Notes: a model not told the origin generated them from the sequence alone. Positions 1-56,713 are shown, counted from the first letter of the stretch. The stretch is DNA of 56,713 nt from Acidobacteriota bacterium (GCA_038747035.1 JBCDKB010000003.1:1-56713), one strand, 5' to 3'. A program made the numbers and translations.

Positions 1-309
1 AGCCCCGGGCGCCGCGTAGATCGCGACGTTTTTATTGCCACCGGCAAAAACGTTACCCTCGAGATGGGGGGTGTCCATTTCAAGGCTCAGGCTCAGAAAG
101 ACATTCTGATAGCAGCCGGTTCTCGCTCCGACCGTGAAAAAGTAATAGACCGTTTGGTCGGTGTTGATGGCGAAGCCATCGTCGAGATCTGAATTCAGGG
201 GATAGCAGGCTTTGGCCAGATCGTCGTTCGCCTGGGCAGCGAGCGGGAAGACTGTGGCGAGTAGAAGAACGAGCAGGTATCCGATGCAATTGAAGGTCTT
301 GTGCTTCAT
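1..309 (-). CDS. Secreted hypothetical protein, partial (continues beyond the window start; absent from the ORF track)
   Basis: ATG at 309 preceded by GGAG. The frame is open to position 1: MKHKTFNCIGYLLVLLLATVFPLAAQA|NDDLAKACYPLNSD..., with a typical Sec signal peptide (AxA site). A sigma-54 motif lies upstream. Confidence 0.75.
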   Translation of the reverse strand, partial: MKHKTFNCIGYLLVLLLATVFPLAAQANDDLAKACYPLNSDLDDGFAINTDQTVYYFFTVGARTGCYQNVFLSLSLEMDTPHLEGNVFAGGNKNVAIYAAPGA

Positions 310-367
310 GGACGACTCCATAGTTGAGTATTGAGTGATCCGGCTGTGGCCGGTGAATCGTCCTAAG

Positions 368-383
368 AGCAAGCGAGATGCCA
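368..383 (-). promoter_or_regulatory. Sigma-54 (-24/-12) promoter
   Basis: Minus strand reads TGGCATCTCGCTTGCT: GG-N10-GC, matching TGGCA-N6-TTGC, about 60 nt upstream of the ATG at 309. Confidence 0.75.
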
Positions 384-663
384 TGGCGCTGATGGCGTGT
401 GTTGTATTTTGTAAGTCTCTGTAGAGAAGAGGCTTATGGGCCGTTCGAGCCTATCGGTCGCCACCCTGCGATCGAGATCTACCTGAGTTTTCGCCTCCCT
501 CCTTTTGGGGTGACCCTGCCCACGAACGCACGAATAGCGCTCCTATCGGGGCACGTCCAGCCACCGAGGGCCAAGACCTGGTCAGCGGCTGTTAGACGGT
601 CCGCCGCGGTCGGCGAGCTCCACGAGTTCTGACCGACGGCCAGCCCTCGGACCGACGGCAGGC

Positions 664-2112
664 TCAGCAGGCGGTGGGCTGCCAGCTGCGGCGCTCGAAG
701 AGAGCGAGCGCCGCTTTGAGCATCAGGCCGAGGTCGATCTTCAAGCTGCGGGTGACGGCGTAGTAGGCCTCGGTGAGACGCAGCTCCTCGGACGAGGCGT
801 CGGGGGTCAGCATCAGCCGGGTCGGGCTGATGAGTCCCATGGGCGCGCGGTCTCGCAGGTATTCCCACTCGTCGACCCGGGCCGTGGCTTCGTCGGGTTC
901 GAGGGGCGAGACGCCGATGAGACGCAGGCGACCGGTGATGACCGGCAGCAGCTTGGGGAGGTGGCGGAGGACCGGGGCTGTGACGGCCCACTCGTAGCTT
1001 TCGACTCCGGGCTCTGAGCGATGTGGCCTGGCGGCGATGCGCACCTTGCGCAGCGGCGCCTTCGGGCGTCGCAGGCAGGCGAAGAGCGCGGCGATGGGCC
1101 ACATCGGCAGGGACGCGACCAGGACCAGCGTCGCGACCAGCTGGTGCAGCAGGAGTTCGAGACGGCCGCCTAGCAAGGGTTGCGTCGTATCGGCGAGCAG
1201 AAAGTCGTCGACGATGCGGGTGACGGCGCCGGTGTCGACGCGCATCAGGAGGTCGCCGGCGACTAGGGCGTCTTTGAGCTCGGTGAGCTGGCCGATGTAG
1301 GTGCCGGACAGGACCACCGTGCGCTCCAGGCTGGCCCTGCGGTCGACGATGACGTCGTTGTTGAGCACTACGGAGTCGCCGAGCGTCGCTTCCGGATGGA
1401 CGTGGCACCTTCGGCCGACGAAGACGTCTTGGCCGCGGGTCGCGGGTGCCGGTAGCTTGGAATGGCGTCCGCGGAAGACCTGCTTCGAGACCTCGAGCGC
1501 CGGCAGCGGCAGGTCTGGGCCGAGCTCTCCGCGAACGGCGGCCAGGTTGGCGGCGTGGAGGTCCTGGGGGCTGTTGATGCGCCACGCCCGGCCCGGGAGA
1601 TCGACGTGGCCGTAGTCACCGATGGTGCTGGCCCTCGAGAAGTCCTGGATCCCCGAGAGCGCGGTCATGTCGAGGCCCATGACGCCGATCGGCTGACGGT
1701 CGATCCGGGCGCTGACGATCGGACCGCGGGCCCCGTTGGGTGGGTTGTGAGGAGTCCGGTCGAGGAAAGACCGAAGGACCGGCGTCCGAAGATAGTTGAC
1801 GTCCAGGACCAGGCAGCGGTCGCCGAGCAGGTGTTTCGCCTTGAACGCGGAGTGCAAGAGCGTCTCGTCGTCGACGGCGAGCGTGTGGGTGAGCTTTAGA
1901 CCCCATTCTTCGCCGTCGCCCAGACGCTCGCGGATCTTCTCTGCATGCTCGGAGGACACCACGACGACGTCCTCGATGCCGCTAGCCTTGAGATCCATCA
2001 AGGAGTAGCCGATCAATGGCCGGCCGGCGATGGGCAGCAGCGCCATAGGCGACTCGGGAATGAGCGTCGCGAGGTCTGAGCGCGCGCTATAGGCGATAAG
2101 CAGACATTTCAT
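664..2112 (-). CDS. NDP-sugar pyrophosphorylase-like / left-handed beta-helix protein fused to a degenerate phosphoglycosyltransferase (Bac_transf) domain
   Basis: N-terminal LLPIAGRPLI...LGDGEEWG nucleotidyltransferase-like segment; hexapeptide-like repeats (VHPEATLGDSVVLNNDVIVDRRASLERTVVL); C-terminal LPKLLPVITGRLRLIGVSP...MGLI resembles Bac_transf. Confidence 0.75.
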   Translation of the reverse strand: MKCLLIAYSARSDLATLIPESPMALLPIAGRPLIGYSLMDLKASGIEDVVVVSSEHAEKIRERLGDGEEWGLKLTHTLAVDDETLLHSAFKAKHLLGDRCLVLDVNYLRTPVLRSFLDRTPHNPPNGARGPIVSARIDRQPIGVMGLDMTALSGIQDFSRASTIGDYGHVDLPGRAWRINSPQDLHAANLAAVRGELGPDLPLPALEVSKQVFRGRHSKLPAPATRGQDVFVGRRCHVHPEATLGDSVVLNNDVIVDRRASLERTVVLSGTYIGQLTELKDALVAGDLLMRVDTGAVTRIVDDFLLADTTQPLLGGRLELLLHQLVATLVLVASLPMWPIAALFACLRRPKAPLRKVRIAARPHRSEPGVESYEWAVTAPVLRHLPKLLPVITGRLRLIGVSPLEPDEATARVDEWEYLRDRAPMGLISPTRLMLTPDASSEELRLTEAYYAVTRSLKIDLGLMLKAALALFERRSWQPTAC

Positions 2113-2124
2113 GCCGCGGTCTCC

Positions 2125-2913
2125 TCAGTAAGCGCCCCGGCCCAAGATCACCGCCGGAATCGTCTGCAGCAGGAGCTTGAGGTCGAGGGCCAGGGATTGG
2201 GATTCGACATAGGCGATGTCTAACTGGACCTGCTCCTTGAACGGCACGTCGGATCGGCCGCCGACTTGCCAGAAACAGGTCAATCCGGGCTTGATGTCCA
2301 GGCGCCGCCGGTCGGTGGAGCTGTATTGATCGACTTCTTTTTGGATGGCCGGCCGCGGTCCGACCAGGGACATCTCGCCCCGCACCACGTTCCAGAGCTG
2401 GGGCAGCTCGTCGATCGATAGCTTGCGGAGCCACCGGCCGACCCGCGTGATGCGCGGGTCCCGCTTCATCTTGAAGATCACGCCACCGGCCTCGTTGTCA
2501 TCTTGCAGTCCGTCGAGCAGCTGCTCGGCGTTGATGTGCATCGAGCGGAACTTCCACATGGTGAAGGTCACGCCTTTTTTGCCGACCCTGCGCTGGCCGA
2601 CGAGGATCGGCCCCGGGGAGTCGAGCTTGACGATCAGCGCGACGAGCGCCAGGAAAGGGGCGCCGGCCCCGAGAAGCAACAGTCCGACGATCAAGTCCAT
2701 CGCCCGCTTGAGGCCATAGGCCGAAGCGAGCGTGACCCGCCAGGCCAGCTGCTTGGCGTGCACGCGCCTCAGGAGGCGATTGGCCTGGGACTGGAGATCC
2801 AGGAACTCAGCCGCCGCCCGCAGCTGCTCCTCGGTATTGATCGGTGGATTTCCGGGAGTCGGGTCCAAGGCGGCGGCCGGCGGTGGAGGTGGCGTGTGGA
2901 TCTGGATCTTCAT
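2125..2913 (-). CDS. Monotopic phosphoglycosyltransferase (sugar transferase, WcaJ/PglC family)
   Basis: Motifs KRAMD, KFRSM, DPRITRVG, IDELPQLWNVVRGEMSLVGPRP, KPGLTCFWQV and GAY at the C-terminus. Confidence 0.93.
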   Translation of the reverse strand: MKIQIHTPPPPPAAALDPTPGNPPINTEEQLRAAAEFLDLQSQANRLLRRVHAKQLAWRVTLASAYGLKRAMDLIVGLLLLGAGAPFLALVALIVKLDSPGPILVGQRRVGKKGVTFTMWKFRSMHINAEQLLDGLQDDNEAGGVIFKMKRDPRITRVGRWLRKLSIDELPQLWNVVRGEMSLVGPRPAIQKEVDQYSSTDRRRLDIKPGLTCFWQVGGRSDVPFKEQVQLDIAYVESQSLALDLKLLLQTIPAVILGRGAY

Positions 2914-3198
2914 GCTTTTCCCGGTGACGGTAAGGCGACGCTTTCTGCGCCTTGGAATTGTCTACCAGCGCGCCGGGAATCCCTGTCTCTAAAACGACTC
3001 TGTTCTGTGTAGGATTTGATACCGACGGAATGGGAAAATTCCTACGAAGAATCGAGAGTTCTCGGAAGTTTGAATCGGGAGAATTGGTTAAGCTGATTGT
3101 TTGCAGTTTTTATGGTGGCTGTGCGGTGCCGCGTGGAGGCTCGGGTGGAGGATCTTTCGTTGAATTTGGCGTCATCGGATGGCAAACTTGTTTGCTGT

Positions 3199-4632
3199 AT
3201 GTCTATTTCCGAGCGATATAACGTTTCCCATCGGTCGCGGCTCCCAAACGCGAAGGTCGAAAACGACCCGTCGAGCCTCTCGAGGTCCCGCAAGCTCCGA
3301 AGCGGCGCCTCACCCGAGGTCGCCCTCCCACTCGGTCCGTTCGCGGGCTTGGCGGGGTACCGATCAGCTGGGCGGAGAGCGATTGGCCGGAGCGCGCAGG
3401 GTCTGATCGGCGTCGCGATTCGGGGCCTCGACATTCTGGTCAGCAGCGGGCTACTGGTCGTGGCGGCGCCCTTCATGGTCGTCGCCGCGGTGACGGCGTC
3501 GCGACGGGTTGGCCGGGTGTTCGACGCGACGGCGGTGCTGGGACGGAATCGGTACGACTTCGAGCTCTTGCGCTTCGCCGGGGATTCGAAGATCCGCAGC
3601 TGGCCGGTGCTGCTCAACGTGCTGCGGGGTGAGATGTCACTCTGCGGACCGCGGCCGGTGACCCTGCCGGAGGTGCGACTCCTGCCGATCCGAGCCTGGG
3701 ATCGATTCCTCTCGCGCCCCGGCGTCGTGTCGATCTTCTGGATGCGTCGACGGATGGGCATCGCCTACGACTCCGAGCTCGAGGTCGACCGGCTCCAGGT
3801 CTTCGACAGCGGCTTCGGGCAAACCGTCGGACTGCTGCTGCGTTCGCTGCCGGTCGCGGCGGGCCGACGGCCGGCGTCAACTTTCGCGCCGACGGTGGAC
3901 ATCTTAGGGATCGAGATCCGCAACTCGACAATGGCGGAGACGCTGGATTGGATGCTCGCGCGGATCCGGCGACGAGAGCCGACCCGGGTGGCCTTCGTCA
4001 ATCCCGACTGCCTCAATATCGCCTGCCGGGATCCGCGTTATCGCAGCGCCCTCGACAGTGCGGATCTGGTGCTGCCGGACGGTTTTGGCCTGCGCTTGGC
4101 CGCCCGCCTGCTCGGTACGGAGCTGTGCGACAACATCAATGGCACCGACCTCTTTCCGCGCCTGTGCGCGGCCCTCGAAGAGTCGGGCGGACGCCTCTAC
4201 CTGCTCGGCGCCAGGCCCGGCGTGGCGGCACGGGCGGCGGTGGGGATGCAGGCCAGGTTTCCGTCGCTATCGGTCGCCGGACACCACCACGGCTATTTCT
4301 CGGCCGACGAGCAGGCCGACGTCATCGGCGGCATCAAGGACTCGAAGCCGGATGCTCTGCTGGTGGCGTTCGGCGCGCCGCGCCAGGATGTTTGGGTCGA
4401 AGAGCACCAGGCCAGCCTTGAAACCCCTCTGATCATCGGCGTCGGTGGTCTCTTCGACTTCTATTCCGGCCGCATCCCGCGGGCGCCGATGTGGATGCGA
4501 GAGCTCGGCCTGGAATGGTGCTGGCGGATGCTGCAGGAGCCGGGCAGATTGTGGCGGCGCTATGTCGTCGGCAATCCGCTTTTTCTCTTGAGGGTCTTGC
4601 GCCAGCGGTTGACGGGTGATCACCGTCGCTAG
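3199..4632 (+). CDS. WecB/TagA/CpsF-family glycosyltransferase with an N-terminal degenerate sugar-transferase domain (start uncertain; ORF open from 3097)
   Basis: C-terminal FVNPD, LPDG, NGTDL, YLLGA, HHGYF, GAPRQ, GVGGLFDF, RAPMWMRELGLEW and RRY; N-terminal LLNVLRGEMSLCGPRP. Confidence 0.9.
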   Translation: MSISERYNVSHRSRLPNAKVENDPSSLSRSRKLRSGASPEVALPLGPFAGLAGYRSAGRRAIGRSAQGLIGVAIRGLDILVSSGLLVVAAPFMVVAAVTASRRVGRVFDATAVLGRNRYDFELLRFAGDSKIRSWPVLLNVLRGEMSLCGPRPVTLPEVRLLPIRAWDRFLSRPGVVSIFWMRRRMGIAYDSELEVDRLQVFDSGFGQTVGLLLRSLPVAAGRRPASTFAPTVDILGIEIRNSTMAETLDWMLARIRRREPTRVAFVNPDCLNIACRDPRYRSALDSADLVLPDGFGLRLAARLLGTELCDNINGTDLFPRLCAALEESGGRLYLLGARPGVAARAAVGMQARFPSLSVAGHHHGYFSADEQADVIGGIKDSKPDALLVAFGAPRQDVWVEEHQASLETPLIIGVGGLFDFYSGRIPRAPMWMRELGLEWCWRMLQEPGRLWRRYVVGNPLFLLRVLRQRLTGDHRR

Positions 4633-4841
4633 GCTCGGCGAGACGAGCGGGCGGGGACGGTTGTCAAAGCTCCGTGAATCGTACCGGCTGAGGGGGGCCT
4701 TCGTCGCCGCTGAAGTGGCAAAGGATGCCCGCGGCGCCGGAACCGTCGCGGCGCCCTACGGTCTGACGAGCGCTCGCGGTAAACTGAGGGCGTTGCGCCT
4801 TCTTTCCAGGTCCCATCGGCCTTTGCGACCGGAGCCCATTC

Positions 4842-5426
4842 ATGCCGCGCCCCAAAGGATACGATCCCCAGACTTTCCGCAAGGCCGCCATGATGGCTTT
4901 CTGGAAGAAGGGCTATGCGGCGACGTCCGTAGCGGACCTCGAGGAGGCCACGGGGCTCAACCGTCGCCAACTCTTTCGAGAAGCGAAGAATAAAAGGGAG
5001 CTGTTCCTGCAGGCCCTACTCGACTTCGCGGCCATCTCGACCGAAAGAGACCTGGAGGTCCTGGGGCGAGAGGCGGGTCTCGCTTCGATTCGCGAAGTCC
5101 TTGGTCACCTCGTGGATCAGGCGGACTATGACCCCGGCCGGTTCGGCTGCCTGGTGTGCAACACCTGCCGCGAACCGGTCGCCGCGGATGACCCTGAGAT
5201 CGGTCGCTTCGTCGCGCAGCACTTGCGAAAGATCGAGTCCGCTTATGCCAGGGGCCTGGCGCGGGCTGCCAGTGACGGCGAGATCGCGGTAGAAGACGAG
5301 GGCCTTCGAAGATCTTCCCGTCACCTCATGGCCATTCATATGTCGCTCCTTTTGCTGGTCCGGGCCGGAGAACCGAAGGCGGTGCTAGAGGACATCGCCG
5401 AGGCGGCGGTCAGCTCGCTTCTCTAG
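4842..5426 (+). CDS. TetR/AcrR family transcriptional regulator
   Basis: MPRPKGYD...AMMAFWKKGYAATSVADLEEATGL HTH region; GCLVCN in the C-terminal domain. Confidence 0.9.
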   Translation: MPRPKGYDPQTFRKAAMMAFWKKGYAATSVADLEEATGLNRRQLFREAKNKRELFLQALLDFAAISTERDLEVLGREAGLASIREVLGHLVDQADYDPGRFGCLVCNTCREPVAADDPEIGRFVAQHLRKIESAYARGLARAASDGEIAVEDEGLRRSSRHLMAIHMSLLLLVRAGEPKAVLEDIAEAAVSSLL

Positions 5427-5592
5427 CCTCGAGAGGCGGCTCCCGGGCGCATAGCCCCGCGAGCTGAGGTCCGTGTCGGCTGGGCGACGCTGCCGTCGAT
5501 TGAAGGGTCCATCGGGCGATGGGGAACTGGGTGGCGATTGCCATCGTGGCGACGGAGGCTCGCCCCGCGCTATGAGCTTATCGGCTGCGGCT

Positions 5593-5638
5593 TTATTTGT
5601 CACTGTTTGTTGACAAATAAGACTCCCACTCCTAGAGT
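5593..5638 (+). promoter_or_regulatory. Sigma-70 promoter overlapped by a perfect 10-bp inverted repeat (probable operator)
   Basis: TTGACA(5610-15)-17 bp-TAGAGT(5633-38); TTATTTGTCA-N8-TGACAAATAA at 5593-5620. Confidence 0.7.
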
Positions 5639-5738
5639 GTGCGCAAACACACCCGGTAAGCCTCGCCAACAGGGCTTGGGGCGGCGTCGAGCCGGCTCAA
5701 GCAGCGGTGACCGCTGCCCAGCTCGATGGAGGACAACG

Positions 5739-6271
5739 ATGCAGTTCGAGATCGATGTGAATGGAGAGCGCCGACTGGTGGACGTCGATCCATGGGACCA
5801 CGGATATCTCCTCGCGCTGCGCTCTTCGTTGAAGCTGGCAGGGTCTTGCTGCACCCACTGCCATCCCGCCGACGACGTCCCGCTCCAGGGTGAGAACGGC
5901 GACACGCACCAACCCATGGTGAGGCGTGGCGCCAAGGGCGAAGGTGTAACCGGTCTGCACTGCGGCACCTGCCACATGGCCGAGAACTTCGACCCCGGCG
6001 GCGTGCCCGGCGCCCCCAACTGGCACCTCGCGCGCCTCTTTCCATGGCCTGGGAAGGCCGAAGCCTGAGGCAACTTTGCGAGCAGTTCAAAGATCCTCAA
6101 AGGGCCCATATGGACCTCGAAGGGCTCGTTCGCCATATGACGGAAGACCGACTCGTGGCCTGGGCCTGGGAGCCCGGCGAAGGTCGCGAAGCGCCGCCCG
6201 GAAGCCAGGCCCGGCTCGGCTCCCTCATCGCGGCCTGGGTCGCTTCGGGAGCCGAGTGCCCTGCACAGTAG
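5739..6271 (+). pseudogene. Chimeric remnant: IorA/CoxS-like (2Fe-2S subunit) N-terminus joined to a frameshifted diheme cytochrome c ('isoquinoline 1-oxidoreductase subunit' type)
   Basis: GGAGG RBS; MQFEIDVNGERRLVDVDP...LLALRSSLKLAG, then CTHCH and CGTCH heme motifs. An extra CG at 6033-34 breaks the motif WHLAPLSMAW, and the frame resumes in ORF 6044-6271. Confidence 0.72.
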
Positions 6272-6394
6272 ACCGGGCCAGCATTTCAGATCACTCGGCG
6301 CCGTCGACGCGGTCCAGGCGCTCCGAGATTCTGACCGATCGCATGGTCTGTGAGGTGAAGCGGTGTCTAAGAACTTCAAGAAGGAAGGTGGAGC

Positions 6395-6958
6395 ATGGGT
6401 AAGCTGAACTCAACCTCCGGTCCCGTTGAGAGTGGGTCGCACTCCGAAGCCTACCGGCGTCGGGTCAACGCACTTGCCGTGATCGCCTCAGCCGCTTTTG
6501 CCGGTGGAATTCTATTTATCGGCCTGTCTCTGGGGGCTTACTGGCTCAGCCTGCCGCCCCTGGACTATATGAGCGGATTCTGGGAGCTCTTCCTATGCTT
6601 TCAATACACGATCTTGCCGTTGTTTTCGCTGACGCTCGTTGGCGTCGTCCTCTCGGCTCGCTTGGATTGGGCCGAGCCCGAGCTTCGACGCCTCTGGCAG
6701 TTGGCCATCATCTGCTACGCCATCACGTCGCTGATCACTTTGGGCTATCACCTTCCTGAGAATTTGAGTTTGAAGAACGCCGTCTACTCGGCTGCGGAAG
6801 TGAGCTCAGTGAGGATCACGTGGCTTCTCCTGCATGTCCCTAGGGTCCTCCTCGCTTTCTGCATCCCGTGGCTGGCGCTACGGGCCATCGTGATTCATCA
6901 CACCGGCTCGACCGCCGCCGAGGCCCGACCCTCGGGAATGAAGGGGGTTTCGCGGTGA
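6395..6958 (+). CDS. Integral membrane protein with about 4 TM helices (DUF1772/anthrone oxygenase-like)
   Basis: GGAG RBS, four hydrophobic segments, HLPEN and WLLLHVPR motifs. Confidence 0.6.
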   Translation: MGKLNSTSGPVESGSHSEAYRRRVNALAVIASAAFAGGILFIGLSLGAYWLSLPPLDYMSGFWELFLCFQYTILPLFSLTLVGVVLSARLDWAEPELRRLWQLAIICYAITSLITLGYHLPENLSLKNAVYSAAEVSSVRITWLLLHVPRVLLAFCIPWLALRAIVIHHTGSTAAEARPSGMKGVSR

Positions 6959-6974
6959 TCCCGCCGCGTCCGGC

Positions 6975-7610
6975 TCCCGGGACTATCCGACACCGATCGA
7001 TCTACAGCTGGCTGACGAGAAAGGATTTCCGCGTCGCGGTTATATAGATTTTGTAGGGAATGAATTCGACGAAGAAACGGGCACCATGACGGCTCGGGCC
7101 CGCTTCGATAACCGAGACGACCTGCTCGTGCCTGGAATGATCGCCAAAGCGCGGCTCCAAGGTCGAGGGCCCTACTCCGCCCTCTTGGTTCCCGACGAAG
7201 CGATCCAGAGGGACCGAGCCCAGCGTTTTGTCTACGTGCTGGCCGAAGGCGACACCGCCGTCAGGCGAGTTATCGAGACCGGCCCCCGGGCTTATGGCCT
7301 CAGGGTCGTTCGATCCGGCCTCGAATCCTCGGACCGAATCCTGATTTCGGGCCTGGCGCGCGTGCGACCGGGCGCTGTGGTGTCAGCGATGTCCATCGAT
7401 CTGGAAGAGCGTGCTCAGCCCGACCCGGCCCAAGAGGAGTTTGGGGTCGGACCAGCGGAGCCCGAGGGCGGCCCGTCGGCAAACGATTCGACCGAGGCGC
7501 GCCGGGCAGGGCGGCCAAAGAACCTTCAGCCGGCGCGACCGACGGCGGCGAGGATGCGGGGCAGGGCGCGCTCGAGCAGGTCGTCGACGTCGGCGACCAT
7601 CGTTTCGTAG
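6975..7610 (+). pseudogene. 5'-truncated RND efflux periplasmic adaptor (MFP) remnant
   Basis: In-frame SRDYPTPIDLQLADEKGFPRRGYIDFVGNEFDEETGTMTARARFDN...LVPGM...LVPDEAIQRD...FVYV...SGL matches the C-terminal half of MFPs. There is no N-terminal half and no RND pump, and the tail overlaps the convergent gene. Confidence 0.75.
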
Positions 7611-7999
7611 CCGGAGCGCGGACCGCCGTAGGGGTCGGGGACGTCCCGCGCTTCGCCGGCCAGGTCTGCGAGCCGGGCGATGCGGCCGGCGAGGGCCGGG
7701 CGGGCGTGGCGGATCAGCTCGACGTGGCCCTCTTCCATGCCGAGGATCAGGGCCGCCCCTTCGAGTCTCGGCAGGTCGAGGCTGCGCGAGCGGTGGCTCC
7801 GCAGGTCGAGGCCGCGCTCGGCCAAAAGGGCGACGCTGTGGGACGCGGCGGCGGCGCCGTCGAGGCCGAGGGTGCCGCCGGAGGTGACGGTGACGTCGCC
7901 GTGGCCGGCGGCTTCGAGCTTCTCCCGCAGCAGCGCTTCGGCGACCGGCGATCGGCAGATATTGGCGGAGCAGACGATCAGGATCGACGGGGCGGTCAC
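7526..7999 (-). CDS. Low-molecular-weight protein tyrosine phosphatase
   Basis: P-loop CSANICRS and DVPDPYG. Confidence 0.92.
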   Translation of the reverse strand: MTAPSILIVCSANICRSPVAEALLREKLEAAGHGDVTVTSGGTLGLDGAAAASHSVALLAERGLDLRSHRSRSLDLPRLEGAALILGMEEGHVELIRHARPALAGRIARLADLAGEARDVPDPYGGPRSGYETMVADVDDLLERALPRILAAVGRAG

Positions 8000-8871
8000 G
8001 ACGTCGGGCCCGTTAAGGACTCGATCGGCTTGCGACCGATGACGTTGACGACCAGGGGCGAGAAAAGGACCGTGCCGGGCACGTCGTGCACCGCGGTCCA
8101 GGCTTCGAGGGCGCGGGCGGCTTCGTCGTCGCTCAGCAGGCCGTCTTTGACCAGCGTCGGAATGTGGTTGCGGAAAAACGTCTCGACCCAGCCGAAGACG
8201 GGGCTTTCGTGGTCGCCGGCGAGGCAGTGGGGCTCGACGGCCTCGAGCTCCAGGGCGAGCTCGGCGAAGAGGCGCGGGAGATGGGTCGCGACCCAGGCGT
8301 CGCCGCCGTTTTGGGCGTAGGCCTCGGGGACGACCTCGAAGAGTCGATCGAGGGCGGGGTCACCCGGCGTCACCCGCAGGCCGTCATAGTTATAGTCCTG
8401 GATGACCAGAACGCCGCCGGGCTTGAGGTGGGCCGCCATGCGTTCGACGGCGCGTTTGGGCTGGTGGAGGAAAGACAGCACCCACCGGCAGACGATCAAG
8501 TCGAAACGATCGTCGAGCTCGAGCTCGAAAACGTCTCCTTGGTGCACGGTGGCCTTGTCGCCGAGGGCGCGCCGGGCGCGCTCAACGGCCTCGGGATCGA
8601 TCTCGACGCCGACCGTGCGGCCGCCCGCCGTGAGATGGACCAGGTCGGCGAGCAGGGCGCCGCTGCCGCAGCCGACTTCGAGCACGTCGGCGTCGTCCGC
8701 CAGCGGTAGGCGCTCGAGCGAGTCGAGCAGGGTGTGGCGCCAGACCCGGTGCTGGTCGGCGAGCCGCTGCCACTCTTGCTGGCCGTGGCCGAGCAGGTAT
8801 TCAGCGTCCGACTCGGCGTTGGGGTGATTTTTCTCGACGTCTTCGTGCTGTGGGTCTGCGGTCGTGCTCAT
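7996..8871 (-). CDS. Class I SAM-dependent methyltransferase
   Basis: VLEVGCGSG, FDLIVCRWVL, LKPGG; 4-nt overlaps with both neighbours. Confidence 0.9.
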   Translation of the reverse strand: MSTTADPQHEDVEKNHPNAESDAEYLLGHGQQEWQRLADQHRVWRHTLLDSLERLPLADDADVLEVGCGSGALLADLVHLTAGGRTVGVEIDPEAVERARRALGDKATVHQGDVFELELDDRFDLIVCRWVLSFLHQPKRAVERMAAHLKPGGVLVIQDYNYDGLRVTPGDPALDRLFEVVPEAYAQNGGDAWVATHLPRLFAELALELEAVEPHCLAGDHESPVFGWVETFFRNHIPTLVKDGLLSDDEAARALEAWTAVHDVPGTVLFSPLVVNVIGRKPIESLTGPTS

Positions 8872-10295
8872 TTTCTGCCCTCCGACGTCAGTTTATGCCA
8901 CCGCCACACCCGCTCGACGAGCGTTCGTCGCTGGTCCGGTCGCGGGCGGATGTCGTGATTGAGCAGGCAGGCGAAGAAGATCGGATCCTCGGCGGGTCCG
9001 AGGCGACCGGCGAGGCCCAGCGTGTGGCTGAGGGTGCCGGTCTTGGCGCGCGTGCCGGGCGGCAGGGCCGGCCACGCCCGCAAGGTGCCGGCGCCGGGTC
9101 GGGCGAGGGCGTCGAAATACGCCGTGCGCCAGGCTTGGCGGTGGGCCCATTGCAGGACATCGACCACGGCGCGGGGGGTCCACAGGTTGAGGAGCGAAAG
9201 CCCCGAGGCGTCGTCCAGGTGGACCGCGTCCGGGTCGAGGCCCACCTCCTTTTCGAGGAAGGTCTCGAGCCAGCGGACGCCGTCCCCCGCGCGTCCGGCT
9301 TCGGCCTGCTCCGCGGCGAGGATGCGGAGCAGCATGTCCGCGACCCAGTTATCGGAGTCGGTGAGGATCGGCCGGAGCCAGTCGCCCACGGGCGGCGAGT
9401 CGAGGGACGCCACCACGCGCTCGCCGCGCTCGGCTCGCCGTCCGGGGACGAGTCGAGTCTCACCCTCGACGGTGACCCCCGCCGCGCGGAGGGCGTCCCG
9501 GAAGGCCGAGGCGGCCCGTTGCTCACCGTCGGCGACGGCGAGGGGCACTCGGTAGGTGGGCTCGCTGATCGGGTACTCGCCGCGGACCACGATCCGTCCG
9601 TCGTCCCAGGCGGCTTGGAAGTCGACCGTGCCCCGGTCCCGGCGGTCCGCCGGGGCGGTGACGGTGAGGTTCACGACGGTGACCCCTTCGGCGACGAATC
9701 GGGCCGGCGCTCCGACCGCCGGCCCGGGGGACATCTCGAGCTGGACCGTATTCGCGTCGACGGCGAGGCCGCCGGTGGCGGCGCCGAAACCGAAGGCGAG
9801 GTCGCCGATCGGCCGTGAGCTCGGGGTCGGCCGGCCGGGGAAGCGGGAAAGGTCGACGACCAGGTCGCCGTCGACCCGCTCGAGACCGGTGCCACGGACC
9901 GCACGGGCGAGGCGCCCCAAAGGCTCGCCGGCGCCGCCGTCAAAGAAAGTTTCGCTCCAGGTCGGGTCGCCGGCGGCGGCGAGGATGAGATCACCGCGTA
10001 GGACCCCGTCGGCGCCGACGGGGCCCGCCGCGATCACCCGGGTCGTGACGCGGTAGTCGGCCCCGAGGCTGTGGAGGGCCGCCGCCGTGACGGCGAGCTT
10101 GTGGACCGACGCCGGTGTCTTGCGGCGGTCCGGCGCCGTGGCTTCGAGCACCCGGTCACCGCGCGCCGCCAGGCAGCCGAGCTCGCCCCCGGGACCGGCG
10201 GCGAGCGACTGCGTGGAGTTAAGGGCCAGGAAGAGGGCGAGCAGGGCGCCGCGGGCGACGGCGCGCCGGGCGCCCCGGAGATGACGTTCCCTCAC
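8868..10295 (-). CDS. dacB: D-alanyl-D-alanine carboxypeptidase/endopeptidase (peptidase S13, PBP4)
   Basis: Signal peptide; PASVHK (SxxK), GDPT, SDN (SxN), DASGLS and AKTGTL. Confidence 0.92.
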   Translation of the reverse strand: MRERHLRGARRAVARGALLALFLALNSTQSLAAGPGGELGCLAARGDRVLEATAPDRRKTPASVHKLAVTAAALHSLGADYRVTTRVIAAGPVGADGVLRGDLILAAAGDPTWSETFFDGGAGEPLGRLARAVRGTGLERVDGDLVVDLSRFPGRPTPSSRPIGDLAFGFGAATGGLAVDANTVQLEMSPGPAVGAPARFVAEGVTVVNLTVTAPADRRDRGTVDFQAAWDDGRIVVRGEYPISEPTYRVPLAVADGEQRAASAFRDALRAAGVTVEGETRLVPGRRAERGERVVASLDSPPVGDWLRPILTDSDNWVADMLLRILAAEQAEAGRAGDGVRWLETFLEKEVGLDPDAVHLDDASGLSLLNLWTPRAVVDVLQWAHRQAWRTAYFDALARPGAGTLRAWPALPPGTRAKTGTLSHTLGLAGRLGPAEDPIFFACLLNHDIRPRPDQRRTLVERVWRWHKLTSEGRK

Positions 10296-10315
10296 AAACT
10301 CATCCGTTCAACGGC

Positions 10316-11263
10316 TTAGACCTTGATCCGGGCGAGCAGCTGGTTGATCGTCACCGAGCTCTGCATGACGTAGAAGTGGACCGACGGGACGCCCTTGTCG
10401 ATCAGCTCCTGGGCCTGGGCGAGCGCCCACTCGACGCCAATATCCCGGACGTCGCCCTTCTTCGCTTTGGCCACTTCGTCGGCGAGGGCGGCGGGGATCT
10501 CACAGTGGAAGGCGCGGGGTATCGAGCGCAGGTGACGCTTGCGATCGATCACCTTCAAGCCGGGGATGATCGGCACGTCGACACCCTCCGCCCGACACAT
10601 GTCGACGAAGCGGAAGTAGTGATTGTTGTCGAAGAACATCTGGGTGACGATGTAGTCGGCCCCCGCGTCGACCTTCTTCTTCACCCAGCGGACGTCGTTG
10701 AGCAGGTTCGGGGACTCGAAATGCTTCTCGGGGTAGCCGGACACACCGATGCAGAAGCTCGCTTTGTCGGCGTCGAGCAGGTCTTCCACGTACTCGCCGC
10801 GGTTCATGGCGGCGACCTGGGCGACCAGCTCACTGGCGTCGATATTGCGCGTCCGGCCGTGGTCGAGGCGCTTTTTATAGCCCGAGTCGTCGCCGCGGAT
10901 GGCGAGCACATTGTCGATGCCGAGGTAGCGCAGCTCGATCAGGAAATCTTCGGTCTCTTGCCGCGTGAAGCCTTGGCAGAGCACGTGGGGCACGGCGTCG
11001 ATGTTGTATTTGTTTTGGATCAGGGCGCAGACGCCGAGCGTCCCGGGGCGCTTGCGCTTGACGCGGCGGCGGATGCCGTCGGCGGTCTCCTCGTAGTTGA
11101 CCTCCGCGGCGTGGCTGGTGATGTCGATAAACGGCGGTCGGTGTTGGACTAGGTCTTCGATCAGGGTCAACAGGCCGCGGAGATTGCCGCCGCGCAGGGG
11201 CGGGATAATCTCGAAGCTGATCAGCGGGCTATCGGCGTTGTCGAGGTGTTCGGTAACTTTCAT
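10316..11263 (-). CDS. metF: Methylenetetrahydrofolate reductase
   Basis: SFEIIPP, VPHVLC, LAIRGD, GYPEKH, KVDAGADYIVTQMFFD, PIIPG, VHFY; ATG at 11263 with GAGG upstream. Confidence 0.93.
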   Translation of the reverse strand: MKVTEHLDNADSPLISFEIIPPLRGGNLRGLLTLIEDLVQHRPPFIDITSHAAEVNYEETADGIRRRVKRKRPGTLGVCALIQNKYNIDAVPHVLCQGFTRQETEDFLIELRYLGIDNVLAIRGDDSGYKKRLDHGRTRNIDASELVAQVAAMNRGEYVEDLLDADKASFCIGVSGYPEKHFESPNLLNDVRWVKKKVDAGADYIVTQMFFDNNHYFRFVDMCRAEGVDVPIIPGLKVIDRKRHLRSIPRAFHCEIPAALADEVAKAKKGDVRDIGVEWALAQAQELIDKGVPSVHFYVMQSSVTINQLLARIKV

Positions 11264-11436
11264 GGCAACCTCATCGGGGCACTGCGATGTCGGCGAGTAG
11301 AAATTCAAAAGTGAGAGGGGTGGGCTACACGTCGGCGTCTCGGCCGCCGAGGCGTCAGCCGTCCTCGGATACTATCTCCCGCCCGCGGTCGTCGCCGCGG
11401 GTTGCCGTGACGATTCCGTGACGCCAGAATGTAGCC

Positions 11437-13146
11437 GTGAGTGATCCCCCCAAGACCGCCCCGACGCCGCGCCGGACCGCCGCCCGCAGCGGCGTGGAAC
11501 CCGCCGCGGGGTCCGCCAAAGCTCGAGAGATCGGGCCGATCGAGCGGCACGGCGCGCTGGTGCTCGCGGTGATCGCCGTCGGCCTGGCGTTTGTCGCGCT
11601 CACCGAGGCCACGTCGTGGGCGCAGCACCGCCGCGGACTGGTCCAGTTGATGGACGACGCCGGCCTGTCGGAATCGGCGGCGGTGCGGCGTATCGAGCGG
11701 GAAGGGACGCCCCACCACGCCAAGCTGCTGACCGCCCGGGCCTTGATCTACAGCTTGATGTCGACCGCCGACGGCGACCGCCGCCGTGAGCTCGCCGCCC
11801 AGCTCCCCGAGGCGAGGGGTCTCGCCGGGCAGGTGCTCAAGGCGCAGCCGAATAGCTGGCAGGCCGCGATGCTGCTCGGCACGGCCGTCTATCTCGAGCG
11901 GTCCATCGGCCGCGACGAGCGGCTTTATACCGAGGCCCGGGATTGGGAAGCCCCGCTGCTTAAGGCGGTGCGTGATGCGGAGGGGCACCCGGAACCCCGG
12001 CGGCTCCTGGCGACGGCCTACCTGGAGGTGTGGCACGCCCTGTCCCCGGACAAGCGGGAGCACGCGCGGGCGCTGCTCAAGCAGGTCTTCGCCGATGACG
12101 TTCGCGCTTTCCAAGCCCTGTCGCCGGCGTGGTTCGAGCTCGGACTGTCGCTCGACGAGAGCCTCGAGATCGTGCCGGAGGTCCCCCAGGCGTGGGCGTC
12201 GCTGACGCGCTCCTTCGCCGACCGGAAGCGCCACAGCGCGTTCATCGTCGCCCACCGCCGCTACCTCGATGCGCTCGAGTCGACGCTCGAGGAGCGCAAG
12301 GCGGACGCCGAGTTGCGGCTTCGGCTCGGCGACTATTACGAAAGCCGCTCGATGTTCTTGCGCCTGCTGCAAGAAGCGCCGCCGTCCATGCGTTTCTTGC
12401 CGATCGCCAGCCGTTCGCTGGAGCTTTACCCGCCGGGCCTGCACGGTATCTCGTCGACCGATTCGCTCGGCGAGTGGGTGGACTGGGCGCTCGAGCTCGC
12501 GCGGCTCGACATCCGGACCTTCTCGCCCCAGGCCATGGGTCGTCTCCTCGACGCCATGGGTGAGATCGAACCGGAGAAAGCCGCCCAGATGGCGCTGCTG
12601 GCGGAGGAGCCTTACCAAGCCGAGCGCTTCGAAAAGCTCGCCCAGCCGCTGACGCTGGTGTCGTGGGCGCCTTACGTGATCGCAAAAGCGAAGCGGCAGG
12701 CCGCAGACGGCGACGGCCTCGGGGCCCGCGATTCCCTGGCGCAGGTCGGAATAGCGAAGCGCGAAGAGTTGCCTTACCTCATCGCCTCGCGCCTCGCGGC
12801 GTCCGCCGTCGGTGACCTGCCGGCGGAGGCGGAGGCCAGGGCCCGGCTCGAGGAGGAGAGGAGCCGAGCCTGGGACACTCTGAAATGGCGCTGGCGTCGC
12901 GGGCGTCCGACGCTCGAGATGTTGCCGCGGGGAGAGGGGGCGAGGCTCGATATCGAAATCCTCGACGCCGACAGCACCGGCGGCGTGGTCGAGGTCCGTT
13001 TCGACGGGGCGACCGTGGCGCTGCAGTCGGTTTACGCCGGCCAACGACTCACGCTCGATCTCCAGGTCGACTCGCGGCCGCACCTGCTCGAGATCCAACC
13101 GGTGTCCGGCGGCAATGTCTCCCCGGGCCGCGTGACCCTCCGCTAG
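11437..13146 (+). CDS. Hypothetical membrane-anchored helical (TPR-like) protein with a C-terminal beta-rich domain
   Basis: Long ORF with typical high-GC codon usage; one N-terminal TM helix; converges on, and overlaps by 4 nt, the O-antigen ligase gene. Confidence 0.7.
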   Translation: MSDPPKTAPTPRRTAARSGVEPAAGSAKAREIGPIERHGALVLAVIAVGLAFVALTEATSWAQHRRGLVQLMDDAGLSESAAVRRIEREGTPHHAKLLTARALIYSLMSTADGDRRRELAAQLPEARGLAGQVLKAQPNSWQAAMLLGTAVYLERSIGRDERLYTEARDWEAPLLKAVRDAEGHPEPRRLLATAYLEVWHALSPDKREHARALLKQVFADDVRAFQALSPAWFELGLSLDESLEIVPEVPQAWASLTRSFADRKRHSAFIVAHRRYLDALESTLEERKADAELRLRLGDYYESRSMFLRLLQEAPPSMRFLPIASRSLELYPPGLHGISSTDSLGEWVDWALELARLDIRTFSPQAMGRLLDAMGEIEPEKAAQMALLAEEPYQAERFEKLAQPLTLVSWAPYVIAKAKRQAADGDGLGARDSLAQVGIAKREELPYLIASRLAASAVGDLPAEAEARARLEEERSRAWDTLKWRWRRGRPTLEMLPRGEGARLDIEILDADSTGGVVEVRFDGATVALQSVYAGQRLTLDLQVDSRPHLLEIQPVSGGNVSPGRVTLR

Positions 13147-14729
13147 CCGGACCCGCCGCCGCGCTGGGCCTTTTCGCTCACTTCCCCGAGCGGCGTCGCG
13201 TCTTTGTCCCGGTCCATGAAAACGGTCAAGCCGGTGGTCTTGCGGGTTCGACTTTCGAGCGTCGGCGTGCCGAGGGCGAGGCCGACCACGATGGCGAGGG
13301 CGAAGGCGTTGGCGGGAATCGTCAGCCCGAAGTCGAGGAAAGAGTGCAGCAGGGCCGCCGTCGAGGCGCCGAGGACGCCGAGCGCCCCGGCGCGATCTTC
13401 GGAGCGGCGGCCCCGGCGGTGGACCTTGAACAGGCGGGAGTAGAGGGCCCACAGGGCGAGCGGCAGCAGCACCCAGCCGACGACGCCGACGGTGACCAAA
13501 AGCTCGATGATGTCGGAGTGGGCGTGGTGCCAGGTGCCCTTGAGCGACTCGGGTTGGACCAAGGGGAACGCCTGCCGGAACGTTCCGAGGCCGGTGCCGG
13601 TCACCGGCGAGGTCCACCACAGCTCGAGGCTCGAGATCCAGGCGAAGATACGGGCGTTCCAGGTCACGTCATAGATCGACGTCTCGAGCCACCGCGCCAG
13701 GCCGCGCTGCCAGCCGAAGGCGGCGAGGCCGCCCAAGCCGAGGGCAAGCGGCGCGAGGGCCAAGGCCATCATCTGCCAGCGGCGGTGGCGGCGGGCGACG
13801 ATGACGCCTTGACACGTCAACGCACCGACCGCCGCCAGCAGGCCGGCGCGGGAGCCGCTGAAGGCGATACCCACGAAGAGCAGCGAGAAAGCGATCACCG
13901 GCAAGGCCAGGCGCCACAGGCGATTCTCAAACGCCTCCTTGCCTTCGAGCGCCCGCCGCGCCGCCCATAAAAGCCAAGCGGCGGCGCAGGTCATGCCGAT
14001 GGCGGCGAAGAGGGCGAAATGGTCCGGGTTGACGAAGGTGCCGCGCAGGCGCCCCGGCTCCCCCGGGACGTCCACCGACCAGATTTCAGATCGCCGGGAG
14101 AGCCAGCGGTCGGCGCCGTAGGCGATCTGGGCCATGCCGGAAAGCACCAGCGTGACCACCAGGACGCGCCGGGCGCCGCGCTCGCGACCTTGGAGACAGG
14201 CCGCCGCCAGGCATGCGGCAATCGCCATCCAGTGCAGGGCGACCTGCTGCGAGACCGCCGGCGACATGGACAGGGGAAGCAAGAAAGCCTCGCCCCGATC
14301 CGGGTCCACCAGCTGCCCCGCGTCGCGCCAGAGACCGGCGAGGCGGGGCGACAGGACCTGGGTGATGAATGCCGGCCAGGACAGGCTCTGGAGGAAGCCG
14401 ATCAGCGCCACGCCGGAGACGGCGAGCAGCGGCCACTGGGCCAGCCGCAGGTGAACCAGCTGCCGGTGCGCGTAGAGGGCGAGGGCGAAAGCGATGAAGG
14501 CACTGACCTGCAGCGCGGCCCGATCCCGGGGTAAGACGCCGCCGAAAGGCAGGGGGCCGAGGAAGAGAATGGCCGCAAGTATCGATGAACAAAGGGCAGA
14601 CGAGGCGCCGGAATGTCGTATCATCCGGCCCAAGTAGGCGATCCACGACGAGATTTTGCGCTCCGCCGCTTGGCGGGACGCCGCCGCGGTCGAAGCGGAT
14701 TTTCGGCGAGACGTGGATCTTTGCGACAC
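13143..14729 (-). CDS. O-antigen ligase / Wzy polymerase family protein (start uncertain)
   Basis: Multiple TM helices; GTFVNPDHFA, SGSRAG, GTGLGTF, HAHSD, LHSFLDF. Confidence 0.9.
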   Translation of the reverse strand: MSQRSTSRRKSASTAAASRQAAERKISSWIAYLGRMIRHSGASSALCSSILAAILFLGPLPFGGVLPRDRAALQVSAFIAFALALYAHRQLVHLRLAQWPLLAVSGVALIGFLQSLSWPAFITQVLSPRLAGLWRDAGQLVDPDRGEAFLLPLSMSPAVSQQVALHWMAIAACLAAACLQGRERGARRVLVVTLVLSGMAQIAYGADRWLSRRSEIWSVDVPGEPGRLRGTFVNPDHFALFAAIGMTCAAAWLLWAARRALEGKEAFENRLWRLALPVIAFSLLFVGIAFSGSRAGLLAAVGALTCQGVIVARRHRRWQMMALALAPLALGLGGLAAFGWQRGLARWLETSIYDVTWNARIFAWISSLELWWTSPVTGTGLGTFRQAFPLVQPESLKGTWHHAHSDIIELLVTVGVVGWVLLPLALWALYSRLFKVHRRGRRSEDRAGALGVLGASTAALLHSFLDFGLTIPANAFALAIVVGLALGTPTLESRTRKTTGLTVFMDRDKDATPLGEVSEKAQRGGGSG

Positions 14730-14746
14730 GGAAAACGGAGAGTTCG

Positions 14747-16126
14747 ATGAAGTCGTTACTGCCCCCTACACCCCTATCGACACGGATTTTGCCCGGGCCC
14801 GGCGCGCTGGCGGCCGGACCACCGCGGGCCGAGCGCCTGGCGTCGCGGTGGCTGTCGTGCGCGTTGGTATTCGCGGTGGGGTTGCTCGGGGTGGCTCAGG
14901 CGAGCGCGCAGTATATCCCCGACATCGGCGCGGTCGAGGGCGCCGAGATCCCCGCCGAAGAGAAACTCGACCAGGCCTATGACGAGGCCCGCTGGCGCCT
15001 CGGGACCCTCAAGATCGAGCCGTTCATCGGCCTCCGGGACGCGTCCATCGTCAGCAACCAAGATCCCCAGAATCCGGACGACGACGACACCGACTTCACC
15101 GCCACCGTCGGCGCCGGCTTGCGCCTTTACGCCAAGCCGAGCTCGAAGGTGATTTTCGCCGCACACGCGCTTCCGGACTACGTGTGGTGGCAGGATGACT
15201 CGGACCGGAGTCGGCTGAATGTCAATCTCGGCCTCGGCGTCTTTGGGCACTTGAACCGCGTCAACTTCGAGGTGTCCGCCCGCCGCATCGAGCAGCAGCG
15301 TTTCTTTTCGAGCGAAGTGCCGATTCTCTCGACGACCGAGCGCGACCTGGTCAAGGCGGCGATCGAGTTCGAAGTCTCCCGGGGCATTAGGGTCTACGCC
15401 GTCGCCCGCGATCTCGAGGTGACGTCGAGCGATGAAGACGCGCCGCTCTTTGCCCGGGTCGACCGGGAAGAGCAGCGCGTCGCCGTCGGCATTCGACTCG
15501 AGAGTCGTCGCGGCCTGTGGGCCGACGTCGCCTACGAAGATAGCGAAGTCGAATTCGCGCCGACGGCGCGTCCGCTGTCGAATGAGGGCACCACGATCGG
15601 CGTCGCCGTGGGCCTGGATAGGAACCGGTTCAGCGGCTCGGTGCGCGTGGCCTTTCGCGACCTCGAGCCCCTCGGCGCCGACTCGATCTTCGTGCCGCTC
15701 GACGACGTCACCGGCAGCGCCGAGCTCCTGTGGCAGCCGCGGAGAAACCTCGGCTTCGTCGCTTTTGCGCGTCGTGGCCAAAGCTACGCGCTGGACTTAG
15801 ACCAGAGCTACTTCATCGCCGATCGCTACGGCCTGACCGCCCGTTTCGGCCTCGGCCAGGCCTACTTCCAAGTGACCGGCGCCGTCGGCGAAGACGACTA
15901 TGAAAGCGCCGTCGGCTCGGACCGTCTCGATGACGTCGAAGAAGTGAGCGCGGTGCTGGCGGTGCCGGTCCGGGACCTGCTGGTGATCTCGCTCCAGGGT
16001 TCGATCACCGAGTACGACTCCAACCTCCCCGGCTTTGACCGCGACGTCACCGCCTACGGCGTCAATATCCAGCTCGGCAGCATCGCCGAGAAACTGCGCT
16101 TGGGACGCGTCGGCGGCGATTGGTGA
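14747..16126 (+). CDS. Outer-membrane beta-barrel protein associated with polysaccharide export
   Basis: GGAG RBS; signal peptide ending ASA|Q; many amphipathic beta-strands; directly upstream of the OPX and Wzc genes. Confidence 0.75.
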   Translation: MKSLLPPTPLSTRILPGPGALAAGPPRAERLASRWLSCALVFAVGLLGVAQASAQYIPDIGAVEGAEIPAEEKLDQAYDEARWRLGTLKIEPFIGLRDASIVSNQDPQNPDDDDTDFTATVGAGLRLYAKPSSKVIFAAHALPDYVWWQDDSDRSRLNVNLGLGVFGHLNRVNFEVSARRIEQQRFFSSEVPILSTTERDLVKAAIEFEVSRGIRVYAVARDLEVTSSDEDAPLFARVDREEQRVAVGIRLESRRGLWADVAYEDSEVEFAPTARPLSNEGTTIGVAVGLDRNRFSGSVRVAFRDLEPLGADSIFVPLDDVTGSAELLWQPRRNLGFVAFARRGQSYALDLDQSYFIADRYGLTARFGLGQAYFQVTGAVGEDDYESAVGSDRLDDVEEVSAVLAVPVRDLLVISLQGSITEYDSNLPGFDRDVTAYGVNIQLGSIAEKLRLGRVGGDW

Positions 16127-16247
16127 TCTCGGGTGCCACGTCGCTCCGGCAGAGAGTCTGGAAATCTCATTGATTCAGTCAGTTACGGCCCGCACGACGT
16201 CGGGGTGGCGTTGGCGCCGCGGACGATGCTGGTATAGCCTAGGCGGG

Positions 16248-17099
16248 ATGAGTGTGATCGGGATTTCTCGCGCCGCAACGATGCTCATTGCGGCTTTCGT
16301 ATTTCACGTGACCCTGGCGGAGGTGGTGTGGGCCCAAGAGGGCCGATACCGCGTCGGGCCGCGTGATCGCCTGCAGGTGCGGGTTGACGAATTGCCGAGC
16401 CTCGACTCGGAACAAGAGGTGGCGGACGACGGCACGATCACCCTCGAAGTGATCGGAAGCCTGCAAGCCCAAGGACTTTCGGAGCGTGAGCTGGCCCAGC
16501 GCATCCGCGACCGGTTGCTCGAAGAAGGTCTGCGCAAGGCCACCGTGACGGTGTCGGTCAGCGAATACCGCTCGCGTCCGGTGGCGATCATGGGCGCGGT
16601 AGAAGACCCCGGGAACCACAACGTCCCCGGCCGCTCGACGCTGCTCGAGGTGCTGCTCGGCGCCGGCGGGCTCTCGGCGGAGCACGGGAGCACTGTGCAG
16701 GTGCGGCGTCGTGCGGATAACGGCCTGACCGACCAGGTGTCGATTTCGGTCCGGGATCTCGTCGAGCTCGGAGATCCGGCGGTCAATATTCCGATCTACG
16801 CCGGCGATCTCATCAACGTCCCGCCGGTCCGCGACGTGGTGATCAACATTCTCGGCGCCGTCTCCAGCGTCGGCAGCCACACCTTCAAAGGCACCCAGCG
16901 GGTGACGCTGCTCACCGCCATCGCCCGCGCCGGCGGCCTCTCGGAGGAAGCCTCCAACAAGATTCGAATTAAGCGCCAGGACGAAAACGGCGAGTGGAGC
17001 GAGGTCGTTGTCGACTGGAAGCGCCTCTTGGCCGGCAAGATCCCCGATCCGCCGCTCCAAGATGGCGATCTGGTGGTGGTCAAGGAGTCGTTTTTCTAA
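16248..17099 (+). CDS. wza: Polysaccharide export (OPX/Wza-like) protein: Poly_export plus two SLBB domains
   Basis: YRVGPRDRL, VADDGTITL, GAVEDPG, AIARAGG, LQDGDLVVV. Confidence 0.88.
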   Translation: MSVIGISRAATMLIAAFVFHVTLAEVVWAQEGRYRVGPRDRLQVRVDELPSLDSEQEVADDGTITLEVIGSLQAQGLSERELAQRIRDRLLEEGLRKATVTVSVSEYRSRPVAIMGAVEDPGNHNVPGRSTLLEVLLGAGGLSAEHGSTVQVRRRADNGLTDQVSISVRDLVELGDPAVNIPIYAGDLINVPPVRDVVINILGAVSSVGSHTFKGTQRVTLLTAIARAGGLSEEASNKIRIKRQDENGEWSEVVVDWKRLLAGKIPDPPLQDGDLVVVKESFF

Positions 17100-19475
17100 A
17101 TGTCCGATAAACCGGGACAGTCCGGCCCCGCCGGACCCGTCGACCTCTTCCACGGTTTCGTCAGTGACGGCGGCCGGACGGCGCCGCCCTCCCAGAATCA
17201 GCCGGCGCCGGCGATGGACGAGGCGACGATCGACCTCACCAAGTACATCACCGCGCTGCGACGGCGCTGGGCCCTCTTGGTGCTGTGCTGCATGGTGGCC
17301 GGCGCTTACGCCGTCATCCACTACTCGCTGTCGGAAAAGCTCTATAAAGCGACCACCACGATTCAGATCGAGCGTAAGCGCCTGTCGCTCTTGGCCCTGG
17401 GCCAAGCGGGCTGGCTCGAAGACTGGTGGAACCTCGAGTACTACCCGACCCAATATCGCCTGCTGCGCAGCCGCGGCATGGCGGAAAGGGTCGTGCTCAA
17501 CCTGCGCCTGCATGAGGACCCATCCTTCAATCCGAGGGCCGCGGCCCAGCGGGCCGACGGCTCGCCGGAGCTCGACTCGAGTGCCCAGCTGGCCGGACTC
17601 GCCGGGCGGGTCCAGTCCGGTCTCACGGTGGTGCCGATCAAAGAGACTCAGCTGGTCGAGCTGTCTTACGTATCGACCTCCAATGAGCTCGCGGCGCGCA
17701 TTGCCAATGGCTACGCCGAAGTCTTCATCGAATGGGGCATCGAGAACCGAACCTCGACCGTGGGCCGGGCGTCGAGCTTTCTCTCCGCCCAAATCGAGAC
17801 CTTGCGGCAAGAGATCGACGAGCGTCAGAAGCAGCTGAACGCCTACGCCTCGAGCGGAGACTTCTCGATCGATCCGGCCGGCGAAGCCCTCAAGACGCGT
17901 CGGGAGTCGCTCACCGCGCAGTACAACACGGTGCTCGCCGAGCGGATCCGTCTCGAAGCAACCTATAACGAGGTGGTGAATTCGCCGCGGAGTTCGGTCG
18001 CGGACACGTCCGCGGGCGACCAGATTGCGGAGCTCCGGAGCGAAATCGTCGAGCTGAACTCTGAATACACCAAGAAGCTGGAGACCTACACGCCGGAGTG
18101 GCCGGAGATGGTGGCCCTCAGGGAGTCCATCGAGGAAAAAAGAACGCGGCTGTCGACGCTCCGCGACCAGTCCTACGAGGAGGCGCGGGCCAATGCGTTG
18201 ACGGCGCTCCAGACCGCGCGTCGTGAGGAAGCGAAGCTCGAAGAGACCTTGCAGAGCATCGGCGAAGACGCGCGTTTTCAACAGTCCGCGGCCAGCGAGT
18301 ACACCAACCAAAGCACCTACATCGAGACCCGCAAGGAGCTCTTGGCGGATCTGGTCCGGCGTCAGTCGGAAACCGAGGTCGCCTCACGGGTCCAGACGTC
18401 GCAGGAGTCGAACGTCCGGATCGTGGATCGCGCGATTGTGCCCCGCAGTCCGTTCCGGCCGTCGTTCCGGTCCGATCTATCGCGCGCCCTGATCCTCGGC
18501 TTGATGCTCGGCGTCGGCATCGTGCTGCTGCTCGAGTACCTCGATCGCACGGTCAAGACCCCGGAAGAGCTCGAGTCCCTGCTGCGTCACCCCACCCTGG
18601 CGGTGATCCCCGACATCGAAGACGGCGGCCGGGGCGGCGGGTTCCGGATGCGCTACGGCAGATCGGCTTACAACTACCACTATGGCTATGGCTACGGCTA
18701 CGGGTACGGCCAAGGCGCGCCGCGGCGCGATTCGAAGAAGAACGCCGCGGATGACGAGGACAAGCAGATCGAGCTGCTGCCGCACCACAGTCCGCGTCTG
18801 GCGGTGAGCGAGGCCTATCGATCGCTTCGCACGGCTCTCTTGCTCTCGAGCACGAAGCAGCTGCAGGTGGTGGCGCTGACGTCGGCGGAGCCCGGCGAAG
18901 GCAAGACCGCGACCACGACCAATCTGGCGGTGGTCTTGGCGCAGCTGAGTCGCCGAGTGCTGATCATCGACGGCGACCTCCGCCGCCCGCGCGTCCACAA
19001 GATCTTCCGCAAATCGAACCGTTCTGGCCTGGTGAACTACCTCACCTCGAATGTCGACATCGACTCGATGGTGATGGAAACCAAGGTGCCGAACCTCTTC
19101 GTCATGCCGTCCGGGCCGATTCCGCCGAATCCGTCCGAGCTCTTGGCGAGCGACCGAATGAGGGAGCTGCTGATGCAGCTGCGCGCCCGCTTCGACTTCG
19201 TGCTCATCGACACGCCGCCGGTACTGCCCGTGGCCGACGCCGTGATCCTCGGCACCCTCGCCGACGGCGTTATCCTGTGCGCCCGCGCCGGTGTGCTGCT
19301 GCGCGAGGACGCGAAGTTCACCCGCGAGCGCCTCTCCTACTCGGACATGCGCATCGTCGGCACGGTGCTGAATCGCTACCGCCGCGGCGGGCGGAGCTAC
19401 AACAAGAAGTACCGCTACTACGGCGTTTACGAAGACCCGAGCGCCTCGGCGCAAGCCAGCTCGAGCGCCGCTTAA
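17100..19475 (+). CDS. wzc: Polysaccharide co-polymerase / BY-kinase
   Basis: Two TM helices flank a coiled-coil; EAYRSLRT, Walker A PGEGKT, IDGDLRRP, Walker B IDTPP; Tyr-rich C-terminus. Confidence 0.95.
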   Translation: MSDKPGQSGPAGPVDLFHGFVSDGGRTAPPSQNQPAPAMDEATIDLTKYITALRRRWALLVLCCMVAGAYAVIHYSLSEKLYKATTTIQIERKRLSLLALGQAGWLEDWWNLEYYPTQYRLLRSRGMAERVVLNLRLHEDPSFNPRAAAQRADGSPELDSSAQLAGLAGRVQSGLTVVPIKETQLVELSYVSTSNELAARIANGYAEVFIEWGIENRTSTVGRASSFLSAQIETLRQEIDERQKQLNAYASSGDFSIDPAGEALKTRRESLTAQYNTVLAERIRLEATYNEVVNSPRSSVADTSAGDQIAELRSEIVELNSEYTKKLETYTPEWPEMVALRESIEEKRTRLSTLRDQSYEEARANALTALQTARREEAKLEETLQSIGEDARFQQSAASEYTNQSTYIETRKELLADLVRRQSETEVASRVQTSQESNVRIVDRAIVPRSPFRPSFRSDLSRALILGLMLGVGIVLLLEYLDRTVKTPEELESLLRHPTLAVIPDIEDGGRGGGFRMRYGRSAYNYHYGYGYGYGYGQGAPRRDSKKNAADDEDKQIELLPHHSPRLAVSEAYRSLRTALLLSSTKQLQVVALTSAEPGEGKTATTTNLAVVLAQLSRRVLIIDGDLRRPRVHKIFRKSNRSGLVNYLTSNVDIDSMVMETKVPNLFVMPSGPIPPNPSELLASDRMRELLMQLRARFDFVLIDTPPVLPVADAVILGTLADGVILCARAGVLLREDAKFTRERLSYSDMRIVGTVLNRYRRGGRSYNKKYRYYGVYEDPSASAQASSSAA

Positions 19476-19526
19476 CCCCCGCCGGCCCCGGCACGAGCGG
19501 CGGCGTCTCGGACCGAGGCGGAACCC

Positions 19527-20330
19527 TTGATCGATCTCCACAGCCACATCCTGCCCGGCGTCGACGACGGCTCGAGCGATCTCAACGAATCGATCGCCAT
19601 GTGCCGGATCGCGGCGGCGGACGGCGCGACGACCCTCGTCGCCACGCCGCACCTGCGCCACTCCCGCTACTGGAATGACGACCGCAGTGCCCTCGAAGCG
19701 AGCTACCGAGAGCTGTGCGGCGCGCTCGGGAAAGAGGGCCTCGAATTGGAGGTGCTGCTCGGCGGCGAGATTACGGTCGGCTCGGAGAGCGTGGCGGAAA
19801 TCGACGCCCTGCCCGGCGGCCAGCTGCTGACGCTCTGCGGCTCCAAGTACCTGCTGCTCGAATTGGACTGGCAGGGGCTCGGTCCGGATCCTCTGGAGCT
19901 GGTCTACGAGGTGGACGTGCTCGGATGGCGGCCGATCATCGCCCATCCGGAGCGCGTCTCGTGGCTTTCTGAAGATCTGGAGCTAGCCAGCGCGATGCAG
20001 GAAAACGGTGCGACTTTTCAGCTCACGTCCATGAGCCTGACCGGGCGCTTCGGGTCGCAGATCAAGGAGCGATCGGAGCGTTGGCTCGACGCCGGGCTGG
20101 TGCATTTCGTGTCGAGCGACGCCCATGACGTGAAGCATCGACCGCCGGGCCTTGCGGCGGCTAGGGCTCTGGTGGCCGAGCGCTGCGGCGACGAGGTGGC
20201 CGAGGCCCTCTTCGTCGGCAATCCGCGCTGTGTGGTTGATGATCGGCCGCTGCCGCCGCAGCCGAGCGTCGAACGCCCCGGCGGCGGGCTCGGGGCGCGG
20301 TTTCGAAGATTCGCCGGGCGGTCGTCGTGA
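19527..20330 (+). CDS. PHP-family tyrosine phosphatase (CpsB/CapC/YwqE)
   Basis: IDLHSHILPGVDDG, ATPH, IAHPER, SSDAH. Confidence 0.93.
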   Translation: MIDLHSHILPGVDDGSSDLNESIAMCRIAAADGATTLVATPHLRHSRYWNDDRSALEASYRELCGALGKEGLELEVLLGGEITVGSESVAEIDALPGGQLLTLCGSKYLLLELDWQGLGPDPLELVYEVDVLGWRPIIAHPERVSWLSEDLELASAMQENGATFQLTSMSLTGRFGSQIKERSERWLDAGLVHFVSSDAHDVKHRPPGLAAARALVAERCGDEVAEALFVGNPRCVVDDRPLPPQPSVERPGGGLGARFRRFAGRSS

Positions 20331-20398
20331 GCGCGGCGCGATCCTCGGCGCGATGTCCGGTGCGGCTTCTGTCCCGTGCTCCTGGTAAGCTCCGCGCC

Positions 20399-21724
20399 AT
20401 GCGTCGAGTCCGATCCGCCGGAGTTCGGAGGCCTTGGGGCCCCATCGTGCTGCTCGTGGTGTTGGGCCTAGGGTCCACGCCGGCCGCCGTTTTCGGCGCC
20501 GGTGACGCCATCGATCCTTTCTACGAACGCCTTTTCCAGGACGGCACCCTCGCCCTATCGACGGGTGACGCCGCGGGCGCCTCGAGGCAGCTGCGGCTCG
20601 CCTGCTTCGGCATGCTCGACGCCCCCCAGCGTCTCGCCGACTGCCTCTCTCGGCTCGCGCTGGCCAAAGCGGAGCTCGACGACAAGGACGGGTTCCTCGA
20701 AACCCTGTCGCGGGTGCTCGAGACCGAGCGGCGTTTCCGCGCCTATAGCGACGCGCCGATTCCGCCGGAGGTGAAGCGGAATTTCGAACGGCGCATTGAA
20801 GCCTGGGCGCCTCCGAGCCTGCTGCTCGGCACCGTCGCCTTCGCCGATGTCGCGGATAGGCAGCGCGCCGGAGAAATCCGTTCGCTGCCGGCCGACGACC
20901 GCCGACGCGAGCTTGACCGGCTCATCGCCCAATCGCCGTCGAAGATGATTTGGCGCCGCCTGCAGATCGAGCTCGAGATCGAGAGCGGTAATTTCGAGCT
21001 CGCCTTCGAGTTGATCGAGACCCAGGCCCCGGGTCGCGAGGACATTCGCTGCCTGCGGGGCCGCGCGCAAGCCGGCCTCGGGTCGTGCGACGCTCGCACC
21101 CGAACCGACCTGCAGACCTGCGCCGACGCGGAGCGCGCGCCGGCGCTCGAGGCCCTGCTGGCCTGCCACGTCAGCGCCGGCGACAAAAGCGCCGGTGAAG
21201 CGGTGGCCGCCCAGCTGACGCCGGCGCAGCGCGAGCAGTCCCGCGTGCGAAGCCTGCTGAGGAAACTCTCTCGACTCGAGGACTCGCCGAGCCCTCCGGC
21301 GGAAGAAGCCCCCGCCGAACCGCCGGTGACTGAACCGGCGAGCTCCGGTCCGTCGCAGGCGGAGATCACCGCCGTCGACAGTGGCTGGACGACGCTGCGG
21401 ACCGATAGCCGGGATCGCTTCCCGTCGACTTTCGGCGAGGTGTCTAGCCTCGCCTCGCGGTACGCGGAATGGTCCGAGGCCCAGCACCTCGCCGCCGAGC
21501 TGGCGTATCGCCTCAGTCGGTGGGAGGAAGCGATCCGTTTCTTCGAGCGGGCAGAAGCCGTGTCGACTCTGCGCCCAGACCAGCAGTTCTACCTCGCGGT
21601 GGCGCTCTACAAAGCCGGTCGCCAAACGGACGCGGAAGCCCGCCTGGAAGCGTGCTTGCCCCAAATCCAAGCCTCGGATTACGTGAAATTTTGGACGGAA
21701 CGGATCCGCAGCGGCGGCCCGTGA
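20399..21724 (+). CDS. Secreted TPR-repeat protein (start uncertain; ORF open from 20327)
   Basis: Signal peptide; helical repeats (AQHLAAELAYRLSRWEEAIRFFERA); Pro-rich linker. Confidence 0.72.
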   Translation: MRRVRSAGVRRPWGPIVLLVVLGLGSTPAAVFGAGDAIDPFYERLFQDGTLALSTGDAAGASRQLRLACFGMLDAPQRLADCLSRLALAKAELDDKDGFLETLSRVLETERRFRAYSDAPIPPEVKRNFERRIEAWAPPSLLLGTVAFADVADRQRAGEIRSLPADDRRRELDRLIAQSPSKMIWRRLQIELEIESGNFELAFELIETQAPGREDIRCLRGRAQAGLGSCDARTRTDLQTCADAERAPALEALLACHVSAGDKSAGEAVAAQLTPAQREQSRVRSLLRKLSRLEDSPSPPAEEAPAEPPVTEPASSGPSQAEITAVDSGWTTLRTDSRDRFPSTFGEVSSLASRYAEWSEAQHLAAELAYRLSRWEEAIRFFERAEAVSTLRPDQQFYLAVALYKAGRQTDAEARLEACLPQIQASDYVKFWTERIRSGGP

Positions 21725-21780
21725 GTTTTAGCGATTCATGTTAACGGTGCTGTTTTCTTAGAGTTGCGTCGGTCGACAGT

Positions 21781-21810
21781 TTGCTGCCCGCGCGCCCGTT
21801 CGGCTACAAT
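21781..21810 (+). promoter_or_regulatory. Putative sigma-70 promoter
   Basis: TTGCTG-18 bp-TACAAT, upstream of GAGG and the ATG at 21839. Confidence 0.4.
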
Positions 21811-21838
21811 CGGGCAAAATGCGCTATGAGGAAATCCC

Positions 21839-22756
21839 ATGCCTGTCGCCTCTAAAAATCTCGTGAAGAATTATCGCAACGCGGCGCTGACCCTGGCCCT
21901 CGCGGCCTGTGCCCCGGCGCTTTTCGCCCAGTCTTCGATCCAGGTCGACACCGACCCGGTCGATTGCTTGCCGATCGGTGAAAATGGCGCCGCCTACGCG
22001 ACGGTCGATAACAACGTCGCTGACACGACCGTGCGCCTGAACTTCCGCCGGATGCACGACACGGTCGAAGACCTCTACTGGGTGGGCATGAACCCCGCCG
22101 GTCAGGGCCGATATTGGGGCGTCATGCCCAAAGCGGAAGACCGGCCGGTGCAGCGCCACGACGTCATCGAACGTCGCGAGAATATCCAGGCCGAAACGTC
22201 CTGGGCCGAGTGGTGGCGGCAGAAGGATTCCTCGGACCACCGCGACCCCAACTCTGAGCTCGATACCGACCTGATCCGCGAGCGCGCCAGCCAAGGTAAG
22301 CAAGTGGAGCGGGATTGGCTCGGTGAGATGGACGACGACACCTTCCAGCGGTGGCTTGAGCAGCTCGAAAACGAGCCGGCCGAGTACTTCACCTCCGTCC
22401 ATGACTACAACGGCGATGAGATCGCCCGCTCCCGCACCCGCGTGACCGAGGTGAAGAGCAACTGCCGCGTAGACCTGACCCCCGAGCAGCTCGGCGAGGC
22501 CGAGAACCTGACCGTCGGCGAGACGGCGTACTGGCAGCGCGACGAGAGCATTTTCCACTGGCTCTGCGACGGCATCGTCTCGCGCGTCGACCCGACCAAC
22601 GTCCTGCGCGGTGACGGCATTTGCCGCGCCTGCGTGGTGGCCTGGTGGAAGCGCAAGGAAATCCTCATTCCCGCGATCGTCGGCGCCGGCGTCGTCACCG
22701 GCGTGGTTCTGCTCGACGACGACGATCCGGACCCCATCTCGCCGTCTTCCCCGTAA
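21839..22756 (+). CDS. Secreted hypothetical protein with a C-terminal hydrophobic segment and acidic/Pro tail
   Basis: GAGG RBS; signal peptide (ALFA|Q); several Cys; ends ILIPAIVGAGVVTGVVLLDDDDPDPISPSSP. Confidence 0.8.
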   Translation: MPVASKNLVKNYRNAALTLALAACAPALFAQSSIQVDTDPVDCLPIGENGAAYATVDNNVADTTVRLNFRRMHDTVEDLYWVGMNPAGQGRYWGVMPKAEDRPVQRHDVIERRENIQAETSWAEWWRQKDSSDHRDPNSELDTDLIRERASQGKQVERDWLGEMDDDTFQRWLEQLENEPAEYFTSVHDYNGDEIARSRTRVTEVKSNCRVDLTPEQLGEAENLTVGETAYWQRDESIFHWLCDGIVSRVDPTNVLRGDGICRACVVAWWKRKEILIPAIVGAGVVTGVVLLDDDDPDPISPSSP

Positions 22757-23073
22757 CATTCCGTCGGCTGACCGCGACGTGAAGTGTTCGCCCGCTGCGG
22801 CTCCGGCCCGGCGGGCGTTCTGCATCTGGCGCCGCGCCCACCTCGACAGTCACGGGCGCTTGATCTGTCGCCCTCGAGATCCGCGGATCGGTTCTGGAAA
22901 CCGAGGTATCATCGCGCGCCGGAGCGCGGAGCGACGCCCGCACTGACCCGCCGGGGGCTGTTGGAGGGCCGGACCGGCGCCGCCGCGTAGACGGTCCGAA
23001 TCCGGTCTCCGTATACTGCCGTCGTAGAAAGAATCCCGCCCGAACACCCGCCAACTTCGCCAGCATCCCCACT

Positions 23074-24471
23074 ATGAATAAGCGATTCGCCTTCTCGGCT
23101 TTGATCCTGCTGCTCACCGCGGCGCTCTTTAACTTCGGCTGCGATAGCGCCGACAATCCGATCGCCCCGTCCGGCAGTACGCTCCTCATCTCGGCGGACA
23201 AGACGCTGATCGGCCTCAACGGCGAGGCGGCGGAGCTGACGATCACGGGCTTCCGCCCCGACGGCAACCGCTTGAATCCCAATACCCAGCTGACGATCGC
23301 GACCGATCTCGGCGTGCTGCGGGCGAGTAATAACGTCAACGGCGCGAGCGTCAGCGTCGTGACGATCGGCAACGACGGCCGCGCGACGGCTTTCCTTTTC
23401 GGTGATGGTCGCCAAGGCCCGGCCATGGTGACCGTGTCCTTGACCAGCGGCGGCGGCGGCGGTGATACGGGCGGCGGAGCCACTTCCGCCACAATTGGTA
23501 TCCAGATCGGCGACGATGCTTCGTCCCAACCAGTGGTCACGGTCACGGCGAACCCTGCGGCTATTGCTCTGAACCAGTCGTCGACGATCACGGTCACCGC
23601 ACGGAACGTCGACCAGTCCCCGCTGGCCGGCGCGACCGCCATCGTCCGCTCAAGCCTAGGTTCTTTGAGCTTCACTAATGGCAACGTCACGGACAGCAGC
23701 GGCGTCGTCACGCTGACCTTGACATCGAATCAGTCAGGCCAGGCTGAGGTTACGGCCACGGTGGGCTCTAGTCCGGACGCGATGGCGACCGTGGAAATCG
23801 GCACCACCCGCAAGCCGGTGGTGAGCATCAATCCCAATCCGAGTACGCTTGACACCTTTGAGACCTCGGTCATTACGGTTACGGCCCGAGACGAAAGCGG
23901 CAATCTCCTCGGCAGTGTCGACGCCATCATGACGTCCGATTTGGGCACACTGAGCGGCTCAAACTTCAACTCTGCTACGGATATCTTGCGGCTTTCGGGC
24001 GGACGCGGTGAGGTGACTTACACCGCGGGAGACCTCCCCGGTACCGGTAACGTGACGGCCTTCGTTCAGAATAGCGACATCGCGTCGGCCGACTTGACGA
24101 TCCGAGGCCGGCCCGCTGGCGTGTCTTTACAGGCGAGCATCAACGAAATTCCGGCGACTGGTTCCGAGACGATCACGTTGACAGCGACTGTCACCGATTC
24201 CGATTCGAATCGTCTCGGTGGCGAAAGTGTGAGCTTCAGCGCCCTCGATGGGATGATGGATCTTGGCTTCAACTTCAACCCAGATCCTGCGATTACAGCT
24301 CAGAACACCGGCGTCGCAACCTCGATGGTGACAGTCGATATTGACAATCTGCTTCAGCAGAACCCTGGCCTCCAATCGTTCGTCATTCAGGCTGCGGTCT
24401 CCGTCGGAGACGGGACCCAAGAGACGGATACTGTCGTGATCAACGTCGGTAGCGGAGGCGGCGGAAGCTAA
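23074..24471 (+). CDS. Lipoprotein with tandem Ig-like (Big_1/invasin-type) domains
   Basis: Lipobox-like LFNFG|C; repeated Ser/Thr/Val-rich modules (STITVTARN...SSLGSL, SVITVTARD...SDLGTL, TITLTATVTD). Confidence 0.8.
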   Translation: MNKRFAFSALILLLTAALFNFGCDSADNPIAPSGSTLLISADKTLIGLNGEAAELTITGFRPDGNRLNPNTQLTIATDLGVLRASNNVNGASVSVVTIGNDGRATAFLFGDGRQGPAMVTVSLTSGGGGGDTGGGATSATIGIQIGDDASSQPVVTVTANPAAIALNQSSTITVTARNVDQSPLAGATAIVRSSLGSLSFTNGNVTDSSGVVTLTLTSNQSGQAEVTATVGSSPDAMATVEIGTTRKPVVSINPNPSTLDTFETSVITVTARDESGNLLGSVDAIMTSDLGTLSGSNFNSATDILRLSGGRGEVTYTAGDLPGTGNVTAFVQNSDIASADLTIRGRPAGVSLQASINEIPATGSETITLTATVTDSDSNRLGGESVSFSALDGMMDLGFNFNPDPAITAQNTGVATSMVTVDIDNLLQQNPGLQSFVIQAAVSVGDGTQETDTVVINVGSGGGGS

Positions 24472-24492
24472 ATTCTGCTCAGACGCGAAAGA

Positions 24493-24535
24493 AAGAGGCG
24501 GCCCCCCGGTCTACACCAGGGGGTCGTTTCTTATT
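24493..24535 (+). terminator. Intrinsic terminator, possibly bidirectional
   Basis: Stem AAGAGGCGGCCCCCCGGT / ACCAGGGGGTCGTTTCTT with a CTAC loop; T-rich on the 3' side and A-rich on the 5' side. Confidence 0.7.
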
Positions 24536-24580
24536 ACCGAAGGCCGTGCGATACTCCGCGCCGCGAGGTGATCGAGACCT

Positions 24581-25660
24581 ATGGTTGATGAAAACAAAAT
24601 TTGGGACGCCCTGCGCGCCGTGCGCTATCCGGGCATGAGCCGAGACATCGTGTCCTTCGGTTTTGTCCGCGGTGTGAAGCTCGACGGCGCGACGGTGAGC
24701 GTCGAGCTCGAGATGTCGACCCACAACCCGGAGGCCGCCGAGCAGGTCCGGTCGGCGGCGGAGGACGCCGTCCGCGGCATCGACGGCGTGGCGGCGGTGG
24801 CCGTGGGGCTGAACGTGCAGCAGCCGCCGAAGCGCGAGACACCCAAGCAGCCGCGCACGACGGTGAATGCGAGCCTTCTACCGGAGGTCGAAAGCGTGGT
24901 CGCGGTGGCGAGCGGAAAAGGCGGTGTCGGCAAGTCGACGGTGTCGGCCAACGTGGCCGTGGCGCTGGCCCAGCGGGGCAAGCGCGTCGGCCTGCTCGAC
25001 GGCGATATCTACGGCCCGTCGGTGCCGACCATGTTCGGGATCTCCGAACGACCCAAGACCGACGGTGAAACGCTGGCGCCGTTTGAGAAATACGGCATCA
25101 AGCTCATGTCGCTGGGCTTCATGCTCGAAACGGACACGCCGGTCATTTGGCGTGGCCCGATGGTCATGCGCGCCCTCGAACAGCTGATGGGCCAGGTCCG
25201 CTGGGGCCAGCTCGACGTGCTCATCGTCGACCTGCCGCCGGGCACCGGCGATGTCCAGCTGACGTTGACCCAGAAGGTACCGCTTTCCGGCGCCGTCGTC
25301 GTCACTACGCCCCAGGATGTGGCGCTGATCGACGCGCGTAAGGGGCTGGCGATGTTCCGCAAGGTCGATGTGCCGGTGATTGGCATCATCGAAAATATGT
25401 CCGGCTTCTGCTGCCCGAAGTGCGATGAGATCATCGACATCTTCAAGCGCGGCGGCGGCCAGCGGACCGCGGATGTTCTCGGCACCCCATTTCTGGGTTC
25501 GATCCCGCTCGATCCGGCGATCGTCGAGGGTGGAGACGCCGGCGTCCCGATCGTCGTGGCCCAGCCCGACGGCACGCACGCCGACGCCTTCGGCAAGGTG
25601 GCCGAGACCGTGCTCGAGCAGGTCACGAAGCGGCAGCCACCCAAGCTGACGATCGTTTAG
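24581..25660 (+). CDS. mrp: Mrp/NBP35 (ApbC) Fe-S cluster carrier ATPase
   Basis: N-terminal FeS_assembly-type domain; ASGKGGVGKST, DGDIYGPS, WRGPM, DLPPGTGD, ENMS..CPKC. Confidence 0.95.
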   Translation: MVDENKIWDALRAVRYPGMSRDIVSFGFVRGVKLDGATVSVELEMSTHNPEAAEQVRSAAEDAVRGIDGVAAVAVGLNVQQPPKRETPKQPRTTVNASLLPEVESVVAVASGKGGVGKSTVSANVAVALAQRGKRVGLLDGDIYGPSVPTMFGISERPKTDGETLAPFEKYGIKLMSLGFMLETDTPVIWRGPMVMRALEQLMGQVRWGQLDVLIVDLPPGTGDVQLTLTQKVPLSGAVVVTTPQDVALIDARKGLAMFRKVDVPVIGIIENMSGFCCPKCDEIIDIFKRGGGQRTADVLGTPFLGSIPLDPAIVEGGDAGVPIVVAQPDGTHADAFGKVAETVLEQVTKRQPPKLTIV

Positions 25661-25665
25661 CGTCG

Positions 25666-26343
25666 ATGTCCATCGCCGTCATTGCGGACTCGCATTTGGG
25701 CGGGCCCGGGGGCCCGGGGGATGACTTCATCGAGCAGCTGCGGGCGCTGCCGGGTCAAGGGTGCCGTCGGCTGATTCTGCTCGGCGACATTTTCCACGTC
25801 TGGGTCGGTAGCCGGAAATTCGAAACTCCGGAGATCCGCCGCGTGGTTCCTGAATTCCGACGGCTTCGCGGTGAAGGGGTCGAGGTCGAGTATGTGGAGG
25901 GCAACCGCGATTTTTTCTTGACCGGAAGCCCCTACGCCGACGCCTTCGACAGGATCGTGCTGGAGACGTCTTTCGAGTCCGGCGGCCGGCGCCACCTCTG
26001 CGTCCACGGCGACGGCTTGAACGACAAGGATCGCCAGTACCTCTTCTGGCGCTGGCTGTCGAAGAGTCCACCGGTGCGAGCCCTGGTGCTCGGCCTGCCC
26101 GGTGCGCTGGCCCAGCGGGCGGTCGGCTCGGCGGAAAAGAAACTGGCGAGCACCAATTTCAAGCACCGCACCGATATTCCGCGGGCGCCGATCAGCGCCT
26201 ACGCGGAGCGGCGGTTCGCCGAAGGGTTTGACGACCTCCTCGTGGGCCATTTCCACGAACCCCACGACTGGACGGTGGACGGCGGTGAGGTGCACCTGCT
26301 CGACGCGTGGTTCAGGTCCCGTCGCGTCGAGGTCTTCGCTTAG
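25666..26343 (+). CDS. lpxH: UDP-2,3-diacylglucosamine hydrolase-like metallophosphoesterase
   Basis: ADSHLG, LGDIF, EGNRD, HGD, GHFH. Confidence 0.8.
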   Translation: MSIAVIADSHLGGPGGPGDDFIEQLRALPGQGCRRLILLGDIFHVWVGSRKFETPEIRRVVPEFRRLRGEGVEVEYVEGNRDFFLTGSPYADAFDRIVLETSFESGGRRHLCVHGDGLNDKDRQYLFWRWLSKSPPVRALVLGLPGALAQRAVGSAEKKLASTNFKHRTDIPRAPISAYAERRFAEGFDDLLVGHFHEPHDWTVDGGEVHLLDAWFRSRRVEVFA

Positions 26344-26376
26344 ACCTTCCCTCTGGGCTTCAGCGGCCGCCGCGCT

Positions 26377-26973
26377 TCAGCGACCGTCGGCGACCGGCCG
26401 AGCGATCAGCAAACGCATGACGCCCCGGGCCCGCCGGGTCCCGGGATCGATCTCGAATCCGGCGCGGCGGACCGTCGATTCCGTATCCCGATTCGGATGA
26501 CAGCCGCCTGACACGGCGGTCCATATCGGCTGGATGAGGTCTTGGGCCCTCGCGGCACCCGGCGAGGTGTGGCGGACGTGTTCCATCATGAGCAGCTCGC
26601 CGCCGTGGTCGAGCACGCGGGCGACTTCCCGCAGGCCCCGTTCGGGGTCGGGGACGCTGCAAAAGACCAGGCACGACACCACGTGATCGAAGGCGCCGTC
26701 GCGAAATGGCAGGTCCTCCGCACTGGCCACCAGCAGTCGAGCGTCCGGCCGTCGGCGGCGGGCCCGGAGCACGACCTCGAGGCAGGGATCAAAGGCCACC
26801 GGCGGCTCGGGCGTGCCGTAGAGCTCCAGGTTGCGGCCGGTGCCGCAGCCGACCTCGAGCACCCGCCCGCGGGCCCAACCCGTCAGCTTTCGGCGCCAGC
26901 GCAGCAAGCCGAAGCGCTCGCACACCGCCATGAACGCGTCGTAGAACCAAGGAATCTGCTCGAGACCGCGCAT
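26377..26973 (-). CDS. Class I SAM-dependent methyltransferase
   Basis: VLEVGCGTG, AEDLPFRDGAFD, LVFCSV, GGCHPNRDT. Confidence 0.88.
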   Translation of the reverse strand: MRGLEQIPWFYDAFMAVCERFGLLRWRRKLTGWARGRVLEVGCGTGRNLELYGTPEPPVAFDPCLEVVLRARRRRPDARLLVASAEDLPFRDGAFDHVVSCLVFCSVPDPERGLREVARVLDHGGELLMMEHVRHTSPGAARAQDLIQPIWTAVSGGCHPNRDTESTVRRAGFEIDPGTRRARGVMRLLIARPVADGR

Positions 26974-27130
26974 GGCGTGACTATACAGAGTCGGTCTTAG
27001 ATCGTGGCCGGAGAGCTTTGGTCACGCCGCCCGGAAGCTAGAATCCCGGCTGCCGACATCGACTAACGGAGTCCGCGGCCTAAGGCCCGAGAGCCGGCCC
27101 CGGCGGACACTCGAACGGAGAGCTCAAGCC

Positions 27131-28858
27131 ATGCAGATTTTTCTCAGGACCCTGCTCGTGATCGCCCTGCTCGCCGCCGTCGTGGCGTGCCAGCCCGCGT
27201 CCGACTCCGACGGGGCGCCGGCGCCCGAGGCGGCGAGCGCGCCCGCACAAGAGCCGTCGAAACTGCTCGACGCCGCGGCCGCGGCCGCGGGCGTCATCGA
27301 TGAAGACTTCCTTCGGACCCACATCGCCGCCATCTCCGATGACGCCATGGGCGGCCGCGCGCCGGGCACCGAAGGCGACCTGATGGCCCGGAAATATCTC
27401 GCCGAGCAAATGGCCGCCGTCGGCCTCGAGCCCGGGGGCGTCGACGGCACGTGGGAGCAGCCCTTCGACATCATGCGCGTCGAGTACGAGGTGCCGAAAG
27501 GCTGGACCTTCAAGGGCCCGAATGGCGAAGTGACGCTCGAGCGGAGCGAGGAATTCGTCGCCTTCCCCGGTGTCCAGAGTGACGTGGCGGCGATCGAAGG
27601 GGCCGAGCTCGTTTTTGTCGGCTACGGCATCGAAGCGCCGGAATACCAGTGGGACGACTTCAAAGGCGTCGACGTGGCGGGCAAGGTGCTCGTGATGCTC
27701 AATAATGATCCGGATTGGGACGAGTCCATCTTCGACGGCGACCGCCGTCTCTACTACGGGCGCTGGAGCTACAAATACGAGCAGGCCGCCAAGCACGGCG
27801 CCGTCGGTGCGATCGTTCACCACACGCGACCGTCCGCGGGCTACGGCTGGAACGTGGTGGCCAGCTCGTGGGCCGGATCGCAGGTGGAGCTGCCGGCCGG
27901 CGATGAGAAGCGCATTCAGGTCGGCGGCTGGACGACCGAAGGGGCGACCGGCAAGCTGATGGCGCTCGCCGGCCAGGACTGGTCGGCGCTCGTCGAGCAG
28001 GCGAAGACCCGGGAATTCACGCCGGTGCCGCTCGGCGTCACCACGTCGATCTCCCTGCGCAGCAGCCTGGAGAAGACCACGACCGCCAACGTCATCGGCC
28101 GCTTGCCGGGTGGAGATCCGGAGCTCGCCGATGAGGTCGTGCTCTACGGCGCCCACCACGACCATCTGGGCATCGGCGAAGCGGACGACTCCGGCGACAA
28201 GATTTTCAACGGCGCCCTCGACAACGCCGCCGGCCTGTCGGCGATGCTCGGCGTCGCCAAAGCTTTCGGCCAGCTGCCGGAGAAGCCTCGCCGTACGATC
28301 CTCTTCGCGACCTGGGCGGCTGAGGAGCAGGGCCTGCTGGGCTCGAAGCATTTCCGCACTTTCCCGACGGTGCCGGCGGGCAGGATCGCCGCGAATATCA
28401 ACATGGACGGCGGCAATATCTGGGGCAAGGCCGAGAACGTGGTGTTCATCGGCAAAGGGAAGTCGACCCTCGACGCGGTGGTCGAACGGCACGCCGCGGC
28501 CCAGGGGCGGACCGTGCTGGCAGACCAGTTCCCTGATCGCGGCTACTACTACCGTTCCGACCAGTTCAACCTAGCGAAGATCGGCGTCCCCGCGGTGTAT
28601 CTGAATACCGGAACGAAGTTCGTCGGCCGAGACGAGGGCTGGGCCAAAGAGCAGATCGAGACCTGGGAGGCGAATCTCTACCACCAGCAGGGGGACGAGC
28701 TGGAAGACTGGTGGGTTTTCGACGGCATGATCGACGACGCCCGTTTGTCGTTCATGATCGGACTCGACGTAGCCGAGACCACCGCCATGCCGGGGTGGCA
28801 GCCGGGCGATGAATTCGAAGCGGCGCGCAAGGCCGCGCTGGCTGCACTCGCCAACTGA
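27131..28858 (+). CDS. M28 family metallopeptidase with PA domain (lipoprotein)
   Basis: VVA|C lipobox; GRAPGT, AHHDHLG, NGALDNAAG, AEEQGLLGS, RSDQF, YHQ. Confidence 0.93.
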   Translation: MQIFLRTLLVIALLAAVVACQPASDSDGAPAPEAASAPAQEPSKLLDAAAAAAGVIDEDFLRTHIAAISDDAMGGRAPGTEGDLMARKYLAEQMAAVGLEPGGVDGTWEQPFDIMRVEYEVPKGWTFKGPNGEVTLERSEEFVAFPGVQSDVAAIEGAELVFVGYGIEAPEYQWDDFKGVDVAGKVLVMLNNDPDWDESIFDGDRRLYYGRWSYKYEQAAKHGAVGAIVHHTRPSAGYGWNVVASSWAGSQVELPAGDEKRIQVGGWTTEGATGKLMALAGQDWSALVEQAKTREFTPVPLGVTTSISLRSSLEKTTTANVIGRLPGGDPELADEVVLYGAHHDHLGIGEADDSGDKIFNGALDNAAGLSAMLGVAKAFGQLPEKPRRTILFATWAAEEQGLLGSKHFRTFPTVPAGRIAANINMDGGNIWGKAENVVFIGKGKSTLDAVVERHAAAQGRTVLADQFPDRGYYYRSDQFNLAKIGVPAVYLNTGTKFVGRDEGWAKEQIETWEANLYHQQGDELEDWWVFDGMIDDARLSFMIGLDVAETTAMPGWQPGDEFEAARKAALAALAN

Positions 28859-28868
28859 TCGATCCGGA

Positions 28869-28895
28869 CGGCGCCGATGGACTCTATCGGCGCCG
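28869..28895 (+). terminator. GC-rich hairpin just downstream of the M28 gene
   Basis: CGGCGCCGAT...ATCGGCGCCG inverted repeat 11 nt after the stop codon; no U-tract. Confidence 0.4.
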
Positions 28896-28900
28896 ACGCC

Positions 28901-28995
28901 AAAGAAATGGCCCGCTCCGAATCGCGGACGATTCCGCGCTCCGGAGCGGGCCATTGTGTTACCCCGAGCCCCCTCGTGGTAAGCCTTATGTCAAC
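28901..28995 (-). ncRNA. Candidate sigma-54-dependent small RNA (~95 nt)
   Basis: Lies between a -24/-12 motif and a 14-bp perfect stem (28906-19 / 28942-55) followed by UUUCUUU; no credible CDS. Confidence 0.55.
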
Positions 28996-29005
28996 CACTT
29001 TAATA

Positions 29006-29021
29006 AGCACGAAGCGTGCCA
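29006..29021 (-). promoter_or_regulatory. Sigma-54 (-24/-12) promoter
   Basis: Minus strand TGGCACGCTTCGTGCT (GG-N10-GC); IHF-like AATCAAGGCTCTG just upstream (about 29038-29050). Confidence 0.68.
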
Positions 29022-29110
29022 GGTCCCTTCTGCGGGGCAGAGCCTTGATTTTCTGCGGATTCCGGTAGATCTCTATCCGAAGACGGCGCTTTTCAGTCCG
29101 GAGAATTTCC

Positions 29111-30262
29111 CTAGTGGGGAAGAATTCCCTGGAAGAGGGGAGCGTCGGCCGGGAGAGCGAATCGGCTCCGGGCGATCTCAGGAATCGGCTCGGGGCGTCC
29201 GAGCAGGCGGCGATGAAAGGCCCCGAGTTTGGCGTGGTCAGCGGCGTCGTCGAGCGCCTGGCGGCGCAGGGCGCGGATCTGCTGGAGACCGACGAAATAG
29301 CTCGCCTTAAGTCCCGGGTCTTTGAGGTGGCGGGCGACCTCGATTTCCGCCGCCGCGGTTTGGAGGCCGGCTTCGCTGCGATATCGCTCCACGGCCTCCT
29401 CCGCCGTGAGGCGTCCGCGGTGTAGGTCTGCATCGATCCACGCCCGCAGGGAGCGGAGAAAGAGCAGGCGAACGGCGCCCATTTGCGCTTGGGGTGTTGC
29501 GTAGTAGCCGAGCTCGAGCATCAGAGACTCGGCGTAGAGGCCCCAGCCCTCGTGGAAGACGGGGTGGCTCCGGTGGGCGGCGATGCGCTCCGGTCCAGCC
29601 GGCAGGACGGCGTCGGCGACGCTGTAAGCGACGTGGTGGCCCGGCGCCACCTCGTGGGCCACCAGCGGCGGGATGCAGACCCAGCAGTGATTCACCAAGT
29701 AATTTCCGCCATCGTCGGCGGCTTCCGGCGGCTCGAGCGTGACCGCGAGCTGCCCGTCGAGGTACATAGCGAGGGAGAAGTAGCGGCGGAAAATCGGGTT
29801 GTCGTTGGCGAGTATCCTGATCGGGCGTTCGGGCCACGGGAAAAGGTCGCGGGACTCGAGGAATGAACGCTGGCGTTCCGCCTCGGCGCGGTAAGCGGCG
29901 AGCACCGCGTCACGGTCCGGGGGGTGGTCGCGCTCGAGCTCGGCGAAGAGGGCGAGCCAATCGTCGGAACCGAGCTCGGCCGCAAGCTCGGACAGCCGAG
30001 CGGATTCGGCCTCGGCGGCCGCCCGGGCCGCAACGGCGAGGGTCTCCGCGTCGAGCGGCTCCCCGGCGAGGGCGCTCAAGCGCGCGGCGTAGGCGGCTCC
30101 ACCGAGCGGCTCAGGAGCCTGGGGCGCAGCCGAGACGCCGGTTCCGAGCTCCGCGGTCGGCGCGGCCGACGGGGTCCGCCGAAGGTGGGGGCCCGCGGCG
30201 AGACCGACGACGAGGACGAGCGCCAGGGCGAGGACGGCGGTTTGCGGGCGGATGCTCGGCAT
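29111..30262 (-). CDS. DUF885 family protein (short, metallopeptidase-like)
   Basis: AHEVAPGHH and FHEGWGLYAE motifs, D.DLH, SYFVG; N-terminal signal/TM segment from the ATG at 30262. Confidence 0.85.
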   Translation of the reverse strand: MPSIRPQTAVLALALVLVVGLAAGPHLRRTPSAAPTAELGTGVSAAPQAPEPLGGAAYAARLSALAGEPLDAETLAVAARAAAEAESARLSELAAELGSDDWLALFAELERDHPPDRDAVLAAYRAEAERQRSFLESRDLFPWPERPIRILANDNPIFRRYFSLAMYLDGQLAVTLEPPEAADDGGNYLVNHCWVCIPPLVAHEVAPGHHVAYSVADAVLPAGPERIAAHRSHPVFHEGWGLYAESLMLELGYYATPQAQMGAVRLLFLRSLRAWIDADLHRGRLTAEEAVERYRSEAGLQTAAAEIEVARHLKDPGLKASYFVGLQQIRALRRQALDDAADHAKLGAFHRRLLGRPEPIPEIARSRFALPADAPLFQGILPH

Positions 30263-30425
30263 GGCTTTCACCAGAAATTTCGGTGTGGAGCGCGGGCTGG
30301 ACGCCGCCGCGCCCCGGGGCGCCGCGGTAGAATCGCCGTGATTATTCCAGACCCGAACCTGCACGGAGAGCTGAGTGACGGCCTTTGAGATTGGAGTCGA
30401 GAGCGGCGGGTGCGCCCGCCGGGCA

Positions 30426-33365
30426 GTGGCGAAGCGGCGGTCCCCAATTCGCCGTCTCGTGCTTTGGCTGGCGCCGGCACTCGCGGCGCTGGTCGGCGTA
30501 TTCGGGATGACGCCAACGGCGTACGCCCAGGGCACCCAAACCGGGCGTCTCGAGGGGCGGGTCGTGGATTCAGAGGGCCTGCCCCTTCCCGGGGTTGAGG
30601 TCTCCCTCCAGGGTCCCCAGGCCCAGCGACGGGGCACGACCGATAGTCTCGGAGCCTTCCGATTCCCCCAGCTGGCGATCGGTTTCTACGAGGTGCGCGC
30701 CGAGCTTTTCGGCCTCACCGCCGAGCGAGACGCGGTGCGCGTTTATATCGATACGACCACCGAGGTCGAGCTACAGCTGCTCGAAGGGACCGCGCCGTCG
30801 CCGGCGGCGGCCCCCGCGGCTCGGGATCGCATCCAGGTGACCGCCGTGGCCCCGCTCACCGATCCTTTTGAGACCGCGGTCCGCACCAGCGTGTCCCGGG
30901 AGTTTCTCGAGGAGCTGCCGGTGGAGCGGTTCTACCAAAGCGTCGCTTTGCTGCTGCCCGGCGTGGTGGGCGGCGAAGACGGCAACCCGAATACGGCCGG
31001 CGCCCTGCGCGGCTCGAACCTCTTCCTGGTCGACGGCGTCGACACCACCGACCCGACCACGGGCTTGTTCGGGCTCAATCTCGCCTACGACGGCGTCGAC
31101 GACGTCAGCGTCACCACCGCGGCTCCGGCGGTGGACTACGGCCGCAGCTCCGGCGCGGTGATCAACGTGGTCACCCGGTCGGGTGGACTCGACTACCGCG
31201 GCGCCGCCCGTTTAATCGGTACGAGCCCGGGGTGGAGGGCCGATTACCAGGACACCGTCCCCGCTGTTCAGCCGGAGGTCGACGCCGCCAACGCCAGCCC
31301 AGACGATATTGACAATACGATCTCGGTGACGCTTTCTGGCCCGGCGGTGCGAGATCGACTCTTTTTCTTCGGCGTCTTCGAGGACGGCGAAGAGAGCCTG
31401 ACGCGCCCGAGCCTCTCCGGCCAGCTGTGGGACGAGGCGGCACGCATCCAAAGCGCCGCCGTGAAGCTCGATTGGCAGGGTGCCCGCCAGAGCCTCTCGG
31501 GCCAGTACACCTCCGACGAGTCGAGCTTCGGCACCTTTTCGGTCCTCGATCGTTCGCCGGGTGAAAATCGCGCGGCGCGCACGCCCCTGCGCCTGCGCCA
31601 GGAGTTCCTCCTGCCCTTCGCCGGCGATATTTTCGCGGTAGAAGAGAGGCGGCAGGCGGGTGAGCTCGGCCGGGTCGAGTGGAACCGGGTCGTCAAGCGC
31701 GATGTGGCCCTCACCGCCCGCGTCGCGAACCAGGAGCGTCGATTGACCCGCGCCCCGCGCTCCCGCCGGGGCTTCGGCGTCGACGCGGCCCCCCACCTTT
31801 CGCCGAGCGTCGTTCGGGTCATCGTCGACCCGGATACGGGGGAGCTGGAGCTGGAGGAAGAAAACTTTGCGCTCTTCAACGGCATCACCGACGAAGGGCG
31901 GGAAGATCGGGAGCGTCGCCAAGCCAACCTCGCCGCGGATCTCTTTTTTCGCTGGCGCGGCAGCGACCACCAGCTTCGCCTGGGCGCCGATTACCAGCGC
32001 ACGCGATCATCGCGTCAGCTCGACGTTTCCGGGGCAGATTACGTGGATTCGATCACCGGCCGCGACGTGGCCGGGCAGATCTTCCTCGACGCCGATCTGA
32101 GCGAGCGGTGCCTCTTTCTCGGCGAGTGTGTGGGCTTCGACCCGGTGAGCGGAGACTTCGCGCCGCTCCTCCGTCTCGATTTCTGGCGTCGACCCGCGAC
32201 CGAGACCCGCCAAACAACGGTCGCTGTCTACGCCGATGACGCGGTCGCCATCGGCAGCTGGCTGCTCCAGGCCGGCGTGCGGATAGAGCAGGTCGAGGGG
32301 GAAGATCGCGGCGGCCGCAAGCTGGTCGATACGACGTCGATCTCGCCGCGATTGGCGGTGAAGTATGACGCCAACGGGGACGGCAGCGTGCTGTGGTCCC
32401 TCGTGTACTCCCGGTTCCACGAAGCGTTCCCCCAGCGCTTCCTGGATGACTTCAGCCGCGTCCAGCCTTTCTCCGGCTACACGCAATTCGCGTGGGCCGT
32501 CGGCGAGGAGGCGTGTCTCGAGCTCGACCCGGGCGACGTCCTCAGTCCCTGTTGGTTCCCCGACGGCATCCTCGAAGAGTTTACGCCGGTGCAGGTGGCG
32601 CCTCCGAACCTCGACCTCGACCGCGCGGCGGTGGACGAGCTCGTGTTCAGTTTCGAGAAGCGCCTGTCGACGACGTCGGTGGTGCGGCTATCGCTGGTCG
32701 ACCGCGAATGGCGGGACTTATGGGACGACCGCCTGGTGCTCACCGGCGAGGATAGCTTCACGGCGGAGGTGGTCAACCTGCCGTCCGCCGAGCGTTCCTA
32801 CCGCGGCCTGCAGCTGCTCGTCCAGCGCCGATTCGACCGCGGCTGGCAGCTGCTCGGTTCGTATACTTGGAGCGAGACGGAAGGCAACCTCTTCCAGTCG
32901 ACGGGCATCTCGTCCTTCGGGGATTTCACCGAGGTGGTCGACACCAATGTGATCAATCGCTTCGGATTCGCACCCTACGATCGAACCCACCAGCTCAAGC
33001 TCTTCGCCAACTACCGGCACAGTTTCGGCGCCTTGGACGCCTACGCGGGTTCGGTGGTTCGTTTTGAGGACGGGACGCCTTTTGAGGCCCAGGAGGAAGG
33101 CGTCGGCGGGGTGCGTTTCCTCGACGCCCGGGGGGCGAGGCGCTTGGAGGATTTCTTCCAGTGGGACCTGTCCTTCGGGATCGAGGTGCCGCTGCCCAAA
33201 GACATGCGACTCACCGGAAAATTCGAGATTTTCAACGTCACTGACGAGCAGGCGCAGATCGGCGTTGAAACCAGCACCGACCTCGGTCTCTTCGCCCAGC
33301 CCCGAACGCTTGAAGATATTCAGCAGCCGCGGAGTTACCGCGTGACGCTGGGCTTCTCCTTTTGA
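30426..33365 (+). CDS. TonB-dependent receptor with N-terminal carboxypeptidase-regulatory-like domain (Oar-like; start uncertain)
   Basis: Signal peptide AYA|Q; GRVVDSEGLPLPGVEV; plug region (LLPGV, VDGVDTTDP, YGRSSGAVINVVTRSG); C-terminal PRSYRVTLGFSF. Confidence 0.92.
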   Translation: MAKRRSPIRRLVLWLAPALAALVGVFGMTPTAYAQGTQTGRLEGRVVDSEGLPLPGVEVSLQGPQAQRRGTTDSLGAFRFPQLAIGFYEVRAELFGLTAERDAVRVYIDTTTEVELQLLEGTAPSPAAAPAARDRIQVTAVAPLTDPFETAVRTSVSREFLEELPVERFYQSVALLLPGVVGGEDGNPNTAGALRGSNLFLVDGVDTTDPTTGLFGLNLAYDGVDDVSVTTAAPAVDYGRSSGAVINVVTRSGGLDYRGAARLIGTSPGWRADYQDTVPAVQPEVDAANASPDDIDNTISVTLSGPAVRDRLFFFGVFEDGEESLTRPSLSGQLWDEAARIQSAAVKLDWQGARQSLSGQYTSDESSFGTFSVLDRSPGENRAARTPLRLRQEFLLPFAGDIFAVEERRQAGELGRVEWNRVVKRDVALTARVANQERRLTRAPRSRRGFGVDAAPHLSPSVVRVIVDPDTGELELEEENFALFNGITDEGREDRERRQANLAADLFFRWRGSDHQLRLGADYQRTRSSRQLDVSGADYVDSITGRDVAGQIFLDADLSERCLFLGECVGFDPVSGDFAPLLRLDFWRRPATETRQTTVAVYADDAVAIGSWLLQAGVRIEQVEGEDRGGRKLVDTTSISPRLAVKYDANGDGSVLWSLVYSRFHEAFPQRFLDDFSRVQPFSGYTQFAWAVGEEACLELDPGDVLSPCWFPDGILEEFTPVQVAPPNLDLDRAAVDELVFSFEKRLSTTSVVRLSLVDREWRDLWDDRLVLTGEDSFTAEVVNLPSAERSYRGLQLLVQRRFDRGWQLLGSYTWSETEGNLFQSTGISSFGDFTEVVDTNVINRFGFAPYDRTHQLKLFANYRHSFGALDAYAGSVVRFEDGTPFEAQEEGVGGVRFLDARGARRLEDFFQWDLSFGIEVPLPKDMRLTGKFEIFNVTDEQAQIGVETSTDLGLFAQPRTLEDIQQPRSYRVTLGFSF

Positions 33366-33516
33366 CACCGCGGCGGTCAAGGGGGACGGCGGGTCGGCGG
33401 TGATGCGGCGACGCCGTCGTGGGACCACCGGCCCCGGCTGGAGTGAGCGCCGGTGCTAAGCTCCGCGCGGCCGTCCCGAATCCCTGACCAACCCGCCATT
33501 TGCGCTAGAGAATCCC

Positions 33517-35802
33517 GTGAGTCGAACCGTTCTCCGCATCGCCCCTCTCCTCATTGCCCTGACCCTAGGCGCTCTCTCCGTGGCGCCCGGCGCCGACGCT
33601 CAGCGGGCGGACGGCGCCGTTCCGATTCGTCCCGTGCCGACGCCGTCCCTGGCGGATGTCGCCGTCGGAGTCCGGGCGAAAGTGGAGGCCGCGCGCCAGG
33701 AGCTCGACGCGCTGCAAAGCCAAGGACAGCCGGCGGGCGAAGCGTTCGGCACGCTCGGCTCCCGCTACCTCCACGTCGGCAAGCTCGACGCTGCCTTGGT
33801 GGCCCTCGAGAACGCCGTCGGGCTCAAGTCCGAGCAGATCCAGTGGCGCTACTACCTGGCGGTGACGCTCGAACGTCGAGGCGATCTCGAAGGCGCGGCC
33901 GCGGCGCTCCGCAGGGTGCTCGCGTCCCGTGAGGGCAACCTGCCGGCGGTGCTCCGCCTCGCCGATGTGCTGGCGGAACTGGGTGTGCGGGAGGAGGCGC
34001 GCGAGCTCTACCAGGCCGCCCTCCAGTCGCCGCTCGGGGTTCCGGCGGGACGGGCCGGTCTGGCGAAGCTCGCGTCAGACGCCGGCGACTATTCGGCCGC
34101 GATCCTCCATCTGGAAGCGGCGATCGAGGCCCAGCCGGCGGCGACGAATCTCCACCGTCGCCTCTCCCACGCCCTGGCCGCCGCCGGCCGGTCGGACGCA
34201 TCCGCCCGCGCCCTGCGCCGGGCGGGGGAGGTCCGCGTGCGCTATCCCGATCCGCTCATGCTGCAACTCGCGCTCGAAATGGGCGATCCGAACGTCGAGC
34301 TGCGTCCGGACGCCCCGGCCCCGGCGCCCGCCGCGGCGGCGCCGGACCTGATCGAGTCGGGGTCGACGGCTTTCCTCGAAGGCGACCGGGAAGAGGGCCT
34401 GGCGCTGCTTGAAAAAGCGGTGGCTGAAGCCCCCGAGTCCCTCGAAGCGCGCCAGCGTCTCGCGTCGGCGCTGCTGGTCCAGAGTCGACTGCCGGACGCC
34501 CTGCCGCACCTCGAGAAAGCGGCGAAGCTAGCGCCTGAGAATCGGGGCGCCCGACTGCAGCTGGCCCAGGCCTATTTCGAGCTCAAGCGGTTGGAGGACG
34601 CGGCGGCCGAGGTCGACGTTTTGCTCGCCGCCCCGACGGCGGAGGCGGACTACGAAGCGCGCCTGATCGCCGGCCAGATCGCGGCGGCGCGACAGGATCC
34701 CCAAGGTGCCGAAGGGCACTTCCGTCGGGTTGCGGAATCGACGGTGGCGCCGAAAGGCCTTCGCTCGCGGGCCTATTTCAACCTCGGCCTGGTTCGCCAG
34801 GCTTCGCGCCGCATCGAAGAGGCGGTGGGTTTTTACCGCCAGTCCCTCGATTTTGACCCCAATCAGCGCCAGGCCCTATTCAACCTCGGCCTGATCATGG
34901 CGAGTAACGACCGCCATTCGGAAGCGCTCGAGTTCTACCGGCGCCTCTTCGAGTTGCAGCCGAATAATGTGGACCTGCGCTTGCGTCTGGGCGTGAGCCT
35001 GATGCGGATCGGGGAGTTCTGGCCGGCCCTCGGTCATTTTGAAGCGCTGCTCAAAGCCAAGCCCGACGATGTCGAAGCGCTGGTGTCGAGCGCCCTGCTG
35101 CTCGACCAGGTGGACCAAAGCGCCCAGGCCCGGGAGCGGCTGCGCGACGCGGCGGCCCGGCTCAAAGATCCCGCGGACCGGGCGCGTATCCTCGCCGCCC
35201 TCGGCGGCCTGGAGCGTCGAGCCGGCGACAAAGCGGCCGGTCTCGCGTCCCTGCGGCGGGCGGTGGCGGGCTTCGGCGACGCCTCGACCTCGCCGGAAGC
35301 GGCCGAGGCGCACCGCGACCTGGCCCGCGCCCTCGCCCAGGACGGGCTCTACGGCGACGCGGATCGCCATTTCGGGGCCTACCTCAAAGCCAGACCGAAC
35401 GACACCGATATCCACTTCGCCCGCTCGATGGCGCTGATTCTTGCCGACGACGACGCCGGAGCCGCCGAGGTTCTGCGGGAAGCCACCTCCCGCCTCGACG
35501 ACGTCGCGCTCACCCACCTCTACGCCCGCCTCCTCGCGGGTTCCACCGAGGTGTCCGTGCGCCAAGGCGAGCGGGCGGTCGAGATCGCGAAGGCGGTTTT
35601 CGAGAAAGAGCGCAACCCTTTCCACGGCGAAACCTTGGCCATGGCGTACGCCGCCGCCGGCCGCTTCGAAGAAGCCCTGGTGCTCCAGCGCCGGCTGCTC
35701 CAGGAAGCGAAGGCCGCCGATTTCAATGCTGATTTCATCGGTAGGGTCGAGCGCAACTTGACCCGCTACGAAGTCGGACAGCCCGGGGTCTTCGGCTGGT
35801 GA
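33517..35802 (+). CDS. Secreted tetratricopeptide repeat protein
   Basis: Signal peptide; many TPRs (AYFNLG, ALFNLG); C-terminal ETLAMAYAAAGRFEEA. Confidence 0.88.
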   Translation: MSRTVLRIAPLLIALTLGALSVAPGADAQRADGAVPIRPVPTPSLADVAVGVRAKVEAARQELDALQSQGQPAGEAFGTLGSRYLHVGKLDAALVALENAVGLKSEQIQWRYYLAVTLERRGDLEGAAAALRRVLASREGNLPAVLRLADVLAELGVREEARELYQAALQSPLGVPAGRAGLAKLASDAGDYSAAILHLEAAIEAQPAATNLHRRLSHALAAAGRSDASARALRRAGEVRVRYPDPLMLQLALEMGDPNVELRPDAPAPAPAAAAPDLIESGSTAFLEGDREEGLALLEKAVAEAPESLEARQRLASALLVQSRLPDALPHLEKAAKLAPENRGARLQLAQAYFELKRLEDAAAEVDVLLAAPTAEADYEARLIAGQIAAARQDPQGAEGHFRRVAESTVAPKGLRSRAYFNLGLVRQASRRIEEAVGFYRQSLDFDPNQRQALFNLGLIMASNDRHSEALEFYRRLFELQPNNVDLRLRLGVSLMRIGEFWPALGHFEALLKAKPDDVEALVSSALLLDQVDQSAQARERLRDAAARLKDPADRARILAALGGLERRAGDKAAGLASLRRAVAGFGDASTSPEAAEAHRDLARALAQDGLYGDADRHFGAYLKARPNDTDIHFARSMALILADDDAGAAEVLREATSRLDDVALTHLYARLLAGSTEVSVRQGERAVEIAKAVFEKERNPFHGETLAMAYAAAGRFEEALVLQRRLLQEAKAADFNADFIGRVERNLTRYEVGQPGVFGW

Positions 35803-37541
35803 TGAGGGGCTTGCTGGCCCTGATGATCGTGACGGTGGCCGCAGTCGGGACCGGCCCGGTGTGGGCGTCCCCGGGGTCGTCGGAGACCCCGCCGACGTCC
35901 CAGGAAGCCGCGTCCGGGGCGCCTTGGGCGGGGCTCTTGGTCGACGTCACCGCGGAGGTGGGCCTGGAGTTTCGCCACCGTAACGGCATGACCGGTGAGC
36001 GCTTCATCCACGAGATCTTAGGGGGCGGCGGTGTCCTCTTCGATATGGACGGCGACGGCGACCTCGATCTCTACGCCGTCCAGGGGCATCGCCTGGGGGC
36101 GGCCGAAAAGCCGCAGGCCGGCGCCGAACCGGAACGGGGCGATCGTCTGTTCCGCAACGATCTGACCGCGGCGGGGCCCCGATTCCGCGATATTACCGAG
36201 AGAAGCGGTATCGACGCGCGGGGCTACGGCATGGGGGCGGTGGCGGCGGATGTCGACGGCGACGGCTGGGTGGATCTCTACGTGCTCAACTGGGGGGCGA
36301 ATCAGCTGTGGCGCAACCGGGGCGACGGGACCTTCGACGATGCGACGGAGAAGGTCGGAGTCGGCGACCCCGGCTGGAGCACCACCGCGAGCTTCATCGA
36401 CGCCGACGGCGACGGACGGCTCGATCTCTTCGTCGGTAACTATCTCGAGTTTGACCTGGCTCGTCACAAGCCCTGCTTTTCCGCCAGCGGCGCGCCGGAC
36501 TACTGCGGCCCCGCGAGCTATCCGCCGGCGGCGGACCGGCTCTATCGACAGCGGAACGACGGCCGTTTTGAGGACGTGACCGCGCGCTTCGGCCTTGCGG
36601 GGCCCAAAGCGGCGGCCCTCGGCTCGATCCCGCTCGACGCCGACGGCGACGGTCGGCTCGAGCTCTTTGTCGCCAATGACGGCATGGCCAATCACCTGTG
36701 GGACTGGGAGCGCGGTCGATTCGAAGAGATGGCCCTGCTCGCGGGCTGCGCGGTCAATGGCGACGGGGCCGCCGAAGCGTCCATGGGTGTTGATGCCGGC
36801 GACGTCGACGGCGACGGCGACGAAGATCTCTTCATGACCCACCTCGACCAGGAGACGAATACGCTCTACCTGAACGACGGGGGCTTCTTCGAAGACGGCA
36901 GCGACGCCGCGGGCGTCGCCCTCTCGAGTTTCTCGTCGACCGGCTTCGGCACCCGTCTCATCGACCTCGACCTCGACGGCTGGCTCGACGCGGTGGTGGT
37001 CAACGGCGCCATCAAGGCCCTCGAACCGCTCGTGCGGGCGAAGGATCCTTATCCACTCCACCAGCCGAATCACGTGCTGCGCAATCTCGGCGGCGGTCGC
37101 TTTGTGGAGGTGTCCGAAAAGGTCGGAGCGGCGATGGGGCCGTCCCACGTGAGCCGCGGACTGGCGGCGGGGGACCTCGACAACGACGGCGACGTGGACC
37201 TGATCATCTTCAACAACAACGGGCCGCTGCGGGTGCTCGAGAATCGCGTCTCGGGGGCCGGCTGGATCGGCGTCGAGGCGGTGCGGAAGGACCGGGTGGC
37301 CCTCGGGGCGCGGGTCGGCGTGACCGCGGGTGACCGCACGCAGTGGCGCCGCGTCGGCTCAGGGGGAAGCTACGCCAGCGGCCAGGACCCGCGGCAGGTC
37401 TTCGGTCTGGGTGCCGGTGCGGCGCCTGGGGCCGTCCGCGTCCGGATCGAGTGGCCGGGGGGCGCCGTCGAGCAGTGGCCGTCGCTCGAGCCGGGCCGGT
37501 ACCACCAACTCGCGGCGGGGACTGGGCAGGCGGTGCCTTAG
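35802..37541 (+). CDS. CRTAC1 / ASPIC-UnbV family protein with FG-GAP/VCBS repeats
   Basis: Repeated DxDGDGxxD motifs, SMGVDAGD, SRGLAAGDLDNDGD, GGSYASG, FGLG, IEWPGG. Confidence 0.93.
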   Translation: MRGLLALMIVTVAAVGTGPVWASPGSSETPPTSQEAASGAPWAGLLVDVTAEVGLEFRHRNGMTGERFIHEILGGGGVLFDMDGDGDLDLYAVQGHRLGAAEKPQAGAEPERGDRLFRNDLTAAGPRFRDITERSGIDARGYGMGAVAADVDGDGWVDLYVLNWGANQLWRNRGDGTFDDATEKVGVGDPGWSTTASFIDADGDGRLDLFVGNYLEFDLARHKPCFSASGAPDYCGPASYPPAADRLYRQRNDGRFEDVTARFGLAGPKAAALGSIPLDADGDGRLELFVANDGMANHLWDWERGRFEEMALLAGCAVNGDGAAEASMGVDAGDVDGDGDEDLFMTHLDQETNTLYLNDGGFFEDGSDAAGVALSSFSSTGFGTRLIDLDLDGWLDAVVVNGAIKALEPLVRAKDPYPLHQPNHVLRNLGGGRFVEVSEKVGAAMGPSHVSRGLAAGDLDNDGDVDLIIFNNNGPLRVLENRVSGAGWIGVEAVRKDRVALGARVGVTAGDRTQWRRVGSGGSYASGQDPRQVFGLGAGAAPGAVRVRIEWPGGAVEQWPSLEPGRYHQLAAGTGQAVP

Positions 37542-39196
37542 TGCGCAGGCTGGCCACCCCGGCGGTGGCCCCGCCGCTGCTGCTGTGGCTGCTCCTCACC
37601 GCGGCGGCGCCGGCGGGGCTTGGGCCGGTGCCGGAGCCGGCCCTCGAGTCGCTGCCCGCGGCGGTCCAAGGGCAGCTGCGGGCTGCCCGAGCGGCGGCGG
37701 TGGAGTCGGGCGGAAACCCTGCGGCCGTGGCCGCCGCCTATGCTCGCCTCGGCAAGCTCTACCGGCTCTACGAGTTCCCGGAAGCGTCGGCGGCGGCCCT
37801 CGCCCACGCCGACGCCCTCGGCGCCGGCTGGGAGGTGATTTATCTCCGCGGCGTGCTCGCCCAGGAGGCGGGGCACTTCGAAGCGGCCGTCGGCTTCTTT
37901 GGTCAGGTGCTGGGTCAGCGCGTCGGCGACCTGCCGAGCTTGTTGCGTCGGGGCGAGTGCTTGCTGAGACTCCGGCGGCTCGACGGGGCGCTCCGGGATT
38001 TCGAGCGCGCATCGGCCCTCGGTCCCGCATCGGCCTCCGCCCATTTCGGCCTCGGCCGCGTCCGATCGGCGCGTGGCGACTTCGCCGGCGCGGCCTCGAG
38101 CTTCAAGCGGACTCTGGAGCTTCAGCCCCACGCCGACGCGGTCTTCCATCCCCTGGCGCGGGTGACTCGCAAGCTCGGCGACCTCGCCGGCGCCCGGCGG
38201 TGGCTTGAACGGGCGGGGGACTCGCGCCCCGTCCTCGACGATCCGGTGATGGCGGCGCTGGTCTCGGAGAGCGTCGTCGCCCGGACCTTTCTGCTGCAAG
38301 GGGACCGGGCGCGGCGCCGGGGCCTCCACGGTGCGGCCATGGATTTTTACCGCCGCGCCCTCGAGCTCGACCCCGAGGACGCCGGCGTCCACTACAACGT
38401 GGGCACTTTGTATGCCGAGCTCGGCGACCTCGCCGCCGCCGAGCTCCACTTCCGCGCCGCCCTGGAGCACGACCCCGGGCGGGCGGATGCGGCCTATAAC
38501 CTCGCCGTTGGCCTGCGGGCACGCGGCGACCTCACGGGCGCCGTGGCGGCCTTTGAACGGGCCGTGCGGCTGGAGGCGGAGAGTCCAGAAGCGCGTCTCG
38601 AGCTCGCCGCGACGCTCTACGCGACGGGGGATCGCGAACGGGCGACCGCCGAGCTCGGGCGGGTCCTCGAGCTGCCGCGCGACGCGGCGCTCTCGCTGCG
38701 TCTTTATCGCTACCGCCGCGCCATGGCCGATGCCGCCGGCGCACAAGCCGGGCTGCGGGCGGACGCTGAGCGCTATCCGGAAGACGCGGCGCTGCGCCTC
38801 GAGCTGGCCCGGGTTGAAGTCAACGCCCCGTCGCGTTCCGCTGAAGGACTGGGGGAAGCGGTCCGGCATTTCGAAGCGGCGCGGCGCTCCGCCGGTGATT
38901 CGGAGGTCGTGGCGGCGGCGACCCTCGGCCTGGCGCGCGCCTTGGCGACGGCTCCGCCGCCGCTGCGGGACGGGGCCCGGGCGCTAGCGCTCGCAGGGGA
39001 CGTGCCCGAAGGCGTCGCGCGGCGCGAAGTGTTGGCCTTGGCCCACGCCGCCTCAGGCGAATTCGAGGAGGCGGCCCGGAGACAAGCGGCGCTACTGGCG
39101 GAGCTGGCGGCTTCGGGTGCCGAGGCGCCGATTCTTGCGCGCCTCCAAGGAAACCTGCGGCGATTCCAAAATGGGGAGGTCGGTCGGTGGCCTTAG
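37541..39196 (+). CDS. Secreted tetratricopeptide repeat protein, paralogous to 33517-35802
   Basis: GTG overlaps the upstream TAG; TPRs; shared motifs (DLPSLLR vs NLPAVLR, DPVM vs DPLM, LALAHAASGEFEEA). Confidence 0.85.
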   Translation: MRRLATPAVAPPLLLWLLLTAAAPAGLGPVPEPALESLPAAVQGQLRAARAAAVESGGNPAAVAAAYARLGKLYRLYEFPEASAAALAHADALGAGWEVIYLRGVLAQEAGHFEAAVGFFGQVLGQRVGDLPSLLRRGECLLRLRRLDGALRDFERASALGPASASAHFGLGRVRSARGDFAGAASSFKRTLELQPHADAVFHPLARVTRKLGDLAGARRWLERAGDSRPVLDDPVMAALVSESVVARTFLLQGDRARRRGLHGAAMDFYRRALELDPEDAGVHYNVGTLYAELGDLAAAELHFRAALEHDPGRADAAYNLAVGLRARGDLTGAVAAFERAVRLEAESPEARLELAATLYATGDRERATAELGRVLELPRDAALSLRLYRYRRAMADAAGAQAGLRADAERYPEDAALRLELARVEVNAPSRSAEGLGEAVRHFEAARRSAGDSEVVAAATLGLARALATAPPPLRDGARALALAGDVPEGVARREVLALAHAASGEFEEAARRQAALLAELAASGAEAPILARLQGNLRRFQNGEVGRWP

Positions 39197-39427
39197 CTCC
39201 GGAGGTCATCGATCTTGTGGCGCGGCGGGCGCCGCGAGCTGCCGCTGCGCTGCGGATATCCGGCGTTTCCGCTAGAATTTAGGCTTCCAAGGGCGTTCGG
39301 GCCTCCCTTCCACGCCCATCCCACTGAGATCGCCAACGCCCGGAAGTCGCCCGCGCCCCTCGCGGCGAGGGCTCCAGGGCTGCGTCCCGTTTATCGATAG
39401 ACCGACCCGACGTCGAGGACCCGCGCC

Positions 39428-42400
39428 ATGTCTGCCCACGACGCTTCGCCGTACCAGCCCAGTCACCCGATCCGCATCGTGACGTCCACCGCCCTTTTCG
39501 ACGGGCATGACGCCTCCATCAACCTCATGCGTCGCTTGATGCAGGCGACCGGCGTCGAGGTCGTGCACCTCGGCCACAACCGCAGCGTCGACGACATCGT
39601 GCGCGCGGCGCTGCAAGAGGATGCCCAAGGCGTCGCGGTGACCTCGTACCAGGGCGGGCATATGGAGTTCTTCCAGTACCTGCGCGAGCGCCTCGACGAG
39701 GTCGGCCTGAACCACGTGCGCATCTTCGGCGGCGGCGGCGGCACCATCGTGCCGCGGGAGATCGACGAGCTGCACGCCGCGAAGATCGACAAGATCTTCT
39801 CGCCGGAGGACGGCCGCAATCTCGGCCTCCAGGGCATGATCAACCAGGTTGTTGAAGGCTGCGACTTTCCGGTTCAGTCCCTCGAAGTCTCGGTCAACGG
39901 CGGCTGGCAGCATACGGCCCGGGCGATCACCCGGGCCGAACTCGGCTCGACGTCGGAAGCGCCGGAGGCCTCGGCCGACGGCGAGTCCCGTCGGGCGCCG
40001 GTGCTCGGCATCACCGGCACCGGCGGCGCCGGCAAATCGTCGCTCACCGACGAGCTGGTGCGTCGATTCCTGGTCGACTTTAGAGACAAGACGATCGGCG
40101 TGGTCTGCGCCGATCCGACCCGACGCAAGACCGGCGGCGCCCTGCTCGGCGACCGGATTCGCTTCAACTCACTGCGCAATTCCCGCGTCTTCATGCGCTC
40201 CGTCGCCACCCGCGGCGCCTCCGGGGAGGTCTCCGAATCGATCGACGAGATCCTCGACGTGATGCGTGACGACTTCGATTTCGTGATCCTCGAAACCGCC
40301 GGCATCGGACAGGCCGACGCCCGCGTCACCGAGCTCTGCGACCTGGCGCTCTACGTGATGACCAGCGAATACGGCGCACCGTCGCAGCTCGAAAAAATCG
40401 AGATGCTCGACTACGCCGACCTGGTGGCGATCAACAAATACACCCGCCGGGGGAGCGAAGACGCCCTGCGTGACGTCCGGCGCCAGTACCAGCGCAACCA
40501 CCTGCTGTGGGATACGCCGGTCGAGAAGCTGCCGATCTTCGGGACCAGCGCCGCCCACTTCAACGACACCGGCGTCAATGCGCTCTACGCCCACCTGGTC
40601 GCCACGGTGAATGCCAAGCTGAATCTGGACTGGACGTCGAGATTCACCGCCGACGACAGCCGGACCACCGACAGCGCCCGGGCGATCATCCCCTCGGGCC
40701 GGGAGCGCTACCTGTCCGAAGTGGCCGAAGCGTGCCGTGAGTACCGTCGGTGGCTGGAAGAGCAGGTGGACGCGGCGGCCGAGGTCGAAGGTGTGCGCAT
40801 CGCCCTCGCCGTGCTCGGCGCCGAGGTCGGCGAAGGCTGGGGGCCGTTGGGAGAGCTCGGCGGCGAGGGCCGGCGCGGCCAGGCGATCGCCGAGCTGGCG
40901 GCGGAGCACGACCGCCTGCTTGAGCGCGTGACCCCGGAGAATCGTCGCCTGCTCGCCGGCTGGCGGGAGTGGGACGCGGCCTACCGCGCCGAGCGCTACG
41001 TCTACCAGGTGCGCGGTCGCGACATCGAAGTGGCGAACTTCCGCGAGACCCTCTCCGGCACCCAGGTGCCGAAGGTCGCGCGGCCCAGCTTCCGGTCCGC
41101 GGCGGAGAAGCTGCGCTGGCGTCTACTCGAGAATGCCCCGGGGAGCTTTCCGTTCACATCGGGGGTCTTCCCGTTCAAGCGCGAGGCGGAAGACCCGACC
41201 CGCATGTTCGCCGGCGAAGGGACATCAGAGCGGACCAACGAACGCTTCCACTACCTGGCGGCGGATCAGCCGGCCAAGCGTCTGTCGACGGCCTTCGATG
41301 CCCTCACCCTCTACGGCGAAGATCCGGGAATCCGGCCCGATATTTACGGCAAGATCGGTGAAAGCGGCGTCGCCATCTTCACGGTGGAGGAGGCCGAGCA
41401 GCTTTACGCCGGCTTCGACCTCTGCGCCCGCACGACGTCGGTCTCGATGACCATCAACGGCCCCGCGCCGACGCTGCTCGCCTTCTTCATGAACGCGGCG
41501 ATCCGTCAGCAGTGTCGCCGTTTCCTGCGCACCGAAGGCCGCCTCGACATCACCGAAGAGCAAGAGCTGCAGCCCGACGCCCGTCGGGGGTCGTCGTGGG
41601 ACGCCGTGCGCGGGCTGCTGACCGACGGGGAATACGCCGAGGTCGCGTCCCAGACGCTGAAGCAGGTCCGCGGCACGGTGCAGGCGGACATTCTGAAAGA
41701 AGACCAGGGTCAGAACACCTGCATTTTCTCCACCGAGTTCGCCCTGCGCGCCATGGGTGACGTGCAGCAGTACTTCATCGACCACGGGGTGCGTAACTTC
41801 TACAGCGTCTCGATCTCGGGGTACCACATTGCGGAGGCGGGGGCGAACCCCATCCACCAGCTCGCCTTCACGCTCGCCAACGGCTTTACCTACCTCGAGT
41901 ACTACTTGGCGCGCGGCATGGACATCAACGCCTTTGCGCCGAATCTCAGCTTCTTTTTCTCCAACGGCATGGACGCCGAATACACGGTGATCGGCCGCGT
42001 CGCCCGGCGGATCTGGTCGGTGGCGCTGCGCGACAAGTACGGCGCCGACGAGCGGGCCCAAAAGCTGAAGTACCACATCCAGACGAGCGGCCGCAGTCTG
42101 CACGCCATGGAGATCCAGTTCAACGATATCCGCACGACCCTGCAGGCGCTGCTGGCCACCTATGACAACGCCCAGTCGCTGCACACCAATGCCTACGATG
42201 AAGCGATCACCACGCCGACCGAAGAATCGGTGCGACGGGCGATGGCCATCCAGCTGATCATCGGCAAGGAATTCGGCATGGTGATGTGCGAGAACGCGAC
42301 GCAGGGTAGCTTCCTGGTCGAGGAGCTCACGGATCTGGTTGAGGAAGCCGTGCTGCAGGAGCTCGATCGGATCTCCGAGCGCGGCGGCGTTCTGGGCGCG

Positions 42401-42775
42401 ATGGAATTGCAGTACCAGCGCGGTGAGATCCAAGGCGACTCCATGAAGTACGAGCACCTGAAGCACTCGGGCGAGCTACCGATCGTCGGCGTGAACACTT
42501 TCCTGCCCAAATCGGCAGAGGCCGCGTCGATTCCCCGCGGATTGGACATTACCCGGGCGACGCCGGAAGAAAAGCACGAGTGCATCCGTCGTTTGGAGGA
42601 CTTCCACCGTCGCCACGAAGGGCACGCCGCAGAAGCGCTCAACGCCCTACAGCAGGCCGCGCTCGACGGCTCGAATCTCTTCGAGAAGCTGCTCGAAGCC
42701 ACCCGGGTGTGCTCGCTCGGACAGATCACCGGCGCCCTCTACGAAGTCGGCGGCGAGTACCGTCGTAACCTCTGA
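39428..42775 (+). CDS. icmF: Fused isobutyryl-CoA mutase / MeaB-like GTPase
   Basis: B12-binding DGHD and SYQGGH; GTGGAGKSS, LLGDRIR, ETAGIGQ; mutase domain RMFAGEG, RGTVQADILKEDQ, HIQTSGRSL, SLHTNAYDEA; 1115 aa. Confidence 0.96.
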   Translation: MSAHDASPYQPSHPIRIVTSTALFDGHDASINLMRRLMQATGVEVVHLGHNRSVDDIVRAALQEDAQGVAVTSYQGGHMEFFQYLRERLDEVGLNHVRIFGGGGGTIVPREIDELHAAKIDKIFSPEDGRNLGLQGMINQVVEGCDFPVQSLEVSVNGGWQHTARAITRAELGSTSEAPEASADGESRRAPVLGITGTGGAGKSSLTDELVRRFLVDFRDKTIGVVCADPTRRKTGGALLGDRIRFNSLRNSRVFMRSVATRGASGEVSESIDEILDVMRDDFDFVILETAGIGQADARVTELCDLALYVMTSEYGAPSQLEKIEMLDYADLVAINKYTRRGSEDALRDVRRQYQRNHLLWDTPVEKLPIFGTSAAHFNDTGVNALYAHLVATVNAKLNLDWTSRFTADDSRTTDSARAIIPSGRERYLSEVAEACREYRRWLEEQVDAAAEVEGVRIALAVLGAEVGEGWGPLGELGGEGRRGQAIAELAAEHDRLLERVTPENRRLLAGWREWDAAYRAERYVYQVRGRDIEVANFRETLSGTQVPKVARPSFRSAAEKLRWRLLENAPGSFPFTSGVFPFKREAEDPTRMFAGEGTSERTNERFHYLAADQPAKRLSTAFDALTLYGEDPGIRPDIYGKIGESGVAIFTVEEAEQLYAGFDLCARTTSVSMTINGPAPTLLAFFMNAAIRQQCRRFLRTEGRLDITEEQELQPDARRGSSWDAVRGLLTDGEYAEVASQTLKQVRGTVQADILKEDQGQNTCIFSTEFALRAMGDVQQYFIDHGVRNFYSVSISGYHIAEAGANPIHQLAFTLANGFTYLEYYLARGMDINAFAPNLSFFFSNGMDAEYTVIGRVARRIWSVALRDKYGADERAQKLKYHIQTSGRSLHAMEIQFNDIRTTLQALLATYDNAQSLHTNAYDEAITTPTEESVRRAMAIQLIIGKEFGMVMCENATQGSFLVEELTDLVEEAVLQELDRISERGGVLGAMELQYQRGEIQGDSMKYEHLKHSGELPIVGVNTFLPKSAEAASIPRGLDITRATPEEKHECIRRLEDFHRRHEGHAAEALNALQQAALDGSNLFEKLLEATRVCSLGQITGALYEVGGEYRRNL

Positions 42776-42939
42776 TCGGAGACGTAGCGGGGGCCGATAA
42801 CCCTCGCTGCGGCAACGGCTTCGGTCGGTTGACTCCGTTCAGGGGGAGTGTTAGCGTCCCGAAGTTAGCGCAAAGAAAAGACTTTCGAAGATCAGCAGCA
42901 GCGGTCCCGGGTTGCCTCGGGGAAAGAGACGGAGCGAAC

Positions 42940-44226
42940 ATGGCCAAGACGATCTTGCTCGCCGACGACAGTATGACCATCCAGAAGGTCGTCGAGTTGA
43001 CTTTCATGGATCAGGACTACCAAGTCGTGGCGGTCAGCGACGGCGAGACGGCAATCTCCCGCCTCGCTGAAGTCAATCCTGACCTGGTCATCGCCGACGT
43101 CCACATGCCAGGGGCCAGCGGCTACGATGTGTGTCGGCACACGAAGGCGGAGCGCCCCGGAATTCCGGTGCTCTTGCTGGTCGGCACCTTCGAGCAATTC
43201 GATGAAGACGCCGCCCGCGGCGTCGGCGCCGACGGCGATTTGAAGAAGCCTTTCGATTCCCAAGAGCTCCTCGGCCAGGTCGAAACGCTGCTCGCCGCCG
43301 CGGCCCCGGCGCCGAAGGCGGTCGATGACCCTTCTTTTGCGACCCAGGATCTGCCGGTCGCGTCTTCTCCGGCGGTCGATCTATCGGCGACGGCGCCGGG
43401 TGCCGAGTTCGCAGAGCCTACCCCGAGCTTCGCGTCACCCGAGGCCGCTCCGAGCTTTGCGCCGTCCGAGGCCGCCCCGAGCTTCGCGTCTCCTGAGGCC
43501 GCTCCGAGCTTTGCGCCGGCCGAGTCTGCCCCGAGCTTCGCGTCACCCGAGCCTGCCTCGAGCTTCGCGCCGGCCGAGCCTGCCCCGAGCTTCGCGTCGG
43601 CCGAGCCTGCCCCGAGCTTCGCGTCGGCCGAGTCTGCCCCGAGCTTCGCGTCGGCCGAGGCTGCCCCGAGCTTCGCGTCGGCCGAGCCTGCTCCGGCCGC
43701 CGATTTCGCGACCCCAGCGCCGAGTTTTGAAATGGCGCCCGACTCCGCGCCGGCGCCGTCGGGTGATTTCGCCACTCCGCAAGCGGCCCCGGAAACGGTC
43801 TACGCTCCGGAGCTCGCGACGGCCCAGGAAGTGGATCCGCCGACCGCTTCGCCGGGCACCGTTTCGACCCAGCTCATCGCGACCCAGACCCCGGACGAAG
43901 AGCCGCTCGCCGCAGAGACAGCACCCGCTGAAGCGACGCCCGCCCCGGAGCCGGATCCGATCGCGGCGGCGCCCGCGGGCGATGCACCGTCCATCGACGC
44001 CAACGCGGTGACCCGGCCGATGGCGGCGCGACAGCCGGGCGGTGAGGAAGAAACATCGCTCGGCAGCCTTTCCGACGCCGATGTCGATCGCATTGCCCGC
44101 CGGGTCGTCGAATTGCTCGCCGACGCCAAGGTCCAGGACGTGGCGTGGGAAGTGGTCCCGGATCTGGCGGAAGTGCTGATCAAAGAGCGTATCCAGGAGC
44201 TCGAGAGCCAAGTCGAGTCGGCTTAA
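42940..44226 (+). CDS. RomR-like response regulator (receiver domain, Pro/Ala-rich linker, conserved acidic C-terminal helix)
   Basis: GGAG RBS; LLADDS, ADVHMPG, LLVGTFEQFD, KPFDSQEL; C-terminal VAWEVVPDLAEVLIKERIQELE. Confidence 0.85.
   Translation: MAKTILLADDSMTIQKVVELTFMDQDYQVVAVSDGETAISRLAEVNPDLVIADVHMPGASGYDVCRHTKAERPGIPVLLLVGTFEQFDEDAARGVGADGDLKKPFDSQELLGQVETLLAAAAPAPKAVDDPSFATQDLPVASSPAVDLSATAPGAEFAEPTPSFASPEAAPSFAPSEAAPSFASPEAAPSFAPAESAPSFASPEPASSFAPAEPAPSFASAEPAPSFASAESAPSFASAEAAPSFASAEPAPAADFATPAPSFEMAPDSAPAPSGDFATPQAAPETVYAPELATAQEVDPPTASPGTVSTQLIATQTPDEEPLAAETAPAEATPAPEPDPIAAAPAGDAPSIDANAVTRPMAARQPGGEEETSLGSLSDADVDRIARRVVELLADAKVQDVAWEVVPDLAEVLIKERIQELESQVESA
43423..43692 (+). 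repeat. 10 x 27-nt coding tandem repeat (PSFASAEPA-type nonapeptide)
   Basis: Consensus CCGAGCTTCGCGTCGGCCGAGCCTGCC; 10 consecutive units counted in both DNA and protein. Confidence 0.95.
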
Positions 44227-44261
44227 GCCGGCGCGCGGGAGACCTGTCTTCGGTGCCCACC

Positions 44262-45059
44262 ATGGCATTCGATACATTCTGGACGGAGCTCAAGGGCCTG
44301 CGGGCTGCCCGCGGGCGCCGCGTGGAAAACTTGATTGCGTGGCGTCGGACGCCGAGTAGCCATCAAACCGCGCGGCGTTTGATTGAGGAATACGGCTCGG
44401 AAGAGTCGATGCCACCGCGCATCGACATCGTGGCCTTCGAGCAGACCGCAGGCCGGGGCCGCGAAGACCGCCCGTGGTCGTCGCCCGCGGAAGCGGGGCT
44501 CTATGCGAGCTTGGTGCGGCCCGTGTCCTCTGCAGCGGTGCCATATCTGCCGCTACTCGTGCCGGTGGCGCTCACCGAAACCCTGGCGGCCGAGACCGGG
44601 GGGCGCTGCCGCATCAAGTGGCCCAATGACCTCGTCGTGGAAGGCAAGAAGCTGGCCGGTATTTTGATCGACGCCAAGGCCCAGGGGGACCAGCACGCGG
44701 CGGTGATCAGCTTCGGTATCAACGTGACGGCCGATGTTGATCGCTTCGGCCAGGCCAACGCGACGTCGCTCGGGGTCTTCGCAGAGCCGCGTTCGCTGGC
44801 GACCCTTTTCGAAGACACCATCGACGCCGTTGACGCTGCACTCTCCGCGGCGCCCGAACCGTCTCTCTTCGACCGCTACCGGTCTCTTTCCCAGCATCGG
44901 GACGGTGACCGCCTGCGCTGGCGGCAGGGCGAGGAGAACGTCGAGGGTTTTTTCCGGGGCTTCGAGCCCGACGGGCGCCTGCGCCTCGAGGTCAACGGCG
45001 AGGTGACGCGCGTGGCCGCCGGAACGCTGCTCGAGGCGGGCGACCGTGCCGGCGGCTAA
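44262..45059 (+). CDS. birA: Biotin-protein ligase (no N-terminal HTH)
   Basis: QTAGRGR, W.SP, IKWPND, KKLAGIL, FGINV. Confidence 0.9.
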   Translation: MAFDTFWTELKGLRAARGRRVENLIAWRRTPSSHQTARRLIEEYGSEESMPPRIDIVAFEQTAGRGREDRPWSSPAEAGLYASLVRPVSSAAVPYLPLLVPVALTETLAAETGGRCRIKWPNDLVVEGKKLAGILIDAKAQGDQHAAVISFGINVTADVDRFGQANATSLGVFAEPRSLATLFEDTIDAVDAALSAAPEPSLFDRYRSLSQHRDGDRLRWRQGEENVEGFFRGFEPDGRLRLEVNGEVTRVAAGTLLEAGDRAGG

Positions 45060-45849
45060 AGCCGCGGCGGGGCAGGTCGTCCTTTTCGACGTCGGCAATA
45101 CCCATACCGTCGTCGGCCTGATGCGGGACGGTGAGCTGGTCCACCACCTCCGGCTCGCGACGGATGGGCAGCGGACGCCCGATGAGTATGCGGCGCTGTT
45201 GCTGCCCCTCTTTCAGCGCCTCGGCGTTGATAGCGGCGAGACCCGCGGCTGTGCCATCTCTTCGGTGGTGCCGCCGCTGAAGTCGACGTTGTCCCGGCTG
45301 GCGCGCGATCTCTTCAATGTTGATCCGCTTTTTGTCGAACCTGGCATCAAGACCGGCATGCCCATCCGTTCCGACAACCCTTCCGCGGTTGGGGCGGACC
45401 GTATTGTCAATGCCCTGGCGGCGCTCCACCGGTACGGCGCGCCGGTGGCGGTGGTGGACCTCGGGACGGCGACCACATTCGACGTGGTCAACGCCGCGGG
45501 GCAATACGTCGGAGGCATCATCGCGCCGGGCATCGGGATCTCGGCGGAGGCGCTCTTCGCCCAGGCTTCCAAACTTTCGCGGGTCGATCTGCGCCGGCCG
45601 GAAGAGCTCATCGGGCGCAGCACCAGCGCCGCCATCCGGTCGGGTATCTACTACGGATCGGTGGCCATGGTCGACGGCATCCTCGAGCGGCTCTGTGACC
45701 ACGTCCCCGGCCTGGAGATGGTGGTCTGCACCGGCGGACAAGCCCAGCTGATCGCCGAGGCCTCCGCCTATATCCGTGAAGTGGACGAAATGTTGACGCT
45801 CTATGGCCTGAAGCTCATCTACGAGCGGAATCAGCCCCGTGAGCGCTGA
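45046..45849 (+). CDS. coaX: Type III pantothenate kinase
   Basis: DVGNT, SSVVP, GADR, VDLGTATTFD, GGIIAPG, TGG. Confidence 0.95.
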   Translation: MPAAKAAAGQVVLFDVGNTHTVVGLMRDGELVHHLRLATDGQRTPDEYAALLLPLFQRLGVDSGETRGCAISSVVPPLKSTLSRLARDLFNVDPLFVEPGIKTGMPIRSDNPSAVGADRIVNALAALHRYGAPVAVVDLGTATTFDVVNAAGQYVGGIIAPGIGISAEALFAQASKLSRVDLRRPEELIGRSTSAAIRSGIYYGSVAMVDGILERLCDHVPGLEMVVCTGGQAQLIAEASAYIREVDEMLTLYGLKLIYERNQPRER

Positions 45850-46561
45850 CGCCACCACCGCCGGGGGATTCTTCGAACGATCGCCCGAACGGGCCTATTT
45901 CCAGGCGCTCGAAGCGGTGATGATCAAACACCGGGGTGCGCCATTCCAGCTGTCCCCGGATGACTGGCACCTTTCCAAGCACTGGCTGGCCGAGGGGATT
46001 CCCTTGGATCTGGTGGACGAAGCGATCGGTGCGGTCGTCGAAAGGCGGCGGGAGAAGGATCGGGAGATCCCCCGCCGCCTGACCTTCTATCGTCAGGCCG
46101 TCGAGGCGGCGTGGAAGCGCGTCGGGGCGCTCTCCGCCCCGGGAATCCGCCGCGAGGCGCCGGCCTTCGACCTCGAAGGCCGCCTGCGTAACCTCGCCTC
46201 GGCGGTCGAGAAGGCGGGCGCGGGCCGTCCCGCCATCGTCGCCCTAGCCCGGCGCATCACGGACGCCGCCCGGGACGCCGCCGGCGACCTCGAATCGGTG
46301 GAAGCGGTCCTAGGGACTTTGGATGGAGAGCTGCTCGCCGCCGCGCAGTCGGACCTCGAGCCCCAGGTCGCCGGTGAAATCGACCGGGCCGTTGCGCGAT
46401 CGATGCAGACGCACGCCGATCGTTCGCCGGAGCCCCCGTCTGCGGATTTGGCGCGACGGATCCGGGCGACGGTGGTCCGCGAAACTTTATCGCTGCCTGT
46501 ACTTTCGCTCTTTTCTCCGGAAGCGGCCGATGAGGGCGGCGAACCCTCAGACGCTCCTTGA
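45839..46561 (+). CDS. Conserved hypothetical helical protein
   Basis: Overlaps the coaX stop; typical codon usage; RGAPFQLSPDDW...W...GIPL and LPVLSLF motifs. Confidence 0.72.
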   Translation: MSADATTAGGFFERSPERAYFQALEAVMIKHRGAPFQLSPDDWHLSKHWLAEGIPLDLVDEAIGAVVERRREKDREIPRRLTFYRQAVEAAWKRVGALSAPGIRREAPAFDLEGRLRNLASAVEKAGAGRPAIVALARRITDAARDAAGDLESVEAVLGTLDGELLAAAQSDLEPQVAGEIDRAVARSMQTHADRSPEPPSADLARRIRATVVRETLSLPVLSLFSPEAADEGGEPSDAP

Positions 46562-46755
46562 CCCCAACCCGGGGCTCTTCTTACAATTGGGTACTGTTTG
46601 ACAGTCACGCACCGGCAGCTCTTAAGCCCTCGCCCCGTTAGCGCGCCCGTATTTCCGGCCTCGGCGCTGCGCGGCACACGCTGTCGGACTGACGGCAAAC
46701 GCACACCCCGCGAACACGATTTGGTGACCAGGGACACTTACAAAGTCGCCCAGCC

Positions 46756-47442
46756 ATGATTACCGGGCACAATACCGACGTGCGCTACGGCGACGTGGTC
46801 CTTCACGTCCAGACTGAGGACAAAGGACACAATAACCCTTGCATCGAGAGCCTGATCTACTACGGCGGTCAGGTTGTCGTCGCGAAGCGCGGGAGCTACG
46901 CCGAGCTGCTCGAGAGCGGCAAGGGCGACGACGAGATCATGGCGCTGATGGATCATCAGCACCGCACCATGATCAAGGCGATCCAGGCCGGCAAATTCGA
47001 CGACAAGATCAAGGCCTTCTTGCCGGACAAGTCGAAGCTACCGAGTCGCGAGCCGCGGGAAGTCACCAGCACCTTCGACATGTCCTCCGACAGCGGGCGG
47101 ACCCTGGACCAGGTCATCCTCGAGTACTTGACGAGCGAGGCGGAACAGGAGCAACTGGTCCTGGTGATGGAGGATGAACCCGTCATCGAAGGCGGCGTCG
47201 CCATCGATTTGGCGTTGCGCACCCGGTCGTCGAAGACCGGTCAGGCGATCGGCGGCGCCTCGGTCGGAATCAAGATGATCTCGACCTTCGGCGGGCCGAG
47301 GACCCTCGGGATCGGTGAGACCGACGGCGATGGGTTCGTCAGAATTCCGGTGGAAATCCCGCGCGTCGACCGCGGTACGGCCGCTTTGATCATCACCGCC
47401 GCCAGCACCATCGGGCAGGCGGAGCTCAAGCACCTCCTTTGA
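46756..47442 (+). CDS. RomY-like protein with an additional C-terminal beta-sandwich domain
   Basis: N-terminal TGHNTDV..GDVVLHVQTEDKG..NP.I...I...G.V...KR.SY...LM..QH..M...I..G; internal TLDQVILEYL motif. The resemblance is recalled, not computed. Confidence 0.68.
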   Translation: MITGHNTDVRYGDVVLHVQTEDKGHNNPCIESLIYYGGQVVVAKRGSYAELLESGKGDDEIMALMDHQHRTMIKAIQAGKFDDKIKAFLPDKSKLPSREPREVTSTFDMSSDSGRTLDQVILEYLTSEAEQEQLVLVMEDEPVIEGGVAIDLALRTRSSKTGQAIGGASVGIKMISTFGGPRTLGIGETDGDGFVRIPVEIPRVDRGTAALIITAASTIGQAELKHLL

Positions 47443-47457
47443 TCGGGCCAGGTCGCC

Positions 47458-47661
47458 ATGATTGAGACCGTAGTGAACGGCGAGCGTACGGAGCTCGAGT
47501 CAGAGCTCACCCTCGCGGCGTGGCTAGAGGCGAAGGGCCGCGACGCACGCACCGTCGCGATCGAGCTCAATGGCGACATCGTGCCGCGCGCTCGCTTCGG
47601 CGAGACGACGATTCGCCACGGCGATCGACTCGAGGTCGTCGCCTTCGTCCAGGGCGGTTGA
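47458..47661 (+). CDS. thiS: Sulfur carrier protein ThiS
   Basis: 67 aa; VNGE, VAIELNG, GDRLEVV; C-terminal GG. Confidence 0.9.
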   Translation: MIETVVNGERTELESELTLAAWLEAKGRDARTVAIELNGDIVPRARFGETTIRHGDRLEVVAFVQGG

Positions 47662-47679
47662 ATCGCCTCCGAACCGGGC

Positions 47680-47708
47680 TTGAGTTTCTCGCCGGGCGAA
47701 GATATAGT
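47680..47708 (+). promoter_or_regulatory. Sigma-70 promoter of tRNA-Lys
   Basis: TTGAGT-17 bp-TATAGT followed by a GC-rich discriminator (CCCGCC), 11 nt before the tRNA. Confidence 0.7.
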
Positions 47709-47719
47709 CCCGCCTCCGT

Positions 47720-47795
47720 GGGCCGCTAGCTCAATTGGCAGAGCAACAGACTCTTAATCTGTGGGTTCTAGGTTCGATTCCTAGGCGGCTCACCA
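47720..47795 (+). tRNA. tRNA-Lys(CTT)
   Basis: 76-nt cloverleaf: GGGCCGC/GCGGCTC acceptor stem, anticodon arm ACAGA-CT CTT AA-TCTGT, GGTTCGATTCC T-arm, encoded CCA. Confidence 0.97.
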
Positions 47796-48045
47796 CCCAC
47801 TCCTCCCTCGGGTATCTACACGGCAGGACCGTTGGCGCCTCCCTCCTTCTTTTGCGTCAACACCCATCCGCCGAAACGATCGCCTCCGGTGTTCCTCGGC
47901 CTCCCTCCCGGTCTCTCGCCCGAGTCGTACCCCAGCGAGAAGCAATCCCACCGAGAAGTATTCAAGGATCGTCCTTGGAATTTGTTGTCCACGTTCGGGG
48001 TTATGCCCCGTACGCGCGCGGCGAAGAGTCCTTGGGCGGCCGTAA

Positions 48046-48130
48046 GCGAAAGTGGCGGAATCGGTAGACGCGCTAGACTTAGGATCTAGTCCCTTCGGGG
48101 GTGGGGGTTCGAGTCCCCCCTTTCGCACCA
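48046..48130 (+). tRNA. tRNA-Leu(TAG)
   Basis: 85 nt: GCGAAAG/CTTTCGC acceptor stem, CTAGA-CT TAG GA-TCTAG anticodon arm, long variable arm, GGTTCGAGTCC, CCA; typical position upstream of tig. Confidence 0.97.
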
Positions 48131-48182
48131 TCCTTCCTTTTATTGGCGAATCCGCCGCGATTTCAAGAGGTAGATCCCTTCG

Positions 48183-49520
48183 ATGAGTGTGGTCACAGGC
48201 ATGGAAGAAGCGGGCCCGCACCGCGTGAAGCTGACCATTGAGGTTCCCGCCCAGGCGGTCGATGCTGAAATGGGTCGCGTCATGCAGGAGTTCCGCCGTG
48301 AAGTGCGTTTGCCTGGCTTCCGTAAAGGCAAAGTGCCGAAGCGGTTGCTGCAGAAGCGGTTCAACGATGAGATCCAGCGCGAAGTCGCCGACCGGCTCTT
48401 GCCGCGCTACTGGCAGCAAGCCCAAGCTGAGAAGGATCTCGATCCTCTCCTGCCGCCGACGGTCGATGACCTGACCCTCAATGAGGGCGAGCCGATGGTG
48501 GTGGTCGCCACCGTCGAGACCCGCCCGGACATTACTCTCGGTGACATCGAGAATTTCGACCTGCCGGACGAGTCCACGGATCCGAACGACGACGAGATCG
48601 ATGACGCGATCGCCGACCTGCGGCGTTCCTTCGCCGAATGGAACACGGTGGAACGCGAGGCGGGTACCGGCGATCTGGTGGTCGGCACCATGCTCGACCT
48701 TGATGCCGGCGGAGATGATGCCGGTGAGGCTGACGGTGACGAAGAGGTCGCCGAAGCGGCCCCGGCTCCGGAGCCGCGGCCGATGCATATCGAGATTGGC
48801 GCCGCCAATACCGACGAAGAGTTGTCCCTGCTCCTGACCGGCAAGGCCGCCGGCGCCACCGTCATCTACGAGCGCACGCACGGCGAAGGTGAAGAGGAAA
48901 GCCAGCACCGCTACGAGATCCAAGTCAACGAGATCAAAGAGCAGGAGCTGCCGGAAGTCGATGACGCGTTCGCTGAACGCCTAGGCATCGGCTCTTCGGA
49001 CGAATTACGCACCCTCTTCGAACAGCGAATCCGTGGTGAAAAAGAGCAGTCCCTGCGCCGGCGCCGGACCGAGATTCTCCTCGAGGCCTTGCGTGAGCGC
49101 CACCCGCTCCCCACTTTGCCGGAAGGCGTGGTGCAACAGGAAGCGGAACGCATGATGCGCGAGCAAGCCGACCAGATGGCGCAGCAGGGTGTCGACCTCG
49201 AGAATGCCGGCATCGACTGGGGCCAGATGCTCGACAGCATCCGCCCGGCCGCTGAACGCCGGGTGCATGAACGCCTGGTCCTCGACGCCATCGCCAAGGA
49301 CCAAGGATCGCGCCTCGACGAAGAGAAATTCGAGATGTTCCTGTCGTCGGCGGCGGCGCAGCAGAACGTATCTTCCCTGGCCCTGCGCCAGCGCCTGTCC
49401 GAAGACGGGCGTCTCGAGCCGCTGCGGGCCCAGCTCCTGCGCGAGCAGACCATCGCCGAGCTTCTCGGTGAAGGCGACTCCGTATCCGACGACGAAGACG
49501 ACTCGGACGACGACGTCTAA
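48183..49520 (+). CDS. tig: Trigger factor
   Basis: LPGFRKGKVP signature; LPEVDDAFA; upstream of clpP. Confidence 0.95.
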   Translation: MSVVTGMEEAGPHRVKLTIEVPAQAVDAEMGRVMQEFRREVRLPGFRKGKVPKRLLQKRFNDEIQREVADRLLPRYWQQAQAEKDLDPLLPPTVDDLTLNEGEPMVVVATVETRPDITLGDIENFDLPDESTDPNDDEIDDAIADLRRSFAEWNTVEREAGTGDLVVGTMLDLDAGGDDAGEADGDEEVAEAAPAPEPRPMHIEIGAANTDEELSLLLTGKAAGATVIYERTHGEGEEESQHRYEIQVNEIKEQELPEVDDAFAERLGIGSSDELRTLFEQRIRGEKEQSLRRRRTEILLEALRERHPLPTLPEGVVQQEAERMMREQADQMAQQGVDLENAGIDWGQMLDSIRPAAERRVHERLVLDAIAKDQGSRLDEEKFEMFLSSAAAQQNVSSLALRQRLSEDGRLEPLRAQLLREQTIAELLGEGDSVSDDEDDSDDDV

Positions 49521-49590
49521 CTCGCCACTGCACCCCGCCGGTCCAGCCGGATGAACTAATTCGTCACGCCAGACGTAACAGGAGACCGAT

Positions 49591-50184
49591 ATGTTGATTC
49601 CGATGGTCGTAGAGCAGACCAACCGCGGCGAGCGCTCTTACGACATCTATTCGCGATTGCTGAAGGACAACATCATCTTTCTCGGTCGTCAGATCGAGGA
49701 CGAGTTGGCGAGCCTTGTGATCGCGCAATTGCTTTTCCTGGAAGCCGAAAATCCGGAGAAAGACATCGCGATCTACATCAACTCCCCGGGCGGTTCGATC
49801 ACGGCCGGTCTGGCGATCTACGACACGATGCAATACATCAAGCCCGACGTCGCCACGGTCTGCGTCGGGCAAGCGGCGTCCATGGCCGCCGTGCTGCTCG
49901 CCGCCGGCACCGCCGGCAAGCGCACGATTCTTCCCAATAGCCGTGTGCTCATTCACCAGCCGTGGATCCGAGGCGTCGGCGGTCAGCAGACCGACATCGC
50001 CATCCAGGCCCAGGACATGCTGGCGACCCGGACTCGTCTCGACGAGATTCTGGCGCACCACACGGGACAAGATATCGAGACCATCCACCGCGATACCGAG
50101 CGCGACAACATTCTTCCCGCCGAAGAGGCCGTCAAGTATGGCCTGGTGGATCAAGTGATGAAGCGCCGCGACGAGTCGTCCTGA
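49591..50184 (+). CDS. clpP: ATP-dependent Clp protease proteolytic subunit
   Basis: DIYSRLL, YINSPGG, GQAASM, LIHQP, DTERD. Confidence 0.98.
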
Positions 50185-50261
50185 AGCAGGCACCGAGCGG
50201 ACTGGCCGGTTCGAATCGTCTAGAATGATCGAACGGCGCGACAGCCGCCCGAGGAGGAAAG

Positions 50262-51497
50262 ATGCCGAGTAAGAACGCCAGCGACGATACCCTGCGTTGC
50301 TCCTTTTGCAATAAGAGTCAGCGCGAGGTCAAAAAGCTGATCGCCGGCCCCGCGGTCTTCATTTGCGATGAGTGCGTGGACATCTGCCTCGACATCATTG
50401 CCGAGGATCGACTGCACGAGCAGCAGCAAGACACGGACCTGCCGAAGCCGCAGGAGATCAAGAAGCTGCTCGATGAGTACGTCATCGGCCAAGACCAAGC
50501 CAAGCGCAAGCTTTCGGTGGCCGTCTACAACCACTATAAGCGCATCGAATACTCCGAGCGGACCCGGAGCGATGTCGAGCTCGCAAAGTCGAATATCCTC
50601 CTCATCGGTCCGACGGGAACGGGCAAGACGCTGCTGGCGCAAACGCTGGCGCGCATCCTCGCCGTACCCTTCACGATCGCCGACGCCACCACGCTGACGG
50701 AGGCGGGCTACGTCGGTGAAGATGTGGAAAACATCATTCTCAAGCTTTACCAGGCTTCTGGTAACGATAAAGAGAAGACCCAGCGGGGCATCGTTTATAT
50801 CGACGAGGTCGACAAGATCTCGCGCAAGAGCGACAACCCGTCCATCACCCGGGACGTCTCCGGTGAAGGCGTTCAGCAGGCGCTGCTCAAGATCCTGGAA
50901 GGCAGTCAGTGCAACGTGCCGCCCCAGGGCGGACGCAAGCACCCGCACCAAGAATTCCTGCAGATCGACACGACCAACGTCCTCTTCATCTGCGGCGGCG
51001 CCTTCGTCGGTCTAGAGGACCTGATCTCCCGGCGCATGAATAAGAAGACCATGGGCTTCGGCGCCAAGGTCCAGAACGTGACCCGCGACCGTGACGGCGT
51101 GATGCTGCAGCACGTCCAGCCGGGTGACCTGATCAAGTACGGCATGATTCCCGAGTTCGTCGGCCGTCTGCCGGTGGTCTCGACGCTCGAGGCCCTAGAC
51201 GAGCATGCCCTCGTGCGCATCTTGATCGAGCCCAAGAATAGCCTCGTTAAACAGTACGAGACGATGTTCGATTTTGAAGACGTGAAGCTGCGCATCACGG
51301 ACGATGCCATGCGCGCCATCGCCCAGGAAGCGATCCAGCGGAACGTCGGCGCCCGCGGCCTGCGGATCATCATGGAAGAGCTGATGCTCGACCTGATGTA
51401 CCGCATTCCGTCCCAAACCGATATTGACGAAGTCGTCATCACTGACGACGTGGTCTACAACAAGGTGCAGCCGAGCCTGCTCAAACGAGCCGGCTAG
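50262..51497 (+). CDS. clpX: ATP-dependent Clp protease ATPase subunit
   Basis: CSFC..CDEC zinc finger, [30 protein letters not shown]. Confidence 0.98.
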
Positions 51498-51626
51498 CCC
51501 CTAGATGGCGCCACCGGTCCCGGGCGGGGGTGGGCGCGCCCTTCGACGAATCCATATCGGGCCCGTATACAGAAGATAAGAGTAGAGCGACATAGGCCCC
51601 CGGGGCCGACACTTACGAGAGATGCA

Positions 51627-54032
51627 ATGACCTCGACTTTCATCGAAGAGGACCGCAAGATTCTTCCCGCCGTGCCGCTGCGCGACATGGTGGTCTTCCC
51701 CCATATGATGGCGCCGTTTATCGTCGGTCGCCAGAGCTCCGTGCGGGCCCTCGAGAAAGCCCTGGCGCGCCCCGGCAAGCAGCTTTTTCTCGTCACTCAA
51801 CGAGATCCGAAGGTCGATGACCCGGCGTTCGACGACATCCAGCAGATGGGTGTTGTCGCGCGGGTTATTCAGAATTTGCGTTTGCCCAATGGCAACGTCA
51901 AAGTCATGGTCGAAGGCGAACGCCGCGCCAAGCTGCTCGAGCTCGGCGAGCGCGAAGGCGCACTTTACGCCGAAGTCGAAGCGCTCGAAGTGCGCTATCC
52001 GATGAGCGACAAGCTCCATACTTATATGGGCAAAGTCCTCGGCGCCTTCGAGCAATACGCCAAGAGCTCCCACCACCTCGCCTTCGAGGGTCTGATGCCG
52101 ACCCTCAAAATGGACGACCCGGACCGTTTTGCCGATACCCTCGCGGCCCACCTGATGGTGACCACGGCGGAGAAACAAGGTCTACTCGATCTGGTGAATC
52201 CGTACGAGCGCCTGCAGCGCCTCCATGACCTCATCGATGTTGAGATCGAGAAGGTCAACATCGAGAAGCGCATCAATGTGCAGGTCAAGAAGCAGATGGA
52301 GAAGGCGCAGAAGGAGTACTACCTCAACGAGAAGGTCAAGGCGATCCACGACGAGTTGGGTCGTAAAGATGACCGCGCCGAAGAGGTCAAAGAGCTCAAG
52401 GAAAAGATCGAAGAAGCCGGCATGCCGCAGGAAGCGAAGTCGCGGGCTGAGCAAGAGCTCAAGCGGCTGGAAGCCATGCCGCCGGTCTCCGCCGAAGCGA
52501 CCGTTTCGCGCAACTACATCGACTGGCTCGTTTCCGTGCCGTGGAAGAAGAAGAGCCGCGAGCTCCGTGACCTGAAGCGTGCCCAGGAGATCCTCGACTC
52601 GGATCACTACGGTCTGCCCAAGATCAAAGAGCGCATCCTCGAGTTTCTAGCGGTGCGTGCCCTGACGAAGAAGACTCAAAGCTCGATCATCTGCTTCGTG
52701 GGCCCGCCGGGCGTCGGCAAATCGTCCCTGGCGAAGTCAATCGCGAAGGCCACCGGCCGTAAGTTTGTGCGCCTGTCCCTCGGCGGCGTCCGGGACGAAG
52801 CGGAGATCCGCGGCCACCGTCGGACCTATATCGGCGCCTTCCCCGGCCAGATTATCCAGATGATGAAGAAGGCCGGCACCGTCAACCCGGTCTTCCTGCT
52901 CGACGAGATCGACAAGATGGCGATGGACTTCCGGGGTGACCCGGCGGCGGCGCTGCTCGAGGTGCTGGATCCGGAGCAAAACGACGCCTTCGCGGATCAC
53001 TACCTCGACGTGGAATACGACCTGTCGAAGGTGATGTTCATCGCCACCGCCAACGTCATCCACACCGTGCCGGCGCCGCTGCGCGATCGCATGGAAGTCA
53101 TCGAGCTGACCGGCTACACCCCGAATGAGAAGCTGGCGATTGCCCAGAATTTCTTGGTGCCGAAGCAGGTCGAGCGTCACGGCCTCGAAAAGAAAGAAGC
53201 CGTCATCGCCGACGACGCGGTGCGGGAGCTCGTGGATTACTACACGCGGGAAGCCGGCGTGCGTAATTTGGAGCGTGAAGTCGGCGCCGTGTGCCGCAAG
53301 CTCGCGCGTCAGCTGATTGAAGAAAAGAAGGACGCCAACCTCAACGTCGACGGCCCCGAAAGGATCCGCGAGCTCCTCGGCAAGCGCCGCTATCGCAAGC
53401 GCTCGAAGAATAAGGAGTCCGTGGTCGGCGTGTGCACGGGTCTGGCTTGGACCGAAGTCGGCGGCGAGATCCTCGAGACCCAGGTCGGTCTCATGAAGGG
53501 CAAAGGCAAGCTGACCCTGACCGGTAAACTGGGTGACGTCATGCAAGAGTCAGCTCGGGCCGCCGTGTCTTATGTGCGCAGTCGTTCTGAGCTCCTGGGC
53601 ATCGATCCGGACTTCACCGAGAAGCTCGACGTGCACTTGCACGTGCCCGAGGGGGCCATTCCCAAAGACGGCCCCTCGGCCGGTATCACCATGGCGACCG
53701 CCCTCGTTTCCGCCCTGACCGGGATTCCGGTGAGGAAAGATGTGGCGATGACCGGTGAAATTACCCTCCGGGGTACGGTCTTGCCCGTCGGTGGTATCAA
53801 GGATAAGATCCTTGCAGCCTACCGAGCAGACATCGTTGAGATTCTCCTTCCTTACGATAACGAGAAGGACCTCGACGACATCCCGGCCGAAATTCGCGAA
53901 GTCCTGACCGTCCATCCGGTCGAGTCCATGGACGAGGTCTTGACCGTCGCCCTCGACGGCGAGATTAAGCCCCTTCCGGAGTCCCAAGAGGCTTCCGACT
54001 CCGCGGTTGACACCGGTTCCCTGGCCCACTAG
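51627..54032 (+). CDS. lon: Lon protease
   Basis: [40 protein letters not shown]. Confidence 0.98.
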
Positions 54033-54130
54033 CCAGCCCCATCCACCCCCAGGCGGGTCCCCGCCATCCACAACTTGTCGCCGTTGGACGCGATCACCCC
54101 TTAGGGTCTCGACTTCAACGGCACCCCCCT

Positions 54131-54219
54131 AAGACATCCTGGTCTGGGCGCCGAGCTCCCCTTCGGCGCGCCGACCTCAGCATGACGAGGTCCCTTCCTT
54201 GTCGTCAGATGTCTTCTTT
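54131..54219 (+). ncRNA. Candidate structured RNA: three-way junction with two C-rich loops
   Basis: AAGACATC/GATGTCTT closing helix encloses two hairpins with loops CUCCCC and UCCCUU; G-U pairs favour the plus strand. Confidence 0.4.
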
Positions 54220-54331
54220 GACAGCGACATTGTCGAGGTCGCGGGCCTCGGTCCTTCCGGGCCGCGCCGCGGCTATCTGTCTTCGCCCACCTCTGAACCA
54301 CCCCTGCCCAACAGCTGAATCGACGCCAGCG

Positions 54332-54958
54332 ATGAAAATCCACACGGCGGAGCACATCCTTTCGGCTGTGCGTCAAGCTCAATTTCGCCGCGACGGCCGA
54401 CCTGAAATCGCCTTCGTCGGTCGGTCCAATGTGGGCAAATCGAGCCTGATGAACCGGTTGCTGAATCGTAAGGGCCTGGCCAGGACCAGCTCGCGACCGG
54501 GCCGCACCCAGGCCGTGAACTATTTCTTGATCAACGATCGCGTCTACTTCGTGGACCTGCCGGGCTACGGCTATGCGAAGGCGTCGAAAGCCGACCGCGC
54601 GCGGTGGGCGCGCCTGATGGACACCTACTTCAGGGACGCCAGCACCCGCCAGGTGCTCTTGATCCAGCTGGTCGACGCGAAGGTCGGCGCCACCGCCCTC
54701 GACGAGCAGGCGATCGACTATTTCATCGACCTCGGGCTCGATCCTGCGGTCGTCGCGACAAAAATCGACAAAGTTCCGCGATCGAGACGCGTGAAGCAGC
54801 TGCGCGCGATCAACACCTCTCTGGAGCTCGAGGCTGACGACGAGTCGGCCATGACGGTGTCGGCGGAAACGGGAGAGGGGATCCCGGCTTTGTGGAATCG
54901 AATTCAATCTTTCCTGGACGCCGGCCACAGCTCCGGCGAGACCGCACCTCCAAAGTAG
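54332..54958 (+). CDS. yihA: Ribosome biogenesis GTPase YihA/YsxC/EngB
   Basis: [26 protein letters not shown]. Confidence 0.95.
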
Positions 54959-54968
54959 CGGGGATCTC

Positions 54969-56303
54969 ATGACGAATAACACCAGCGAGACGACGGCCCC
55001 AACCCGGACCCGCCGCAAGGTCCGCTCTTCGAGCGGCACCAAAGAGCGCGGCCCTTCCCTCGATATCCGCGAGCTCAAGGAGATGTCAATCTCCCAGCTG
55101 GTGCAGATCGCCAACGAGCTCGGGATCGAAGGGGCCACCGGAACGCGCAAGCAGGAGCTGATTTTCCAGGTTCTTCAGGCGCAGACCGAGAAGTCCGGGC
55201 TGATTTTTGCCGAAGGTGTGCTCGAATGCCTTCCCGACGGTTTCGGATTTCTGCGCGCCCCTGAGTACAACTACCTCCCGGGCCCCGATGATATCTACGT
55301 CAGTCCGAGCCAGATTCGGCGGTTTGACCTGCGGACCGGCGATACCGTGTCCGGCCAGGTCCGCAAGCCGAAGGAGGGGGAGCGCTACTTCGCCTTGATC
55401 AAGGTAGAGGCGGTCAACTTCGAGCATCCGGACGTGATCCGGAACAAGATTTTCTTCGACAACTTGACCCCGCTCTATCCCCTGGAGCGGCTCAAGCTCG
55501 AAGTCCCGGGTGACATGTCCTCGCGGGTCATGGACCTCGCCACGCCGATGGGCAAGGGCCAGCGCGCGCTGATCGTGGCGCCGCCTAGGACCGGTAAGAC
55601 GATGCTTCTGCAAAGCGTCGCGTCGTCGATTGCGCGCAATCATCCCGAGATTGTGCTGATTGTGCTGCTGATCGACGAGCGACCTGAGGAAGTGACGGAT
55701 ATGCAGCGCTCGGTCCAAGGCGAGGTCGTGTCGTCGACCTTCGATGAGCCGGCGACCCGCCACGTGCAGGTGGCGGAGATGGTGATCGAAAAGGCGAAGC
55801 GCCTGGTCGAGCACAAGAAGGACGTTGTGATCCTGCTCGACTCGATCACCCGCCTGGCGCGCGCCTACAATACGGTGCAGCCGCCGTCGGGTAAGGTGCT
55901 TTCTGGCGGTATTGACGCTAATGCCTTGCACCGCCCGAAGCGGTTCTTTGGCGCCGCTCGAAACGTCGAAGAGGGTGGCTCGCTGACCATTATCTCGACG
56001 GCCTTGGTCGATACCGGATCGCGTATGGATGACGTGATCTTCGAAGAATTCAAAGGCACCGGCAATTGCGAAATCCACCTGGACCGCAAGCTGGTCGACA
56101 AGCGCGTCTTCCCGGCGATCGACATCAACAAGTCCGGCACCCGGAAAGAAGAGCTGCTGATGCCCGAGTCGGAGCTGCACCGGGTGTGGATCCTGCGCAA
56201 GGTGTTGAATCCGCTGTCGACGGTGGAGTCGATGGAGCTGCTTCTCGACAAGCTGTCCAAGACACGCAGCAACGGCGATTTCTTGAACGCCATGTCGAAG
56301 TAG
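54969..56303 (+). CDS. rho: Transcription termination factor Rho
   Basis: [45 protein letters not shown]. Confidence 0.98.
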
Positions 56304-56638
56304 CTGATCGGCGAACGGGCGGCTCTTCTCCGCCGTCCTGACGTCGGTCAAGGTTGTGCTCCCCTCCCTCGGTCTCGAGCGGGGAGGCGCCGTGTGCTGG
56401 CCGTTTTATGGATCCGGACTAACGGTCGGCGGGGCCCGGATGGGCGGCGGGACTGGGCGTCTCGAGACGGCCTGCGGGCAAGGTGTCGAGGGGGCGCTCG
56501 ACATGAAAGCTGCGGTGAGAATTCAACCCTTCGGCGCCGGGCGGCATCGTATGGGCGTGGGGCCGCCGGCTAACCTTTTGCGCCGGGTGGTCGTAAAGAT
56601 GTTGTAACGCCGATCACTTAGCCAGCCTCGGAGAGTCC

Positions 56639-56713
56639 ATGATCAACCTCCGCCTCGCCTTTCGCTCGCTGCTCAAGACCCCCGTCGTCACCGCCGTCGC
56701 CGTCCTCTCGCTC
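56639..56713 (+). CDS. ABC transporter permease, MacB/ADOP-type, partial (5' end only)
   Basis: GGAG RBS; MINLRLAFRSLLKTPVVTAVAVLSL matches the typical LR.A.R.L.K.P..T..A.LSL N-terminus. Confidence 0.75.
   Translation, partial: MINLRLAFRSLLKTPVVTAVAVLSL

Follow-up and report, generated by a model that had tools for sequence, protein, structure and literature searches.

A probable RomR orthologue and a two-domain RomY-type protein, predicted parts of an MglA/MglB polarity module, are encoded close together in some genomes of one genus of Acidobacteriota

The MglA/MglB/RomR/RomY switch is the best-studied polarity system in bacteria that is based on a eukaryote-like small GTPase, and to our knowledge all mechanistic work on it comes from Myxococcus xanthus. 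According to published work including Keilberg et al. 2012 (PMC3441718), M. xanthus RomR (420 aa) comprises a receiver domain (REC, residues 1–116) with the phospho-acceptor Asp D53, a linker, and an alpha-helical, Glu-rich RomR-C segment (residues 369–420) that is kinked near residue 396 and carries an invariant Trp and Pro. M. xanthus RomY, a protein of 188 aa, has a conserved N-terminal domain at residues 8–89 (Szadkowski et al. 2022, PMC9481161), and the GTPase–GAP pair MglA/MglB is represented by PDB entries 6hjh, 6h5b, and 6izw. The division of such proteins into a GEF side and a GAP side, adopted in an earlier note on the locus described here, is outdated, since the abstract of a 2026 paper (PMC13408092) presents RomR/RomX not as a GEF but as an effector of MglA-GTP.

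The window analyzed here is a stretch of 56,713 nucleotides from an Acidobacteriota bacterium (GCA_038747035.1, JBCDKB010000003.1:1-56713) with a genome assembly of 8.8 Mb in 761 contigs, 89% complete. In agreement with the earlier note, a RomR-like and a RomY-like gene (products P0001 and P0002) lie 2.5 kb apart on the same strand, separated only by birA, coaX, and one hypothetical gene; all genes from romR to romY are on the + strand, at the coordinates listed in Table 1. We consider it quite probable that P0001 is a RomR orthologue and P0002 a RomY-type protein in an MglA/MglB polarity module, a standard feature of this acidobacterial class, and that the pair is neither an operon nor a conserved module, but two units joined by rearrangement within one genus. 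We connect both proteins with M. xanthus through other myxobacteria, through a curated model, and through the descriptions in the literature.

Table 1. Features of the romR–romY region, in window coordinates.
Feature	Position	Strand	Evidence
IcmF-like fused B12-binding/MeaB GTPase/methylmalonyl-CoA-mutase gene	39428..42775	+	Pfam MM_CoA_mutase 385 bits, MeaB 119, B12-binding 56
romR, predicted orthologue (P0001), 428 aa: receiver domain, disordered linker, RomR-C helical tail	42940..44226	+	
Receiver (REC) domain, residues 5–114, acceptor Asp53	42952..43281	+	Pfam PF00072, E 2.9e-20
27-bp tandem repeat, 10.4 copies, inside disordered linker	43414..43695	+	Tandem Repeats Finder, 85% matches, score 375
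RomR-C, two helices (residues 379–393, 396–427), W403/P407/E411, WEVVP motif	44074..44220	+	AF2
birA, biotin-protein ligase, housekeeping	44262..45059	+	TIGR00121 108 bits, cut-off 83.1
coaX, type III pantothenate kinase, housekeeping	45046..45849	+	NF009855 296 bits, cut-off 233
Hypothetical 240-aa protein, Acidobacteriota-only family, last gene of romR block	45839..46561	+	
Sigma-70-like promoter match, TTGACC, 18 nt, TACAAT, ~170 nt upstream of romY	46558..46587	+	10/12 positions, consensus match only
romY-type gene (P0002), 228 aa: RomY N-domain, disordered linker, motif helix, beta-sandwich domain	46756..47442	+	
RomY N-terminal domain, residues 1–83	46756..47004	+	NF053858 96.2 bits (protein), 98.6 (DNA), cut-off 50
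Conserved helix with LDQVILEYL (117–125), residues 117–130	47104..47145	+	AF2
Beta-sandwich (macroglobulin/Ig-like) domain, residues 133–228	47152..47439	+	AF2 pLDDT >88
tRNA-Lys (CTT)	47720..47795	+	ARAGORN
tRNA-Leu (TAG)	48046..48130	+	ARAGORN
tig, trigger factor, usual downstream neighbor of romY	48183..49520	+	Pfam Trigger_N 115 bits, Trigger_C 87 bits

P0001 resembles M. xanthus RomR, as the latter has been described, in its near-equal length and its three-part layout of a receiver with Asp53, a non-conserved disordered linker, and a kinked helical RomR-C. The REC domain was modeled at an AF2 pLDDT of 85–97, and our alignments A1 and A5 show no variation at the acidic-pocket residues D9/D10, the acceptor D53, or K103. 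Residues ~122–378 have no secondary structure in the AF2 model (pLDDT mostly <50), and the linker columns fail to align between homologues; unlike in M. xanthus RomR, the linker here derives from a recent tandem repeat, encoding a 9-residue Pro/Ser/Phe/Ala/Glu unit (pLDDT <50). In RomR-C, residues W403, E404, P407, A410, and E411 are invariant (alignment A5). The W403/E411 spacing of +8 equals that of W394/E402 in M. xanthus RomR, whereas E390 and K391 of that protein are unmatched, with Q and D at the W-4 and W-3 positions. The tail motif W[ED][VIL][VIL]P was found in 73 of 80 RomR loci and is common to the named loci from Sorangium cellulosum, Anaeromyxobacter, Desulfuromonas, and Methylomirabilota; 1120 database proteins match the P0001 tail at E ≤1e-3. 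With the REC domain of Anaeromyxobacter RomR, that of P0001 shares 50% identity (E 3e-36), compared with ~30% for the next-best receivers in this genome. A Kofleriaceae RomR searched against this genome gave P0001 at 93 bits and the next receiver at 67 bits, and P0001 and the RomR-like gene of a Kofleriaceae genome are reciprocal best hits. On the basis of sequence and predicted structure, P0001 appears to belong to the RomR family. The presence of RomR in Acidobacteria is not new, having already been reported in 2012 (PMC3441718).

The curated NCBIfam model RomY_Nterm (NF053858) matches P0002 over profile positions 1–83 of 83, at bit scores well above its cut-off (Table 1), while a control scan with the model matched 0 of 14 control genomes. 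AF2 predicts four strands and helices for this domain (pLDDT 79–89), which contains the HVQTED motif at residues 17–22. P0002 aligns with a 191-aa Anaeromyxobacter RomY at a BLASTP E of 3e-16 and is the only match in this genome with a Kofleriaceae RomY as the query. Further along the chain, L117, D118, Q119, I121, L122, Y124, and L125 are invariant (alignment A2), and 7 of the 9 residues of the stretch LDQVILEYL recur in LDEVILSYL, the form seen in both Anaeromyxobacter and Sorangium, a comparison made by eye, as BLASTP left this stretch unaligned. Myxobacterial RomYs terminate in SLDEVILSYL or SLDEVILAYL, and the helix at residues 117–130 appears to be the counterpart of this C-terminal motif. 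P0002 shares with M. xanthus RomY (PMC9481161) the RomY_Nterm domain, a disordered spacer, and an 'LD.VIL.YL' motif, as well as co-occurrence with MglA, MglB, and RomR, and we assign it, from its sequence, to the RomY family.

What sets P0002 apart is the position of the motif. In the myxobacterial RomYs compared here (Anaeromyxobacter, 191 aa; Sorangium, 357; Kofleriaceae, 456; a Polyangiaceae-labelled MAG, 250) the motif is terminal, whereas in P0002 it forms an internal helix that is followed by a 95-residue beta-sandwich absent from these proteins. The best Foldseek match of this domain is MG4 of complement C5 (6rpt_A, E 1.5e-4), and Pfam bMG3 matches it weakly (E 0.012). It was found in 125 of 151 genomes of the class, always just downstream of RomY_N and on the same strand. 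P0002 thus departs from a layout of N-domain, spacer, and motif only, if that layout is taken, as in our judgement it may be, to define RomY; the class-wide conservation of the extra domain is a modest novelty.

Does the genome encode the GTPase on which these proteins would act? An mglB–mglA pair resembling that of M. xanthus is present on another contig (C473), outside the window. In comparisons with the solved M. xanthus proteins, its MglA aligns with 6hjh (MglA; E 2.8e-93) and its MglB with 6h5b (MglB; E 1.4e-50), in both cases over nearly the full length and, for MglB, including the C-terminal tail; in 79 of 80 related loci, mglB is the immediate upstream neighbor of mglA. P0001 thereby shares with M. 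xanthus RomR the co-occurrence with MglA/MglB. Whole-genome tblastn placed MglA-like matches on contigs C473, C170, and C18 and MglB on C473 only; the earlier note saw neither gene in the window, and tblastn puts no MglA-like or MglB-like sequence anywhere on the romR–romY contig. In a further difference from the M. xanthus pair, an MglA paralogue, 58% identical and bearing a long Pro-rich extension, is encoded here as well. For the type IV pilus, six PilT-family ATPase matches over cut-off and PilM were found. The whole-genome search that the earlier note proposed located mglA, mglB, and pilus genes alongside confirmed RomR and RomY relatives, and neither of the outcomes that the note would have taken as a refutation was observed; the mglB–mglA pair together with the six PilT-family ATPases and PilM makes an MglA-type polarity module plausible in this genome. 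No MglC-like second Roadblock protein was detected in the genome with PF03259 or the MglB profile. MglC is a partner of M. xanthus RomR, so the function of binding MglC that has been published for the RomR tail might not hold in this genome.

Modeling of the RomY N-domain with the local MglB and MglA, also suggested in that note, gave weak support. A complex of two MglB, MglA, and RomY (P0002) residues 1–92 scored 0.36, compared with 0.00 for the best of three controls, and the runs share at least 59% of contacts, with a partner pLDDT of at least 77. Of 80 solved complexes 58 attained this mark, as did 2 of 110 mismatched pairs; the range at or below 0.60, in which this score lies, held only 7 of the 80 solved complexes and both mismatched pairs that passed.

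In our class sample of 151 genomes, MglA was found in 130, and RomR-C and RomY_N in 128 each; if G008, G108, and G139, which are unpublished, are left out, these numbers become 127, 125, and 125 of 148. RomY_Nterm also matched 70 of the 101 genomes in a phylum sample. Judging from such matches, MglA, MglB, RomR, and RomY appear near-universal in the class and common in the phylum. One genus, g6, has none of MglA, RomR-C, and RomY_N (each 0/21), the three having been lost together. A romR–valS gene pair is widespread.

Is the closeness of romR and romY itself meaningful? The earlier note envisaged an MglA-type switch with linked components, and of this proposal the family assignments and the mglB–mglA pair stand, while the linkage does not. 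Among 8 genomes of the source's genus and 16 others of its family, the pair lies 2.5–2.7 kb apart on one contig in 4/8 and 0/16, respectively, the adjacency recurs in no further genome of the class sample, and the 13 same-contig romR/romY pairs in that sample are at least 116 kb apart (tables read by eye). RomY was found at 0 of 80 RomR loci from other lineages, and the romR block at 3 of 14 RomY loci. The adjacency, not kept across independent lineages, is a shallow, derived state rather than a conserved arrangement. It might nevertheless have been selected: with romR and romY at most 2.5 kb apart on the same strand, this sub-lineage could co-regulate them as a supra-operon that spans two arms of the MglA switch. 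The chance of two named genes falling within 3 kb in 8.8 Mb is ~7e-4 by our own arithmetic, and the arrangement persists in half of the genus, in three loci even though birA has diverged to 41–46% identity; some local benefit is conceivable. The absence from the other four genus genomes and from all others sampled speaks against selection, as do the three unrelated housekeeping or hypothetical genes between the pair. The romR block is conserved within the genus and opens with the IcmF-like gene, which also precedes romR in the same-genus genome G174 and at loci L084–L086; birA and coaX overlap by 14 nt, and in G174 the hypothetical gene likewise follows coaX and ends the block, romY being absent from the 7.8 kb beyond it. 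The hypothetical protein matched no Pfam or NCBIfam family, and the clusters closest to it in the ESM Atlas consist of unnamed proteins from Acidobacteriota. Further evidence against selection is the 195-nt gap before romY, which holds a promoter-like site (two such sites were found in the region, 0.4 being expected from shuffles), and the retention by romY of its own downstream partner, tig, in 11 of 14 related loci. We regard a selected adjacency as distinctly improbable, and a linked module was rejected on the grounds of the restriction to 4/8 genus genomes, the intervening housekeeping genes, and the promoter-like site of romY.

Two further explanations concern the proteins themselves. In one, the resemblance would be superficial, P0001 being a common type of response regulator with a single domain and a low-complexity tail, and P0002 an unrelated small protein; public records do call them 'response regulator', 'CheY-like', or 'hypothetical protein', and the NCBIfam search of P0001 gave no match to a RomR-specific curated model. 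This is very hard to reconcile with a P0002 score of nearly twice the cut-off of the curated RomY model, a RomR tail conserved with myxobacteria, the identity of the REC domain to Anaeromyxobacter RomR above that of the next-best receivers here, and strict co-occurrence with MglA and joint loss, and we consider it highly improbable. The other possibility, that both are true relatives in an MglA module controlling a non-reversal function such as fixed-pole pilus placement, adhesion, or division-site choice, is rather unlikely but deserves more weight. Keilberg et al. 2012 (PMC3441718) note the Frz reversal system in only 10 of the 26 genomes with RomR, and roles of RomR outside M. xanthus were not established as of that paper; the abstract of a further study (PMC3983030) describes re-use of MglA for predation in Bdellovibrio. 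MglA/RomR control of prey invasion in that organism provides the precedent. The failure to find MglC in this genome by PF03259 or the MglB profile, the extra domain on RomY, and the additional MglA paralogues point the same way. The presence of several type IV pilus genes argues to the contrary, as does the finding, in PMC3441718, that T4P genes were present as well in each of the 26 genomes in which MglA, MglB, and RomR are intact.

For the reading we favor, a standard MglA/MglB module whose romR and romY units met by rearrangement, we propose the following model, with roles carried over from M. xanthus. RomR would serve as polar scaffold and response regulator, its receiver taking up a phosphoryl signal at Asp53 and docking RomX, while the disordered linker and helical tail would provide polar hold and contact with Roadblock proteins. 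The RomY N-domain would associate with the dimer of MglB together with MglA-GTP and stimulate the hydrolysis of GTP, thereby keeping MglA-GTP at one pole; the GTPase pair acted upon would be the MglA/MglB encoded on C473, and the likely output would be surface movement driven by the type IV pilus. At the DNA level, romR would belong to a block of the icmF-like gene, romR, birA, coaX, and the hypothetical gene, and romY would head a second unit with the two tRNAs and tig, the two having been joined inside one genus.

What might the additional domain of RomY contribute? We speculate, tentatively and with some doubt, that RomY is a two-domain protein across the class and perhaps the phylum, in which a cytoplasmic macroglobulin/Ig-like beta-sandwich, placed behind a motif that has turned into an internal helix, could anchor the co-GAP or bind a partner. 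GAP activity would then be confined to a pole in a different manner from the low-affinity MglB binding of M. xanthus, possibly offsetting the missing MglC.

Because the genes are common in the phylum and came to lie close together through a local rearrangement of recent date, we regard the finding as ordinary for the most part, and the romR–romY adjacency itself carries no general message. For students of the module, the class-wide two-domain RomY and the romR–valS pair are small leads. Since the four genes appear near-universal in the class and were lost together in one genus, these bacteria may offer a broad comparative set along with a natural loss-of-function lineage.

By sequence, the 428-residue product P0001 is best read as a RomR orthologue. 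Its receiver domain (residues 5-114, Pfam E 2.9e-20) conserves D9/D10, D53 and K103, and its AF2 model comprises a confident receiver fold (residues 1-121), a stretch without secondary structure and with pLDDT mostly below 50 (residues 122-378), and two helices (residues 379-393 and 396-427). This succession of receiver, linker and two-helix tail is the published layout of Myxococcus xanthus RomR, described as a receiver at residues 1-116 with Asp53 as the acceptor, a non-conserved linker, and a Glu-rich helical RomR-C (369-420) with a kink near residue 396 and an invariant Trp and Pro (PMC3441718; 2024 bioRxiv RomX paper). W403 and E411 of P0001 have the same +8 spacing as W394 and E402 of the M. 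xanthus protein, which are reported to touch MglC (PMC12719032); the positions equivalent to E390 and K391 hold other residues. Our myxobacterial comparison is based on loci from Kofleriaceae, Anaeromyxobacter and Sorangium cellulosum. The P0001 receiver is 50% identical to that of Anaeromyxobacter RomR; Kofleriaceae RomR finds P0001 as its best match in this genome (93 bits, the next receiver scoring 67), and the P0001 tail finds the Kofleriaceae RomR-like protein as its sole match in that genome. PDB sequences returned generic receiver domains only.

The tail alone matched 1120 database proteins at E<=1e-3; among the 120 matches listed, nearly all are receiver proteins and none bears the name RomR. 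Eighty RomR loci, collected with the Kofleriaceae RomR-like protein as lead sequence, come from Myxococcota (including a named S. cellulosum chromosome and an Anaeromyxobacter MAG), Desulfuromonadales, Methylomirabilota and Acidobacteriota, taxa that overlap the groups given in a 2012 survey (PMC3441718), and 73 of them have the core W[ED][VIL][VIL]P. Linker length shifts fast, apparently through repeat expansion, since the linker-coding region of the window (43414-43695) holds 10.4 copies of a 27-bp unit at 85% identity and the RomR match in the same-genus genome G174 spans only about 263 codons (L198:5009-5797).

The second gene encodes a RomY-type protein that carries an extra domain. Against the NCBIfam RomY_Nterm model, P0002 (228 residues) reaches 96.2 bits where 50 is the cut-off, with the whole 83-position profile covered; this model matched none of 14 control genomes. 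It aligns across its N-domain with the 191-residue RomY of Anaeromyxobacter (BLASTP E 3e-16) and is the sole match of Kofleriaceae RomY in its own genome. No PDB sequence matched at E<=1, and public records call P0002-like proteins 'hypothetical'. These family matches for P0001 and P0002 confirm the earlier note's observation of RomR-like and RomY-like genes.

What of the remaining partners? The genome (8.79 Mb in 761 contigs, 89% complete; the window is its contig C3) was searched as the earlier note had proposed, and an mglB-mglA pair is present on contig C473, where one Roadblock gene is followed after 10 nt by the gene of a 194-residue GTPase. Among solved structures, M. xanthus MglA matches the GTPase (E 2.8e-93) and M. 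xanthus MglB the Roadblock protein, C-terminal tail included (E 1.4e-50); mglB lies upstream of mglA in 79 of 80 related loci. PilT and PilM genes are also present, with six PilT-family ATPases passing the TIGR01420 cut-off and PilM scoring 264 bits. PF03259, and an hmmsearch of all six-frame ORFs with an MglB profile, matched MglB and no other Roadblock protein; given how divergent MglC is, the result for it reads as 'not found with these queries'. The structure of RomX has been solved (8ZNA, 2024 bioRxiv RomX paper). NF053857 and NF053859, whose accessions adjoin NF053858 and which were tried as RomX/RomR models, turned out to be unrelated families, and clustering around the 80 RomR loci for a recurrent small-ORF neighbour yielded nothing but artefacts antisense to conserved genes. 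Further MglA-like loci lie on the minus strand at G000:C170:8717-9301 and G000:C18:3470-4648; the genome encodes a paralogue sharing 58% identity with MglA, whose ~525-residue frame has a long Pro-rich C-terminal extension, and a tandem pair of small GTPases with about 30% identity to MglA. Most class genomes have three to five MglA-like matches at E<=1e-40.

This analysis establishes to which families the proteins belong, how their domains are laid out, that partners are present and co-occur, and that the linkage is not conserved; for the mechanism we turn to M. xanthus. By that analogy, RomR would serve as a scaffold at the pole that can be phosphorylated and, together with RomX, contacts MglA-GTP and the Roadblock proteins, RomY would act as a co-GAP whose N-domain binds MglB/MglA-GTP, and the output of the module would act on type IV pili. 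A predicted complex of two MglB, MglA and RomY 1-92 lends this weak support: it scored 0.36, the best of three controls scoring 0.00, in a range (0.60 or below) that contains only 7 of 80 solved complexes and both passing mismatches; 58 of the 80 solved complexes reached the mark itself, as did 2 of 110 mismatched pairs. Contact agreement between runs was at least 59% and partner pLDDT at least 77. The role of RomR/RomX as the GEF, which the earlier note had taken as established, is no longer settled, as a 2026 paper reports that RomRX is an effector binding MglA-GTP and that RomR sequesters MglB (PMC13408092).

The components are widespread in the class. Among 151 genomes, MglA (E<=1e-40) was found in 130, RomR-C, the helical tail, in 128 and RomY_N, the RomY N-domain, in 128 (127 above cut-off); leaving out the unpublished G008, G108 and G139, the counts are 127, 125 and 125 of 148. 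In the phylum sample RomY_N occurs in 70 of 101 genomes (67 above cut-off; 54 of 79 genera), or 69 of 100 without G008. In one genus of the same order, g6 (e.g. G029, G033, G041), the module seems to have been lost cleanly as a whole: MglA, RomR-C, RomY_N and the RomY beta-sandwich are each found in 0 of its 21 genomes, which are mostly closed and 97-99% complete. A 2012 study had already described acidobacterial RomR and reported that it occurs together with MglA/MglB and type IV pili (PMC3441718). The RomY paper (PMC9481161) does not use the word 'Acidobacteria' in its main text; its S1 Table may list such proteins. The literature searched contains no paper combining 'Thermoanaerobaculia' with 'MglA'.

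The earlier note described the locus accurately, and its choice of the ATG at 42940 is backed by homologues beginning at the same residue. Every real gene between 39.4 and 49.5 kb lies on the plus strand. By MglA and RomY, the nearest relatives are metagenome-assembled Thermoanaerobaculia or Acidobacteriota. P0003, a 240-residue hypothetical protein, belongs to a group matched only in Acidobacteriota and accompanies birA-coaX within the genus; no known family could be assigned to it, a DnaD-like structural lead over its N-terminal ~90 residues being too weak (TM ~0.3).

Features of the romR-romY region in the window
Feature	Position	Strand
IcmF-like fused mutase	39428-42775	+
P0001 (romR)	42940-44226	+
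birA	44262-45059	+
coaX	45046-45849	+
P0003, hypothetical	45839-46561	+
Promoter-like site TTGACC-18-TACAAT (consensus match only), right after the P0003 gene stop	46558-46587	
195-nt gap	46562-46755	
P0002 (romY)	46756-47442	+
tRNA-Lys	47720-47795	+
tRNA-Leu	48046-48130	+
tig	48183-49520	+

Is the proximity of romR and romY itself informative? Only half of the interpretation offered earlier stands: an MglA-type polarity switch very probably operates in the lineage, but romR and romY do not form a linked module. Their adjacency is not meaningful, because it is rare among RomY and RomR loci and among family and class genomes, and because a promoter-like site precedes romY. Among 14 RomY loci of related genomes, the icmF-romR-birA-coaX-hypothetical block lies upstream only in the three closest (RomY 85-87% identical); the other 11 lack it, and six of these that were inspected have other genes upstream of romY, read from translations as epimerase-like in most and also asparaginase-like in some. 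Downstream, tig follows in 11 of the 14. Conversely, RomY was found within the flanks (up to 4 kb) of 0 of 80 RomR loci. Within the family, RomY_N is present in 24 of 24 genomes and RomR-C in 23, and only this genome, G170, G173 and G175 carry both on one contig 2.5-2.7 kb apart. These four make up half of the genus (4 of 8 genomes), and none of the 16 genomes from the nine other genera joins them. Thirteen other class genomes have both genes on one contig, 116 kb to more than 3 Mb apart (tables read by eye). A single operon running from romR through birA, coaX and the hypothetical gene to romY is contradicted by the gap with its promoter-like site and by these comparative data. In G174 the block from icmF to the hypothetical gene is intact, and nothing of the window's romY-tig side appears in the next 7.8 kb. 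Most simply read, a within-genus rearrangement fused two unrelated transcription units, with the junction in the spacer before romY.

A different neighbor recurs beside romR. At 44 of the 80 RomR loci (L113-L192), valS is the immediate downstream neighbor of romR and has the same orientation, a pair that spans Kofleriaceae, Anaeromyxobacter, Desulfuromonas/Trichloromonas, Methylomirabilota, Pyrinomonadaceae and Thermoanaerobaculia; birA (11/80) and coaX (8/80) then often follow. This genus has no valS at that position (cf. window 44226-44262), and the literature searched contains no paper pairing RomR with valyl-tRNA synthetase.

The extra domain of P0002 emerges from its AF2 model (mean pLDDT 83), which has four parts: the N-domain of four strands and helices, a disordered stretch (residues 96-113), a helix (117-130) with LDQVILEYL, and a confident beta-sandwich (134-227). 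In structure, the sandwich is matched best by domains of the macroglobulin/Ig-like kind (complement C5 MG4, E 1.5e-4), with which a sub-threshold Pfam bMG3 match agrees. All four myxobacterial RomYs examined stop at a related motif (SLDEVILSYL, SLDEVILAYL or LDEEILALL) without a further domain.

Other RomY_Nterm frames accompany the main gene. This genome has a second match, barely above cut-off at 51 bits (G000:C97:16175-16429; L003:1495-1755, minus strand), in a stand-alone 86-residue ORF without motif helix or beta-sandwich, and such frames (~90 residues, others ~300) recur across the family at one to three extra copies per genome. The MAGs L030/L109 (labelled Deltaproteobacteria) and L031/L111 (labelled Polyangiaceae) encode an MglA 84-85% identical to that of this genome and a RomY of the acidobacterial two-domain form that shares its C-terminal ending, which points to doubtful taxonomic labels or to gene transfer.

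The RomY beta-sandwich is no local oddity, as it is present in 125 of 151 class genomes (122 of 148 without the three unpublished ones), one per genome and always on the strand of the RomY_N match, 0.2-0.45 kb downstream from it. Of all the features described here, only the class-wide two-domain form of RomY might repay study.
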